Of a DNA stretch of 64,000 nucleotides, positions 1 to 64,000 are shown in pieces. Below the pieces are notes generated by a model. The model was not told where the DNA came from, ran no database searches, and saw nothing but the letters and a program-made list of their open reading frames with translations. The stretch spans positions 3,552,001 to 3,616,000 of the forward strand of contig CBDCJV010000002.1 of NCBI GenBank assembly GCA_965217895.1, given 5' to 3'. The DNA comes from Waterburya sp. GTDB lineage: Bacteria; Cyanobacteriota; Cyanobacteriia; Cyanobacteriales; Xenococcaceae. The position numbers and the translations under genes were made by a program. Every line of letters starts with the position of its first letter. Within the stretch, counting starts at the first letter, position 1.

Positions 1-83
1 TCTTTAGCTAAAGCTTTTTGCGCTTCACTGCTGTATTCATTTTCATTGTTATTTGGTGGTTGAAATGGGGGTTGTCCGCTCAT
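1..83 (-). CDS. gdmH: 5' end of a probable guanidine hydrolase (agmatinase/arginase family), running off the window edge
   Basis: ATG at 83 with a GAGGA RBS. Reads MSGQPPFQPPNNNENEYSSEAQKALAK, resembling my recollection of the Synechocystis Sll1077/GdmH N-terminus. Lies directly under a guanidine-I riboswitch. Only 27 codons are visible. Confidence 0.65.
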   Translation of the reverse strand, partial: MSGQPPFQPPNNNENEYSSEAQKALAK

Positions 84-114
84 TAAATTATTCCTCTACG
101 ATTTATTTCAAATG

Positions 115-168
115 CAAAAAGCCCAGAAAGATCGAAGCTGTGTTTCAAGCATCGAATCCTCCCGGGCT
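115..168 (-). terminator. Intrinsic terminator forming the riboswitch expression platform
   Basis: AGCCCGGGAGGAUUCGA pairs with UCGAUCUUUCUGGGCU and is followed by a U-run. It overlaps the aptamer 3' end. Confidence 0.75.
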
Positions 169-288
169 TTTTTCCCGCCGTGGAGCTACCTAGCAGTAAA
201 ATCTACTAAAATCATTAACTTTGTAGGTAGCTTGCTTCTCTTGGACCAGCCATTTATTAGTTTGCCTTAAATCGGAACCCTAGAAGCT
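158..288 (-). ncRNA. Guanidine-I (ykkC-yxkD) riboswitch aptamer
   Basis: Minus strand carries the hallmark motifs CUAGGGUUCCG...CUGGUCCAAGAG...CACGGCGGGAAAAAAGCCCGGGAG. Confidence 0.92.
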
Positions 289-310
289 ATCTGAAATTTT
301 TCTTATACTC

Positions 311-352
311 AAGATACTTACTTGCTGTATTCAAAAATGTATAAGTTGTTAC
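311..352 (-). promoter_or_regulatory. NtcA-activated class II promoter
   Basis: GTA-N8-TAC at 339-352, then exactly 22 nt to TATCTT (TAN3T, 311-316 on the minus strand). Confidence 0.8.
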
Positions 353-489
353 CGTAGTTCCATCTAAATGTTATGGTTTACTAACTAAAATTAAGCTGGA
401 AAAAATCATGTATGGAGAGTAGACTCTTGAGGATATACGTATAACCTAGAAATTCAATAACAGCAATTAGCCTCATTTCTTAAATATTT

Positions 490-1464
490 ATGGTCAAAGT
501 TAGTGTAATTATTCCTGCTTACAATGGCGATCGCTTTATTAGTGAGGCTATAGATGGTATTTTGGCTCAAACCTATACAGACTATGAAATTATAGTAGTA
601 GATGATGGCTCGACGGATAACACCCATCAAGTTGTTAAACAATATGGTGATCAGATTCAATATCTCAGCCAAGTCAATCAAGGAGTGGCTGCTAGCCGTA
701 ATCTGGGCTTGAAAGTATCTCAAGGGGAATATATTGCTTTTTTGGATCAGGATGATATTTTTCTGCCTCACAAGCTGGCTTCTCAAGTAGCTTTACTAGA
801 GCAAAATTCCTCTTTGGGTATGGTTAATAGCGGTTGGCAAATCGTTAATGAGCAAGGCGAAGTTGAGGCTGCGGTGCAGCCCTGGCAACAAATCCCCAAT
901 CTCGATTTTGCTGATTTAATTATCTGGAAACCTGTGTTTTTGGGGGCAATGTTGTTTCGTGCTGACTGGCTAAAGCGATCGCTAGGCTTTGATACCAGCT
1001 TGGAACAAACCCCAGATGTAGATTTGGTATTACGCTTGGCTGCTATGGGTTGTACGGCTGCCTGGGTAGAACAAACGACTGTAAAATATCGCCAGCATGA
1101 AGCGAATGCCTCTAACAATACCCTGCTACAGGCTCAAGAATTAGATCAGATTGTCACCAGATTTTTTGCTCAATCGAATTTACCTCCAAAAGTTAAAGCC
1201 TTAGAGGCGAAATCCCGTTGCCAAACTCTAATCTGGAGTGCTTGGCGATTATATCAAACAGGACATTTGACCAAAATGAATTACTATCTTTATCAGTCTT
1301 GGTTTTACAGTCCAAAATATCCGACAAAAATTATTTTTAATTGGCTCGAATCTTTTAAAAACTATTCGGCTGAATATGGCAAAGAGTTTGATGTTCTTTC
1401 TCTTACTTCATCCCTTGAGTGGCAACATCTGATGCAAAAATGTATTTTTTTTAGTGCAGTTTGA
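490..1464 (+). CDS. Glycosyltransferase family 2
   Basis: VSVIIPAYN...VVDDGSTD...FLDQDD GT-A motifs. Confidence 0.92.
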   Translation: MVKVSVIIPAYNGDRFISEAIDGILAQTYTDYEIIVVDDGSTDNTHQVVKQYGDQIQYLSQVNQGVAASRNLGLKVSQGEYIAFLDQDDIFLPHKLASQVALLEQNSSLGMVNSGWQIVNEQGEVEAAVQPWQQIPNLDFADLIIWKPVFLGAMLFRADWLKRSLGFDTSLEQTPDVDLVLRLAAMGCTAAWVEQTTVKYRQHEANASNNTLLQAQELDQIVTRFFAQSNLPPKVKALEAKSRCQTLIWSAWRLYQTGHLTKMNYYLYQSWFYSPKYPTKIIFNWLESFKNYSAEYGKEFDVLSLTSSLEWQHLMQKCIFFSAV

Positions 1465-1592
1465 AGATTATGCCCACAGTAAATATGACTATAAATAGGC
1501 AACAGTGGCTGGACAATTCCGTAAAATCATGTATAACAGAAGTATGATAATCGTGCCTCTTTTTTATTCGCTACTCTAAAATAGTTAAATCA

Positions 1593-1865
1593 ATGCAAAA
1601 TCAAGAATTGAAAACCAATCACAATTCTTTGTCTTATTACTTATCCCTTCAATATTCTATTAGCGTTTATCCAGAAGAACGAGGTTTTACAGTCATGATT
1701 CCTGACTTGCCTGGATGTATGAGTCAGGGGACAACCTTAGACGAAGCGATTGTTAATATCAAAAAAGCCCAGCAGCTATGGCTAAAGACGGTTTACGCTA
1801 CTGATGCTAATTCAATTCCTCTGCCTTGCCCCACTAGTACTGCTTCGCTTAAGCCTGTGCTTTAG
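1593..1865 (+). CDS. HicB-family antitoxin-like protein, with no adjacent hicA
   Basis: PDLPGCMSQGTTLDEA signature of the HicB RNase H-like fold. Confidence 0.8.
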   Translation: MQNQELKTNHNSLSYYLSLQYSISVYPEERGFTVMIPDLPGCMSQGTTLDEAIVNIKKAQQLWLKTVYATDANSIPLPCPTSTASLKPVL

Positions 1866-2082
1866 ACTAAAAAAATCAACGCTAAAAAGTGTTTTTTCTC
1901 TGGCAGGAAGACAGTTTCAGTAAAACGCTCTGATTGATGAAGCGATCGATACACTTGCTACTTTACCTCCACAAGAGTTAGGCAAGACGGTCAAGAGTAA
2001 AGATACCCCCTAGCGAGAATATTGTTTTAAACAACTCGTTTACTGTATCGTGAGTTATTGTCTCAAATTAAATCTTAGATAG

Positions 2083-3537
2083 ATGTACCAAGGAAGTATA
2101 AAAGAGTTACATCAGCAACTAGTCAATAAAGAACGTTCGGCAGTCGAAATTGCCCAGGCAACTTTAAAACAGATTGAAACAGTCGAACCGAAAGTAAAGG
2201 CGTTTCTAACTGTAACCGCCGATCGCGCTTTAGCCACCGCTCAAGAAGTAGATAACAAGATTGCAGCAGGCGAATCTATTGGAATGCTAGAAGGTATTCC
2301 TGTGGGTATTAAAGATAATATGTGTACCAAAGGGATTAAAACTACCTGCGCTTCACAGATTTTGGCTAACTTTGTGCCTCCTTATGAATCTACCGTCACC
2401 CAGAAACTAAAGGATGCAGGTGCGGTACTTATAGGTAAAACAAATCTGGATGAATTCGCTATGGGAGGCTCTACAGAAAACTCTAGTTTTCAGGTGACAG
2501 CCAATCCTTGGGATTTGGAAAGAGTACCTGGAGGTTCTTCTGGAGGATCTGCTGCTGCTGTTGCTGCTGGAGAGTGTGTAGTTTCTCTCGGTTCAGATAC
2601 AGGGGGTTCAATTCGCCAGCCAGCTTCTCTTTGTGGAGTAGTGGGAATGAAGCCAACTTATGGTTTAGTTTCTCGTTTTGGCTTGGTGGCTTTTGGTTCA
2701 TCTTTGGATCAAATTGGACCATTTGCTCGTAATGTAGAAGATGCCGCAATTGTATTGAGAGAAATTGCAGGACATGATCCTCATGATTCTACTAGTCTTA
2801 AAGTAGATATTCCTGACTATACTCAATATCTGCAACCAAAACTCAAAAAAGGCTTGAAAGTAGGCATCATTACTGAAACCTTTGGAGATGGAGTAGATTC
2901 TGTAGTTGCCGAAACAGTAAAAAAAGCGATCGCCCAGTTAGAAGAGTTGGGGGCAGAAGTTAAAGAAATTTCCTGTCCTCGTTTTCGCTATGGTATAGCA
3001 GCATACTATATTATTGCTCCTTCAGAAGCCTCAGCAAATTTAGCTCGTTATGATGCGGTTAAATATGGTTTGCGCCAGGAATCAGATAACCTGCTGGAGA
3101 TGTATACTAACACTCGCGCTGCTGGTTTTGGGGCGGAAGTAAAACGGCGCATAATGATTGGTACTTATGCACTTTCTTCAGGATACTACGACGCTTATTA
3201 TCTCAAAGCACAAAAGGTACGTACCTTAATTAAACAAGATTTTGAGCAGGCATTTGCAGATGTAGATGTTTTGGTTGCACCTACTGCGCCCACCACAGCA
3301 TTTAAAGCAGGAGATAAAACTACAGATCCTCTTAGTATGTATCTTCTAGACTTAATGACCATTCCTGTTAACTTAGCAGGTTTACCAGGCATGAGTATTC
3401 CCTGTGGTTTTGACGAGGCAGGTTTGCCTATTGGTTTACAGTTGATTAGTAATGTCTTGCGAGAAGATGTTCTATTTCATACTGCTTATGCCTACGAACA
3501 AGCAACTCAATGGCATAAAAAGCAACCAAAGATTTAA
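2083..3537 (+). CDS. gatA: Asp/Glu-tRNA amidotransferase subunit A
   Basis: Amidase signature [43 protein letters not shown]. Confidence 0.97.
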
Positions 3538-3552
3538 CAAGGGATGAGGGAT

Positions 3553-3737
3553 AAGTAGGGGCTTGTCTTGGTGAGCATTCCCTGGCGGCAAAGTGTGGTC
3601 TTGCGAGACAGTCCGTTGCGGAGGTTCCCTCCGTTGAAGGAACTGTCGAGGGCGGGGGTTTCCTCCATGAGCAACTTTTTCAAGACGCGTCTTACGCCGA
3701 CGCAGGGTCTCACCGCTTTCGCGAAACGCCCCTACTT
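3553..3737. repeat. REP-like GTAGGGGC...GCCCCTAC element containing nested short dispersed repeats
   Basis: 10-bp terminal inverted repeat AAGTAGGGGC/GCCCCTACTT. An internal 37-nt unit (3609-3645) recurs at 9685-9721 with 35/37 identity. Confidence 0.8.
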
Positions 3738-3744
3738 GTCATAC

Positions 3745-3948
3745 TTAAATATCGTCGGGCATTACCCACTTAGGGGGTTCTGACATTTTTTTCATTCTAG
3801 CTATCTCTGCCATTTCCAACATTTTGTCTAAAGAAGTCTCTTGAATAAAATTAGAGGCTTCATTTTTATACTCAGTATTCGGACAGCGATCGCCTAATAC
3901 GCAGCCATTAACGCAATCTACAGCGCAATTTACTTGATCGGGGTTCAT
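3745..3948 (-). CDS. Small Cys-rich hypothetical protein
   Basis: 67 aa with ATG start and a Cx3Cx3Cx5C cluster. Confidence 0.7.
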   Translation of the reverse strand: MNPDQVNCAVDCVNGCVLGDRCPNTEYKNEASNFIQETSLDKMLEMAEIARMKKMSEPPKWVMPDDI

Positions 3949-4124
3949 GTTATTATTCTAAAATTCGTCTTCAAGTATTTTAGTATTTTCTAACTGCTGT
4001 GTAGTAGACCACAAAGTTATTTTATGCCTACAGCAGCTTTCAATTGGATGGACTACGTTTTTAATTTACTGGTTTTTAGCTGATAGCCACCTCAACAGAC
4101 TAATCGTGTCAATCCGAACTCAGG

Positions 4125-7100
4125 TTAGTTTGATACTTGCAAGGTAGAACCTTTGTCTCCTTTATAGACTTCAATTCTGGTTTGAAATGCCTCTTTAAAC
4201 TGGGGCATATGAGTGACGGTAAGGATACAGGCAAAATCTGAAGCGATCGCATTTATTGCCCCCACCAGTCGGCTACAGCCTTCAGCATCCTGTGTGCCAA
4301 AACCTTCATCGACAATTAGCATTTGTAGGGATGTGCCTGAGCGTTGAGCGAGTAATTTTGCTAAAGCCAAGCGTATGGAAAAGTTAATCCGAAAGGCTTC
4401 CCCACCAGAATAGGTTTCATAGGCACGAGTGCCACTGGCATCGGCTATCAAAATGTCTAAAGTATCAATAAGCTTAGTTTTTTTCTTAGATGTTCCTTTG
4501 CTAGCTCTTTGAGTCAGAAACTGGACATGAAATTGGTTGCCCGTCAATCGAGCTAAAATTTGGTTAGCCTCAGCTTCTAACTGAGGCAGAATGTTTTCAA
4601 TGGTCAATGCCTGAATGCCGTTTTTACCGAATGCCTGAGTCAATTCTTGATAGATGCGATATTGTTTTTCGTCTTCTTTGAGTTGTTGTTCTGCATTTTG
4701 ATGTTGAACTTGTAAGTTGTCTAGCTGGGTTAAAGATTGTTGAAGCCTACCGCTACGAGAAATTAGCTCGTCTAGCTGTTGACGGCGTTGATGAATTTGT
4801 AGATCTAAAGCCTGTATTTCCTGACGCTTATCAGCAATGTTGTCTTTTTGAGCCAAATGATATTCTAGTTGTGATTGGCTACTTTCCTTACTCTGTAGTC
4901 TTTGTCGTAATAGCTGTTCTAATTCAGCTAGCTTGGCTAGAAATTGAGGATAATCCTGCTGCGCCTTTTGTAATTCTTGGTGTTTTAGCTGCCAAGATTG
5001 AGACTGCCTAAGGGAAGTTAATAGGTTTTGGTGAGTATGGCGATCGTATCCCAATTCTTGGATCTGTTGCTCTAGGAAATTAATTTGCTGCTGGATATCA
5101 GAGTTGACGTACAGTTTTTCTAGGGTGGTTTGCAGATCGCTAAGTTCTTTGAGTAGCTTGGGTTTTTGTGCGTCTAGTTTTCCCTGACGTTTTTTGGCAT
5201 CTTCAATTTTTGCCTGTTTAATTTCTGCCCAATGTAAACTGTTTACTTCGCCTCGGACTAAAGCATGAGTTTTTTCATCGTAACTTAGAGTTTTAAGTTC
5301 TCGATCAACCTGCTGAATTTCTGCCTGCAAGTTCACCGCATAGTGACCATTTTTGAGAGATAGTTCTAGATTTTGCTGTTCTTCTTGAATAGTCTGTAGC
5401 TGTTCATAAATTGCTTCGGTGGCTTCTAGTTGAGCCTCTAGCTGTCCATATTGCTGTTGTAAAGCATCATAAGGAGAAATTTCACGGGATATATCTTGAT
5501 ATTCTTGAATTAATAGCTGTATTTCCTGATCGCAAGTAGATAGCTGTTCTCTTATTACCCAGATTTGTTCTTTGATTTCCTGCTGTTGCTTTTGAGTTTT
5601 GCCGACTACCTGATGCAGATGATGTTCGTCTAATTCGCGATCGCACAAAGGACAGGTGGCATCTGGGTTATCAAGCATCTGTATTTTTTGCAGAAGTTCA
5701 TGTAGCTGTCTTTCATAGATGCGTTGATTTTCCTGTAATTTAGTCTGAAACTCCCTTCTTTCTGTGCCTTTTTCTTTGACTCTATTTTGATATATTCGTT
5801 TTTTATTTAATTCTTCAATTTGGGCATCTACGGTTAATAGCTGATTACGCTTTTCAGGCACTTTTTCAATATCTGATGCCAGCTTTTGAGTGGAATAGTG
5901 TATTTGTTCTAGTTTCGCCGAGAGTTTCGCTTCTTCGCGATTTATTTGTGTCTGTAGCTCGTTTTTTTGCTTAATTAAAGGAGAAATAAGCTCTTGAACT
6001 TTGTCTAATTCTGCTAGCTGTTTACGACTTGCCTCCAGCTTGATTAATGCCGATTCTACGTCTTGAGTTTTAGCGAGAACTTTGGTAATTTCTTGTTCTT
6101 GTTGTTCGATACTTTCGATGCGAGTTTGAATCTGATTAATTTGTAGATTCAACTGGTTTTTTTGCTTTTCTAACTGCTTTTCTAGCTGCTGTTTTTGCTG
6201 TTGGGTTTCTTGGTGAATCGCAAACTTACCCGACAGTTCCTTTTCTTGATTTTGCCAGCTTAGTAGCTGGTTGTAGCCTGTAGTTATTTCTGTTTCTTGT
6301 TTGAGTAAATTATCTGTAGCTGCTAATTGTCCTTGAAAAGCGTTAATATCCTTAGTAGCGCGATCGCAATCTTGGGTTAAATTTTGATACTGAGTTTGTT
6401 GAAAGGCTAGCTGTTTTTCCCAATTGAGTCGCTGATATTCGACTGCCTGTAGCTGTTGAAGCTTAATGCGATCGCCATCTTGAATAGCCTGTAATTGAGT
6501 CAATTCTTGCTTTAACTGAGCTAAATCATCGGCAATCTCTTTTCTTTGAGCTAATTTTTCCACTATCGGCTCTAGACTTTGCTTTAGCTGTTCTATCTTG
6601 CCTTTATATTCTTTTGCCGTATCTTTAGCTTTGATTGCTAACTCTTCATAGCGGTCTAGCTTTAACAGATCTGCTAAGATCTGTTTACGCTCATTTGGAC
6701 GACGCAACATAAATTCATCTGCTCTTCCCTGACGCAAGTATGCAGAGTTAGTAAAAGTATCATAATCTAATTTCAAACAGGAGATAATTTCATCTTGGGT
6801 AGCCCGTAACCCTTTTGCTGTCAGAGAGCGAAAATTACCAGCCTTTGTTTCTACCTGAAATTCTAAAGAACTGCTTTTGCCTCTAGCGCGCGTTCTGATC
6901 ACCCGATAAGTTTGTTGATTGCAGCTAAAATCAAAATCAACGCGGACATTATTACCACCGCTATGAATCACATCATCTTCTGTTCCCGCACGGCTTTTAC
7001 CCCAAATCACCCAGGTGATTGCTTCTAAAAGTGATGACTTGCCTGCACCATTGGCACCACAAATACAGGCGGTATGTAAGCCTCTAAAGTCTAAAGAAGC

Positions 7101-7148
7101 ATCTCGGTAACTGAGAAAGTTTTTTAAGGTTAGCTGCAACGGAATCAT
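4125..7148 (-). CDS. sbcC: SbcC/Rad50 SMC-like ATPase
   Basis: Walker A GANGAGKS, CPLC zinc hook, YSGGE signature, VDEGFG Walker B, long coiled coil. Confidence 0.95.
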   Translation of the reverse strand: MIPLQLTLKNFLSYRDASLDFRGLHTACICGANGAGKSSLLEAITWVIWGKSRAGTEDDVIHSGGNNVRVDFDFSCNQQTYRVIRTRARGKSSSLEFQVETKAGNFRSLTAKGLRATQDEIISCLKLDYDTFTNSAYLRQGRADEFMLRRPNERKQILADLLKLDRYEELAIKAKDTAKEYKGKIEQLKQSLEPIVEKLAQRKEIADDLAQLKQELTQLQAIQDGDRIKLQQLQAVEYQRLNWEKQLAFQQTQYQNLTQDCDRATKDINAFQGQLAATDNLLKQETEITTGYNQLLSWQNQEKELSGKFAIHQETQQQKQQLEKQLEKQKNQLNLQINQIQTRIESIEQQEQEITKVLAKTQDVESALIKLEASRKQLAELDKVQELISPLIKQKNELQTQINREEAKLSAKLEQIHYSTQKLASDIEKVPEKRNQLLTVDAQIEELNKKRIYQNRVKEKGTERREFQTKLQENQRIYERQLHELLQKIQMLDNPDATCPLCDRELDEHHLHQVVGKTQKQQQEIKEQIWVIREQLSTCDQEIQLLIQEYQDISREISPYDALQQQYGQLEAQLEATEAIYEQLQTIQEEQQNLELSLKNGHYAVNLQAEIQQVDRELKTLSYDEKTHALVRGEVNSLHWAEIKQAKIEDAKKRQGKLDAQKPKLLKELSDLQTTLEKLYVNSDIQQQINFLEQQIQELGYDRHTHQNLLTSLRQSQSWQLKHQELQKAQQDYPQFLAKLAELEQLLRQRLQSKESSQSQLEYHLAQKDNIADKRQEIQALDLQIHQRRQQLDELISRSGRLQQSLTQLDNLQVQHQNAEQQLKEDEKQYRIYQELTQAFGKNGIQALTIENILPQLEAEANQILARLTGNQFHVQFLTQRASKGTSKKKTKLIDTLDILIADASGTRAYETYSGGEAFRINFSIRLALAKLLAQRSGTSLQMLIVDEGFGTQDAEGCSRLVGAINAIASDFACILTVTHMPQFKEAFQTRIEVYKGDKGSTLQVSN

Positions 7149-7431
7149 ACTCTAAACATTGAGCATTGAACATTAAATATTAAACATTTTTGGTTTCAAA
7201 GCAAATAACCAATGATAATTGATAGATGTTAAATGATAAGACACAATTCTATTTAGTATCTTTACACTAATTTTTAGTCTATGGGCTTAAATCTCCTGGA
7301 TTTTAGCCTTTTATCCCAGGATTACACAAAAATTTACAAAGCGCGACTATAAATAGTTAGGACAAATTAATCAGAAGATAGTCTCAGCAATGAGGCTTGA
7401 GGCTCTAGTTTTCTTTTGATCGGGCAAAAAT

Positions 7432-7977
7432 TCACTTTTCAAATAATTTTGACACTGATATTTCAAGATCTTGAAAAGCAATTGGTTTGACTATTCCTGC
7501 TGACAACTCTAATTGAACCTGATAAGTACCGTTTCCAGGCTGAGTAAAAACAATCAACTCTTGCTTTTTGATGTTTAATACCCAATATTCCTGAATATTT
7601 TCTAAAGCATAAATTTCTTTTTTTTTGCTTAAATCATAAGCTAAAGTTGTATCAGCGATTTCTATTAGCCAAAAAATATCTTGAGGATCGGGATGATGCT
7701 GAAAGTATTTGCTTCTAGATAATTTGACTATCGCAATATCTAGTTCGGGTTCTGAGTTGGAGAGAACAATAGGATGCGCCTCTCGAATCCAGGCTTTGCC
7801 CACAAGCATTTGACGCAAATAATCAGCTATACTTCCACCGTAAGCAGCATGAATCGCACCTTCAGGACTCATCTCTACTAATTCTCCATCAATTAATTGA
7901 ATATGGCGATCGCGGAATATCCCAGCTTCAATCATCTTATGATAATCGGCGAGCGACCATTTTGCTAAAGTCACCAT
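7432..7977 (-). CDS. Uma2-family (DUF820) endonuclease-like protein
   Basis: LIDGELVEMSPEG...LIEIADTTLAYD..KK..YA..IQEYWV pattern. Confidence 0.88.
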   Translation of the reverse strand: MVTLAKWSLADYHKMIEAGIFRDRHIQLIDGELVEMSPEGAIHAAYGGSIADYLRQMLVGKAWIREAHPIVLSNSEPELDIAIVKLSRSKYFQHHPDPQDIFWLIEIADTTLAYDLSKKKEIYALENIQEYWVLNIKKQELIVFTQPGNGTYQVQLELSAGIVKPIAFQDLEISVSKLFEK

Positions 7978-8107
7978 GTTGTCATTGTTGCTTACTTTCT
8001 TATCTATAATATTGCAGTATGATTAAGCAAAATTAAGTTCGTAGTTTGTAGTTGGTAGTTAGTAGTCAAAGAAAATTATTTACTACCCACTATCCATTAA
8101 AAGCTAA

Positions 8108-8881
8108 ATGGTAAATGAAATAACAAGAATTGATCGAAGCAATGCTTTGATTGTAGGGGCAAGTCAGGGTATTGGTTTAGGGTTTGTTCGGTCTTTGTTA
8201 CAGCAAGAGAATATTGCTAAAATTTACGCTACCTATCGGCAAAGAGAAACCGCAGATCGGCTATTTGAACTAGAAGCAAAGTTTGGCGATCGCTTAGAAT
8301 GTTTGCAGGTTGATGTCACCGTAGAATCAGATATAGCAGCGGCAGTAGCACACATAAAAGAGTCAAGTAAGCAAATACATCTAGCTATTTATTGCGTTGG
8401 GGTACTCCACGAAGGAGATTTAACCCCAGAAAAAAGCTTAAAACAAATCAACCCTGAGAATTTGCTTTACTCTTTTCAGGTTAATAGTATCGGGGCGGTA
8501 TTGCTAGCTAAACACCTAATGCCTTTATTTAAGAAGGGTCAAACCAGTGTTTTTGCCAGTATTTCCGCCAAAGTTGGCAGTATTGGCGATAATCGCTTAG
8601 GAGGCTGGTATGGCTATCGTGCCTCAAAAGCAGCATTAAATATGTTTCTGAAGACTACGGCGATCGAGTATAGTCGTAGATGCCCCCAAACTATCGTTCT
8701 AGCTTTACATCCAGGTACGACTGATACAAGATTGTCTCAGCCATTTCAAAAAAATGTTCCCCCAGGTAAACTTTTTGCTGTAGAACATACGGTTAAGCTG
8801 TTATCAGAAGTAATTCAACAAGCGGATATTAAAGATAGCGGTAAGTTCTTTTCTTGGGATGGGAGTGAATTACCCTGGTGA
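8108..8881 (+). CDS. SDR oxidoreductase (CsgA/C-factor-like)
   Basis: GASQGIG, SAKVGSIGDNRLGGWYGYRASK (YxxxK), LHPGTTDT. Confidence 0.9.
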   Translation: MVNEITRIDRSNALIVGASQGIGLGFVRSLLQQENIAKIYATYRQRETADRLFELEAKFGDRLECLQVDVTVESDIAAAVAHIKESSKQIHLAIYCVGVLHEGDLTPEKSLKQINPENLLYSFQVNSIGAVLLAKHLMPLFKKGQTSVFASISAKVGSIGDNRLGGWYGYRASKAALNMFLKTTAIEYSRRCPQTIVLALHPGTTDTRLSQPFQKNVPPGKLFAVEHTVKLLSEVIQQADIKDSGKFFSWDGSELPW

Positions 8882-8893
8882 TCGATTATCAAT

Positions 8894-11692
8894 TTAACGC
8901 CAAATAAGAGGCTGAGGTCGCTCGATGCCATATCCTTGAGCATAATCAATACCAATTTGTCTTAGGTTTTGCAGAATAGCTTTGCTCTCGACAAATTCGG
9001 CTATGGTCTTGATGTTCATAATTTGGCTGATATGATTAAAGCATTCTACGGTAGCGTAATCAATTTCATCTTCAGCAATGTTGGTCACAAAACTACCATC
9101 AATTTTTAGATAATCTACAGGTAAATTCTTAAGATAGGTCAGAGAACTCATCCCGCTACCAAAATCATCTAAAGCAATGGAGCAACCCAACTCCTTTAAT
9201 TGCCTGATTAAGATTACGGCATCATTAAGATTGGCGATCGCCACTGTCTCGGTTATTTCAAAGCAAATCGTGGCGGGGGAAATAGCATAGCGAGCAAACT
9301 GCTGCTGGAGAAAAGCATTAAACTCCAGGCTGTTAATGCTTGCCCCTGAAAGATTAATTGTATATAGATGGGAAATAGGCTCTAACTTTTGTTCTTGTCT
9401 TGACTGACAATAGATCTCATAGCCAGTCAAAAAAGTAGTTATCACCCAGCGATCTATAGCTGGCATCAAGCCATAACGCTCGGCAGCAGGAAGAAATGCG
9501 CCAGGGGCAATTATCTTTCCTGAATCATCTATTAAGCGTAAAAGTATTTCATAATGAGAGCAGCCTAGTACATCTTTTGCTTGAGAGCTAGTATCCTGCT
9601 GAAAAGTGCGATCGCCATCTTTTTCAATCGCCATTATTTTTTGAGCGTAAAGGCAGAAGCGATGAGACCCCCTAAAGGGTTCAGCAGTTCCTACAACGGA
9701 GGAAACCTCCGCAACGGACTGCTTCACCGCGCCGCCGACAGGCGCACTGGGTAGCGCATCAAGAGAACGATCTTCTTCTAAGGCTCGGTTTAATTTTTCA
9801 ATCCACTGTCTTTCACCACGCTGTTGAGCTACCAAAATATCATGTTCGTGATATAAATAAACACAATTGCCACCTCTTTCTTTGGCTGCATAACAGGCTG
9901 CATCGGTTGTGCTTAGTAAGTTGGTTAAGCTTTGGGTGGTTGCGGTTATTTCTACCAAACCAATACTAACTCCAACCCGAAATACTTTATCTTCCCAAAC
10001 AAAACGAAATTCTTCAATTAGCTGCCTTAGTTGATTGGCAATAGTTTGTGCCATTTTGATCGAGCATTGATGAAACAAAATCCCAAATTCGTCTCCGCCT
10101 ACACGGGCAAAAACATCTAGAGTCCGAATTCTTTTACTTAATAATTTAGATATTTGTCTTAGTAGTTCATCTCCAGCAGCATGACCACAGGTATCGTTAA
10201 CAATCTTAAATCGATCTAGATCTAGATAACAAAGAGCGTGATGAGATTGGCGATAGCGAGCATCTTTAATCGCCCTAGCTACATATTCCTCAAACTTGCT
10301 TCGATTGCATAATCTGGTCAAGGGATCGTGACTTGCTTGCCAAGCTAATTTACGAGCTATTCGTCGCGCTTGGGTAACATCTCGAAAGGTAATAACTGCT
10401 CCAATTATTTTGCCTTGGCGATCTTTGATGGGTGATACTAAACCTTCGATCGCATATTTTTTTTTGCCATTACGGGCAATTAGCAAGTTTTTGCCAGGAA
10501 GCCGATAGACATTATTCTCTTGAACAACTTTCTCGATTGGATTGATTACAGGCTTTTGGGTCGATTCCTGAATCATCTGAAAAACCTTAGCTAAAGGTTT
10601 TCCCAGAGCTTCTTCAGATTGCCAGCCTGTTAAATGTTCGCCAATCGGATTAATATATTTGACTCGACCATAATCGTCGGTAGTAATAACAGCATCACCA
10701 ATGGACTCTAGAGTTACTTGAGCTAGTTCTTTTTCGATAAACAGATTATTTAACTCGGCTTCTTTACGTTGAGTGATGTCTTTTGCCACCCAGATAACAC
10801 TAGTTTCGGATACAGGAGCAATATCAACACAAAACCAGATTAGCAAATCATCAAGCTGTAAGCTATATTCAAAATCTATTCCTTGCTGAGTTTGCAAGAT
10901 TTTCTGGATCAGTGTTTGATATTTATTAGCTATAGGATCGTGAAATAGTTGGGCTTGGGTTTTTTCAATAATTTGATTGACGATGATGTCATCATATAAA
11001 TCAAAAAATTTGGTAGGCAAAATCAGAATCGAATTACTATTGAGTTCGACGGTAAAGACCAACTCATTCATACCTGCAAATACAGCCCGCATTTGAGCCT
11101 CGCAAGACTTTAACTTTTCCTGTAACAATATTTTTTCAATATTTAGTTGCGAAAATATTAATAAGCCACTAATTTGTCCTGCAAAATTGCGCCAAGGATG
11201 TATTTCCCAAAGCAGCTTGTCTATTTTGCCATCGGACTTGCCGAAATCTTTTTCATGCTTTAAAACTTCTACCTTGCCCGCTATACAGTCTTGATAATCT
11301 TGTCTCCAGTCTGGAGGAATTTTAGGAAAAACTTTGTAATGAGTCAAACCAATAATATTTTTTTTTAGCTGATAATCATCAACAAAGCGATCGCTAACTG
11401 CTAAATAGTGCATTTCTCGGTCTAATATGGCGATCGCCACTGGAATATGCAAAATAAATGAACTCAATAGCTGCTGATTGTCTTGCACCATCAGTTCGCT
11501 ATTTTTCTGTTGTTCAATTGCCTGCCTTAATTGCTCTGTTTGTTGTTTTAAAATGTTAAATAGATTACAAATATTCTCCTGATTCAAAACTTTAGTTGTT
11601 TGAGAAAAGTTTAATTCGTGAGAATCGATTATTTCTTCAAGCTTAGATAATAGAATTTCTAAATTACTATCGCTAGACATAATGTAATGCAA
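8894..11692 (-). CDS. PAS-domain diguanylate cyclase/phosphodiesterase (GGDEF-EAL)
   Basis: PAS repeats, RVGGDEF, EILLR and DDFGSG motifs. Carries a 36-aa repeat-derived insert. Confidence 0.93.
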   Translation of the reverse strand: MHYIMSSDSNLEILLSKLEEIIDSHELNFSQTTKVLNQENICNLFNILKQQTEQLRQAIEQQKNSELMVQDNQQLLSSFILHIPVAIAILDREMHYLAVSDRFVDDYQLKKNIIGLTHYKVFPKIPPDWRQDYQDCIAGKVEVLKHEKDFGKSDGKIDKLLWEIHPWRNFAGQISGLLIFSQLNIEKILLQEKLKSCEAQMRAVFAGMNELVFTVELNSNSILILPTKFFDLYDDIIVNQIIEKTQAQLFHDPIANKYQTLIQKILQTQQGIDFEYSLQLDDLLIWFCVDIAPVSETSVIWVAKDITQRKEAELNNLFIEKELAQVTLESIGDAVITTDDYGRVKYINPIGEHLTGWQSEEALGKPLAKVFQMIQESTQKPVINPIEKVVQENNVYRLPGKNLLIARNGKKKYAIEGLVSPIKDRQGKIIGAVITFRDVTQARRIARKLAWQASHDPLTRLCNRSKFEEYVARAIKDARYRQSHHALCYLDLDRFKIVNDTCGHAAGDELLRQISKLLSKRIRTLDVFARVGGDEFGILFHQCSIKMAQTIANQLRQLIEEFRFVWEDKVFRVGVSIGLVEITATTQSLTNLLSTTDAACYAAKERGGNCVYLYHEHDILVAQQRGERQWIEKLNRALEEDRSLDALPSAPVGGAVKQSVAEVSSVVGTAEPFRGSHRFCLYAQKIMAIEKDGDRTFQQDTSSQAKDVLGCSHYEILLRLIDDSGKIIAPGAFLPAAERYGLMPAIDRWVITTFLTGYEIYCQSRQEQKLEPISHLYTINLSGASINSLEFNAFLQQQFARYAISPATICFEITETVAIANLNDAVILIRQLKELGCSIALDDFGSGMSSLTYLKNLPVDYLKIDGSFVTNIAEDEIDYATVECFNHISQIMNIKTIAEFVESKAILQNLRQIGIDYAQGYGIERPQPLIWR
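9660..9771. repeat. 108-nt in-frame insertion of nested short dispersed repeats
   Basis: Bounded by CGAT at 9660-9663 and 9768-9771. GC-rich, and shares units with 3609-3645 and with 41946-41961. Confidence 0.85.
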
Positions 11693-12433
11693 TATTTGCC
11701 GATGTAAAATTAGTAGTGTTTTAACTGTTCAAAATATAGAATTAATCAGGACTGGTTTAAAAAAATCAAGTATTTCATTAAGCAATTTTGAACTAAGATA
11801 AACTTTTAATTAAAAAGCGAAGGTTATATTTAAACTTACTATTCCCATTTAATTGTCTTTAGTAACGTTAAAACTGATACAAAACTAAAACCAATAGTGG
11901 TTATATTAGTATTCTATTGTCAATTGATTTTTAGATTGAGATTTGATCATGCCGTTTATTGTTATTTTTAGTTTAAAGCAGATAGGTTGCATTGCCATAA
12001 TAAAACTTTTATGGTGAATAAAGTTGCTACCGCGATTAGGAGAAAAATATAAACAAAATATTAAGCCTTGCTAATTAAGCCCTGCTCAATATCTAATTAA
12101 GTATTTTCACCGTTAACTTATTGTTTCATTGTCACTACTATTATCTACAACCTGCTTAAAATCAGCCGATTTTGAGAAGTTCTGACCAAGCAAAGCATTT
12201 GCCAGCAATAATAAATTAGGCATTAGCCCTCAATTATTGCTGACAAACTAATACTTCAAATACTACTAAAGTATGATGATGCAAATTTTGTGAAAGAATA
12301 TATTACTAGCAATATCAGAACAAAATAGAAAAGTAGTCTGTATTCTCAAAGTCAGGATTGATCGGTAAGAATTCATTTGGCATCAAGACCAGATATTATC
12401 TTTCTAACCACTAAGTTCTTTAAATTAAAAATT

Positions 12434-12634
12434 ATGATTCCTCTTCCTCTTGAATCTGAGTTACAGGTTATTCGTCTCAAACGCTACTTAGATAAATATC
12501 CTGAAGAAGCTTTCGAGCTAGCAATACAGCATTACGAAGACTTTCTTGCTTTAGCAGTGGAGTATAAAAAGCTCAAAGCAGAATTAAAATTGATGCCGAT
12601 GCCTGTGAGTAATCTTAGTAACTCTCAAAAGTAA
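12434..12634 (+). CDS. Small helical protein, possibly a divergent NblA-like protein
   Basis: ATG at 12434 gives 66 aa. The LxLE...EEA..L....YE........Y..L spacing resembles NblA. Confidence 0.5.
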   Translation: MIPLPLESELQVIRLKRYLDKYPEEAFELAIQHYEDFLALAVEYKKLKAELKLMPMPVSNLSNSQK

Positions 12635-12746
12635 CTAAACTAGGGCAGCAATAAAATAAACTGTTAGATTAAATCCTGTTTGGATTGAATACTTTAAAGT
12701 GATGTAAGCTGATTGACTAACAAAACTTGTAAAACTTTTGGCTTGT

Positions 12747-12823
12747 CGTAGGTTAGGTTACGCTACCGCTAACTCAACAAAATTAATCAAGCTACTGGGT
12801 TTCACGTTATTTTACCCACCTGC
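12747..12823. repeat. Degenerate cyanobacterial REP-like palindrome pair
   Basis: GTAGGTTAGGTT...AACTCAAC and TGGGTTTCAC...TACCCACCTGC, lying between convergent genes. Confidence 0.5.
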
Positions 12824-12862
12824 AATCCATTTTCATAAATTAAAGTACTTTATGAATCAGAC

Positions 12863-13702
12863 TTAACTTTTGTGAGCCATCTGCATCATAGAAAGGTAAG
12901 TCAACTGTAGCTGATTGTCAAAGTTAAGTTGCAAAATCTGCCTCAACTCAGCAAAAAAACGATCTTTCTGCTCTGTTTGCAACCTAATATACGGCGATAG
13001 GGTACTCAACAGAGTTAGATAATCATCAATGCTGTAGTTAACCTTGTTGATTAAATATTCTTCTGTTAAATCTTCAAAATAGCCCGAATTAATTACTTCC
13101 TGTCCCATTTTGCCCAGGTTTTCTTGGTAATTTGCCAAAGTTTCATATTTATTTAACTCAGGTGCATGATTCTGATAAATGTCTGTCAGTGCTTGGTACA
13201 CTTTGTAATTAAGTTGAGGCGGTGTATTCCACAGTAAAATTAACAAGCCATCTTCTTTTAAAGCTGCTGCTGTTTTTTGCGTTCTAATTTCTGGAGTTAG
13301 CCAGTGAAAAGAAGTTGTCGCCACCACCAGATCAAATTTTTGGTTAGTTAACTCCCAATCTTCAAAAGTGGTATTAATAAACTGGACATTTGGATAAGCT
13401 GCACATTTTTGTTGAGCTAATTTACAGGCTGGGAGACTCGGCTCAAGACAGATCATGTCCACGCCCATTTTGGCAAATTCAATACTAGCAATACCTGGTC
13501 CCGCACCGATTTCTAGCACGGCTTTTAATGAGTGTAACTGAGCTATTTCTTGCAGATGTGCCAGGATTTTTGCAGGGTAGCGCGGTCTAGTGCGCTCATA
13601 AGCCTGTGCTACTTCACTATACCAATTATTTTTGTCGCCACAGCGATAAATATTATTTAATATATTTGATAGGTTTGAATTCGAGGCTTCTGAGTCGCTC
13701 AT
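12863..13702 (-). CDS. Class I SAM-dependent methyltransferase
   Basis: YERTRPRYP, VLEIGAGPG, FDLVVATTSFHW. Confidence 0.9.
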   Translation of the reverse strand: MSDSEASNSNLSNILNNIYRCGDKNNWYSEVAQAYERTRPRYPAKILAHLQEIAQLHSLKAVLEIGAGPGIASIEFAKMGVDMICLEPSLPACKLAQQKCAAYPNVQFINTTFEDWELTNQKFDLVVATTSFHWLTPEIRTQKTAAALKEDGLLILLWNTPPQLNYKVYQALTDIYQNHAPELNKYETLANYQENLGKMGQEVINSGYFEDLTEEYLINKVNYSIDDYLTLLSTLSPYIRLQTEQKDRFFAELRQILQLNFDNQLQLTYLSMMQMAHKS

Positions 13703-13761
13703 AATTTTTTAATTTAAATAATAAAATTTACATAATTTAATAATTGTTGCTATAATCAGAT

Positions 13762-13918
13762 ACATAAGTTAACAAACACGAATTTGTAACAACTTATATA
13801 TTTAGTTTTTATTTTGAACTATTAACTTAATTTTGCTCTAAGAGCGATGCTCAGAGCGAACTATCTTCTCAAAAAGAATTTCTCCTATGTAACCTCAGTC
13901 TGGTAGCTGAGGTTTTTT
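13762..13918 (+). ncRNA. Candidate trans-acting sRNA (possibly PsrR1-like)
   Basis: TGnTATAAT at 13748-13756, two hairpins, a single-stranded UUUCUCCU anti-SD stretch, and an intrinsic terminator at 13891-13918. No ORF is listed here. Confidence 0.55.
13891..13918 (+). terminator. Intrinsic terminator
   Basis: AACCTCAG...CTGAGGTT stem followed by a T-run. Confidence 0.8.
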
Positions 13919-13988
13919 CATTGACTGAAGTTATAAGTTAGCAATTTGCTAGTATGTTTCTAACTCATAATTTAAGATCAAATAGTCA

Positions 13989-14636
13989 GTGACAATTAAA
14001 TTAGATCATCTATTCATTTATTGCCAGGTAAATGCACCAGAAATTGAGCGAATTCTAGACCTGGGAATAACTGAGGGGCGATCGAATACTCACCCAGGAC
14101 AAGGTACAGCTAATCGATGTATTTTTTTTGAGAATGCAATGCTAGAATTTCTTTGGGTGATGGACAAAGAGGAAGTTTCTAGCCCAACTGTTGCACCAAC
14201 AAAACTTGAGGAAAGATCGCGTTATCATGAAACAGGTTATTCTCCTGTCGGAATTGGTTTTCGTCGTAGCAAGATAGGAGAAGCTTTACCGTTTAATACC
14301 TGGGCATACCGTCCTGCTTATTTGCCTGCTCAACTTCAAATTGATATAGCTAGAGGTATTAAACCTCATGAACCACTACTGTTTGCGATTCCTTTTAGTG
14401 AAAAGACTTATAGTAAATCTATAAATCATGCCAGTGGCATCAAAAAGGTTACGAATGTAGAAATTATTATTCTCTCTCCTCAACCATTTTCTGATGCGAT
14501 TAATATAGTTCAACAGTCTGATCTGGTTAAATTTATTGCAGGAAAAGAGCATTTATTAACCATAGAGTTTGATCGATCCATTCAACAACAGACCATAGAC
14601 TTTAGACCTCATCTACCTCTGCAATTTCGTTGGTAG
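13989..14636 (+). CDS. VOC/glyoxalase-like family protein
   Basis: LDHLFI...HPGQGTANRCIFFENAMLEFL. Confidence 0.85.
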   Translation: MTIKLDHLFIYCQVNAPEIERILDLGITEGRSNTHPGQGTANRCIFFENAMLEFLWVMDKEEVSSPTVAPTKLEERSRYHETGYSPVGIGFRRSKIGEALPFNTWAYRPAYLPAQLQIDIARGIKPHEPLLFAIPFSEKTYSKSINHASGIKKVTNVEIIILSPQPFSDAINIVQQSDLVKFIAGKEHLLTIEFDRSIQQQTIDFRPHLPLQFRW

Positions 14637-14654
14637 TTGATTAATTTGATTGGT

Positions 14655-15278
14655 TTATTCTATTGATTCAGGAATAGCTGAGAAACCATTGTAACGATTC
14701 ATAGATTTTTCTACCCCTTCTTTTAAACTCAATTCGATCGCTTTGATCGCAGCGCATAATACCTCTTCAATAGCTGGAATTTCTTGGGGAGTAAACTTGC
14801 CTAAAACGTGATTTATAGTTTCTTTCTTGCCATCAGATTTACCAATACCAATTCTTAAACGAGGAAAGTCTTTGACTCCCAAATGAGCAATAATTGACTT
14901 CGTACCATTATGTCCCCCAGCCGATCCCGATTGCCGTATTCGTAATCTGCCAACAGGTAAATCGAGATCATCATAGATAACCAATACAGATTGAGCCTGA
15001 ATTTTATACCAGTCTGTCACTGCTCTTACTGATTGTCCTGAGCGATTCATATAGGTTAGGGGTTTGAGCAAACGAACTTTTGTTCCTCCTGGTGCAATTC
15101 CCTCAGCAAACAAACCTTGAAAACGTTTGTTTTCTTGCAACGGCATTTGCCAAATTTTAGCTAATTCATCAACTGCTGCGAAGCCAATATTATGCCTGGT
15201 GCGATCGTATTTTGGTTCAGGATTACCCAAACCAATAATTAGTTCGGGAAAAACAGGTGCAGTTGAATCGGAAGTCAC
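14655..15278 (-). CDS. pth: Peptidyl-tRNA hydrolase
   Basis: GLGNPEPKYDRTRHNIGF, KPLTYMNRSG, GGHNG. Confidence 0.97.
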   Translation of the reverse strand: MTSDSTAPVFPELIIGLGNPEPKYDRTRHNIGFAAVDELAKIWQMPLQENKRFQGLFAEGIAPGGTKVRLLKPLTYMNRSGQSVRAVTDWYKIQAQSVLVIYDDLDLPVGRLRIRQSGSAGGHNGTKSIIAHLGVKDFPRLRIGIGKSDGKKETINHVLGKFTPQEIPAIEEVLCAAIKAIELSLKEGVEKSMNRYNGFSAIPESIE

Positions 15279-15394
15279 AAGATTCTTAACGAGGAATGAA
15301 TGATTAGGGATAAAGGATGAGGATTTTTTAAAACACTATCTCTCATCCCGATCGACAAAAGTTGGGTAAGTGGTATCTAACTCTTTATTTCAGT

Positions 15395-15616
15395 TTAGTT
15401 AGATTGAAATAAAGTTTCTAAATAAACTCTGGCACAGGCGCGATAGTTTTGAGATGATTCAGTGGTTTGTCCATTGTTGTTTTGTAACAAGAACAAAGAT
15501 AAAGCAGCAGCAAAAACGCGGTCTTGATCCCAATGAGGATGATTTTCAAGATAGTTCTTTAACGACAAATGAAGTTCTTCAGGGATTTCAGCCAAAATAG
15601 TTACATTCGAGTTCAT
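15395..15616 (-). CDS. DUF2811 family protein
   Basis: AEIPEELH..L..YLE.HP.WDQDRVFAAALSLFLLQN. Confidence 0.85.
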   Translation of the reverse strand: MNSNVTILAEIPEELHLSLKNYLENHPHWDQDRVFAAALSLFLLQNNNGQTTESSQNYRACARVYLETLFQSN

Positions 15617-16034
15617 AGTTGGTAAACTGCTCCAGTTAATATGATTTTTAATGGGATATGAGGACTGTTTTCAAATCTAGAAAACAGATGCGCGATCGCG
15701 CTTAAGAAAAGCTTTTAATTTAGAAACAAAGCTAAAAAATAGCCTTGTGTATTATGTAGCTCTACATAAGTAGCTGTTGCTCTTTTGTTTTAGTGAAGAT
15801 TTGTGGTTCTTCAAGTGGATGTTGATACATTGTCGTCTTAAAAGGGGGCTATTTGTCAATGCTACAAAATGTTACGAGATTTGTTAAATCATTATTTTAC
15901 TTACGAAAGCATAAGTATTTAAGCCTGTTTTTTGTTACTTTACTTTACAAAACTGCTTTAAGAAACAGTTAATATTCGGTAAATTTATAAAATCCCCTAT
16001 TTCAGACTCAAGACTTTATTGCTGCGTTATGACC

Positions 16035-16106
16035 TGTGGAAAAAGCTGGGTAAAATGTGGATAACTATGAAAAAGCTTGGGAAAACAGTGGGGAATTTAT
16101 GGGGTA
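16035..16106. promoter_or_regulatory. Phased array of DnaA-box-like 9-mers
   Basis: TGTGGAAAA (16035) and TGTGGATAA (16056), plus about 5 degenerate copies at 10-11-bp spacing. Confidence 0.6.
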
Positions 16107-16214
16107 AAGTAGTCCTTAAAAATAAGAAATAATAACTTTTCCTTGACTTTTTGAGAAAAGTAAAAAGGTACTAATCATTTCATTGAACATTGAACATTGA
16201 ACATTAAACAGCGA

Positions 16215-17732
16215 TTATGTTTTTTGTTCTTGCCACCATTTTGCAGCCAGGAAGCTTATTTCTTGGGCTTCGATGTCAGGCATTCGTTTAAGATGGCTTA
16301 AAACCAGGTTCATTCTGCCTAAAGAATGTAGACGATCGCGATGACGGATGAGAAAATCCCAGTAAAAGAAGTTAAAGGGACAGGCTCGATCTCCAGTGCG
16401 ATCGCTTTTATTATATTGACAACCGCTACAGTAATCGCTCATCTTGTTGATATAGTTAGCAGACGCTGCATAGGGTTTAGAAGCCAAAACACCGCCATCG
16501 GCGAATTGTCCCATACCAATGACATTAGTTTGCATTACCCAGTCGTAAGCGTCAATAAAAGCACTATGAAACCAGTTTTCAATCTCCTGGGGAGAAATTC
16601 CTGAAATGAGGGCAAAGTTGCTCAACACCATCAATCTTTGAATATGGTGTCCGTAAGCTGTTGATTCTATCTGAGTTAGAGTCTGACGCAAACAGTTCAT
16701 CTCGGTTTTGCTGGCATCCCAAAAGAAATCTGGCAAAGGGTGATGATGTTCAAACCAATTACTTTGGCTGTAGCCTTCAGGTTGGTGGTAATAAATACCG
16801 TGCATATATTCTCGCCACCCCATTACCTGACGAATAAAACCTTCTACACAATTTAAGGGTAATTCCTGTTGATAATAAGCAGTTTCTACCGCATCAATTA
16901 CCTCCATTGGCTCAAGCAAACCCAGGTTTAAATAGGGAGATATCAAGCCATGCCACATAGTATATTCCCCTGTAATCATGGCATCTTGATATGTACCAAA
17001 GTTGGGCAAACATTCCTGCACAAAATAAGCCAAAACCGATTTAGCCTGTTGTCTAGTTACACCCCAATTAAAAGGTTCAATTTTGCCATAGTCGGAAAAC
17101 TTTTTTTGTTTTACCCAATCAATTACTTCTTGGGTAATAGCATCGGCTTTAAAAGTTAAAGGTTCAGGTGTTTGCAGATTTTCCTTGGGTGGCTGACGGT
17201 TATCTTTGTCATAATTCCACTTACCACCAACGGGCTTTTTACCGTCCATCAAGATATTAAATCTTTTTCTGCCTTCTCGATAAAAATCCTCCATTAATAG
17301 TCTTTTACGAGATTTCGACCAAGTGATAAACTCATCTTTACTCCACAAAAAATGATTATCGGGTAAAAACGTTATTTCACAATTCAAATTCAAGTCTTGA
17401 ATCAGCTTTAAAAAAGGGCGATCGCAAGGACTAGTTATTTGTAATTCAGTAATCTGGTTTTGTTTTATCCATGCTTGCAAAGGGGTGGCAAAATCAGCAC
17501 TAATTTCATAACTTATCTGCCAGTTATCTGCCTTTAATTCTGCGGCAAAATGACGCATTGCCGACCAAACTAAAACCAACTTTTGCAGATGATATGGTCT
17601 TTGTCTAACATAGTTACTAGACTCAATCAAAATCACAGGCGTTTGCTGTTTACGAGCTTGATTGTTTTGTAAAGTTAACTGATTTGTTGTCAGGCGATCG
17701 CCTAATATCCAAATGCCGATTGTCATATTCAA
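16215..17732 (-). CDS. Cryptochrome/photolyase family protein, FeS-type (PhrB/CryB-like)
   Basis: WILGD, HLQKLVLVWSAMRHF, GGKWNYD, HHIQRLMV, and the C-terminal Cys cluster YCSGC...CPFN. Confidence 0.9.
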   Translation of the reverse strand: MNMTIGIWILGDRLTTNQLTLQNNQARKQQTPVILIESSNYVRQRPYHLQKLVLVWSAMRHFAAELKADNWQISYEISADFATPLQAWIKQNQITELQITSPCDRPFLKLIQDLNLNCEITFLPDNHFLWSKDEFITWSKSRKRLLMEDFYREGRKRFNILMDGKKPVGGKWNYDKDNRQPPKENLQTPEPLTFKADAITQEVIDWVKQKKFSDYGKIEPFNWGVTRQQAKSVLAYFVQECLPNFGTYQDAMITGEYTMWHGLISPYLNLGLLEPMEVIDAVETAYYQQELPLNCVEGFIRQVMGWREYMHGIYYHQPEGYSQSNWFEHHHPLPDFFWDASKTEMNCLRQTLTQIESTAYGHHIQRLMVLSNFALISGISPQEIENWFHSAFIDAYDWVMQTNVIGMGQFADGGVLASKPYAASANYINKMSDYCSGCQYNKSDRTGDRACPFNFFYWDFLIRHRDRLHSLGRMNLVLSHLKRMPDIEAQEISFLAAKWWQEQKT

Positions 17733-17865
17733 AGGGATTAAGAGATAAGAAAAGAAATTTATCTGTGACTTTGGGGACGAATCAGGATTTTACTCGTGCG
17801 ATCGCACCACTCAAGCAACATAAACAACGAAAAATTAAAATAAAAGTGTAACAATATTTACCTAA

Positions 17866-17883
17866 ACATTACAGATTATTACT
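17866..17883 (+). promoter_or_regulatory. Direct repeat upstream of cpeB; possible light-regulated operator
   Basis: ATTAC repeated at 10-bp spacing (17868, 17878), reminiscent of the cpeBA promoter direct repeat. Confidence 0.3.
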
Positions 17884-17967
17884 TTGTTTTTAATAAAGGA
17901 GACTCTAATAGGGTCAATATTTTATCTTCAATATTGGTAGATGAATTTAAAACATCTATCAAATTAG

Positions 17968-18561
<594 letters not shown>

Positions 18562-18653
18562 GCATCTTTTGGCTTAGTCTCAATGCTCATGAACTTTTTG
18601 AAGCATTGAAAATATACCATACTTCGATTACAAGCAATTCAGGAGATATTTAA

Positions 18654-19151
<498 letters not shown>

Positions 19152-19208
19152 GAGTTTGATTAGTAGTTTAATCTTGAAAAAAACAGATAGCATTTCTGTT
19201 TGATTGAT

Positions 19209-19268
19209 AGTGGCTTTAGGTCTGTTGCTTTGACTTGAATTAGTTTGAGTGTCAGTCTTAAAGCTACT
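19209..19268 (+). terminator. Stem-loop after cpeA
   Basis: Imperfect inverted repeat AGTGGCTTTAGG...CTTAAAGCTACT. Confidence 0.5.
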
Positions 19269-19351
19269 GTTGTTTATAGAAGTTCTGGGGTCAAAAGCTT
19301 TTATTTTCATTTGACCTGCAAAAACATTAACAAGCAGCTACAAAATTTAAT

Positions 19352-19960
19352 TTGATGACTATAGACGCTTTATTTGAAAAGCTCAAACATCCTAATCCCA
19401 ATTTGCGTAGTAAAGCGATGTGGGAAATTGCGGACGCGAGAGACGAAAATACTATCCCTCGTTTAATGAGTATTCTCAATCAAGAAGATGTAAGCTATAG
19501 AAGAGCAGCAGTTAAAACTTTGGGAGTAATTGGTGCAGATGTCGTTCCTTCGGTAGTAGATTCTTTGCTAAACAGTGATAATCCCACAGTACGCTCTAGC
19601 TGTGCTAAAGCTTTGGCTCAAATTGTGGTCAATTATCCAGATATACCTATGCCCGATGAGGGTATCCAGGGATTGAAACAAGCACTTGATGATCCTAACC
19701 CTGTAGTAAATATTCCTGCGGTGATGACTCTTGGTGAAATAGGCTCTCCTGTTTTTGATTTATTAGTAGAAACTCTTCACACTACTGATAATCTCGCTGT
19801 GGGAGTAGCAATACTTAATGCTCTTGGTTCAATGGGCGATCCTAGAGGAATAGAAGTATTGACGCAGCTTAGTAATGATAAATCAGCCGATGTCTATCTT
19901 CAAGAATCGGCAACTAGTGCATTATCTCGTTTAGAAATGGTGATGAAGTACAACAATTAA
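19352..19960 (+). CDS. cpeZ: HEAT-repeat phycoerythrin lyase/chaperone subunit
   Basis: LKHPNPNLR..AM, YRRAAVKTLGVIG HEAT repeats, located after cpeA. The ATG at 19355 is the likely start. Confidence 0.75.
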   Translation: MMTIDALFEKLKHPNPNLRSKAMWEIADARDENTIPRLMSILNQEDVSYRRAAVKTLGVIGADVVPSVVDSLLNSDNPTVRSSCAKALAQIVVNYPDIPMPDEGIQGLKQALDDPNPVVNIPAVMTLGEIGSPVFDLLVETLHTTDNLAVGVAILNALGSMGDPRGIEVLTQLSNDKSADVYLQESATSALSRLEMVMKYNN

Positions 19961-20124
19961 AATAGCAATTTTCACAAGCGAATGAGCATTATTTTGCTGG
20001 GGTAATCTATAATTTTTAATTATTTAATTTAACTTAGTAAAATTAATTGTTTAAAGCATTAAGTATTCAATTTTATTAAGGCATTTGAGACAATTAACAG
20101 AATAATTTTGGGAAAACTGAGAGT

Positions 20125-20781
20125 ATGTTGAAACAATTACTTTCGGTATTTCTAGAATCTCGTTGTGAATTTTGTCAGCGTGCTGCTTCAAAAACTCTTT
20201 GTGCATATTGTCAAAAAAAGCTAGCTAGTTGTCGGTTAAAAGAAGAAGATCGCCTGACATCAGCTTACAATTTGCCCATTTTTGCTTGGGGTAAATATGA
20301 TGGACAATTAAAAAGAGCGATCGCTCTGATGAAATACGATAATAAACCAGAAATGGGCAGAGTATTAGGGCAATTATTAGGACAAGCATGGTTGGATAGG
20401 GGTTTGGTTAAACCTCAGCAAAAAATGACCGTCATTCCTATTCCCTTGCATAGTAAAAAGCTTAAAGATAGAGGGTTTAATCAGGCGGAAATAATTGCTA
20501 TAAGTTTTTGTCAATTAACAGGATATGGTTTAGATACAAAGAGTTTGGTTCGGGTACGGAATACGCAAGCAATGTTTAACTTAAGCCCAGAAGACAGAGT
20601 TAAAAACCTCCACAATGCTTTTCGACTAGTAGGCAAATTACCCAAACATCCTGTTTTATTGCTGGATGATATTTATACAATGGGAACTACGATTAAAGAA
20701 TCAGCTAATGTTTTACAACAACATAATATTAAAGTGATGGGTGCAGTGGTATTAGCAAAAACAATGATTGATAATCAATAA
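20125..20781 (+). CDS. comF: ComF-family phosphoribosyltransferase-like competence protein
   Basis: N-terminal CxxC..CxxC, RGFNQA, LLLDDIYTMGTT. Confidence 0.88.
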   Translation: MLKQLLSVFLESRCEFCQRAASKTLCAYCQKKLASCRLKEEDRLTSAYNLPIFAWGKYDGQLKRAIALMKYDNKPEMGRVLGQLLGQAWLDRGLVKPQQKMTVIPIPLHSKKLKDRGFNQAEIIAISFCQLTGYGLDTKSLVRVRNTQAMFNLSPEDRVKNLHNAFRLVGKLPKHPVLLLDDIYTMGTTIKESANVLQQHNIKVMGAVVLAKTMIDNQ

Positions 20782-21128
20782 CTAATAAAATATTCGTGCT
20801 AGTTTAAGACATAGAAAAGAAGTATGAAATATTAGACTAACCACTTATTTAAAGAAAGTAATTTAAAGACTTTGTAAGGGTTTGTAGTTCTGTGAGAGAA
20901 ATCACATTGCCTTTCTATTTTCTGATATAAGTAAATAGTGGATTTATTTACGTTTAAGTCTATCAGCGATCGCCCTATAAGCAATTTTCTCAAGGCGATC
21001 TTCATTCTAGGAAAAATTTAAAAATATTGATGCTGTTGAAAAATAAACTGTGGTGAAAATTTTTAACTTTGTTATCTATGGTTGAATAAATAGTGTTGTT
21101 CTCAAACAATGTTTAAATACTTTTCCTT

Positions 21129-22430
21129 ATGGCTATTTCTAATCCTAGTTTAAATTTGCATGGTGAACCCCATAAACGATCGCTTTCGGTCGATCATCAG
21201 AGTTTGAGTCAAATATTGAGTGAGCAAGAAAATATTCTAATTATTCAAGATCTTGACGGTGTATGTATGGGTTTGGTTAAAGATCCTCTGACGCGAAGAA
21301 TGGAGATTAAATATTTGCAAGCTGCTAAGTCTTTAGGCGATCGCTTTTTTGTATTAACCAACGGTGAACATATCGGCAAACGAGGCGTTAACGGCATCAT
21401 TGAAAAAGCCTTTAACAATTTAAACCAAATCAAAGAACAAGGCTTATATCTACAAGGTTTAGCTGGAGGCGGGGTACAGTGGCAAGACTGTTTTGGTAAT
21501 GTCTCTCATCCTGGAGTCAGCGATGAGGAAATGGCTTTTTTGGAGACAGTACCGCAGAAAATGGCAGATTCTTTGAGAGCAGTAGTTACACAGCCTCAAT
21601 ATGGCTTGAATCAGATGCAGATTGAGGAATGTATCCAAGCAGCAATATTAGATAATAAAGTTTCCCCTTCAGCCAACTTAAATATCTTTCACGAAACCTT
21701 TAGTCAGTCTCCTGAGCTATACGCTGAGTTGCAGCAAGAGACAAAATCTTTGATGGATAGGCTACTTCAAGAAGCACAACAAGGTTTAGCAGATTCCTTT
21801 TTCGTACATTATGCTCCCAATTTGGGTAGAGATGGTTCAGGCAAAGAAATTATGCAGCCATCTCAAGGTCAAGATTCGGGAACAACAGACTTTCAGTTTA
21901 TGCTCAGAGGAGCAATTAAAGAAGTGGGAGTTTTGGTAATTCTCAATTATTACTACTTCTTGCAAACAGGTAGCTATCCTCTGGGTAAAGATTTTAATGC
22001 TCGACAAGCTCCGAGACAACATCAAGCACTACTAAAGCTGGTTAAAGATAATTTCGATCCTGCTATCATGCCTACCATAGTGGGAGTGGGGGACACGGTA
22101 ACAAGCAAGGCAGTAGAAAATGAAAATAAGCTAGAATTTAAACGAGGTGGGAGCGATCGCGGATTTCTCGAATTGATTCAAGAATTGGGTAAAGAATTTA
22201 ACACCAACAACGTTGTAATTTATGTAGACAGCAGCGCAGGAGAGGTTAAAAATCGTCAGGCTCTTAAGTTAGATCGCTCTAATACTCAAGAAATTAAAGT
22301 CATTCAAGGTCCTGGAGATCCTAGAGATGCAGAAGATCCTTTAACTTTGAATATCGTCTTTCCTGGAGGGTATCAAGAATATGTTGATTTTTTCTGTCAG
22401 ACAGCTAAACAAAGAAAATTGGCTCAATAG
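21129..22430 (+). CDS. stpA: Glucosylglycerol-phosphate phosphatase
   Basis: IIQDLDGVCMGLVKDPL, LTNGEH, GVGDTVTS, RGGSDRGFL. Confidence 0.92.
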   Translation: MAISNPSLNLHGEPHKRSLSVDHQSLSQILSEQENILIIQDLDGVCMGLVKDPLTRRMEIKYLQAAKSLGDRFFVLTNGEHIGKRGVNGIIEKAFNNLNQIKEQGLYLQGLAGGGVQWQDCFGNVSHPGVSDEEMAFLETVPQKMADSLRAVVTQPQYGLNQMQIEECIQAAILDNKVSPSANLNIFHETFSQSPELYAELQQETKSLMDRLLQEAQQGLADSFFVHYAPNLGRDGSGKEIMQPSQGQDSGTTDFQFMLRGAIKEVGVLVILNYYYFLQTGSYPLGKDFNARQAPRQHQALLKLVKDNFDPAIMPTIVGVGDTVTSKAVENENKLEFKRGGSDRGFLELIQELGKEFNTNNVVIYVDSSAGEVKNRQALKLDRSNTQEIKVIQGPGDPRDAEDPLTLNIVFPGGYQEYVDFFCQTAKQRKLAQ

Positions 22431-22837
22431 TCAGAGGTCAGAGGTTCATTGTTAAGCTTGAGTGAATATATGGAGAAATGTTCTATTGAAGCATCTTTGA
22501 TGAAGACTACCAGACATTTATTATTGACGCTACTTTCTGCCTCAAGATCTATTTGATATTTTTTTTTAATTTTCAAATTGAGCATCTTAAACCAAAAATT
22601 TTGTTTTGGTATATAAGCAACTGGATGATGTACCGTTAGCTCCTGTTCTTTTTCTGGCTGATAATTACCTATGTCTATATCATCGTAAATATCGGTTTTT
22701 AATAATAATAAATTGACTACTATGACTCCATCACCCCAAAACTTGTGGTTTTTGAGAGCATACTCTTTTAAGAAAAACTTATTGTTAATTACAAAACTTT
22801 TATTTTTTCGTTTATTTACAGACGAGCTATGAACCAT
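22424..22837 (-). CDS. Hypothetical protein
   Basis: 137-aa ATG ORF filling the gap; no motif recognised. Confidence 0.5.
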   Translation of the reverse strand: MVHSSSVNKRKNKSFVINNKFFLKEYALKNHKFWGDGVIVVNLLLLKTDIYDDIDIGNYQPEKEQELTVHHPVAYIPKQNFWFKMLNLKIKKKYQIDLEAESSVNNKCLVVFIKDASIEHFSIYSLKLNNEPLTSDY

Positions 22838-23138
22838 GGGACATTTCCGCTGAAAATGGGTCTAAAGATATTTATTAACCTAATAATTTATTGCCCTATA
22901 ACGTTGCCTAATCTCATCTGATTAAAATCCGCCCATAAGGAATGAATACAGCTTTCAATAACCTTAAATAGTTATTAGTAAGGCGCAGAAACATGATCTT
23001 GCTATCAAGATTAACAAAAAAACTAGCTGATGCCTAGAGTAATAATCTTGAAAAACTATTGCGAGTCCTAAGTTAAATATGCAAAATTAATTAGAAAATA
23101 GTCTCAGCAATCAAACCCTAACTATTATCTACGTCTAT

Positions 23139-23705
23139 CTACTTAAAAAAATCGGTAATAACTTTTTCAATTGACCTTTCTACTCCTTTTTGAACACCGT
23201 TTACCATTATTCTTTCTATTCCAGAAGATCTTTTGGCTGATTCTCGATCGGATGAAGTAGAATTTTCTGTCTGGGTTATTTTCTCGCCAACAAACGAAAA
23301 GCTGATATCGCTTTCTCGATGATCCTGACTAGTAATATTGTTTTTATAGCTTCCTGTATAGAACTTTTGTCCTTTAAGCAATTCTATAGTTACTTCTCCT
23401 CCTTCTTGGGCGACAATCATCCCTGAATGAACAGCAGTAGTGCAGATGTCTGAATTAACGGTATAAATATTTGTTCCCCAGATAGGAGAATAAATCTGGT
23501 CTTCTGATGCAGCCTGACAATAAAAGGTGTATCTTGTGCCAATATCATCAGGCTTATCTAATCCCATACTGCTCAATCTACTACTCCAGCCAATTTCAGG
23601 AACTTCAGTATTTTGAGCATTGACTGGTTTTAAAGAAGTTATATTCATGGCGATTGTTATACCAGCAACAATAAATTTTAAGCTGTTAATTTTAAAGGTT
23701 TTCAT
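23139..23705 (-). CDS. Secreted LCCL-domain protein
   Basis: Signal peptide followed by IWGTNIYTVNSDICTTAVHSG (LCCL motif). Confidence 0.85.
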   Translation of the reverse strand: MKTFKINSLKFIVAGITIAMNITSLKPVNAQNTEVPEIGWSSRLSSMGLDKPDDIGTRYTFYCQAASEDQIYSPIWGTNIYTVNSDICTTAVHSGMIVAQEGGEVTIELLKGQKFYTGSYKNNITSQDHRESDISFSFVGEKITQTENSTSSDRESAKRSSGIERIMVNGVQKGVERSIEKVITDFFK

Positions 23706-23881
23706 AGAGCAGTTTTCCTGAAGTTATATTCAGTTTGTTTGATTAAAAAACGTATCTTATTAGCATTAATCTAAAAGAGATTAATCTGAAACTTAGGTGA
23801 ATTTAATAGCCTTTTATAATTAAAAACATCGAAACTTTATACTATTATTAACATCAATAAAGTTTTCTTTGTCAGTGATAC

Positions 23882-25378
23882 TCAGCACTTGCCAGCACGG
23901 TCTAAAATCACAGTTATTCGATCGATTGCTTGTCTTATTTTTTGGCTCGATAGCTCAGAATTATTGAGCAAAATACTAAAAACTATAGTTTGCCCTTCAG
24001 ATGTAGTTAAATATCCTGACAATGTGCCAACTCCTGTTAAGGTGCCAGTTTTGCCAATTAAATTATTTTTGATAGCAGTATCTATAAAGCGGTTTTTTAA
24101 AGTGCCGTTGACTCCAGCAATTGCTAAAGAACGACGAAAAGCTTTGTCATTAGCAGAGCGAGACATTAATCTTAATACTGTGACTAATGCTTTAGGAGTA
24201 ACCAAATTTTGACGAGACAAACCAGAGGCATCAACCAAAACATAATCCTCTGAGTTTATACCTAAGTTATTCAAGCTTTTATTGATAGCTTCAATCGGAG
24301 TTTTTACCTTTAATTCTTTAGCTAGAACACGAGCTAAAACTTCAGCAAATAAATTATTACTTTCTTGATTAGTTTTGGCTATAATTTGCTGCATCGGTAG
24401 AGAAGTAATTGCCATTAATTCAGTTTCTAGTTTATTTGAAGCGGGTTTTTTGATTACTATTCCTTGGGTAACTTTGATGTCAGATTGAGCTAAATACAGA
24501 CGGAGTGATTCTAAAAAATAATTACCAGGATCGACTATGGCTAAATTCCAAACGTCCGCAGGTTCATTAACGGCTAGCTTTCCCCTAATTTGTAAAGTAG
24601 GCTTTCCTAGATCTCCATCAATTTCAATCTCATAAGGAAGATTCACAGCCCCAGTTGTCGCCTCATTAATTACCTGCCATTGTCTAGCGGCGATCGCATC
24701 ACTCCAATAAAATTCAACTGGCTGTCCTACCTGCTGTGGTAATACAGTTAGAGTGACCGTATTTTGATTGAGAATCGTACTATTTACCGCCGTGGCAAAG
24801 TAACTATGGACATCTAACCATTCCCAAGTAGGGTTAATTGCCGGTGGCTCAAAGTAGCTATCATCGATTATTAACTTTTCGATCCGTTTGATTTTTAAGA
24901 TCTGCAACTGATGTACTATATCTTTTAGGCTTTGGCTCGATATAGTGGGATCTCCTTGTCCTTTTAGGCGCAGAGAAGTTAAATTTGGTGGATTACCCAC
25001 ACCATAAATAGGCGTACGAAAGCGATAGTCTGCACCTAATGCCGAAAGCACAGCAGCAGTCGTTAAAAGTTTGGCACTAGAGGCGGGGGTAAAGAATTTA
25101 TCTCCATTCAGGCTGTATAAAGACTCCCCATCAAGGGTTTGGACTTCAATTCCCCAACGCGATCGCCTGAACTCCGAGCGGTTAATAACATTCTCAATAG
25201 CGTTAGATAAATCTTGGTGACAAAGCCTGGAAGCATCGTCAGCTGTATTATTCTCGACACTTGACTTAAAATCTTTATCCTGTGCCAGAGTTTCTTGATT
25301 AATTGTTGATGTACCAAACAGCAGAAAAAGTAAACTAAAAAACTTCAACCACTCAAAAACTAATTTCATTGGTGGCAA
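23882..25378 (-). CDS. dacB: D-Ala-D-Ala carboxypeptidase/endopeptidase (PBP4)
   Basis: PASSAK (SxxK), SNN, KTGT, DASGLSR. Confidence 0.93.
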   Translation of the reverse strand: MPPMKLVFEWLKFFSLLFLLFGTSTINQETLAQDKDFKSSVENNTADDASRLCHQDLSNAIENVINRSEFRRSRWGIEVQTLDGESLYSLNGDKFFTPASSAKLLTTAAVLSALGADYRFRTPIYGVGNPPNLTSLRLKGQGDPTISSQSLKDIVHQLQILKIKRIEKLIIDDSYFEPPAINPTWEWLDVHSYFATAVNSTILNQNTVTLTVLPQQVGQPVEFYWSDAIAARQWQVINEATTGAVNLPYEIEIDGDLGKPTLQIRGKLAVNEPADVWNLAIVDPGNYFLESLRLYLAQSDIKVTQGIVIKKPASNKLETELMAITSLPMQQIIAKTNQESNNLFAEVLARVLAKELKVKTPIEAINKSLNNLGINSEDYVLVDASGLSRQNLVTPKALVTVLRLMSRSANDKAFRRSLAIAGVNGTLKNRFIDTAIKNNLIGKTGTLTGVGTLSGYLTTSEGQTIVFSILLNNSELSSQKIRQAIDRITVILDRAGKC

Positions 25379-25854
25379 TATAATTGAGTAACTTAAAATT
25401 CCATGATCTCTTAATCAGAAATAGTAAAAGATTCAAATTTAAAACAAAATGTTAGCCAATCTAATTTTTTCTTCAACTGCCGACGAGCAATACGCTACTA
25501 GTACCACTCCGCTTAAGTAGCGAGTAACAAGTTAGATTTCGCTACTAGTTTAAAGCTAAATAAATGACTACTTTATTTAAGCCCACATCTATTAATTAAA
25601 GAGAGATCGATGCAAGTTAGAGTGAAAAAATAAGCGATCGCGGTAAAACAAATTCTATCTTAGCTGGCTTAGACTGTCTCCCTCGATAATTCTCAACCGC
25701 TACCATTTATCAAGAAAAGGCTTTGATTACTGCACCTTTTTATCAGGGTAAAATAGGGCATCCACTATTATTTTTTGAGCAATTATTCCTCAAACTCAAA
25801 AAGATAAGTAAGTCGAGTTTGGGATTTTGCAAATTGCTATTTACTACTTCCTAC

Positions 25855-26760
25855 TTACTTTAGAGGATGATGTTTGAGCCAATGTTGAGCAAGATCCAAA
25901 CGACGGCAAATCCAAACTCGCTCATGGCTTTGAACGTAATCAATAAACCGAGCTAAAGCTGCAATACGTCCTGGTTTTCCTGCGAGCCTAGCATGAAGTC
26001 CAACTGACATCATTTTAGGTGCGGTTTCGCCTTCAGTGTATAAAACATCAAAAGCATCTTTGAGATAAGTATAGAAATCATTACCACTATTAAAACCAGG
26101 AGCAACGCAGTACTTCATGTCATTGTTATCTAAGGTGTAAGGAATTACTAAATGAGGTTTATTTTCTACTTCTACCCAGTAAGGCAAATCATCATTATAA
26201 GCATCAGAGTCATATAAAAACCCGCCTTCTTCAACTATTAAACGACGAGTATTTAAACTAGGTGCATAACGACAGTACCATCCTACAGGGCGATCGCCTG
26301 TAAGTTTTTTAAGAGAAGCTACCGCTTTTTTAATATGTTCTCTTTCTTCGGCTTCATCTAATAAATGATAGCCAATCCACCGCCAACCATGACAGCAAAT
26401 ATCATAGCCTGCCTCGACAATTGCCCTTGCTGCTGCGGGATTTCTCTCTAATGCCAAAGCCGCGCCAAAAATAGTTACCTGAATATCTTTAGCTTTAAAC
26501 AGGCGCATTAATCGCCAAAATCCTGCTCGACTGCCATATTCATAGACAGATTCTACCTGTAAGTCTCGCATTCCCTTGCCCATGGTCGAACCAGGAACTT
26601 CCCTAAGATATATTTCTGAAGTATCATCCCCGTCAGGAATTGAATATTCAGAACCTTCCTCGTAATTAAGAACTATTTGTAAAGCTATTTTGGCATCTCC
26701 TGGCCATTTCGGATGGGGTGGATTTGCACCATAACCAACTAAATCTCTGGGATAAGTCAT
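25855..26760 (-). CDS. puuE: Allantoinase PuuE (polysaccharide deacetylase fold)
   Basis: YPRDLVGYG..PPHPKWP, LNYEEG, ESVYEYGSRAGFWR, HGWRW, PKMMSVGLH. Confidence 0.9.
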   Translation of the reverse strand: MTYPRDLVGYGANPPHPKWPGDAKIALQIVLNYEEGSEYSIPDGDDTSEIYLREVPGSTMGKGMRDLQVESVYEYGSRAGFWRLMRLFKAKDIQVTIFGAALALERNPAAARAIVEAGYDICCHGWRWIGYHLLDEAEEREHIKKAVASLKKLTGDRPVGWYCRYAPSLNTRRLIVEEGGFLYDSDAYNDDLPYWVEVENKPHLVIPYTLDNNDMKYCVAPGFNSGNDFYTYLKDAFDVLYTEGETAPKMMSVGLHARLAGKPGRIAALARFIDYVQSHERVWICRRLDLAQHWLKHHPLK

Positions 26761-26825
26761 TTATCATTTAACGTTTATCATTTAACATTCAAGCAAATCA
26801 TCGATCGCTATTTGATTTAGAGTAC

Positions 26826-26860
26826 CTGTATACAGTATTCAGAAAAATAAAGCTTGGCAA
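26826..26860 (-). promoter_or_regulatory. puuE sigma70-type promoter with a palindromic operator over the -10 box
   Basis: TTGCCA-N17-TACTGT on the minus strand. The perfect palindrome CTGTATACAG at 26826-26835 overlaps the -10. Confidence 0.6.
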
Positions 26861-27001
26861 ACTTCTATGATCCTTACGCAAACAAGCTTTTGAGGCTTAA
26901 TAGTATTATGTTCGGATGTTAGCACCTAGCTTTTGAATTTATCTCAAGATAATATAAAAATATAAATAAACAGTATATTTTGTTACAGAAAGAAGAACAA
27001 T

Positions 27002-27202
27002 ATGTCTATCAACAGCAACATAACATCTAACAACCAAAACTGGAATACAGCCAAGCTAATCGGGCTTAGTGACAATTTGGGAATAGCCTACAACCCTGGA
27101 TTGAATAACTCTAAATCTGACAGAAAATCAGATGTCTGGACTACAGAAAAGTTTATCAACATGAGCAGACACTTGAGTTCTGCCTATAGCATAGATTTCT
27201 AA
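27002..27202 (+). CDS. Small hypothetical protein with an internally duplicated motif
   Basis: 66 aa containing W.T.K.I..S..L..AY twice; purine-rich leader. Confidence 0.6.
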   Translation: MSINSNITSNNQNWNTAKLIGLSDNLGIAYNPGLNNSKSDRKSDVWTTEKFINMSRHLSSAYSIDF

Positions 27203-27444
27203 TCTAAGTTTAGATCGACAAAACATTTTATTTTGCTCAAAGGAAAAATTTCTTCTGATTATGGAGGAACATTCATTATCAACAGTTAGGACAGTTTAAA
27301 ACCTCAATTTACCGTTAGCTACCTTAATCTCAAACAAGGGTCAAACACCTATTGTTTCGTTAACAATAAAATTTTGTCCGAACCATTGATTTAATAAAAA
27401 ATGATTTTGATCGCTAACAATACTCAATCCGATCTAGCTTAAAA

Positions 27445-29871
27445 TTATTTCCAATCGCTCAAAACACCATAAATACCCCAGATAGCCATCGCTCTTAAAT
27501 AATGACTGGCTCTAAAAGTACCAACCGCCGTAATTGCTTCGGGAGTGCGAAACTGTAAACCATTTTCATATACTTGCTTAATCACAGTTTCGGTTAGTTT
27601 AAACGCCTCTTCCTTCATGTCCATTTGCAGCATAAAGGCAGCTAAACCAAAGTTAATTCCTGTCCATACTTCTAGGGGATGAGTGTCATCGGGGTTGACG
27701 GGACTACCATCAGGTAATACACCATTGGCTGCGCCATACTTACCGTTATGAAACTTGAGGAAACAAGAGTCGTAGATTTTGTTCAAGGTGGATTTGGTAT
27801 ATTGTTCTTCCACTACGTCGGGTAAACCTAATAAACGAGCGTAAAACTGTCCACAGAGTTGATCTGCCATGACTACATTTGAGCCACTTTCGGTATCGAG
27901 GCGGTAGTATTCACCATTCCAGAGAGCATCGTGATAAAGCGATCGCGCCTGATGTAGCCAGCTACGATAGGTATTAAGTGTATTCTCTATACCTGCGGGA
28001 AAATAATCAAGCCGTAGGTTAGGATTTGTCGGTGGGTTGGCAATTAGTATTTCGCCGATTTTGATAGCTGCTTCTAAGGCTGCTATCCACAAACCACCAC
28101 AGTAAGCACTAACACCCTTTAGTCTCCAGTCGTCAAAGGTTTGATCGGGCGCGCCAGAGTTTTCGGGGATGCCATCGCGATCGCGGTCAAATTTCTTTAG
28201 ATATGCCAAGGTTTGAGTAATACTGTCCCAACATTCCCAGAGGAAGTTAATATCTGCGCCATCGGTTAGGACATAATCTCGATATACCTGCAGGACAAAA
28301 TCACTGGGTAAGTCTTTCCACTGGTTGCAATCTTGATAAGAAGTATAGTTAGCTTCTTCCCAAGGATGTTCGTTGGGTGCGCCGAGGTCATGGGGAGTTG
28401 CGCCACCTTCTTTCCTAATAGCACTTGAGCCATCGTAACCTACAATGCGGGGTGTATCATCGTGGTGAGGAATAGTTCTGGCAAAAGCTTCTAAGACGGA
28501 TTTATCGAGGCGCGACCAAAGCATCATTAGACCAAATGAGCCGTATAGACGCACATCTAAGCTTTCGTACCAGCGATAGTCCATACATTCCAAGACCCCA
28601 AACTGTCCTACAGGGTCGTTTTCTGTGGCTGCCGTCCAGAGAGTCCCACCGTCTGCGAGTAAATATAGCTCATTAAACAGTGCCATTTTAAACCAGTCGG
28701 GTAAGTCATCCCGTTGCAAAATAGGTTTTTGCCAAGCTGCTATTTTCTCTTTCCATAAGTCACCGTGTTTGAGAGAAGTCCTGACCATACTCCAGGCATT
28801 TTTACCGTTGCGTCCAAAAAAGTCCGTATAGCGACGAAAATAGTTAATTCCCTGCTTAAATTCGGTTACAGGCAAGTCCCAAGCCAAAGTAAAGGGAATT
28901 TGCTTAGTTTTTCCTGGTTTAATTGTAAACCGAATGGCGATCGCACAGGCAATTTGTTCCCCAGGATCGGCGGGAGTTTCGTCTTGCTGGTCAGGTAATG
29001 AACCATCGGCTGCAAAGTAATCCCAAACTTGGGAACCATCACCATCAGGATTCCAGCGACTGAGATAAAATACTTCTAGACTAGGATTAAATACAGATGC
29101 GATCGCAATTTGTCCATCTCCTTCTTGTACCTCCTCATGTGCCTGGACTCGATTCAACAAGCAACCGACTCGATAATTATCCTCAATCCATTCGTTATAG
29201 TTACCCGTACTGTCTCGCCATTTAGGCTGATATTCATATTCTGGACTACCATCATCTCGCACCTTGACTGTTGGCGATTTTATAGCATTAGTAAACCAGC
29301 CGATAACATTCTGCCAAGTGAGCATAATACTCAGGGTTATCGGCTTATCTGTTGGATTATGCACCGTCCAGTCAAAGTTAACTATCGGATAGCTAGACTC
29401 TTGATAATTTTGCGCCCAAATTGGTGAAAACTGTTCACAGGTAAGATCCGCAGTAAATACACCTTCATATTCAAACCAACTGCGAGGATATAGCGCACCG
29501 TAAGTACCTTTTTCTTGGGGATACCAAGACCAACGAGACAAGGTATCATCTTCTGGGGCTTCCGTACACAAAGCATAAGCCTGAGTCGCTGATTCTGTCT
29601 GTTCAAAGATACTAAACTGACAGGCAGGCAGAGACTTAAAGATATGCTCTCCTCCATCTAAATGCCAAAGATTAAAATCCCCTTTAGTGGATCTCCCAAT
29701 ACAGCCTGCACCCATTCCACCCAAAGGCATTCCGTGCCAAGGACCGTCATCCAAATTACTTGCATAGCGAACAGTATAGGGTTTTGACCATCCTTTTCCT
29801 ATGGGACGTTGCCAAGCACAATGAGGAATCTGAGAGTTAGGTGTCATGTACTTAAATAAGTAATTAAGCAA
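27445..29871 (-). CDS. GH116 beta-glucosidase/glucosylceramidase-like hydrolase
   Basis: GMPLGGMGAG, FGVLECMDY, PDQTFDDW, FRTPEA. The ATG near 29847 may be the true start. Confidence 0.9.
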   Translation of the reverse strand: MLNYLFKYMTPNSQIPHCAWQRPIGKGWSKPYTVRYASNLDDGPWHGMPLGGMGAGCIGRSTKGDFNLWHLDGGEHIFKSLPACQFSIFEQTESATQAYALCTEAPEDDTLSRWSWYPQEKGTYGALYPRSWFEYEGVFTADLTCEQFSPIWAQNYQESSYPIVNFDWTVHNPTDKPITLSIMLTWQNVIGWFTNAIKSPTVKVRDDGSPEYEYQPKWRDSTGNYNEWIEDNYRVGCLLNRVQAHEEVQEGDGQIAIASVFNPSLEVFYLSRWNPDGDGSQVWDYFAADGSLPDQQDETPADPGEQIACAIAIRFTIKPGKTKQIPFTLAWDLPVTEFKQGINYFRRYTDFFGRNGKNAWSMVRTSLKHGDLWKEKIAAWQKPILQRDDLPDWFKMALFNELYLLADGGTLWTAATENDPVGQFGVLECMDYRWYESLDVRLYGSFGLMMLWSRLDKSVLEAFARTIPHHDDTPRIVGYDGSSAIRKEGGATPHDLGAPNEHPWEEANYTSYQDCNQWKDLPSDFVLQVYRDYVLTDGADINFLWECWDSITQTLAYLKKFDRDRDGIPENSGAPDQTFDDWRLKGVSAYCGGLWIAALEAAIKIGEILIANPPTNPNLRLDYFPAGIENTLNTYRSWLHQARSLYHDALWNGEYYRLDTESGSNVVMADQLCGQFYARLLGLPDVVEEQYTKSTLNKIYDSCFLKFHNGKYGAANGVLPDGSPVNPDDTHPLEVWTGINFGLAAFMLQMDMKEEAFKLTETVIKQVYENGLQFRTPEAITAVGTFRASHYLRAMAIWGIYGVLSDWK

Positions 29872-30071
29872 AATTCAGGATAACAGTTAAATCCTTGATT
29901 AACCAGAATATCTTTTAATTTGATGCTCGAATTAAAAAATAGCTAAATTATTATTAATAAATTTTGCCGATTCAGCAAGATATTATTGTTACATCAACCT
30001 GGTTGTGGTGCGATTACACCCAATTGAGATAGTCTGAGGAAGACAGTTTTTTTCTATTTTTTTATAACCTG

Positions 30072-31106
30072 ATGACCGCTATAAATACTAATTCAACTAA
30101 TAAATCTCAACCTTCAAATCCTCCTGCTGACTCCAAAGAACAAGTTAGCCAGTTTATGAAACAGCTACAGGACGAAATTTGTGCTGGCTTAGAAGAAGTT
30201 GATGGCAAAGGAAAATTTAAAGAAGATAGCTGGGAGAGAGAAGAAGGCGGTGGTGGGCGATCGCGTATATTAACCGATGGAAGTATTTTAGAACAGGGCG
30301 GAGTAAATTTTTCTGAAGTATGGGGAAGCCATTTACCCCCTTCCATTCTTAAACAACGACCTGAAGCCGAAGGACATGGTTTTTATGCTACAGGAACGTC
30401 AATGGTATTGCATCCCCGCAGCCCCTATATTCCTACGGTTCACCTCAACTTCCGTTACTTTGAAGCTGGTCCAGTTTGGTGGTTTGGTGGCGGTGTCGAT
30501 TTAACCCCTTACTATCCTTTCGCCGAAGATGCGGCACACTTCCATCGTACCCTAAAAGCAAGTTGCGATCGCCATCATCCTGAATATCATCCTGTATTTA
30601 AATACTGGTGTGACGAATATTTTTATCTCAAGCATCGCCAAGAAACTAGAGGGGTAGGCGGATTATTTTTTGATTATCAAGATGGTACGGGCAAACTTTA
30701 CAAAGGGCCTCATCCTGATAAAGCAGCAGCAGCCCATAGCGATAAACTAGGAGAAATAGAACATCGCAGTTGGGATGACATTTTTAGCTTTATTCAAGAC
30801 TGCGGTAAAAGCTTCTTACCTGCTTATCTGCCAATTATCCAAAGGCGTAAAGATCTAGAATATGGTGAGCGAGAAAGAAACTTTCAGCTATACCGTCGCG
30901 GACGCTATGTAGAGTTTAATTTGGTCTACGATCGCGGTACTATTTTTGGACTGCAAACCAATGGACGTACTGAGTCAATTCTTATGTCTTTACCTCCTTT
31001 AGTTCGTTGGCAATATAATTATCAGCCCGAACCAAATAGTCCTGAAGCTGAACTATACGAAACTTTTCTTAAGCCTCAAGACTGGGTAAATTGGCAAGCT
31101 TCTTAA
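30072..31106 (+). CDS. hemF: Oxygen-dependent coproporphyrinogen III oxidase
   Basis: [33 protein letters not shown]. Confidence 0.97.
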
Positions 31107-31111
31107 AAATT

Positions 31112-31181
31112 AAGTTTGTAGTTTGTAGTTTGTAGTTTGTAGTTTTTTACACCTACCTACTACCTACTACCTACTACCTAG
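31112..31181. repeat. Short tandem heptamer repeats (STRR)
   Basis: (AGTTTGT)n followed by (CTACTAC/TACCTAC)n. Similar tracts occur near 8040, 16182 and 31480-31545. Confidence 0.75.
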
Positions 31182-31198
31182 TAAATGATAATTAAAGC

Positions 31199-31375
31199 TT
31201 ACATTAAACCAAGCCAGGCTAAAAGACCTTTTCCTGTTACGTATTCAATGATAATAATCGCTGCAAATCCAACCATGGCAGCACGAGAATTTAAACGTTC
31301 TGCATAGGAGTTGAAGCCAAATTTAGGCTCTTCTAACTCAGGTGTGACGCTAGGTGTAATATCTTCAGTTTTCAT
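31199..31375 (-). CDS. hli: High-light-inducible protein (Hlip/SCP), missing from the ORF track
   Basis: 58 aa: MKTEDITPSVTPELEEPKFGFNSYAERLNSRAAMVGF..., with the ExxNxR chlorophyll-binding motif. Confidence 0.93.
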   Translation of the reverse strand: MKTEDITPSVTPELEEPKFGFNSYAERLNSRAAMVGFAAIIIIEYVTGKGLLAWLGLM

Positions 31376-31557
31376 TGCTTGGTTTTATTTGGTTAACAAA
31401 TCTTTACCTTTGTATTGTAGTAGTTTTTCTTTGGATGAACCATTTAACAAGGTCGGTTTTTTTAATAAATAAGCTCGTCGTTAGTAGTTGGTAGATAACA
31501 GGTAGTTGATATCCGACTACGAACGACAGACTACGAACTACAAACTCTTTGATAAAA

Positions 31558-31962
31558 CTATGATTTTTGATGATGCACTTCAATTACCGTGTGAACATTG
31601 CCTCTGGGGGTAAAGTCGCCTTTGACAGTTGCCTCAAGCGGATCGCAAGCAGCCACAAAATCGTCTAAAATTTGATTTACTACTTCCTCATGGGGAATAT
31701 AGCGATCGCGATAGCTATTGATATAAAGCTTTAAGCCTTTTAGTTCTACTACTGTTCGATCGGGTGAGTAGGTAAGATAAATCGTCGCAAAATCAGGATA
31801 GCCAGAAAAAGGACACTTACAGGTGAATTCTGGCAGAGTAATATTTATATCGTATTTACGACCAATTCTGGGGTTGGGAAAGGTAATTAATTCGCCTTCG
31901 GCGATCGCTCTTTCCCCATATTTCATTTCGTCTTCGGTGATCGATTCTGGAGAAGTTGTCAT
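31558..31962 (-). CDS. queF: 7-cyano-7-deazaguanine reductase
   Basis: PEFTCKCPFSGYPDFA, VELKGLKLY, HEE. Confidence 0.95.
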   Translation of the reverse strand: MTTSPESITEDEMKYGERAIAEGELITFPNPRIGRKYDINITLPEFTCKCPFSGYPDFATIYLTYSPDRTVVELKGLKLYINSYRDRYIPHEEVVNQILDDFVAACDPLEATVKGDFTPRGNVHTVIEVHHQKS

Positions 31963-32119
31963 AAAAAACTGCTAAGTAAACCTCATTTTATTTTAATACT
32001 TGTATTAAGGAGATTTATCTTGAGGGATTAATTCTACACCTCTGATATGAATTAGAAATGTTCAATCTTGCCGTTTTATTTGAAATTTGAAATTTGTCTT
32101 TAAAACCATAACTGAATAT

Positions 32120-32176
32120 TGGGGGACTAGCCCCCCAAACCCCCCATTGGGGACGTTACGCCCTCCCCAAGCCCCT
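32120..32176. repeat. GC-rich palindromic dispersed repeat
   Basis: GGGGGACTAGCCCCCC and GGGGACGTTACGCCCTCCCC. The latter recurs as GGGGACGTGACGACCCTCCCC at about 41914. Confidence 0.6.
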
Positions 32177-32372
32177 GACGTAAACATTAACCTCGATTTT
32201 CTGCTCTATTAACTAGAGTCTCATCATCTACAATAAATAGTAAAATTTACCTAAACTCAACTTGTAAAAAGAATCTTTCTATATAAATATCAAAAATTCC
32301 GATGAATTTACTGTAAAAAGGTTAATTCACATCAAGCGTTTTATCGAAAGATAAAAATAGTAATTTCCATAA

Positions 32373-32948
32373 TCAACCTACAGGAGAAAACTGGCTCATG
32401 GAATTAATCAGGCGATCAAAATAGGGTTCAAGCGCAGTTTGCTGTGCTAGTGCGATTTTTTGTAGACTAAACAGCTTTAACTGCTCTAAGCCTAAAATCA
32501 TGGCATCTAAAGGAACTTCTAATTCTTGATAAAGTTGCTCCATGTATTGCAAACCGCGATCGCTTGTATAATCTACTGATTGACCGCTAATGCCATAGGT
32601 AATGCAGCGTAAAAAATGCCAAAAATCGCGCCAGCAAGCCTCAGCACGCATTGGCGGATATAAGCCACCTCCAGGCTCGGTAATCTGGGGATTTGCTGCC
32701 AAAACCACGCTCCTAGCTTGAGAAACTATCTCTTCAGCGTTGTCCCGCAATAGTTTTCCCTGTGCCAAACTTGTTGATAAGTTTGGTAATACCTTTTGAA
32801 CCTGCTCTATATCTTCATCCGTCAAATATCGCCCTTCATCATCCGCCTGCTTAAAAATTTCAACTACTTCTAAAGGATAATTCTGCCAGCTATCAAAGCT
32901 AACTATGCGAGATTTTTTGATTAGTTCTTTTACTTTGTCACTGAGCAT
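32373..32948 (-). CDS. Allophycocyanin-like phycobiliprotein (AplA-type)
   Basis: ADDEGRYL, PGGGLYP..RAEACWRD..FLRCITYG globin-fold biliprotein motifs, with an N-terminal extension. Confidence 0.8.
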   Translation of the reverse strand: MLSDKVKELIKKSRIVSFDSWQNYPLEVVEIFKQADDEGRYLTDEDIEQVQKVLPNLSTSLAQGKLLRDNAEEIVSQARSVVLAANPQITEPGGGLYPPMRAEACWRDFWHFLRCITYGISGQSVDYTSDRGLQYMEQLYQELEVPLDAMILGLEQLKLFSLQKIALAQQTALEPYFDRLINSMSQFSPVG

Positions 32949-33061
32949 TTTTAGATTTAATCTTACATTTATAGAGATAATGACTTATCTATTTATATCT
33001 TTCTCTAGATAGCCAATTATTGAACCCAATGTAAAGTAAAGTTAAGATGTGATTCATTTTT

Positions 33062-33724
33062 TTGCTTATGGATATAAAACAAATTAAGGCTGCTTTAGAC
33101 GACTCCAATCCGCAGCTAAGAATGAAAGGGATTAGAGAGTTACGCAATTATGAATCAGACATTGCTGCTCCTCTACTTTTAGCTCATGTTGACGATCAAG
33201 AATTTTTGGTGCGCTCTTTTGTGGCTATGGGATTAGGCAGAAAGAAAAGCGATGATTCTTACACTGCCTTGTTGAAAATGATGAAATCAGACAAAGATCC
33301 TAATGTGCGAGCCGAAGCAGCCAATTCTTTATCATTTTATGGCGATCGCGCAGTAACTCACTTAAGAAAAATGTATGAAGAGGACAATCACTGGCTAGTG
33401 CGTAGAAGTATTATTGCAGCGATCGCTGATTTAAATTCTCCCCAAGAGCTATTAGAAATCTGTGCCATTGGTTTATCAGGAGATGATGAGCCTGTCATGG
33501 AGTCCTGTATTAGCGGTTTAGGTCTTTTAGCCAAAACAGAGCAACGAACAGAAGCCTTAAAATTACTTTTACCTTGGGCAGATGACGAATCTTGGCGAAT
33601 ACGACTTCAGGTAGCCAAATCTTTGAAGCAATTTGAGGCTCAAACAGCCATCACGACTTTAAATAAGCTTAAGCAGGATCGGGATCATCGGGTAGTAGGA
33701 GCAGTACTAGACAGTTTACTGTAA
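33062..33724 (+). CDS. HEAT-repeat PBS lyase-like protein (NblB/CpcE-like)
   Basis: Repeated D....VRAEAANSL-type HEAT motifs. Confidence 0.8.
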   Translation: MLMDIKQIKAALDDSNPQLRMKGIRELRNYESDIAAPLLLAHVDDQEFLVRSFVAMGLGRKKSDDSYTALLKMMKSDKDPNVRAEAANSLSFYGDRAVTHLRKMYEEDNHWLVRRSIIAAIADLNSPQELLEICAIGLSGDDEPVMESCISGLGLLAKTEQRTEALKLLLPWADDESWRIRLQVAKSLKQFEAQTAITTLNKLKQDRDHRVVGAVLDSLL

Positions 33725-33824
33725 TCTTTAGATAATACGCATTTTCTCAATCAAAATAAATAAATAATGGACTCTTTGATAAAATCATTAGAGAAACATT
33801 AATAAATATTACAAAATTCCTTAA

Positions 33825-34805
33825 ATGAAATTATTGGTAGTTGGCGCGACAGGCACTTTGGGTAGACAGGTGGCTCGTCAGGCTTTAGATGAAGATCATG
33901 AGGTACGCTGTTTAGTACGTAACCCCAACAAAGCGATTTTCCTCAAAGAATGGGGAGCAGAATTAGTCAAAGGCGATCTATGTGACAAATCAACCCTTGC
34001 CTCGGCTTTAGAGGGGGTAGATGCTGTTATTGATGCTGCTACCGCCAGAATTAGCGATAATCTCAGCGTAAAGGAAGTTGACTGGCAAGGCAAAGTTAAT
34101 TTAATCCAGGCAACTAAAGCTGCTGGTGTCAATAAATATATCTTTTTCTCTATTCTTAATGCCCAAAAGCACCCTGAAGTCCCTTTGATGAACATTAAGC
34201 ACTGTACAGAGCTTTTTTTAGCTGAATCTGGCTTAAACTATACAGTTTTAAGGCTTGCTGGTTTTATGCAGGGTTTGATTAGTCAATATGCAATTCCAAT
34301 TTTAGAAGATCAGGTTGTCTGGGTGACAGGAGAAAGTACTCCTATTGCTTATATGAATACTCAAGACATTGCTAAGTTTGCTATTCGTGCTTTATCAGTA
34401 CCTGAAACCGAAAACAAAACTTTTCCAGTGGTGGGATCTAAAGCTTGGACTGCTTCGGAAATTATGAACCTGTGTGAAAATCTGGCTGACAAAAGATCGA
34501 AAATATCTCGTGTATCTCTTGGTATATTAAGTTTAATGCGCCGTATCACTCGCTTTTGTGAATGGGGACAAAACACCGCAGATCGCCTGACTTTCGCTGA
34601 GGTATTAGCAAGTGGAGAACCTTTAAATGCGCCAATGCAAGAAGTTTACGCTACCTTTGGTTTAGACGAAAAGGAAACGACCACTTTAGAAGAATATATG
34701 AAAGAGTACTTCACTCGCATTATGAAGAAGCTCAAAGAGATTGATTACGAGAAAAATAAAGGTAAGAAGAAGAAAGGCAAAATACCTTATCGAAACCAGT
34801 TTTAA
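33825..34805 (+). CDS. ycf39: Ycf39-like atypical SDR (PSII assembly)
   Basis: GATGTLGRQ, FLKEWGAELV.GDL, VPLMNIK, QYAIPILE, AYMNTQDIAKF. Confidence 0.88.
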   Translation: MKLLVVGATGTLGRQVARQALDEDHEVRCLVRNPNKAIFLKEWGAELVKGDLCDKSTLASALEGVDAVIDAATARISDNLSVKEVDWQGKVNLIQATKAAGVNKYIFFSILNAQKHPEVPLMNIKHCTELFLAESGLNYTVLRLAGFMQGLISQYAIPILEDQVVWVTGESTPIAYMNTQDIAKFAIRALSVPETENKTFPVVGSKAWTASEIMNLCENLADKRSKISRVSLGILSLMRRITRFCEWGQNTADRLTFAEVLASGEPLNAPMQEVYATFGLDEKETTTLEEYMKEYFTRIMKKLKEIDYEKNKGKKKKGKIPYRNQF

Positions 34806-34937
34806 TCAATAAACAATAATCGATGATCAATAGAGGCGTGATATTTCACGCTTTTATAAAAATCAATGGTTTGCTAAGTTTTTATTACCAGCTATTGTAG
34901 GGTGTGTTTCTCTAAGTTCATCAGGCATTCTAATTTC

Positions 34938-35846
34938 TTAGGTAACATCAATCTGAGATAAAAACTCTGCTGCGCCCTTAACCCCAGGATCGAGATAAAA
35001 AATAGAGCCAGCTAAGTTATCTTTAGTTGAGCGATTTTGTCCTCCTGCGGTGGTGATATAAAGTCTGCTATAATCAGCACCACCAAAAGTCAAGCTACTA
35101 ACTTGAGCTGTAGGAAAGGGAATACGCAACACTTCTTCTCCCTCTGGACTATAGCGAAAGATATGTCCCCCGTTCCAACGAGCAGACCAAATATATCCTT
35201 CACTGTCCACTGTTAAGCCATCGGGAACACCATCAATTTCTGTAGTTAAAATATGAATTTGAGGGTCGCTTAATTCCCCCGTTGCCAAGTAATATTCAAA
35301 ACGATAAATAGTATGGGTTTCTGAATCTGTAGTATAAAAATACTTGAGGTCTGGAGAAAATCCCATGCCGTTAGGAACAGTTAATCCTCTCATGATGATT
35401 TGTAATGAACCATCCAAATCCAAACGATATAGCGTTCCAGAACATTCGGAAGTGGCTACAGTACCACTATAAACTCTTCCTAAAGGATCGGCGATCGCAT
35501 CATTAAAACGGGTTAATCTCTCAGTAGGAATCTCAGCCACAATAGTCGTGATTTTTCCTTCTTGCCAATGTTCAATTGTGCCTTTAGTTTTAAACAGCAG
35601 CAAAGAACCGTCTTTTTGGATCGTAAAACCGCCCACAGGTTCTCCAGCATAGATTTGCTCAGGTCTTCCTTCATGATTGTAGCGATACATTTTTCCTTGA
35701 GGGATATCTGTCCAGTAAAGACATTGCCCTTGAGGATGCCAAGTAGGGACTTCGGCATTGTGATGAGGATGATTAAGTAAAATTTTTGGCTGTTTAGTTT
35801 TTAAATTCACGATCTTAAAATTGAGGGTTTTTATATGTATAGACAA
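34938..35846 (-). CDS. SMP-30/gluconolactonase family protein
   Basis: LYWTDI, RFNDAIADP.GR, PNGMGFSPD, PDGLTVD. Confidence 0.9.
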   Translation of the reverse strand: MSIHIKTLNFKIVNLKTKQPKILLNHPHHNAEVPTWHPQGQCLYWTDIPQGKMYRYNHEGRPEQIYAGEPVGGFTIQKDGSLLLFKTKGTIEHWQEGKITTIVAEIPTERLTRFNDAIADPLGRVYSGTVATSECSGTLYRLDLDGSLQIIMRGLTVPNGMGFSPDLKYFYTTDSETHTIYRFEYYLATGELSDPQIHILTTEIDGVPDGLTVDSEGYIWSARWNGGHIFRYSPEGEEVLRIPFPTAQVSSLTFGGADYSRLYITTAGGQNRSTKDNLAGSIFYLDPGVKGAAEFLSQIDVT

Positions 35847-35920
35847 TCAAAACCCGTCATGATTTATGTTTAAACAACAATTTAATATAGGTTAATAATC
35901 CATTTGCTGTGGATATAATT

Positions 35921-36793
35921 TTATTGCTCTTCAGTTACCAGCAAAACAGATTTAATCGGTCTTTGAATCTTATTTCCTTCTTTGTCTACTCTGCCATAAA
36001 CTGCTTGACCATCGTAATACAAAGAAGCAGAACTTCCTCCATCCAGATTCATTGCTTTGACTGCACCAAGACTAGACAAAAAATTAGCAAATTCTGGTAA
36101 AGATATACCTGAATCAAGAGGTTGTTCTGGCTGCTGCGCCACCATAGCTAGAATTACATCGCCATTGTCCGTAATCCCGACTGCGCTTCTGGCATTTAAA
36201 CTATCACTACCGATCGCGTCACGGATTTTTTCGCCATCTTGATAAGCAGTAAACCCCTCGGCGACAGAAGTATCTTTGGGTAATAAACCAGGACCTCCTC
36301 CTAAAGACGCTTTTAATGTACAATTAGAAAGTATGGGTGCAAAATGTAACTGAATATCGTATTGTGTCTGTTCTCCACATTTGTAGCGACGAAACTCAGT
36401 ACGGTTAAATATTTTCCCTAAATATGGTTTTAAATCTGGATTGTCTACCAGCCTTTCATTAAAACGCGGATCGGCGACAATCTTTGATTCTTGAGTAATA
36501 AAGGAAGTGGTCTTTTGATTTACAGGATCGAAGTAACCGCCATTGATAGCTGCAACAAGGTTATCTTTATCTTCTACAAACTCTTGAATAGATTGGAGTT
36601 GGCCTGAAATTTTAGGAGCAACAATATAATTACTGTTGTGAGGAATAGTAATAGTATGGATCGTATGTTGCGATCGCTTTATTACATCATAACGAATTTG
36701 ATTATCTGAAGCTAGAGATAGATTGTTGACGCTAAAAGATAAAATTAAGCCAAGAACACTTAATCCTAAAAATATCCATCCCGTTCTTTTCAT
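35921..36793 (-). CDS. Phosphodiester glycosidase (NAGPA-like) family, exported
   Basis: AAINGGYF, ARSAVG, AMNLDGGSS. Confidence 0.85.
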   Translation of the reverse strand: MKRTGWIFLGLSVLGLILSFSVNNLSLASDNQIRYDVIKRSQHTIHTITIPHNSNYIVAPKISGQLQSIQEFVEDKDNLVAAINGGYFDPVNQKTTSFITQESKIVADPRFNERLVDNPDLKPYLGKIFNRTEFRRYKCGEQTQYDIQLHFAPILSNCTLKASLGGGPGLLPKDTSVAEGFTAYQDGEKIRDAIGSDSLNARSAVGITDNGDVILAMVAQQPEQPLDSGISLPEFANFLSSLGAVKAMNLDGGSSASLYYDGQAVYGRVDKEGNKIQRPIKSVLLVTEEQ

Positions 36794-36833
36794 TACTTAT
36801 TACTCATTACTTATTACTCAACCACGGAAACTA

Positions 36834-37064
36834 CTAAGATTTCGGATAGTAAATCAACCCCACACCTACTTTATTCTTGCGGGTGAAAATAGCTTCAGAA
36901 GAAATCAAGTCTTTGAGACAAACCTGAATCATAGAAACAGGACGATTAACAATTTTGCTAATTTCTTTAATAGTTATACCAGTATTTCTCGCCTGAATTA
37001 TCTGTAAAATTTGTTCATGAGTGCTAATGCCAGGAGTTGAACTGATAATATTAATTTCTATCAC
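36834..37064 (-). CDS. Small winged helix-turn-helix protein
   Basis: GITIKEISKIVNRPVSMIQVCLKDL HTH-like segment. Confidence 0.6.
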   Translation of the reverse strand: MIEINIISSTPGISTHEQILQIIQARNTGITIKEISKIVNRPVSMIQVCLKDLISSEAIFTRKNKVGVGLIYYPKS

Positions 37065-37331
37065 TGACTAATATCTCCTTGGTCATTAATTAAGCTAATT
37101 GCCAGAAACTTAATTTGGTAAAAATAAAATAACGGACACAACATATAGTTATGCCCGCAGTTATATCCGCTATTCTTATTAACGACTACAGTAAATCTAC
37201 CTAGAGTGAAAAAATTTACGTAGGCTTTATAATGATGCAGTTTAAAATGACAGTAAGCAGCTAAAAAATTGCCAAAATCACGAAGGTTTTATCAATCTGC
37301 GATCATTGATCAAGCAAGTATTAGCCCTAAT

Positions 37332-37625
37332 TAGGGCTTGCTGAATAAGTTAAAACCATCTATTTATCTCTCTTCTGTCAGTCTAGGCAGAATTAAATAT
37401 AAAACCGAATAAGCAAGATTTTACTTCCTACCTCCTACTTTTTACTCCCTGCGGGGGATACCCCTTGGCTACTTACGAGTAATTAAATTTTCTGTTCTGT
37501 CTTGGTGCGCGTACATGCGGAAGTGCGCCTTTGTCTTGCGCCTGTGGTTTCCCAGGCGTTTATGTCGCCCGTCAAACTGTCTCACCCTTTAGGGGGTAGC
37601 ACCGCTAACCGATTAACGTACTGCG
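37332..37625. repeat. Cluster of MITE ends and GC-rich dispersed repeats
   Basis: AGGGCTTGCTGAATAAG resembles the inverted end at 43556-43575. CCCTTTAGGGGG is shared with 9669, 41948 and 56743. Confidence 0.5.
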
Positions 37626-37632
37626 ATATTTC

Positions 37633-38577
37633 TTAGTCCACAAGACTAAGCAAAGCGCATTCCCAAACAAGACGAGGCTGCACATAACTCAAGAGATATT
37701 GACGAGTTTTTTCCCACTGGTGCATCAAATTGCTTTGTTGGTTTTGCTGCCAATAGTAATATTGCAGATAGTCTATTAACCAAAGTTGAGTTGGCGAATC
37801 CAGCTCGTTAGTGATTGTTTGGGCTAATTGCATAGCCTGTAGAGGAGTTTTAATTGACTGTTTGAGTTGGTACAGTAGTTGCTCTGGAATTGTCTGTAGC
37901 TGATTCCAGGCAGCGATCGCTTTTCCTGGACTTCCTTGGGCGATCGCTATTAGCTCAGGGTATTCAAGAATTGTCTGATAGCCTTGATTTACAAGTATTG
38001 TTTTTAAGTTAGCTTCAGATAGAGAATAAAACTGAATACGCTGGCAGCGCGATACTAATGTACTTAATAATAGATCCGCATCAGGAGCAATCAAAATTAG
38101 GGTGGCTTTACCTGGCTCTTCTAAGGTTTTTAGTAAGGCATTAGCTGGTGCTTCTGCCATAGTTTGAGAATCTTCAATAACTACAACCTTTCTCTTCGCT
38201 TCAAGTATAGGGCGATGAAGAAATTGAGTCAGACTACGAATTTGCTCAATCCGAATTTTGGGAGGTGTTTTGTATTGCAAACCCTGTTCGGCAGCTTGTT
38301 TAGCGGTATACAATTCACCTTTATTAAGGTATGTAGGCTCGACCCAAAGCAAGTCTGGATGATTCCCTGTTGCTAGTTTTCTGACAACCATAGGTAGCTT
38401 TTGGGTAGTTAAACCCATACTAAGCAATAGCCGAGCAAAACTTTTCGCAGTCATACTGCGTCCAATACCCGAAGAGCCACAAAACAAATAGGCTGGGGCA
38501 ATGCGGTCTAGCTTTATCGCCTGTTGTAATAATTCAACCGCTTTATCTTGACCCAGTAAACCATCAAAAACATCCAT
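37633..38577 (-). CDS. holB: DNA polymerase III delta' subunit
   Basis: NHPDLLWVEP, AANALLKTLEEP-like motif, SRCQ. Confidence 0.93.
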   Translation of the reverse strand: MDVFDGLLGQDKAVELLQQAIKLDRIAPAYLFCGSSGIGRSMTAKSFARLLLSMGLTTQKLPMVVRKLATGNHPDLLWVEPTYLNKGELYTAKQAAEQGLQYKTPPKIRIEQIRSLTQFLHRPILEAKRKVVVIEDSQTMAEAPANALLKTLEEPGKATLILIAPDADLLLSTLVSRCQRIQFYSLSEANLKTILVNQGYQTILEYPELIAIAQGSPGKAIAAWNQLQTIPEQLLYQLKQSIKTPLQAMQLAQTITNELDSPTQLWLIDYLQYYYWQQNQQSNLMHQWEKTRQYLLSYVQPRLVWECALLSLVD

Positions 38578-38739
38578 TCCTCACTCATTAAGTATATAGA
38601 CAGAAATAACTACAGTTAATTGTTAATGAAGTATAAAGTATGAAGTAAAAAGTAAAAAGTAACTCACCTCTGACCTCTGACTTCGAGCATTAACGTTGAA
38701 TTTAATTTTGTCCGAACCGTTGTTACCTATTACTTGCAT

Positions 38740-39177
38740 CTACTCTCCTTCTTCATCTACATCAATCATGGCAGGGTCAATTAAGGTAATGTCATAGGGA
38801 TCGTCAGGGGGAATAGTCGGAAAAATATCATATTCACGATACTGATATACTGCTTCTACCTGAGGACCAAAAATAACTTTATCGCCATGCTTTAGATCGT
38901 GAAACCTAACTTTTCTACCGTTAATCAATAACCCATTGACGCTGGTATTGCCTTCGGAGTCACCATCAATAAGCCGATAGCAATTACGCTCTTCTTCTTT
39001 TCGTCTAACTAAAGTAGCGTGATGACGAGATACAAATTGAGATTGCAGTACAATACTGCACTGCATACCTCGCCCCAAAGAATAAACTTCATCTTTAAGC
39101 TTTATTTCTCGGTGTCCTTTGCCATCAGTAACAATTAAGATATGCTCTTCTCGATGTATTACAGGTTTTGCAGTCAT
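38740..39177 (-). CDS. FHA-domain protein
   Basis: LGR....VSRHHA...SVNG FHA motifs. Confidence 0.9.
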   Translation of the reverse strand: MTAKPVIHREEHILIVTDGKGHREIKLKDEVYSLGRGMQCSIVLQSQFVSRHHATLVRRKEEERNCYRLIDGDSEGNTSVNGLLINGRKVRFHDLKHGDKVIFGPQVEAVYQYREYDIFPTIPPDDPYDITLIDPAMIDVDEEGE

Positions 39178-39248
39178 GAGCCAAGTCTATATTCACCAAC
39201 TTATTGTACCCAGGTTTGTTGCTGAAAATGGTTTTTAGTTATTAGTTA

Positions 39249-41624
39249 TTAGTTTTTGGTAGCAAAATTGAAATTTAATAAAAGAGAGTTAGTCACCACA
39301 ATTAAAGAACTAGATGCCATAGCCAATGCTGCTAAACCAGGAGACAACAGTAAATCATACCGAGGTAATAAAATCCCTGCGGCAATAGGAATAGCAAACA
39401 CATTATATGCCAATGCCCAGACAAGATTTTGCTTGATTTTGTTGACTGTAGCGCGACTAAGCTCAATTGATTCAATCACATCTGCCAGCTTATTTTGCAT
39501 TAAAACAATATCAGCAGTAGCGATCGCCACATCTGTACTGCCTTGGAGAGATATGCCTACATCTGCCTGAGCTAATGCGGGAGCATCATTAATGCCATCG
39601 CCAACCATAGCAACTATTTGACCCTGTTGTTGTAATGACCCAATTACTTTTGCTTTGTCCTCTGGTTTTACCTCGGCAAAAAACTGGGTAATATTTAACT
39701 GTTGGGCAATCCCTTGAGCCACTTCCGAGCGATCGCCAGTGAGCAGGACTGTATTTAAGCCTAATGTTTGTAGCTGACTAATAGTTTCTAGCGCATCAGG
39801 GCGTAAACTATCTTCAATTGCGATTAAACCTTTTAAAACGCCATCTATAGCCAAATAAATGACTGTTTTACCCGATTGGGCAATAAACTGAGCTTTTAAA
39901 TCATGATGCTCACTAACTGTAATCTTATGGGTGGTTAGCCACTGCTGATTTCCTAGCAATACCTTTTTATCGGTAACAACGGCTGATATTCCCTGTCCGA
40001 TAGCAGTATTAAAATCTTTTGTAGCTAAAAATAATAAATCTTTGGCTCTTGCTGCGGTCATGATAGCCTCTGCCAGAGGATGATTGCTACCATTCTCTAC
40101 TGATGCTGCTAGCTGCAACAATTCTTCAGAGGTTAGATCTGCTAAAGGAATACAGTCGGTAACTTGAGGTTGACCACTGGTTAAAGTACCTGTTTTATCA
40201 AAAACTACCGTATCTAGCTTATGAACCTGTTCGAGAATATCTCCGCCTTTAATTAAAATTCCTTTTTCTGCACCAATACTAGTACCGACTAAGATCGCTG
40301 TGGGAGTAGCTAAACCCAAGGCGCAGGGACAGGCAATTACTAGTACAGCGATCGCCAGCTTTAAACTAAGTAATAAAGGCGAAGTTGTTACTGTCATCTC
40401 TGCCATTGCCATAAACATCGAGTGAGATGCGTCCAGTAAGACAGAATCCCAAATTTGTGTGCCAACAAAATACCAGAAGCAAAAGGTTAGAGTCGCGATC
40501 GCCATTACGCCATAGGCAAAATAACCCGCAATAGTATCGGCTAACTGCTGTACTGGTGCTTTGCGGGTTTGAGCATCTTCTACCAAATTGATGATTTTTG
40601 CCAGGGTGGTATCTTGTCCAATACCTGTTACTTCGATGGTGACTACTCCTGAGCGATTAATCGTGCCTGCATAAACTAAATCTGATTTAGCTTTAGCTAC
40701 CGCCACCGATTCTCCTGTAAGCATTGATTCATCTACGGTGCTTTCTCCTGTTATGATCGCTCCATCCACAGGAATTTTTTCTCCTGGTAAAACTCGCAAC
40801 CATTCAGATGGCTTAACTTGTTCTACGGGAATTTCAATCGTCTCGGCGTTATCTTGTTTGCCAATTAAACGAGCAATAGGCGGTTGTAAAGAAACCAGCT
40901 TCTCTAAAGCAGCAGAAGCGCGATTACGAGCTTTCCCTTCTAAAGTACGTCCTAACAAAATAAAGCCCAATAGCATCACAGGCTCGTCAAAAAAACATTC
41001 CCAACCCAATTGAGGCACAAATAAGGCAAAACAGCTAGCTAAATAAGTACTGGTTGTACCTAAGCCAACCAAGGTATTCATGTTAGGCATTCCTTGAGCT
41101 AGGCTACGCCAACCATCAATCAAAAGCGATCGCCCAGGAATTAGTAAAGCCAGGGTTGCCAAGGCAAAATGAACACAAATATTACTTAGTACAGGTATGT
41201 AAGGCAAACCCAGGTGATGTAAATGTCCTATGCCCGAAAAAAGCAGCAATACAGCAGCAGTAATCAGTTGCTGAACTTGTTTTTTTGACTGCTGTTGTCG
41301 TTTTACCTGATTTGACTGGGCGATTTGATAAATACTGAGATCGCTTTGTCGCAATTGACTAGGAAAACCAGTTTTAGTTAACTTCTCGGCTAAAGCTTCT
41401 GGAGCAACGCTTTTAGTCTCGTATTCTACTACCGCTACTTCTGTAATTAGGTTGACCCAGGCAGATACTACACCTAAATTTTGCTCTAGCTGTCTTTCTA
41501 CCGCCTTGACACAGCCAGCACATTTCATCCCCCCTACGTCTAAGGCGATCGTCTTTAGTTCTGATTTGGCTAAGTTAGAATTTACTCGTTCCCGATCTGA
41601 TGGTGATAAGGGAGACTTGACCAT
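39249..41624 (-). CDS. ctaA: Cu(I)-translocating P1B-type ATPase (CtaA-like)
   Basis: GMKCAGC HMA domain, TGES, CPCALGLATP, DKTGT, GDGIND, YN and MASSS. Confidence 0.85.
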   Translation of the reverse strand: MVKSPLSPSDRERVNSNLAKSELKTIALDVGGMKCAGCVKAVERQLEQNLGVVSAWVNLITEVAVVEYETKSVAPEALAEKLTKTGFPSQLRQSDLSIYQIAQSNQVKRQQQSKKQVQQLITAAVLLLFSGIGHLHHLGLPYIPVLSNICVHFALATLALLIPGRSLLIDGWRSLAQGMPNMNTLVGLGTTSTYLASCFALFVPQLGWECFFDEPVMLLGFILLGRTLEGKARNRASAALEKLVSLQPPIARLIGKQDNAETIEIPVEQVKPSEWLRVLPGEKIPVDGAIITGESTVDESMLTGESVAVAKAKSDLVYAGTINRSGVVTIEVTGIGQDTTLAKIINLVEDAQTRKAPVQQLADTIAGYFAYGVMAIATLTFCFWYFVGTQIWDSVLLDASHSMFMAMAEMTVTTSPLLLSLKLAIAVLVIACPCALGLATPTAILVGTSIGAEKGILIKGGDILEQVHKLDTVVFDKTGTLTSGQPQVTDCIPLADLTSEELLQLAASVENGSNHPLAEAIMTAARAKDLLFLATKDFNTAIGQGISAVVTDKKVLLGNQQWLTTHKITVSEHHDLKAQFIAQSGKTVIYLAIDGVLKGLIAIEDSLRPDALETISQLQTLGLNTVLLTGDRSEVAQGIAQQLNITQFFAEVKPEDKAKVIGSLQQQGQIVAMVGDGINDAPALAQADVGISLQGSTDVAIATADIVLMQNKLADVIESIELSRATVNKIKQNLVWALAYNVFAIPIAAGILLPRYDLLLSPGLAALAMASSSLIVVTNSLLLNFNFATKN

Positions 41625-42014
41625 GAATTAAGTAGCTTAAAAAGTTTTGTATCTATAGAAATTCTAATTCAAATGATAGGCAAAATGACTTATTCGTAAG
41701 TTCTAGTAGACGGCAGTGCAAATAAACTACTAGTAGATCTGATGTAAATTAACTTTACTTTGTCTATATTTTAGAGAAAACCTATATTTTTCAGTAAATA
41801 AAAAGATTTATAAAAAAACTCAATTTAGGCAGATTTAACTGCATTATGTGGATTAAAAGTATAGTCAATTCAATTATTGGAAAAACCGATGTTGATGTTT
41901 ACGGAAGGGGTCTGGGGACGTGACGACCCTCCCCAGCAGGCGAGCGACCCCCTAAAGGGTTCGGCGGTATAAACGTCGCAGCAAAGCTACGACGACACGC
42001 CCCCCAAGTTTGGG

Positions 42015-43492
42015 TAGGGCTGTTTCATTCTAGAGCTAAAGTGCGGTAAATTGATATAAAACCTAATTTAACCGCTCAATGACTTTAAAAAACTTTGATA
42101 AAAGCTTAATTGACTATTTGAAACAAATACCTGATGAGCGAAAAGCAGGTGAATGAATGAGCATCTCAGTATACTCACAATAGTCAAGGTCAATGGATTG
42201 CAATTGATGGCAAAAGTTTGAAAAATACTGTCAACGACTGTTATGGACAACAGCAAAACTTCGTCATGATGGTTTCGGCTTTGACTCATGAAGGCGGGGA
42301 AATTTTAGGCATAAAAGTTAGGGAAAATAAGAAACAAAGTGAGATTGTCGCCGTGCAAGACTTATTAGAATTGCTGCATTTAAAAGGAGTGGTGTTCACG
42401 ATGGATGCTCTACATTGTCAAAAAAAACAGTCTCAGCAATTATCGACAGTGGTAATAACTACCTAATTGTGGTCAAAAGAAATCAAAAAACATTACATCG
42501 ACAAATTGAGCGGAGGAAATGCGTGGGTTTCCCGCGCTTATTCCACTCCGCTGTTGAATTTCAAGCAACAAGTACAAAGGCGATTAGTTGCTTTGAGCAG
42601 ATCGAGAAGACGAGAAATCGACTAACTCATCGAACTGTAGAAGTATTGGCTCCTCCATCAAACATTGATTCTCAATGGGTTGGAGTTCATAGTATCATCA
42701 AAATTTTCCGTTCGCGAACAAGAGGTAATCACGATTACGAATCGGATTCGGCGACTTATTATATTAGTTCTTTACCCAACTCCTTCGGAGTTAAGTAGCA
42801 AGTAGCGCGTTCTGGAGAACGCCGACATCGCTTCGCGATGGCGACACGCTCCAGCGTGTGCAAATAGCAGATAGCAATTAAGAAAAACTCCGAAGTTGGA
42901 TATGCAGCCTCTTCATTGATGAGGAAAAGATGAAAAAATAATTCAACTCTTGAATACATGCGGGCAAGCCCTTTGTCTGACACAGGAGCTATCGCTCCAT
43001 GTCGTCGTCTTCGACGACTTTGCAAGCTTTGCTTGCTGTGGCAGAGGTTGAACTTGCAGACGCGCTTCGCGTCTGGCCGTTGCGGAGCAACGTCGGCAGC
43101 CTCCAGGCTGCGCTACTTGTTATCTGCTACTTGTGAACAGCAACTTCTTGGCTTATTCCCCAAGGTATTGGCCGACATTGGGGTATCGAGAATCGTTGGC
43201 ATTGGGGAGGCACGGACGGCGAACCTGCGTCGCCGTATTGAGTGCCGTTTAAGGATGTCGTAACGAAAGAAGATAACAGCCCTCAACTTCACGGCAAAGC
43301 ATCCACAAACATCTCTTTGATTAAAAGTTGGGTTATTAACCTACTGAGAGTTCATGGTTTTGATTCTATGACTGAGGCAATCAGTTATTTAAGCCATAAT
43401 TTGCCATTATTACTTTCTTTGTGTCACTGATAGGTGTAGTGAATAGATTTATTCGCGATCGCATCTTCTATTTTGAGAATGAAACAGCCCTA
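42015..43492 (+). mobile_element. Decayed ISAs1-family insertion sequence
   Basis: 17-bp TIRs TAGGGCTGTTTCATTCT/AGAATGAAACAGCCCTA. Transposase fragments DGKSLK, TMDALHCQKK, RHWGIENRWHW and KDVVTKED. Confidence 0.88.
42110..43430 (+). pseudogene. ISAs1 transposase pseudogene with a deletion, frameshifts and nested insertions
   Basis: Fragments lie in several frames, interrupted at about 42507-42553, 42777-43135 and 43208-43247. Confidence 0.85.
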
Positions 43493-43573
43493 CCAATCTT
43501 GGGGGACTTAAGCTATATTCTCCCCCAGATTTGGGGGCAGGGGGGCGCAATTATAGCTTGATTCAGCAATGCC

Positions 43574-44539
43574 CTATTTTTCAATAGACAATTTTGAGTT
43601 ATCATTCTTGGCTGACACTGCTAAATAAATACCAAATAAAACTACGGCAAACGCCAACCAATTTAATAAGCTTAACTGTTCGGCAAAGATTACCATAGCT
43701 AAAATTGCTGCAATTAAAGGAATTGCTAACATTGATACTGCCACAAATCCTGAAGAGAATTTAGCCAAACTATAAGTTAAAAGCCCTTGTCCTAATGCCT
43801 GAGAAATTAAACCCAAACCAACAACCGCCAACCAGCCAGTACTAGAAATTGGTAGTAATTGTTCTCCTGTTAGCAACACCAAAGGTAACAAAAATAAACC
43901 CCCCGCTAAACTCGTCCACTGCATAATTATCGAAGTGGAAAACTGCACTCTCAACTGTTCCAAGCTCAAAATACTAATTGCGGAAAACATGGCTGCGGTT
44001 AAGGCTGCCCCATCTCCAATTAGACCACTATCTGCTACCTGCAAGTCCTCAATACCAATAGCTACTGCGCCAACTATTGCAACTGCCATGCCGACTAAAA
44101 ACCGTGGCGAAAATTGCTGACGCAAGATTAGCCAGCCAAATAAAGTAGTGAAAATTGGCATCATGTTGTTGAGCAAAGTCGAATTGGCAATGCTGGTTTG
44201 AGTTAAAGACCATGCCCAAAGTGAAAGCGAAATAGCAAAACTAATGCCTGCTATTAATAATAAAGAGATTGCCCTACTTGTATATAGTGTAGGTTCAGAC
44301 GGCAAATCTGGATCGAGATTGCTAGTTTTTTTAAAGTTGTTCCAAGTGCTGAATGCGATCGCGGCAATCAACAGGCGATCGCAAGTAATAGCATTAGGTT
44401 TAATTTCTGTAGACGCGATCGCAATAAGAATGGAAGCAGAAGCAATTCCTAGTAGAGCGATACATAAAGCTACAGGTGCAATCCAATTTGCTTTTGACTC
44501 TAATTCTTTGCCAATTCTACCGAGCCGAAATTGGTACAT
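43574..44539 (-). CDS. DMT (EamA) family transporter
   Basis: About 10 TM helices; TSIANSTLL...PIF and SQALGQGL motifs. Confidence 0.9.
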   Translation of the reverse strand: MYQFRLGRIGKELESKANWIAPVALCIALLGIASASILIAIASTEIKPNAITCDRLLIAAIAFSTWNNFKKTSNLDPDLPSEPTLYTSRAISLLLIAGISFAISLSLWAWSLTQTSIANSTLLNNMMPIFTTLFGWLILRQQFSPRFLVGMAVAIVGAVAIGIEDLQVADSGLIGDGAALTAAMFSAISILSLEQLRVQFSTSIIMQWTSLAGGLFLLPLVLLTGEQLLPISSTGWLAVVGLGLISQALGQGLLTYSLAKFSSGFVAVSMLAIPLIAAILAMVIFAEQLSLLNWLAFAVVLFGIYLAVSAKNDNSKLSIEK

Positions 44540-44777
44540 TTAAAAATATTAAATAAGAAAGCTAAATACTTTATTTAGTTAAAAGTTAAATTTTAAAAAT
44601 TGATGCGATCAATGATACATTTTGCTAAAAAGCTCGATCTTTAAAAGATTTAATAACAAAGAAAAGTCAAAGTTTCGTTTCTATTTCTTCAATTTGAGCA
44701 TATTTTGTCATGGCTTTAAGAGATTTTTTTCCCAACTCTGTCCGCTAATGCTGTATTTCTGTGACAAAAAAAAGTTT

Positions 44778-44824
44778 GTAGTTAAAAGTACAGTTTTTTA
44801 TATTAGAACTGTATACCGTATACG
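44778..44824 (+). promoter_or_regulatory. NtcA class II promoter of the porin-permease operon, with an overlapping operator
   Basis: TGTA-N8-TACA at 44777-44792, 22 nt to TACCGT (44814-44819). CTGTATACCGTATAC overlaps the -10. Confidence 0.75.
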
Positions 44825-44880
44825 AATATTGACATAAACATTGTCTGACGAAATAAATTTAGGGTGTGAGAAGTAAAATC

Positions 44881-46533
44881 GTGAATTTACTCAAATTTTT
44901 CCTTAAACAAAGTTGTGCCGCCTTTGGTTTTTCACTAATGCTTAGTAATATTGTCTACGCACAAGAGGTGAATGAAGATTTATCTTCTGACAAAAAAAGA
45001 CCGTCGGCATAGCCGACGGTCTTAGAATTCAGTAATTCTTTAGCTCAAGTCAACAATGTAGTTGAATTGAAAGATGTTGCTTCCAATGATTGGGCTTATG
45101 AAGCACTGAGGAGTTTGGTCGAACGTTATGGTTGCATAGCTGGCTATAGCGATCAAACTTTTAGGGGCGATCGAGTTTTAAGCCGTTATGAATTTGCTGC
45201 TGGTTTAAACTCTTGTTTGAACCAGATCGAGCGGTTAATTGCTCAAAGTGAAGCGGTCAGCCAAGAAGATGTGGATACCTTAAACAGGTTAACTCAAGAC
45301 TTTGAAGCAGAATTAGCAACTATTAGAGGACGAATAGATAATGTAGAAGCAAGAACTGCTTTATTAGAAGACCAACAATTTTCTACTACTACTAAACTTA
45401 CTGGACAAGCCTTATTTGCTGTGGCTGGTGCTTTTGGGGATGAAAAAGCCAATAGCAATGACTCAGTTGACGACCAAATCTTTTTTTCTGAGAGAGTGCG
45501 TCTAGTGTTTGATTCGAGTTTTAGTGGTAAGGATTTACTCCGAGTTCGTCTGCAAGCAGGTAACACTCCTGACCTCAGTGACGCGACAGGTACGAGAATG
45601 ACAAGGTTAGCTTTTGCTTCCCCTACCGATAATCAATTTATAGTCAATCAACTAGAATATCGCTTTCCCATTGGCGATAAAGGAGAAGTTTTTGTTGAAG
45701 CCTATGGTTTCCTCGATTTGTTTGTACCGACTCTCAATCCTTTAGATGGAGACTACGACACCGTAATTTCTGGTTTCGCCCTCCGTAGTCCGATTTATTT
45801 TCAAAGTGGTTTATCTGGTATTGGCGTTCAATACGATTTAACCGATTCGATTAATATATCTGGTGGTTATTTGGCTGGTGATGCTACTGCCAACGATCCC
45901 AATACTGGATTATTTAATGGTCCTTTTGGCGCGATCGCCCAATTAACTTTTTATCCAACTAAAAGCTTTGCTATTGCCGCAACTTATTTACGAGGCTATG
46001 ACGATGGTAGCGGTAACGCACCGCCTGGGGGCTTTTTTGGTAGTGAGAATGCTACCTCACCGTTTGGGGACAATATTTCAGCCATTCCTCCAGAAACAAG
46101 GGAAGAATCTAGTAATATCACCGCTACACCAGTAGCTTACAACTCCTATGGCATAGAAACTCAATATACTCTTAGTCCGAAAATCGTTCTAGGCGGTTGG
46201 GCTGGTTTTACACAAGCCGAAGCCAAAGATGGAGTTAATGATGGGGCGAATGCAGATATTCTTTACTGGGCAGCAGTTTTATCTTTTCCCGATTTGGGCA
46301 AAGAAGGGAATTTAGGCGGTTTGGTTTTTGGTCAACCTTCAAAGGTAATTAACAACGATGTAGGAGAATTTGAAGACCAAGACACTTCCTATGCGATCGA
46401 AGCATTTTATCGTTACCAACTTAACGACAATATTAATATTACTCCTGGTTTAATAGTCATAACTAACCCAGAACATAACGCAGACAATAGCACCGATTAT
46501 ATTGGCGCAATCCGTACCGTCTTTGCATTTTAA
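44881..46533 (+). pseudogene. SLH-domain cyanobacterial outer-membrane porin interrupted by an in-frame TAG at 45010-45012
   Basis: GTG at 44881 gives a signal peptide (MNLLKFFLKQSCAAFGFSLMLSNIVYA-QE) in frame with the 45067-46533 ORF (SLH DWAYEALRSLVERYGCI, FSTTTKL, C-terminal RTVFAF). Confidence 0.75.
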
Positions 46534-46617
46534 GAGAGAGGAATAGCAACTCGTTTGGCTGATTTGCTAAATAATTAACCGCACAAACTTTAAGCAATTA
46601 TATGTAGGAGAAGAAAG

Positions 46618-48057
46618 ATGACCAATGTAGAACTTAACAATGCCTCTGAAACTATAGTTCCTAACCCAAGTAATTTAATTTTGGGATTAGAAGACAATCC
46701 TCCATTTCAAACCGCCTTTTTGGTTTCTTTACAGCACGTCTGCGTTGTTTTTGTCCCTAGTGTAACCCCTGCCATTTTGATCGGTCGCGCCCTAAAATTA
46801 GATGCTGCAAGCATTAGCTACATTATTGGTATGACATTATTTGTAGCTGGATTTGCTACCTTTGTTCAAGCTAGACGTATTGGTCCAATTGGTTCTGGTT
46901 TACTGAGTATTCAAGGACCAAGCTTTGCTTTTTTACCACCTATTTTTAGCATTATTGCAGCAGGTAACGCTGCCAATAAAACACCGGAAGAAACCCTGGC
47001 ATTGATTCTGGGTGTAGGATTTTTTGGTTCGTTTATCCAGATTATTTTGAGTCGCTTTCTGCAATTTGCTAAAACTGTTTTTCCCCCACTTGTGACAGGA
47101 ACAGCCGTAACCCTAATCGGTTTAACTTTAATTCGCTTTGGAATGTACGATATGGCGGGAGGAGATGCAGCCAAGACGGCTGGTGATTATGGCAGCCTGA
47201 GATATTGGGCAATTTCTATTCCCGTGTTTTTTACGGTAGCTGTCTGTAGCGCCACCTCAAATCGCTATCTTAGAATGGGGTCGGTGATTATCGGTTTAAT
47301 TGTTGGTTCTATTATCTCAGTCTTTATGGGTATGACAGACTTCAGCCAGTTAGGAAGTATACCTGCTTTTAATATACCTATTCCGTTTCGGTTTGGTTTA
47401 GATTTTAATCTAGCTACCTTTATTCCCTTTGCGATTATTTACTTTGCTACTTCTCTAGAGGTCATTGGCGATATTACCGCAACTTCGATGGTAACTGGAG
47501 AGCCGATTAGTGGTCCAAAATATATTAAACGTCTTAAGGGTGGACTATTGGGAGATGGGTTCAATTCGTTTATTGCCTCTTGCTGTAGTACCTTACCGAC
47601 GGTGACGTTATCCCAAAATAACGGAATTATCCAGCTTACAGGAGTTGGTAGTCGCTATATCGGCTTTTACGTCGGCGGTATTCTAGCTTTTTTAGGATTA
47701 TTTCCGATTATTGGCGGAATTTTAACCGCTATTCCTGCTCCTGTTTTTGGTGCAGCGATTATGCTGATGTTTGGTACGGTTGCGGTGGCTGGGTTTAGTA
47801 TTCTAGGTGAAATTGAGATGACCAATCGTTCTTTGATTATTGTCGGCGCATCATTAGCCACCGGGTTAGGCGTAACTTTTGTCCCAGAGGCACTAGTAGG
47901 ATTTCCTGAACAAATACGTGGTGTTTTAGAGTCAGGTATTTCTGTCGGTTCTCTTTGCGCCTTGATTCTCAATCTTGTCCTGCCAAAGTCATCAAAAGAT
48001 CGGATGCTTGAAGAGCCAGCCTCATTAGAGCCAGAAACAAATCCCATTACTAAGTAG
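46618..48057 (+). CDS. NCS2 xanthine/uric acid permease
   Basis: LQH in TM1, FPPLVTG, and the NAT signature SQNNGIIQLTGVGSR. Confidence 0.92.
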   Translation: MTNVELNNASETIVPNPSNLILGLEDNPPFQTAFLVSLQHVCVVFVPSVTPAILIGRALKLDAASISYIIGMTLFVAGFATFVQARRIGPIGSGLLSIQGPSFAFLPPIFSIIAAGNAANKTPEETLALILGVGFFGSFIQIILSRFLQFAKTVFPPLVTGTAVTLIGLTLIRFGMYDMAGGDAAKTAGDYGSLRYWAISIPVFFTVAVCSATSNRYLRMGSVIIGLIVGSIISVFMGMTDFSQLGSIPAFNIPIPFRFGLDFNLATFIPFAIIYFATSLEVIGDITATSMVTGEPISGPKYIKRLKGGLLGDGFNSFIASCCSTLPTVTLSQNNGIIQLTGVGSRYIGFYVGGILAFLGLFPIIGGILTAIPAPVFGAAIMLMFGTVAVAGFSILGEIEMTNRSLIIVGASLATGLGVTFVPEALVGFPEQIRGVLESGISVGSLCALILNLVLPKSSKDRMLEEPASLEPETNPITK

Positions 48058-48081
48058 ATAATTAATGATTAGATTTGAGCG

Positions 48082-48213
48082 ATGAAAATCAAAGTTATTA
48101 ACCCCAATACAACTGCCAGTATGACCGCAAAAATTGGCGTGATCGCCCGTTCGGTTGCCAATCCTGAAGCTCAATTAATCTTTTTAAGCTTTTGTAACTT
48201 TAATGGGGTTTAG
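48082..48213 (+). pseudogene. Truncated allantoin/hydantoin racemase (N-terminus only)
   Basis: MKIKVINPNTTASMTAKIGVIARSVANPE matches the family N-terminal motif INPNT..SMT, then stops after 43 codons. Confidence 0.8.
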
Positions 48214-48245
48214 AGGAAAAAACAGGACAAATATCTCTCGATGAT

Positions 48246-48821
48246 GCGATCTCTCTACTCGTACATACAGGAAGACAAATCTGGATCGAAATTGTTAGTT
48301 TTTTGAAAGTTATACTATTTCTCAAAAGTAACAAGAGACTTCCTTCGGGTTGGTCAAAGGAGAAAGGGGAAGGGTCAAAGTTTTGTATATCAGGCTTTTT
48401 CCCCTTTACCTTTAACCCGCAGGCAAGCACCCGAATGCATCGGGTGTTTGCCTGCGGGCGCATTCCGCGCCCTTACCCATCAAAAGTATCTATCTAGCTA
48501 TTTACGAGAAATGGTATTATTTCAAGTTCCAAAAGCGATCGCGGCAATCAACAGGCGATCGCAAGTAATAGCATTAGGTTTAATTTCTGTAGACGCGATC
48601 GCAATTAAAATAGAAGCAGAAGCAATTCCTAGTAGAGCGATACATAAAGCTATAGGTGCAATCCAATTCGCTCCAGACTCTAGTTCTTTGCCAATTTTAC
48701 CGAGTCGAAATTGGTACATTTATTAGGATGTCGAAGAATTTAAGCGTACTATATTTAGTTAAAAGTTAAATCCTCTAAATTGATGCGATCGATGATACAT
48801 TTTGCCCAAAAGCTCGATCTT
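48246..48821 (-). pseudogene. Truncated second copy of the DMT gene 5' part plus its upstream region
   Basis: Highly similar to 44266-44641 (MYQFRLG.IGKELES.ANWIAP); broken by a MITE. Confidence 0.85.
48312..48517. mobile_element. MITE with a nested hairpin element
   Basis: TIR ATACTATTTCTC/GAGAAATGGTAT. Absent from the intact paralog at about 44338. Internal 19-bp stem at 48416-48458. Confidence 0.75.
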
Positions 48822-48907
48822 ACAAACAAAACATCAAACCAAAACCGTAATGGTCATAACGTCAATTAGCTTAACTGCCCATTGTTAATTGTTAATTGTT
48901 AATTGAA

Positions 48908-50419
48908 TTACTGTTCAATCCAATTTTTGGCTCTGCTAACAGCTTTTGACCACATAGCGAAATTCTCATGTGCCTGAGACTGTCCCGCTCCTGGTTCAAA
49001 TACCTTATCTACTTGGCGATCGCCTACTAACTTTTGGTAATCAGACCAAAACCCCACCGCTAAACCCGCACCAAAAGCTGCGCCTTGGGCGGTGGCATCT
49101 AACACTACAGGACGTTCTAATGCCACTCCTAAAGCATCTGCCTGAAACTGCATTAAAAAATTGTTTTTGGCTGCCCCACCGTCGATTTTGAGCAAAGATA
49201 CGGGTTTGTCACTGTCTTTGTTGACCGCATCCACCACTTCTTTAACCTGATAGGCGATCGCTTCTAGAACGGCTCTAACAATATGTTCTTTCTTTACCCC
49301 CCCAGTAATGCCCAAAAATGCACCACGGGCTTTCATATCCCAGTGGGGCGCACCCAAGCCACTTAAGGCAGGAACAAAATAAACTCCGTCGGTATCTTCT
49401 ACCTGGTTACATAAAGATTCGGTGTCAGCAGCATCTTTAATCAAACCCAAGCCATCTCGTAACCACTGAATAGATGCCCCCGTAGTAAAAATAGCTCCTT
49501 CTAAAGCATAGTTAGTTTGTTCTGGGGTACTCCATGCCACAGTTGAAAGAAGTTGATTATTTGAGCGGGTTACTTCTGTGCCTGTTTGTGCCACTAAAAA
49601 GCAGCCTGTGCCATAGGTGCATTTGAGTAATCCAGGGCGATCGCAGCCGTGAGCAAATAATGATGCCTGCTGATCTCCAAAGATGGCTGTAATAGGAATT
49701 TCTGTTCCTAATATCTGGCGATCGCTTTTGCCAAATAACCCCATGCTAGGTTTAATTTCTGGCATAATTTGACGGGGAATATCAAATAGATTGAGCAACG
49801 ACTCGTCCCAATCTTTAGTGTCAAGGTTCATCAACATGGTACGGCTGGCATTGCTCACATCAGTAGCATGAACTTGTTTACCCGTTAGATTCCACAAAGC
49901 CCAACTGTCTATCGTCCCCGCCATTACGTTATCCCAATTCGTATCAGGCTGATGCTGCTTTACCCAATCAATTAGCCAGGCTAGTTTGGTCGCCGAAAAA
50001 TAGGCATCTAACACTAAACCAGTTTTCTGTTGAATGACCTCTGCCTGTCCTTCTTCCCTGAGGCAATCGCACATAGTAGAGGTACGGCGATCCTGCCAAA
50101 CAATCGCTTTGTGCAGTGGTTTTCCTGTAGTTTTGTCCCAAAGCAAACAAGTTTCTCTTTGCACGGTTAAGCCGATAGCTGCAATTTCTGAAGCGGTAAT
50201 CTGGTTGTCGGCAATAACTTTTTGTATAGAGTCATTAGTGTCCCGCCAAATTTCTACTGCATCATGTTCCAGCCATCCAGGATGAGGATAATGTTGAGTT
50301 AACTCTTTATATACCTGACCGACAATATTCCCCTGGCGATCAAATAATATTGCCCGATTGCCTGTAGTACCTAAATCTAAGGAAAGAATGTATTTTGTGT
50401 CGGTCATTGATAATACCAA
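48908..50419 (-). CDS. glpK: Glycerol kinase
   Basis: DLGTTG, QRET, WQDRRT, YFSATK, GDQQ, KCTYGTGCF. Confidence 0.96.
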   Translation of the reverse strand: MVLSMTDTKYILSLDLGTTGNRAILFDRQGNIVGQVYKELTQHYPHPGWLEHDAVEIWRDTNDSIQKVIADNQITASEIAAIGLTVQRETCLLWDKTTGKPLHKAIVWQDRRTSTMCDCLREEGQAEVIQQKTGLVLDAYFSATKLAWLIDWVKQHQPDTNWDNVMAGTIDSWALWNLTGKQVHATDVSNASRTMLMNLDTKDWDESLLNLFDIPRQIMPEIKPSMGLFGKSDRQILGTEIPITAIFGDQQASLFAHGCDRPGLLKCTYGTGCFLVAQTGTEVTRSNNQLLSTVAWSTPEQTNYALEGAIFTTGASIQWLRDGLGLIKDAADTESLCNQVEDTDGVYFVPALSGLGAPHWDMKARGAFLGITGGVKKEHIVRAVLEAIAYQVKEVVDAVNKDSDKPVSLLKIDGGAAKNNFLMQFQADALGVALERPVVLDATAQGAAFGAGLAVGFWSDYQKLVGDRQVDKVFEPGAGQSQAHENFAMWSKAVSRAKNWIEQ

Positions 50420-50660
50420 AATTCTACTTATGCTTGTAGGTTTACAGCAAAGTCAGGACTTAGAAATGTTTTATTAAGTTTTTTTTACGTTTTTGTTATT
50501 TTGGAGCTATCGCCATAGCAGAATTTTATCTTTCTGCTCAATTGGTACAGCAATAAACTACAAAAGACCAGCTTGAGGCTCGATCTTGACAAAATAAGCC
50601 CAGAAATTATTTAAAAGTTGTGAAATAAAGCTGGCAAATTGTCATCAAAATTGCATTTTA

Positions 50661-51761
50661 TTATTCATCAAAATTGATGGGCTTGCGTCTTGGCTGTCTT
50701 CTGAAATCTTCTGAATAATTATCATCTTCAGAGTCGTTGTAATTGTCATAGTCATCTTGCTCAGAATCATCGTAGTCATCATATTCATCTGCATACTCAG
50801 CAGCTTCAGAATCATCTAATGGCTGATAATCGACTACAAAATCACCAGGAATAGATTCATTTTGCCCATCATTGCTCCTGTCTGCCTTAGAATCATAACG
50901 GCTCTCTAAATCATTAGGATCATAATTATCATCATCATTTTCTGGTTCATCATAGCTTCTGCCTAAATCAGCTAAGTTAGTTGGGTTCGGTCTACTTTTA
51001 GCAACAGGAGGTGGAGTAGACTTGGGCATACGAGCGGGGCGGTCGGGATTCGTAGGGCGACGACTGGGGCGCGAAGCACTACGAGAACTATCTGTCCATT
51101 CATCTTGAGCGTTCCAACTATCATAACTATCAGAGGGAGTTGCGGAGGCAGGACGACGAGGGCGAACATCTCTTGCTACATAACTATCGTCAACTTGACG
51201 AGGACGTTCTACAAAGTCATTGGATTCTGAACGATTGCGACTTCTACTACGTCGAGGTTCGTCTCTAATCTCAGGAGCGGGAGAAGATGTTCTTTTTCGC
51301 TCAGAGGAACGACGAACAGGACGAGGTTGTGGATCGTCGTAGCCTCTTAATCTAGGGCTATCATAGTTTGGTTCTGCTCCTTCATAAGCGTTGTCGTAGG
51401 GGTCAATTTTGTCTAATTCTGCTTCGGTATAAACTCTAGTACGGCTAACTGGGCGATCGCGATCAACAACGGGAGTATTACGCCTAGCTTGCTCAGTGGC
51501 TACGCCCCGCATCCGAATGCTTTCAAAAGCAAAGAAAATTGCTGTTCCCGTCAGCAAAAATTGACCAAACTGCAAAATTGGATCGAGTCGCCACCCATTA
51601 AACAACAAGATAATGCCGCAAAGTAAACCCACCGCAGCAAAGAAAATATCATAATCTCTTGCCAACTCAGGGCGAATTGAACGCAGGAAAAACAGCCCAG
51701 CCCCTGCCACTGCCAAGAATAAACCTAAAATAGCTGCTGCATTTAGCCCGAAATTGACCAT
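50661..51761 (-). CDS. ycf66: Ycf66 family protein
   Basis: RPELARDYDIFFAAVGLLCG..L...GWRLDPILQFGQ followed by a low-complexity tail. Confidence 0.92.
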   Translation of the reverse strand: MVNFGLNAAAILGLFLAVAGAGLFFLRSIRPELARDYDIFFAAVGLLCGIILLFNGWRLDPILQFGQFLLTGTAIFFAFESIRMRGVATEQARRNTPVVDRDRPVSRTRVYTEAELDKIDPYDNAYEGAEPNYDSPRLRGYDDPQPRPVRRSSERKRTSSPAPEIRDEPRRSRSRNRSESNDFVERPRQVDDSYVARDVRPRRPASATPSDSYDSWNAQDEWTDSSRSASRPSRRPTNPDRPARMPKSTPPPVAKSRPNPTNLADLGRSYDEPENDDDNYDPNDLESRYDSKADRSNDGQNESIPGDFVVDYQPLDDSEAAEYADEYDDYDDSEQDDYDNYNDSEDDNYSEDFRRQPRRKPINFDE

Positions 51762-52003
51762 TAATGTTCTCCTATATATGGCTTTATAAATTTTAACTGA
51801 TGAATATCTTGACTTTGACCAAAATTAGCTAAATTTATTTATTAAATAACTATTATCTGTTGCTGTTTCGGCGATCGCGTATTCTTATAAAAAATAATAG
51901 GGCAATGAAACATAGACACTACTATTACTGTCTTTTCTCTACGCAGAGAATATCCCATTGCCCACAAAAACCATAATAATTTAATGTCAGTACTGACAAG
52001 TAA

Positions 52004-52126
52004 TCAAGAACCGCGTTTAACTTTGTCGCTTTGACTCAGAACAATTAGGGCAATAGTTGCGGGAATAACTACAATCACAGCACCCAAGGCTATACTCAAA
52101 AGAAAATTGGTTAATGAAGGAGTCAT
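52004..52126 (-). CDS. psbX: Photosystem II protein PsbX, missing from the ORF track
   Basis: MTPSLTNFLLSIALGAVIVVIPATIALIVLSQSDKVKRGS; the usual ycf66-psbX-yggT context. Confidence 0.95.
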   Translation of the reverse strand: MTPSLTNFLLSIALGAVIVVIPATIALIVLSQSDKVKRGS

Positions 52127-52434
52127 AATTTTTTATCCTGATTAATTTTGTTTATTTAGTAATGATTTACGTTGTGTAATAATTTTAAAAGTTTTTTAGG
52201 CAAAACTAAAGCTATTTACAACACGGTGCTTTAAAAAGCCCATCATATATTGTAAGGGGATGGTGGTCATCAAATTCAAGCCAGACTAGATAAAATATAA
52301 TTTTTATTACTTAAATATAGTTTCGAGTCTAAGCCAACTAGTCCATAAAACAACAGTACAATAAATAACAGATATTTACATTGTGTAATATTATCAGCAC
52401 TTATCAGATTAAATCTCATTGATGTATTGATGTT

Positions 52435-52725
52435 ATGAATTTATCAAATCTAGGTACTTTAGGTATAAGTCTTTTGTTGGGGCTAATGACAATTTTATTT
52501 ATTTTTAGAATTGTGCTTACCTGGTATCCTCAAGCAGAGCTTACTCGTTTTCCCTTTAGCTTAGTTGTTTTGCCAACCGAACCTTTTTTAAAGCCTCTAC
52601 GTAAAATAATTTCCCCCATTGGTGGAGTAGATATTACGCCAATTATCTGGGTGGGAATTTTAACTTTGATCAGAGAAATTTTAGTTGGACAACAAGGATT
52701 AGTAACTATGGCATTAAGCCATTAA
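52435..52725 (+). CDS. YggT/Ycf19 family membrane protein
   Basis: RIVLTWYP...PTEPFLKPLRKIISPIGGVDITP. Confidence 0.9.
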   Translation: MNLSNLGTLGISLLLGLMTILFIFRIVLTWYPQAELTRFPFSLVVLPTEPFLKPLRKIISPIGGVDITPIIWVGILTLIREILVGQQGLVTMALSH

Positions 52726-52794
52726 ACATAAAAAATAATTAACTAATGTTAAGTAAAAGTTATACAATTCAACTAAACTTAATTATTTTTCGCT

Positions 52795-53433
52795 ATGAAA
52801 ACTCGAAACTATTCTTTCGTACTGAAGCGACTATCGACTATTTTAGCTACTAGCATCTTGGCTTTAAGTTCAATGGCAGCAATCACAGGAATTTTAATTT
52901 CCTTTTATTACGAACCAACAGCAGGAGGAGCATATAATTCGTTAAGTTTGATTGAGTCTACAGTTTCTTTTGGTTGGTTGATTCAACGTATACATTCACT
53001 GGCAGGAAACAGCTTGATTGTGGTTTCTTTAATCGCGATAATCGTTATGTTCTTAGGTAGAAAATTCCGTTATAGCTGGTTGACTTCTTGGATTAGCGGC
53101 ATTTTATTGACCTTGACGGCGATCGCTCTTGCTTGGACTGCCATACTCCTTGATTGGACACAGATAGGATATTGGCGTTTTACGATTGAAATCGGAATTA
53201 TTGAATCTATTCCTTATATTGGCTCTATATTGCGAGAACTCATAGTAAGTGGAGATGCGGTTAATACCATGACAGTTAGTCGCTTGTATACATTTCATAG
53301 TTATATTCTTTCAGGGGGCGCATTAATTCTCAGCTTAATTCATTTGGGTGGATTACTATTTTCTGAGCAAGAAGAAAAGCAAATACTTTCAGCTAGTAAT
53401 TTAGAAGTCTCCTTTTCTGATTTGAACCAATAA
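52795..53433 (+). CDS. Cytochrome b6-like N-terminal domain protein (not the canonical PetB)
   Basis: FYYEPT...AY.S, GWLIQRIH, WTQIGYW, IPYIG, RLYTFH. Confidence 0.82.
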   Translation: MKTRNYSFVLKRLSTILATSILALSSMAAITGILISFYYEPTAGGAYNSLSLIESTVSFGWLIQRIHSLAGNSLIVVSLIAIIVMFLGRKFRYSWLTSWISGILLTLTAIALAWTAILLDWTQIGYWRFTIEIGIIESIPYIGSILRELIVSGDAVNTMTVSRLYTFHSYILSGGALILSLIHLGGLLFSEQEEKQILSASNLEVSFSDLNQ

Positions 53434-53437
53434 TAAT

Positions 53438-53788
53438 CAGTTAGGTTTTTAATTTCTTCCATCATCTGAGTGAAAACACAACAACGCTTTGATAGTCTTT
53501 CTTCGAGTTCATCGAAACCATAAACATATAACCATTCATATTGATGCTGTACAACTGCCTAGGGTTTCTTACCAATCCGACTCCAAACCTTCTTTAAAAT
53601 TGGTTTTAATACTATTCTTCCAAAGCAGGTGCTATCTTCTCGACTCAATCGGATTTTTGCTTTGTCGATATCGCTTTTTCAATTCAAAAGCACTTAGGTG
53701 CGAAGCTAAATAAGCTTTTTTCGGCATTAGTAAGTTTAAGTATTTTGCCTATTATTTTAAGCTACTTTTACCAAGCGGATTTAGTATA
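53438..53788 (-). mobile_element. Internally deleted IS630-like remnant
   Basis: Minus strand reads MPKKAYLASHLS..ELKKRY...ESRR*HLLWK, then LKPILKKVWS...QHQYEWLYVYGF, then a C-terminal piece. End sequence TACTAAATCC at 53777-53786. Confidence 0.7.
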
Positions 53789-54091
53789 AGCATTTATTTT
53801 ACTTAAAAACCCGACAATATTTAACTTGCTACTTATTACTTCCTGCACAGAGAGAAACGATACTAGTTGAATTTTTATTTGCTAATATCATATATATGGG
53901 GATTATTTTTTTAATATTGGCTTAATTAAAAGTTACACAAGCTAATTGTTTCTACGAAAAATAGCGCAAATAATGAATATATAAATCTTAATTTTTTTTA
54001 TTGCTGACGATATTTTTCAGATCGGCTATGCTAAGCTATTCGTTTTTGTTAATTACATATTTAATAAACAATTGGAAGTTGATGGCAACTG

Positions 54092-55141
54092 ATGAAAATT
54101 TATACTTTCAATGCACCTATAGATACTCGTGTAGAACTATTATGGTCTTTGAGATCTAAAAACAGAGACAAGATATTTGATAAATTTATACATCAAAATA
54201 AATATACAGAAGTCAATTCAATTCAAGAGTGCGATTTGGCTATATATCCTAATCGAGTTTTTCATCCAGAAACTTTGAACTTTGATAGCTCTGTATTTGC
54301 AGCAGCAGAAAAGGCTGAAGAATACAATAAACCTTTAATTATTGATGCGACCAGTGATTCTGATGTTTTTTTAAATATACCAACAGCTAAAATACTGCGC
54401 TGTGGTTTGTATAAAAGCTTGAAACAAAATTTTGAGATAGAGTGTCCTTTTTGGAGCAATTACAGAACAAAAAAAAGCTTAGACGCTTTAATAATATTAC
54501 CCAAAAAAACAAAGCCAGTAATTGGGTTTTGTGGAACAATTTCATCTATAGGCAAATTGTCTCAGCTAGGAAAATTAATCTTACCCTCAAAAGTTGCTAA
54601 AGCAGTTTTGGCTAAAGGTAGATTAGCCCACAAGGTTGATATTAGATTTCGAGAAGGCATGAGTCTAAAATTAAGGACATTAGCCATTAATATTCTGTCA
54701 CTAGACACAAGAATTGAGAGTCATTTCGATATTAGTGATCCTTATCAAAGCTATTATTTGAAAAATGAGACTAATCGACAACTATTAGAAAATTTGTTTG
54801 TAACTAATACAAGTAAATGCGACTATATTTTGTGCATTAGAGGGACTGGTAACTACTCTGGACGCTTTTATATGGCTTTAAATGCAGGGCGTATACCAGT
54901 GGTTTTAGATACTGATATAGTTATTCCCTTTGAAGACAAATTACACATAGTCAAAGTTCCAGTTCAGTCTCTAGAAAATATTGGAGATTTTGTTTTAAAG
55001 CATTTTGAACAAACAACTGACAAAGAACTAATTGCAATGAAGGCGCGAAATCGTTTTGTCTATAATCAATTTATATCTCCTGAAAAGTTTTTCCCCAACC
55101 TATTGTACAGTATGACTCCCAGTAAGCTGTCAAGCATTTAG
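54092..55141 (+). CDS. Exostosin (GT47)-like protein
   Basis: IGFCG, YILCIRGTGNYSGRFYMALNAGRIPVVLDTD..PFE. Confidence 0.75.
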   Translation: MKIYTFNAPIDTRVELLWSLRSKNRDKIFDKFIHQNKYTEVNSIQECDLAIYPNRVFHPETLNFDSSVFAAAEKAEEYNKPLIIDATSDSDVFLNIPTAKILRCGLYKSLKQNFEIECPFWSNYRTKKSLDALIILPKKTKPVIGFCGTISSIGKLSQLGKLILPSKVAKAVLAKGRLAHKVDIRFREGMSLKLRTLAINILSLDTRIESHFDISDPYQSYYLKNETNRQLLENLFVTNTSKCDYILCIRGTGNYSGRFYMALNAGRIPVVLDTDIVIPFEDKLHIVKVPVQSLENIGDFVLKHFEQTTDKELIAMKARNRFVYNQFISPEKFFPNLLYSMTPSKLSSI

Positions 55142-55388
55142 TTTAACGAGCAATTCCTTAAAGGATTCGACATCGAAAAGCATTCCTCTGCGCCTATTGC
55201 CTATTGAGGTTGATGGGGAGAGAGTTTGACACTTTATTTCCTAATTAAAAAAGGATGCACTTAAATTGCATCGGCAGCTTATCGTAAAATGAGTTAGCTA
55301 TAGCCAAGCCAATTTATTGTGCAAAATTGGCTTTTTTTTGCTATAAACAATAAGAAATCAGCAAAAATATTTAGCTGTAAAATATTTA

Positions 55389-56147
55389 TTATAGATTCCT
55401 AACTTGACCAGATTTTTGTTTAAAAGATAAGGAAAAATGTAGCTCTTCAAATTGAGATTGAATGTAGGATAATAACCCATGAATAAATATTACTATCCCT
55501 AACATTTCAAGTAGTTCTTCAATGCTTGAGGCAATTCCATATACCGTATTGTAGCCATAATTATCGGCTATATAACCACCTATAAGTTCCATACCTAATG
55601 CACCAGTAACATAAACAAATCCTGCCAAAATAAATAGTATTTTAGTTTTGATGGGCAAACTTTGAATGAATTTTCTAAACGTTAGCAGAAAAATAATTAG
55701 GAGAAAGAATGCAGGAACTACCCAAGTAAAATATAATAATCCATGAGCGTTAATTGCACCTCTCAAAAGCGGGATTGATAGCTCATGAATGCTGCACAAT
55801 TCATCTATAGCTAGAAATAAAAATATAAATGCTAGTGCTTTCCAGTGTTTAGCATATTTGGATTTTCTATATTTTTTCACCGTGGCGATTATGGCTAATA
55901 TATAGCTGCTAAATCCTAAAGCTAAAGTCGAGTATAAAGACAGCAAGTTGTATTCTTGATCGAAGTTAAAATAATGAGAAACAATCTGATTTTCGTAATT
56001 GGCATTATGCCAATAAACAAAAATTCTTTCTGCTAGGTTAAACACAACCAGTAAGGCAATAATTGTCAGGAGAAACTTAGTAACTTTTGTAGGAGACAAA
56101 TTATAAGCTGGTAGGTTTAACTGCCCTGCAAAATGGCTAGACTTCAT
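55389..56147 (-). CDS. Multi-pass membrane protein of unknown function
   Basis: FNFDQEYN, LAIDE...IHE, GALGME, EELLEMLG; about 7 TM segments. Confidence 0.8.
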   Translation of the reverse strand: MKSSHFAGQLNLPAYNLSPTKVTKFLLTIIALLVVFNLAERIFVYWHNANYENQIVSHYFNFDQEYNLLSLYSTLALGFSSYILAIIATVKKYRKSKYAKHWKALAFIFLFLAIDELCSIHELSIPLLRGAINAHGLLYFTWVVPAFFLLIIFLLTFRKFIQSLPIKTKILFILAGFVYVTGALGMELIGGYIADNYGYNTVYGIASSIEELLEMLGIVIFIHGLLSYIQSQFEELHFSLSFKQKSGQVRNL

Positions 56148-56313
56148 ATATGTTTATAAAATAAAGACTTAAAAGTATTTCATTAATATTACCTTAATCT
56201 ATGGATAACTTTAACATTAAAAAATCAAGCTAATTGATTGTTGATAGCTAAAGCTGTTCAAGTCTATATTGCATCTAGAAAAATGCCAAGCAACTGCACT
56301 AGAAACACTATTT

Positions 56314-56408
56314 ACTAAATCCTGTTCGTATAGGTAATTTATCTGTTTTTCAAGTCAGAGGTCAGAGGTCAGTAAATTGATTGTTACCTTTATCAATGGG
56401 ATTTAGTA
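56314..56408. mobile_element. 95-bp MITE with IS630-like ends
   Basis: TIR TACTAAATCC/GGATTTAGTA, identical to the end of the 53438-53788 remnant. Confidence 0.65.
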
Positions 56409-56540
56409 TTATTGCCAACGCGAAGAGTTTAAGACAAATATAAAGGTGTTATTAATTATTCGATTTACTTTAGGTTTTAGACTGTTGACTAGTTGATTTC
56501 TGGCTAAACTAGTTTACCTATTGTTAATTAACTATTAACC

Positions 56541-56715
56541 AACATGAGTTCGCATGGAAGCTGAAACCTTTATTAGATAAGTATTTTGAAAATGCTATTT
56601 TTTCGCTAGATCTTCTCTTCAAGACAATTAAACAATACTTCAAAAGCTTAAAGCTAAGAGCAAGCGAGCTTATAGCTACCCAAACAGACCAATCTTGTTA
56701 ACCCGAACTCACGTT
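56541..56715. mobile_element. MITE with AAC(A/G)TGAGTTCG termini
   Basis: TIR AACATGAGTTCG/CGAACTCACGTT flanked by AACC on both sides. A related right end occurs at about 4094-4126. Confidence 0.65.
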
Positions 56716-56835
56716 AACCAACGGTTACAGCAGCGGACAGACCTCCTAAAGGGTTCAACGGTTTCCCAGAAGGGCGGAACTTGATTCCGCATCTAGAACC
56801 ATGCTGTTGTTGGACGTGGGGGAGTAATCTGTGAC

Positions 56836-58077
56836 TTAAGTTCGATTGGGAGCTTCTCGTAAAGCTCTGGCTACAGCCTTCCAGGCAGGCTTTCGTAAAT
56901 ATCCTCGATCTAATAGTAATGGACGAACATCCGCACCATCTTTTCTAGGAGCATAGCCACTTAGCCAAGTATAGCGATCGCTCAAGCCCCAACTAACAAT
57001 TGTGGTGACGGCAGGTTCATCGAGAACAACAGAAAGATATTGATAATATGCCTCTGCTACTAGGCGATCGCGAATTGTCACATCTTTGGGGAGTTTAGCA
57101 TCGCTGACATCTAATTCAGAAATGATAATTTGTAATCCCATACTGGCAACATCACTAAGAAATTTCCTAAACTTCTGACCATCAAATTCCTGGTTTCTAC
57201 TTCCGTCTAAATGGCTTTGAATACCCAAAGCATGAACAGGTGTTCCTTTTGCTTTCAATCTTTCTAGTAATTTTAAGACGGCGGTTCGGCGTTTTCCGTC
57301 CCAACTAGTGCCGAAAGGATTGCTATAGGTTAGTCCATTATCGTTATAAACTAAGATCGCTTGAGGATCTGCTTGGGCAGCAATATGGAAAGCACGTTCA
57401 ATATAGCTTGGTCCCAAGAAATTAAGCCAGGCTGGATATTTTTCGCCTCTAATACCACTTTTAGTAGTGTCTTTTAAATTATCGTTTCTGCCATCATCAA
57501 CGTTAATTGCTTCATTAACTACATCCCAAGAACTTACTCTGCCTGCATGACGTTTGGCTAAAGTAGTAACATGATTAGTAAAAATTTTATCGATTTCGGC
57601 ACTAGTAGTATCAGCAGACTTAAATTTCTCTACTAGCCAAGGCGAATTAAATTCATTCCAAATTAAAGGATGTGCGCGAAAAATCAGATTATTTTGAGTT
57701 GCAAAGTTAAAGAAAGCGTCAGTTTGTTGAAAATCATAATTGTTGTAGCCGAAAGGACCAACGGTAACTCCAAAAAAGCCACCGACTACCATGGCATATT
57801 CTCGACAAAAATTTTCTTTGAACTTTATATCGTAGGGAAGTTCATCATAGGCTCTTTGAGTAAATCCGCCATAAATTATGCCTTTAGATGCTGCTATTTG
57901 ACGCAGAGTTTCTCCTTTGATACTTTTATTTTGTTTGGTTGACTCACTTAAATATTGATTAGATTCTGGTTTTTGAGCGGTAGAATATTGATATTTGCGA
58001 ATTAAACCTGCTGCCCCAAATCCCCCAAGAGCTAATAAAAATGAGCGTCTGCCGTATTTTAATAATTTTCTGGTCAT
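56836..58077 (-). CDS. Tat-exported GH10 glycoside hydrolase
   Basis: GRRSFL twin-arginine signal; WDVVNE acid/base and ISELDV nucleophile. Confidence 0.9.
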   Translation of the reverse strand: MTRKLLKYGRRSFLLALGGFGAAGLIRKYQYSTAQKPESNQYLSESTKQNKSIKGETLRQIAASKGIIYGGFTQRAYDELPYDIKFKENFCREYAMVVGGFFGVTVGPFGYNNYDFQQTDAFFNFATQNNLIFRAHPLIWNEFNSPWLVEKFKSADTTSAEIDKIFTNHVTTLAKRHAGRVSSWDVVNEAINVDDGRNDNLKDTTKSGIRGEKYPAWLNFLGPSYIERAFHIAAQADPQAILVYNDNGLTYSNPFGTSWDGKRRTAVLKLLERLKAKGTPVHALGIQSHLDGSRNQEFDGQKFRKFLSDVASMGLQIIISELDVSDAKLPKDVTIRDRLVAEAYYQYLSVVLDEPAVTTIVSWGLSDRYTWLSGYAPRKDGADVRPLLLDRGYLRKPAWKAVARALREAPNRT

Positions 58078-58108
58078 AGAACTATATTCTTAGACTTTTG
58101 CTAGTTTA

Positions 58109-59389
58109 CTAAGTATTTGATGCAGATTGTTTAGAATATCGATAAACAAAACCCCAGAGAAAAACCATTAATAAAAATTCAGAAGCAATTGTTGCCCAAA
58201 TAGCACCAAGCCAGCCATACTGAGGAATAAGCCAGAAATTCAACAAGCCATTGATAATAGCTACTAATACTTGAGCAGTAGTTCGAGAGCTTTGATAATT
58301 TGCTCCAGTTAAAGTGTCTGCTGCAAAAAAGTGCATAGATCGCAAGAAAATTGTCGGTGAAAGCCACAATAATGCCCAGGCAGAGGCTTGGTATTTAGAG
58401 CCCAAGATAACTGGTAATAAAGGAGAAAGAACAACTATGCCAACAATTGCTAACAAAGAATAAGCTATGGAAAAAGGTAAAATCTTTTTACATAATTCAA
58501 AACTCCCTTTGATTCCTGAAGCACCCTGTTGAAAGAATTTTCTAAATGAAGCTAAAGCAACTGATTGAATTGGCGTAAAGGCAACATTTAGGATCTGATA
58601 TGCAGCCCCATATATTCCAGTCGCTTCTAAGGTAGATAACTTAGCCAGCATAGATTTATCTAAATCATTATAGATATTTTGGGCAGATACGCTGACGGCA
58701 AAAGCGAAACCAAGTCGCAACTCTTGTTTTACTTTAGATAAGTTGAACTTGGGATAACCAACTAACTTAGTAACCAGATAGATAGATACTACTCCAGAGA
58801 CAAATGTAGCAATGCAATAGAGTATGCACCATGTAAGTATAGTGGGATGGTCAAAAAAAGCAATAAATGCTAGGGAGGCGACAAACCTGTTTAATGACAT
58901 CAAGACAATAGTTTTAGCTGTGTAATCTAAGAGTCCCACAGCCATAAAAGCATCCCTAGCAATATCATTAAATTTTAAAAAGGTTAGATTAGCTAAAGCC
59001 ACAAAAAATACCGAATAAATTGAAATATTCGGTATAGAAAAAAAGTTATAACCTATTAATATTAAAGCTGTAAATATTGAGCTAAACAAAAGGTTTTTAA
59101 GAATTGTAGTTCCAAAATATTCTCTAAATAAACTGCGATCGCGTGAAACATTTTGGATAAATACTTCTCCACTACCCCAGCCTGCAAAAGGAATAAAAAT
59201 AGATACTATTGCCACTATGCCTACATACGCCCCGTATTTTTCTGGGGCGAAAGTACGAGCCAAAATAACGAAGTAGAAACCTTGAATAACTAACCTTAAA
59301 ATAAAAGATTGAAATATTGTCCAAGAATTCTTTAATAGTTTACTTTGTGATAAATTGCCAAGTATTAAACTCAACTTTTCTTTAAACAT
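58109..59389 (-). CDS. wzx: Wzx-type polysaccharide flippase
   Basis: About 12 TM helices, IYNDLDKSML..., GIYGAAY; EPS cluster context. Confidence 0.85.
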   Translation of the reverse strand: MFKEKLSLILGNLSQSKLLKNSWTIFQSFILRLVIQGFYFVILARTFAPEKYGAYVGIVAIVSIFIPFAGWGSGEVFIQNVSRDRSLFREYFGTTILKNLLFSSIFTALILIGYNFFSIPNISIYSVFFVALANLTFLKFNDIARDAFMAVGLLDYTAKTIVLMSLNRFVASLAFIAFFDHPTILTWCILYCIATFVSGVVSIYLVTKLVGYPKFNLSKVKQELRLGFAFAVSVSAQNIYNDLDKSMLAKLSTLEATGIYGAAYQILNVAFTPIQSVALASFRKFFQQGASGIKGSFELCKKILPFSIAYSLLAIVGIVVLSPLLPVILGSKYQASAWALLWLSPTIFLRSMHFFAADTLTGANYQSSRTTAQVLVAIINGLLNFWLIPQYGWLGAIWATIASEFLLMVFLWGFVYRYSKQSASNT

Positions 59390-59399
59390 AAAACATAAA

Positions 59400-60647
59400 T
59401 CAACTAGGAGATGCCACTACTTTAGGCTTTGCTTTTTGAGTCTTTACTTTCATTGAATAGAGTGAAACTAGAGTAATGATCCAGATATTGCCCCCAGTAA
59501 AAAAAGAAACTTCTGTACAATTTGAAAACACGTTATACATTAAAAATAAAAATATCCAGAGCATCTTCAAATCTTTAGAGATTAAATATCCATATAAAGA
59601 TCTAAATAAACAATTAGCATATCCTAGTAAAAATACAACCAAGCCAATAAATCCTAAATCGATCCAAAGTTGTATATAGCCATTGTGAGAGTGGACAGGA
59701 GACCAATCATGTATTTGCCATAACAAATAAGACGTTCTACTTTCTCCAGAGAAAAAGCTCCCGTAACCATAGCCTAGAAGTGGCTTTTGCTGTATAAACT
59801 GCCATAAAGTATGCCACAAAAGAGTCCTACCAGACAAAGTTATGTCCTTATCATTAACTCTTAAGAATGTATTGAAGTTAATTAAAAACAAAAACAAAAC
59901 CAAAGAGGTAACAATTAGAAATAATAGTATTAAAAATACGCTTTTTTTGGACTGCAATGATAGTCTTTTTAATCCTTGAGCAGTTACAAAAATAAAGAAG
60001 ACGCTCATTAAAGCAGTGGCAGATTCCGCCAAATAAATTAAAACTACTGATAAAAAACAGCAAATTAGAAAAAACAATCGTCTTTTTTTGTGTAAAAGTG
60101 ACAAAAAATAAAAGCTAATAAAGCTGGCAAACATACTCGATCCCAAGTTGTTTTTGTGCGGAAAAATGCCCTTCCAAGCACCAACAATAGCATCAGTATT
60201 CATTACCCCGTATTGTGGCAGAGCTATACCAAACAAAAAGCTAAAAAATATAGAAATACCAAAAGTCCAGCCATATATTCTTAGCTGTTGCTCAAAATCG
60301 TAGCTAGAACCTAGATATAATGCGAATAAGGTTGCTCCAATCAAGGCTACTACTTTTCTAAAGGCTATATCAGGAACGGATGACCAGGAGATAGAGACGA
60401 TAGCTAAACCAAGCAAAAATAAGATCCATAAGTGGCTACCTAAAAACATTAAGCTTCTTTGCCAGCGAAAAACTAGCAAAAAGACAGTTACAAAATATAT
60501 GCCGATAAAAGCAAGTCGAAGTCCTGGACTATCTATATCACCCTCTCCAACAGTTTCACCTAAGATAATAGAATAAAATCCATTGGAAAATAGCAGTAGC
60601 GATATAACTGAAAATACGTTTTCAAAAGGACGAATTGACTTTTTCAT
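59400..60647 (-). CDS. Wzy polymerase/O-antigen ligase family protein
   Basis: HKNNLG, TLSGRT.LW, P.LGYGY, HSHNGYIQ. Confidence 0.85.
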   Translation of the reverse strand: MKKSIRPFENVFSVISLLLFSNGFYSIILGETVGEGDIDSPGLRLAFIGIYFVTVFLLVFRWQRSLMFLGSHLWILFLLGLAIVSISWSSVPDIAFRKVVALIGATLFALYLGSSYDFEQQLRIYGWTFGISIFFSFLFGIALPQYGVMNTDAIVGAWKGIFPHKNNLGSSMFASFISFYFLSLLHKKRRLFFLICCFLSVVLIYLAESATALMSVFFIFVTAQGLKRLSLQSKKSVFLILLFLIVTSLVLFLFLINFNTFLRVNDKDITLSGRTLLWHTLWQFIQQKPLLGYGYGSFFSGESRTSYLLWQIHDWSPVHSHNGYIQLWIDLGFIGLVVFLLGYANCLFRSLYGYLISKDLKMLWIFLFLMYNVFSNCTEVSFFTGGNIWIITLVSLYSMKVKTQKAKPKVVASPS

Positions 60648-60787
60648 GTTGTCTAATTGGAGAAAGTTTTTCTAGACAATATACAGCCGTATTTTATACA
60701 TTTTTGATTTCAGTTAATCTCAAATGGCGCGTATCACATAACAATCGATCATTTAAATACAATTTTTGTAATGACTCAATCAACAGC

Positions 60788-62971
60788 TTACCCATCACCT
60801 TTTTCTGCATAGTAGTAGCTGTTGTAGTAATAAGGTTCTCTGCTCATGTCTGCCCCATTAACAATTACACCTAATACCTTTTGTCCAGTACTATCCAAAG
60901 TTTTCTTGGCTGCACTAGCACTGCCGTAGTCAGCAACTCCAGGTCGGACAACGAATAAAAAGCCATCTACCTGCCTGCCAATAATTTTTGTATCTGCAAT
61001 ACCATTAATAGGAGGTGTATCAAAGATAACCTGATCGTAATATTTTGATACACTATCGATAAATTCTCTCATTGATGAAGAATCCAAAAGAGCGATCGGA
61101 TTATTTGGTATTGACCCCGCAGTCAAAACATCCAGATTAGGCATAGTGTTTTGGATTGCATCTTCCCATTGAACCTCATGCCTAAGAATGTTGCTTAGAC
61201 CTACTTGGTTAGAAATTTCCCAAATATGATGTTGGGTTGGGCGACGCATATCTGCATCTACCAGTAAAATTTTTTGACCACACTCAGAGCGTGCTACTGC
61301 CAAATTAGCTGAGACAGAAGATTTCCCTTCTTGGGGGACTGAACTAGTTATGGCAATAACCTTTTTCCTAGCCTCAGCATCTAAAAGCTTAAGATTAACC
61401 TGTATATTTTGATACGCTTCTTTTAAGGGCATCATCGATACTTCACTGACAAACTTTTGTGGAAGGTTCAAGTTTGTTGGCGTGCCGCTTCCTGGAAGTT
61501 GCGGTTGCTGATTATTACCCCCTGGTAAATTTATATTAGGGACTATGCCATGCAAAGGATAGGCAAACATATTCTCAACTTCTTGAGTATTCTTGATCGT
61601 GTTGTCTTTAAGATCTAAAAGGAAAGCCAGTGCCGTTCCTAACAATACGCCCATCATAGCTCCTGCTGCAATAATTATTTTGCCGTCAGGATTTACAGGG
61701 TCTTCTGAGATGGCTGCATTAGCAACTACCCGCACTTTATCGATATCGCTGGGAAGCACATCTATCTGTTTTGATTTGCTTAAAAGAGTTTCATATGCAG
61801 ATTGAGCAGCCGTTACTTTTCGCTGTAGCTGTCTTTGTTGTTCTTGTAACTGAGGAAAGTTATTCGATTTGCTTTGGTATGCAGTGTAGGTATTTTGTAA
61901 AGACGCTAGCCTTTGGTCTAATCCTTCTTTTTGCAGTCCTAATTCGGCATAATTAGCTAGCTGGGCTTGCTTCAATTCTCCTAAACTTAAAATATTGACG
62001 CTACTGGCTAAGCTTTGCTGAGATCCTAACGTACTAGCAACCTGCTGTTTTAGCAGAGTAGTTAAATCTGCCTGCTCCTCTTTTAGACTAATAATCTGCG
62101 GAGAGCTATCAGATAAAACGTTACTCTTCTGGGCTAAAGTCAACTTAACTTTCTGTAGTTGGTCTAAAGTGCTTTGTACTCCAACCGATTGGCTCAGTGA
62201 ACTAACGGCAGAAGCTTCTTGCCAGGTCATACCTAGCTGGCTTTTTAATCTACTATATCGGGCATCCACATCTTTTAACTGTGCTTTTACCTGATCGATT
62301 TGGCTTTCAACTGCGGATATAGAATCAATTGTGGAGGTTGTCTCCTCGTCTAAATTAGCAGTGCGATTGCGGTTTTGAAACAGACGTAGGGTTTCTTCTG
62401 CTTCTCTTACGCTCTGTTCTGCTTTAGGCAATTCTTGCTTGACAAAATCTTTGGCACGCACGGTCCCGCTACGAGTAAACGTAGCATAGTCTTCTGAATA
62501 AAGCTCTACGGCTCTCTTAACGACGGCAACGGCTATGTCTGGATCTGGATCATCGTATGTAATCTGCAATATATCAGTACCCATGATTGGCTCTGCCTTA
62601 AGAGAACGCTTAACACCTTTATAAGTTAGAGGTTTACCGCTATCATTTTTTAAATCTAATTCTTTGATTAATTCTTCAATAACTGGTCGAGATTGAAAAA
62701 TTTTAGCTTCTGTTTCTAGAGGATCTTTTTTGTCGGTCAATCCTTTAAGACCGTCTGGATCTCCTTTAGTATCGAGAATAGCAGAAGTGCGATCGGGTCT
62801 AATTTGTAGTTGAGCTTCAGCCTCATAGACTTTTTCTGACGCTAGTGCAGCAGCTACTGATAGGGTCAAAATTCCAGCAAAGGTTGCTGTTGCAGGTATC
62901 CAACGGCGTTTCAACACCTGCCAATACTTATTAAAGTCTATATACTCTTCTAAATGTAAGTTGGAATCCAT
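60788..62971 (-). CDS. wzc: Wzc/GumC polysaccharide co-polymerase tyrosine kinase
   Basis: TSSVPQEGKS, DADMRRP, DTPP, C-terminal YYYNSYYY cluster. Confidence 0.92.
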   Translation of the reverse strand: MDSNLHLEEYIDFNKYWQVLKRRWIPATATFAGILTLSVAAALASEKVYEAEAQLQIRPDRTSAILDTKGDPDGLKGLTDKKDPLETEAKIFQSRPVIEELIKELDLKNDSGKPLTYKGVKRSLKAEPIMGTDILQITYDDPDPDIAVAVVKRAVELYSEDYATFTRSGTVRAKDFVKQELPKAEQSVREAEETLRLFQNRNRTANLDEETTSTIDSISAVESQIDQVKAQLKDVDARYSRLKSQLGMTWQEASAVSSLSQSVGVQSTLDQLQKVKLTLAQKSNVLSDSSPQIISLKEEQADLTTLLKQQVASTLGSQQSLASSVNILSLGELKQAQLANYAELGLQKEGLDQRLASLQNTYTAYQSKSNNFPQLQEQQRQLQRKVTAAQSAYETLLSKSKQIDVLPSDIDKVRVVANAAISEDPVNPDGKIIIAAGAMMGVLLGTALAFLLDLKDNTIKNTQEVENMFAYPLHGIVPNINLPGGNNQQPQLPGSGTPTNLNLPQKFVSEVSMMPLKEAYQNIQVNLKLLDAEARKKVIAITSSVPQEGKSSVSANLAVARSECGQKILLVDADMRRPTQHHIWEISNQVGLSNILRHEVQWEDAIQNTMPNLDVLTAGSIPNNPIALLDSSSMREFIDSVSKYYDQVIFDTPPINGIADTKIIGRQVDGFLFVVRPGVADYGSASAAKKTLDSTGQKVLGVIVNGADMSREPYYYNSYYYAEKGDG

Positions 62972-63024
62972 AAATTTTAATTGATGAACTTACTATAGTA
63001 ATATTAATTTTGTTTATTTTGAGC

Positions 63025-64000
63025 CTAGTACGCGCCTTTGGCACGAAAAACTACTTGCACTGTTTGTAAAAGAATTTTGAAATCTAATCCTAAAGACCAA
63101 TTTTCGATATATTCAAAATCTAAATTGAATACCCCATCTGAGCCAGTATCTGAGCGTCCGCTAACTTGCCATAATCCAGTGATGCCAGGCAACACTTCTT
63201 GACGAAAAAAATGATTTTGAGTAAACTTAGCAACGTCTCTCACAGGAAAAGGTCGAGGTCCTACTAAGCTCATTTCCCCTCTTAAGACGTTAAATAGTTG
63301 AGGTAGCTCGTCTATACTGAACCGACGTAAATACTTTCCAACTCTGGTAATGCGAGGATCTTCTTTGATTTTAAATAAAATTCCACCCTTGATCTCATTT
63401 TGAGCTTCCAACTGATGCTGCAACTGGCTAGCATTGTCAACCATGGTGCGGAACTTCCAGATTTTAAAATGGTTGCCTTTTAAGCCAACTCGCGTTTGCT
63501 TGTAGAGAATTGACCCTGGAGAATCAAGCTTAATTATAGCTGCAATTACAAGCATTGGTAGACCAATAATCATTAACAAAATCAGTGAAACCAATATGTC
63601 AAAAATGCGTTTGCTGAAAAAATCAATGCCTACAATTGCTGAATGAGCAAATCTAATTGTGGGAACTCCCAAAATAGCGTCGATTTCTGCTTGTCTTGCT
63701 GGTAATTTAATATTGATTGGTAAGATTCGCCAATTGACACCAACAGTTCTAAGTTTCCAATATAAGCTAGTTGCACTCGCGATTGTTTCCCATGAACAGA
63801 TAAAAACCTCGTCAAGTTCTTTATAATCTACTCGGTCTAAAGCTAAGTATAAAGATTCATCATTGTCAAAATCTGATAAGTCCAATTGTCCTGCAATTAA
63901 ATAAACTTCGCTTGTTTCTAGCAAATGCTTAGATTTTTCTAACTCCTCAGAATTGCCAATCAACAATATTTTCTGCCGTAAAGGGTAATGTTTCTGGCGT
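63025..64000 (-). CDS. Priming sugar transferase (WcaJ/CpsE-like); its 5' end lies outside the window
   Basis: KRIFD, KFRTM, DPRITRVG..LR..SIDELPQL.NVL.GEMSLVGPRP, PGITGLWQVSGRS. Confidence 0.92.
   Translation of the reverse strand, partial: RQKHYPLRQKILLIGNSEELEKSKHLLETSEVYLIAGQLDLSDFDNDESLYLALDRVDYKELDEVFICSWETIASATSLYWKLRTVGVNWRILPINIKLPARQAEIDAILGVPTIRFAHSAIVGIDFFSKRIFDILVSLILLMIIGLPMLVIAAIIKLDSPGSILYKQTRVGLKGNHFKIWKFRTMVDNASQLQHQLEAQNEIKGGILFKIKEDPRITRVGKYLRRFSIDELPQLFNVLRGEMSLVGPRPFPVRDVAKFTQNHFFRQEVLPGITGLWQVSGRSDTGSDGVFNLDFEYIENWSLGLDFKILLQTVQVVFRAKGAY

Follow-up and report, generated by a model that had tools for sequence, protein, structure and literature searches.

The porin gene and its neighbourhood

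The window (the whole 64,000-nt stretch of Waterburya sp. DNA analysed here) carries a gene for a surface porin that is split by one in-frame stop codon. The 5' part (44881..45012, +) has a GTG start, at which position the sister lineage G019 has ATG, and encodes a 27-residue signal-peptide-like stretch (judged by eye), a linker and a TAG, 43 aa in all. The body (45013..46533, +) comprises an SLH domain (about 45070-45198, +; PF00395) and an OprB barrel (about 45265-46530, +; PF04966), both over the Pfam cut-off. As read in the initial annotation, the signal peptide is in frame with the porin body with a single TAG between them, and the rest of the gene is free of stops and frameshifts: from GTG 44881, 43 codons lead to the TAG at 45010-45012, followed by 506 open codons and the TAA at 46531-46533. 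The products in the window strain are a 43-aa peptide and a 488-aa internal ORF lacking the signal peptide, the latter annotated as P0002; the continuity from signal peptide to barrel that the TAG cuts in the window is in frame in G019 and in the protein P0122. The nearest named homologues are from Myxosarcina and relatives, relatives of the porin are named 'iron uptake porins' in databases, and ten other porin paralogues are present in the window genome. The protein is like SLH-OprB porins of the SomA/SomB type in having a signal peptide, an N-terminal SLH domain, an OprB barrel and a C-terminal Phe, the features given for that type in the available part of PMC9705863, which makes no mention of phage. 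Unlike SomA/SomB as described there, the window porin is an accessory paralogue in a purine-salvage cassette and has an NtcA-type promoter.

The promoter region contains an NtcA-type box, GTA-N8-TAC (44778..44791, +), kept in G019 and found as GTA-N8-CAC in G028, and, 22 nt past it, a -10 box, TACCGT (44814..44819, +), whose TAN3T pattern is kept in G019 and G028. By sequence motif this is the class II NtcA-activated pattern, for which the accessible text of PMC3898017 gives the canonical layout GTAN8TAC, 22 nt, TAN3T. A loose form of the pattern has 177 matches in the genome; the match here is strengthened because it is kept in G019, and the conserved motif makes putative NtcA control of the porin a lead. 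Divergent from the porin lies a gene for an EamA-family transporter (43574..44539, -), in a cassette common to G019; 3' of the porin are an NCS2 xanthine/uracil permease gene (46618..48057, +) and the 5' remnant of an Asp/Glu/hydantoin racemase gene (48071..48166, +) that is whole in G019 and G028. In G019 the porin has as neighbours NCS2 permeases, hydantoin racemase, nucleoside hydrolase and a second porin, while the window cassette retains EamA, porin and permease, with the racemase reduced to the remnant. Such a neighbourhood points to purine or ureide uptake as a probable nitrogen source, and OprB porins increase under nitrogen stress according to the part of PMC5451487 at hand.

Several further observations concern the surroundings of the cassette. 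Just beyond it, a 308-bp second copy of the EamA start and upstream region (48448-48821 vs 44337-44641) is 87% identical to the first and suggests that this part was duplicated or acquired a second time. The 87-kb contig C1 of G000 (L151 6342-7484) has a divergent and incomplete version of the cassette, comprising the porin 3' end, joined permease ends and the racemase start; its identity to the window and to G019 alike is 87-92%, and it is either a mobile copy or DNA of another strain. Upstream of the cassette, fragmented ORFs at 42218-43263 resemble by eye a decayed ISAs1-type transposase; a Pfam search with two pieces of these ORFs found nothing. Identical sequence is common to C1 (12411) and the end of C2 (5142418) of G000, and the final kilobases of C2 (5199785-5202033) are apparently much more G+C-rich than the genome, which may reflect assembly overlap or foreign DNA.

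A stop codon in the loop of a perfect hairpin

The TAG (45010..45012, +) is codon 44 of the gene. It had been described as lying in the loop of a perfect 12-bp hairpin whose inversion would restore the ORF, and both statements held: the arms (44997..45008 and 45012..45023, +; 12 bp each) are 100% complementary around a 3-nt loop, ATA (45009..45011, +), and the stop is abolished when the ATA loop is inverted computationally. The fold has a z-score of about -6 as RNA and -7 to -8.5 as DNA. Perfect hairpins whose arms span at least 12 bp and whose loops measure 3-8 number 132 in the genome, so a hairpin of this kind is not rare per se; among the 1,400 hairpins of a genome scan (arms of at least 8 bp, loops of 2-10) it is the sole case in which a stop in the loop is preceded by at least 35 open codons and followed by at least 150. 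A transcription terminator on the minus strand had also been suggested, and the hairpin and T-run are indeed present (44992..45023, -); a terminator-like site of this kind is not above chance, with 1 found vs 1.7 expected in shuffles. The commonest 12-bp hairpin of the genome is a different one, a REP-like perfect hairpin family starting GTAGGGGCGA, with many sites on C2 of G000 (e.g. 277773, 619534, 3520971-3523922).

The insert and its repeat family

A 39-nt in-frame insert (44983..45021, +; edges ambiguous by 1-3 nt) lies in the variable linker that joins the signal peptide to the SLH domain. It is missing from G028 and G076, in which the sequence runs straight through, and its 13 residues are missing from the outgroup proteins P0003, P0004, P0005 and P0123. 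The initial annotation had proposed a genome search for the 27-mer hairpin; allowing up to 5 mismatches it is single-copy in the window genome, and a multicopy mobile 27-mer was therefore rejected. When 3 mismatches were allowed, matches turned up in 4 of 61 family genomes, none of them the same element. Exact matches to the stem numbered 34 in genome contigs, in records of unrelated taxa, and there were none in viral contigs.

The core of the hairpin, TCGGC-NNN-GCCGA, is by contrast common: 327 sites were found in the 61 family genomes vs 65 for the reversed control, two of them in the window genome. On one strand 108 of 118 loops are of purine-N-A type (hand count, 8 genomes), where chance would give one-quarter, and the ATA loop of the porin is of this type. 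The core adjoins TnpB genes in L095 and L067 and is also nested in HIP1 sites of relatives. A flank pattern put 53 of the 84 printed core sites into three classes and left 31 unassigned. Among the HIP1-nested copies (n=29) the two loop orientations occur 14 vs 14, with 1 other; the IS-end copies assigned by flank pattern have one orientation (17/17), and an IS-end copy in L089 that the pattern missed has, by eye, a flipped loop; the third class is 6 vs 1. Because HIP1-type copies carry the loop both ways, the core loop does turn relative to its flanks, which would arise either by flipping or by insertion in either direction.

The sequence resembling an IS200/IS605 right end, with fixed loop orientation, was seen in L082, L095-L107 and L122; several copies have no adjacent TnpB gene where checked (L099) and are likely non-autonomous derivatives. 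In L061, L066 and L067 the core hairpin is seemingly nested in an outer hairpin upstream of a TnpB gene, and a perfect hairpin with 10-bp arms at L074 1491-1523 (G080, probably intergenic) has both the core and the CCG/CGG extension of the window's hairpin.

Four alleles in sister lineages

The comparison with orthologues of sister strains that had been recommended was carried out and gave four alleles at codon 44 in four sister lineages, namely TAG in the window, a stop in P0124 plus P0121, Leu in P0122 and a 12-nt deletion in G019. The 12 nt lost in G019 (45001..45012, +) are bounded by CCG repeats (45001-45003 and 45013-45015); without them the reading frame is unchanged and the stop is gone, leaving an intact porin of 546 aa. 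P0122 (550 aa) retains the four codons. P0124 (43 aa) ends at the window's stop codon and P0121 is a 488-aa body with the same internal start as the window's ORF; the pairing of these two is drawn from a single feature, contigs of identical size (4276). P0122 and P0124 are known as proteins alone. If its stem is kept, P0122 would have an N-T-T or N-C-T loop; candidates are ATT, one base from ATA, and TTT or TCT, the reverse of the commonest loops of the family.

The porin bodies of the four lineages differ at 19-33 of 487 residues. In the body tree the window is the sister of the remaining three, though weakly supported (80/87); in the first 43 residues, where the window and P0124 lineages have 8 differences, the pairs are the window plus G019 and P0124 plus P0122. 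On both groupings the ancestor of the four lineages already had the 12 nt, and the two stops fall on opposite sides. That the 12 nt were recently inserted in the window strain alone was discarded as a candidate, since the four codons are present in P0122 and P0124. No Met (TAT) allele occurs in the proteins (cluster representatives, with members listed), genomes and contigs examined. Searches of genus and family genomes for orthologous loci returned G019, G028 and G076 only, and two metagenome scans for P0122 or P0124 DNA were blank. Four of nine close orthologous alleles are broken (the window, P0124/P0121, G028 at 222 aa and P0005 at 430 aa), and 2 of 39 genus genomes have a full-length porin match. 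The hairpin site is real and unusual, and looks like a hot spot at which a conserved surface gene is opened and closed time and again.

The orthologue in G028 (L092 8705-9373) runs, where it ends at 222 aa, into a second racemase gene, with loss of the barrel. Residues 79-97 of P0122, in the SLH region, contain a cluster of replacements, several as in more distant orthologues, which suggests recombination with another porin allele.

The loop in two sequencing runs

Counting of the loop alleles in reads had also been recommended. Runs X1 and X2 are from one sample, are available as contigs only and may be the window's own source; 0.93 and 0.91, respectively, of the sequence words are present in them. 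Bin depths over 45002-45068 (43.4 in X1, 275.2 in X2) are the sum, by hand arithmetic, of two contigs, one of window type (28.5/189.5) and one lacking the 12 nt (17.8/102.5). The latter carries the substitutions of G019, and related strains co-occur in one sample; SNPs that distinguish the strains lie at 44993 and 45061-45086. On 44600-44900 both runs also show a third, minor allele at depths of about 5-7 and 24-37.

None of the best 40 of 242 entries from X1 and X2 has another letter at 45009-45011, and an altered major contig would by its depth outrank entries within these 40. The depth of the window-type contig shows no dip (28.6/190.3 upstream vs 28.5/189.5), from which we estimate by hand that TAT makes up roughly less than one-fifth of the window-strain reads, contigs being prone to drop rare variants. 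Window-type contigs thus show ATA and no TAT, within the same limit on rare variants. Invertons are recognized by both orientations in one population; X1 and X2 together yielded a single window-type contig. The initial annotation had allowed that the TAG might be an assembly error, which is contradicted by the ATA carried in the contigs of two runs.

Selection on the porin body

Compared with G019, the porin after the stop has a dN/dS of 0.118 at a dS of 0.24 (72 synonymous and 33 nonsynonymous differences), alongside 0.124 for the flanking EamA gene and 0.069 for the NCS2 permease gene. With G028 as outgroup, synonymous and nonsynonymous changes in codons 48-221 number 11 and 5 on the window branch and 11 and 4 on the G019 branch, with 7 codons unresolved, and on a branch of 0.11 a dead gene would be expected to accumulate about 6.8 further stops together with 129 replacements. 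The porin body is under purifying selection, and the window branch is not relaxed. The relaxed dN/dS expected of a simple pseudogene is absent, and an old pseudogene is contradicted by the dN/dS, the lack of a second lesion and the equal branch counts. It follows that the off state is recent, reversible or bypassed. In codons 2-41 there are zero synonymous changes between the window and G019 (P about 0.004), which suggests allele exchange between lineages, and such exchange could also spread the stop. The same-codon stop in two lineages has to be set against the 150 of the 550 codons of the porin that stand a single step from a stop.

Origin of the stop codon

Our current working hypothesis is that, in the common ancestor of the four lineages, the linker of a nitrogen-regulated porin received an in-frame 39-nt insertion bearing a parasitic mini-hairpin, which would have been tolerated since its loop was presumably read as sense on the coding strand. 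The perfect 12-bp stem may then act as a hot spot during replication, at which template switching between the arms would flip the 3-nt loop, a process that needs no dedicated enzyme. A flip to ATA would create the TAG and turn the porin off, as we infer for both the window and the P0124/P0121 lineages. The gene is open in the other two: in G019 the observed 12-nt loss could be due to slippage between the CCG repeats, and in P0122 the observed Leu to a base change in the loop. Inversion of the loop by template switching at an inserted hairpin, with a stop that is recent or reversible, is the best explanation we can offer, and one that we hold to be just about probable. Inversion is favoured by the same-codon stop in two lineages, by the excess and loop type of the core repeat, by the HIP1-nested copies with loops both ways and by the perfect arms of more than 9 bp with a short spacer; against it, the flipped Met allele was absent from all searches. 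It is the likeliest, albeit unproven, source of the stop and the most economical way for two divergent lineages to stop at the same codon. To this extent the ON/OFF micro-inversion first suggested survives, though the Met allele that a working switch would show was absent from the searches and the open sister that has the insert carries Leu. The other suggestion, a tiny palindromic element that inactivated the gene, is right about the insertion; simple inactivation conflicts with the purifying selection and the two open sisters. The two suggestions are thus each partly supported and fit together.

An explanation that dispenses with flipping is a point nonsense change of Leu TTG to TAG in an exposed loop, occurring twice, or once with spread by homologous recombination, in a dispensable and often-lost porin. 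The sole open allele that has the insert carries Leu, one base from TAG, and the Leu of P0122 and the stop of P0124 could be one point change apart. The proportion of broken alleles among close orthologues, the rarity of full-length matches in the genus, the ten other paralogues, the loss of the racemase from the window cassette and the co-occurrence of related strains are all as expected of such a porin. However, an ATT loop would be atypical of the family, where 2 of the 118 loops listed are ATT, and TCT and TTT, the reverse of its commonest loops, would also give Leu. Furthermore, the stop alleles differ at codons 41 (two before the stop) and 68, so a shared recombination tract would be under about 80 bp. 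We regard this account as possible, though on the unlikely side. The equal loop orientations in the HIP1 family could, likewise, reflect insertion either way instead of flips.

A more ambitious version of loop inversion is that of a selected phase-variation switch, in which frequent flips would maintain ON and OFF cells in each population and set the benefit of taking up purines when nitrogen is limiting against a cost, for instance phage entry. The surface location of the protein, its NtcA-type promoter and the purine-salvage neighbourhood are suggestive, as are a stem that has stayed perfect despite the variable linker, two lineages that are off with intact bodies and the uniqueness of the site in the genome. 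Yet no TAT contig was present at depths of 28.5 and 189.5, where TAT would be below roughly one-fifth of the strain's reads (contigs drop rare variants), and the stop state is lost in two of the four lineages; we consider such a switch rather improbable. A related speculation, unlikely in our judgement, is that a parasitic mini-hairpin of IS200/IS605-REP descent now serves as a three-base switch that works without an enzyme. It would turn an NtcA-controlled purine-uptake porin on and off within the population, weighing the scavenging of nitrogen against a liability at the surface, for instance phage entry, with switch-less sisters locked on by Leu or by the 12-nt deletion.

It is also conceivable that the element brought the TAG with it and that the stop has been retained from the common ancestor onwards, UAG being read through at a low level that sustains selection and G019 and P0122 being full-on revertants. 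ATA and GTA loops are of the family type, the window lineage is still under purifying selection, and this history needs one change fewer on both the body tree (weak support, 80/87) and the N-terminal grouping. Against it, a tRNA with a CUA anticodon is absent among 41 tRNA genes, RF1 and RF2-like genes are open, and TAG is the stop codon in 515 of 1,996 long ORFs, with the TAGC context of the porin stop in 91, making the account very doubtful; genome-wide recoding of TAG was rejected on the same tRNA set, release factors and stop usage. Finally, hairpins can disturb polymerases and X1 and X2 possibly represent the window's own sample, but an error of sequencing or assembly has a negligible chance of being the cause, given the window allele at full depth in contigs of two runs, the absence of any other loop letter among the best 40 of 242 entries and a separate assembly of a divergent strain that stops at the same codon.

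Relation to known systems

The loop inversion that we favour resembles spacer inversion by template switching, which in the accessible part of a study in yeast takes place where perfect arms of more than 9 bp enclose a short spacer, both in parallel and reversibly (Abraham & Hazkani-Covo, 2021; PMC8604942); correction of inverted-repeat arms is described in proteobacteria in the available text of Lavi et al. (2018; PMC5941160). As in these reports, so far as their available parts extend, the arms are perfect and longer than 9 bp, the spacer is of a few bases and coding, the change would recur in relatives and no enzyme would be needed. The yeast cases, as there described, swap amino acids, gene sets with premature stops having been excluded, whereas a flip in the porin would make a stop; moreover, the present case concerns a bacterial surface protein, the stem comes from an inserted repeat and the flipped allele is inferred. 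Intragenic invertons, including a premature-stop class, are described in the part of Chanin et al. (PMC10028968) available to us, and like these the porin hairpin would combine an inversion lying wholly within a gene, between inverted repeats, with a resulting stop and two predicted ORFs. Those invertons, in the same text, are presumed to be driven by invertases, appear in both orientations in reads and are exemplified by one of 57 bp, in contrast to the 3-nt invertible part and single observed orientation of the porin hairpin. No recombinase or invertase gene is evident among the neighbouring ORFs. To our knowledge, a 3-nt spacer is too short for invertases.

With the subterminal hairpins of IS200/IS605 elements and with REP-like repeats, as far as our partial sources describe them, the porin hairpin shares the 13-nt core that flanks the TnpB genes of L095 and L067. 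Unlike IS200/IS605 ends and HIP1 repeats in those sources, the insert occurs once in the genome, its arms are perfect and symmetric, and IS-end or HIP1 flanks are absent; terminal motifs and multiple copies are lacking, the nearest likeness being a loose GTCAG 12 nt from the core (-) vs GTCAA at 9 nt in L095. The hairpin is probably related to the small dispersed repeats of cyanobacteria, e.g. SDR5 in HIP1 (Elhai et al., 2008, as cited in the available part of PMC4390886). In literature covered by title and the start of the abstract, a range that leaves most subscription papers outside, a stop made by a loop flip in a porin or a cyanobacterium was not found.

If our working hypothesis is true, hairpin loops that toggle stops would constitute reversible knockouts too small for inverton callers, and annotation would file them as pseudogenes or as signal-less proteins, as with the 488-aa P0002. 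A tiny repeat could in this way make a gene switchable by accident. The locus provides four naturally occurring alleles of a single gene, and a good system in which to measure loop flips is offered by the HIP1-nested repeat with the 13-nt core, whose loops lie about equally both ways (L064, L069, L070, L081, L098, L108-L146); in L127, two HIP1-nested copies have identical flanks and opposite loops.
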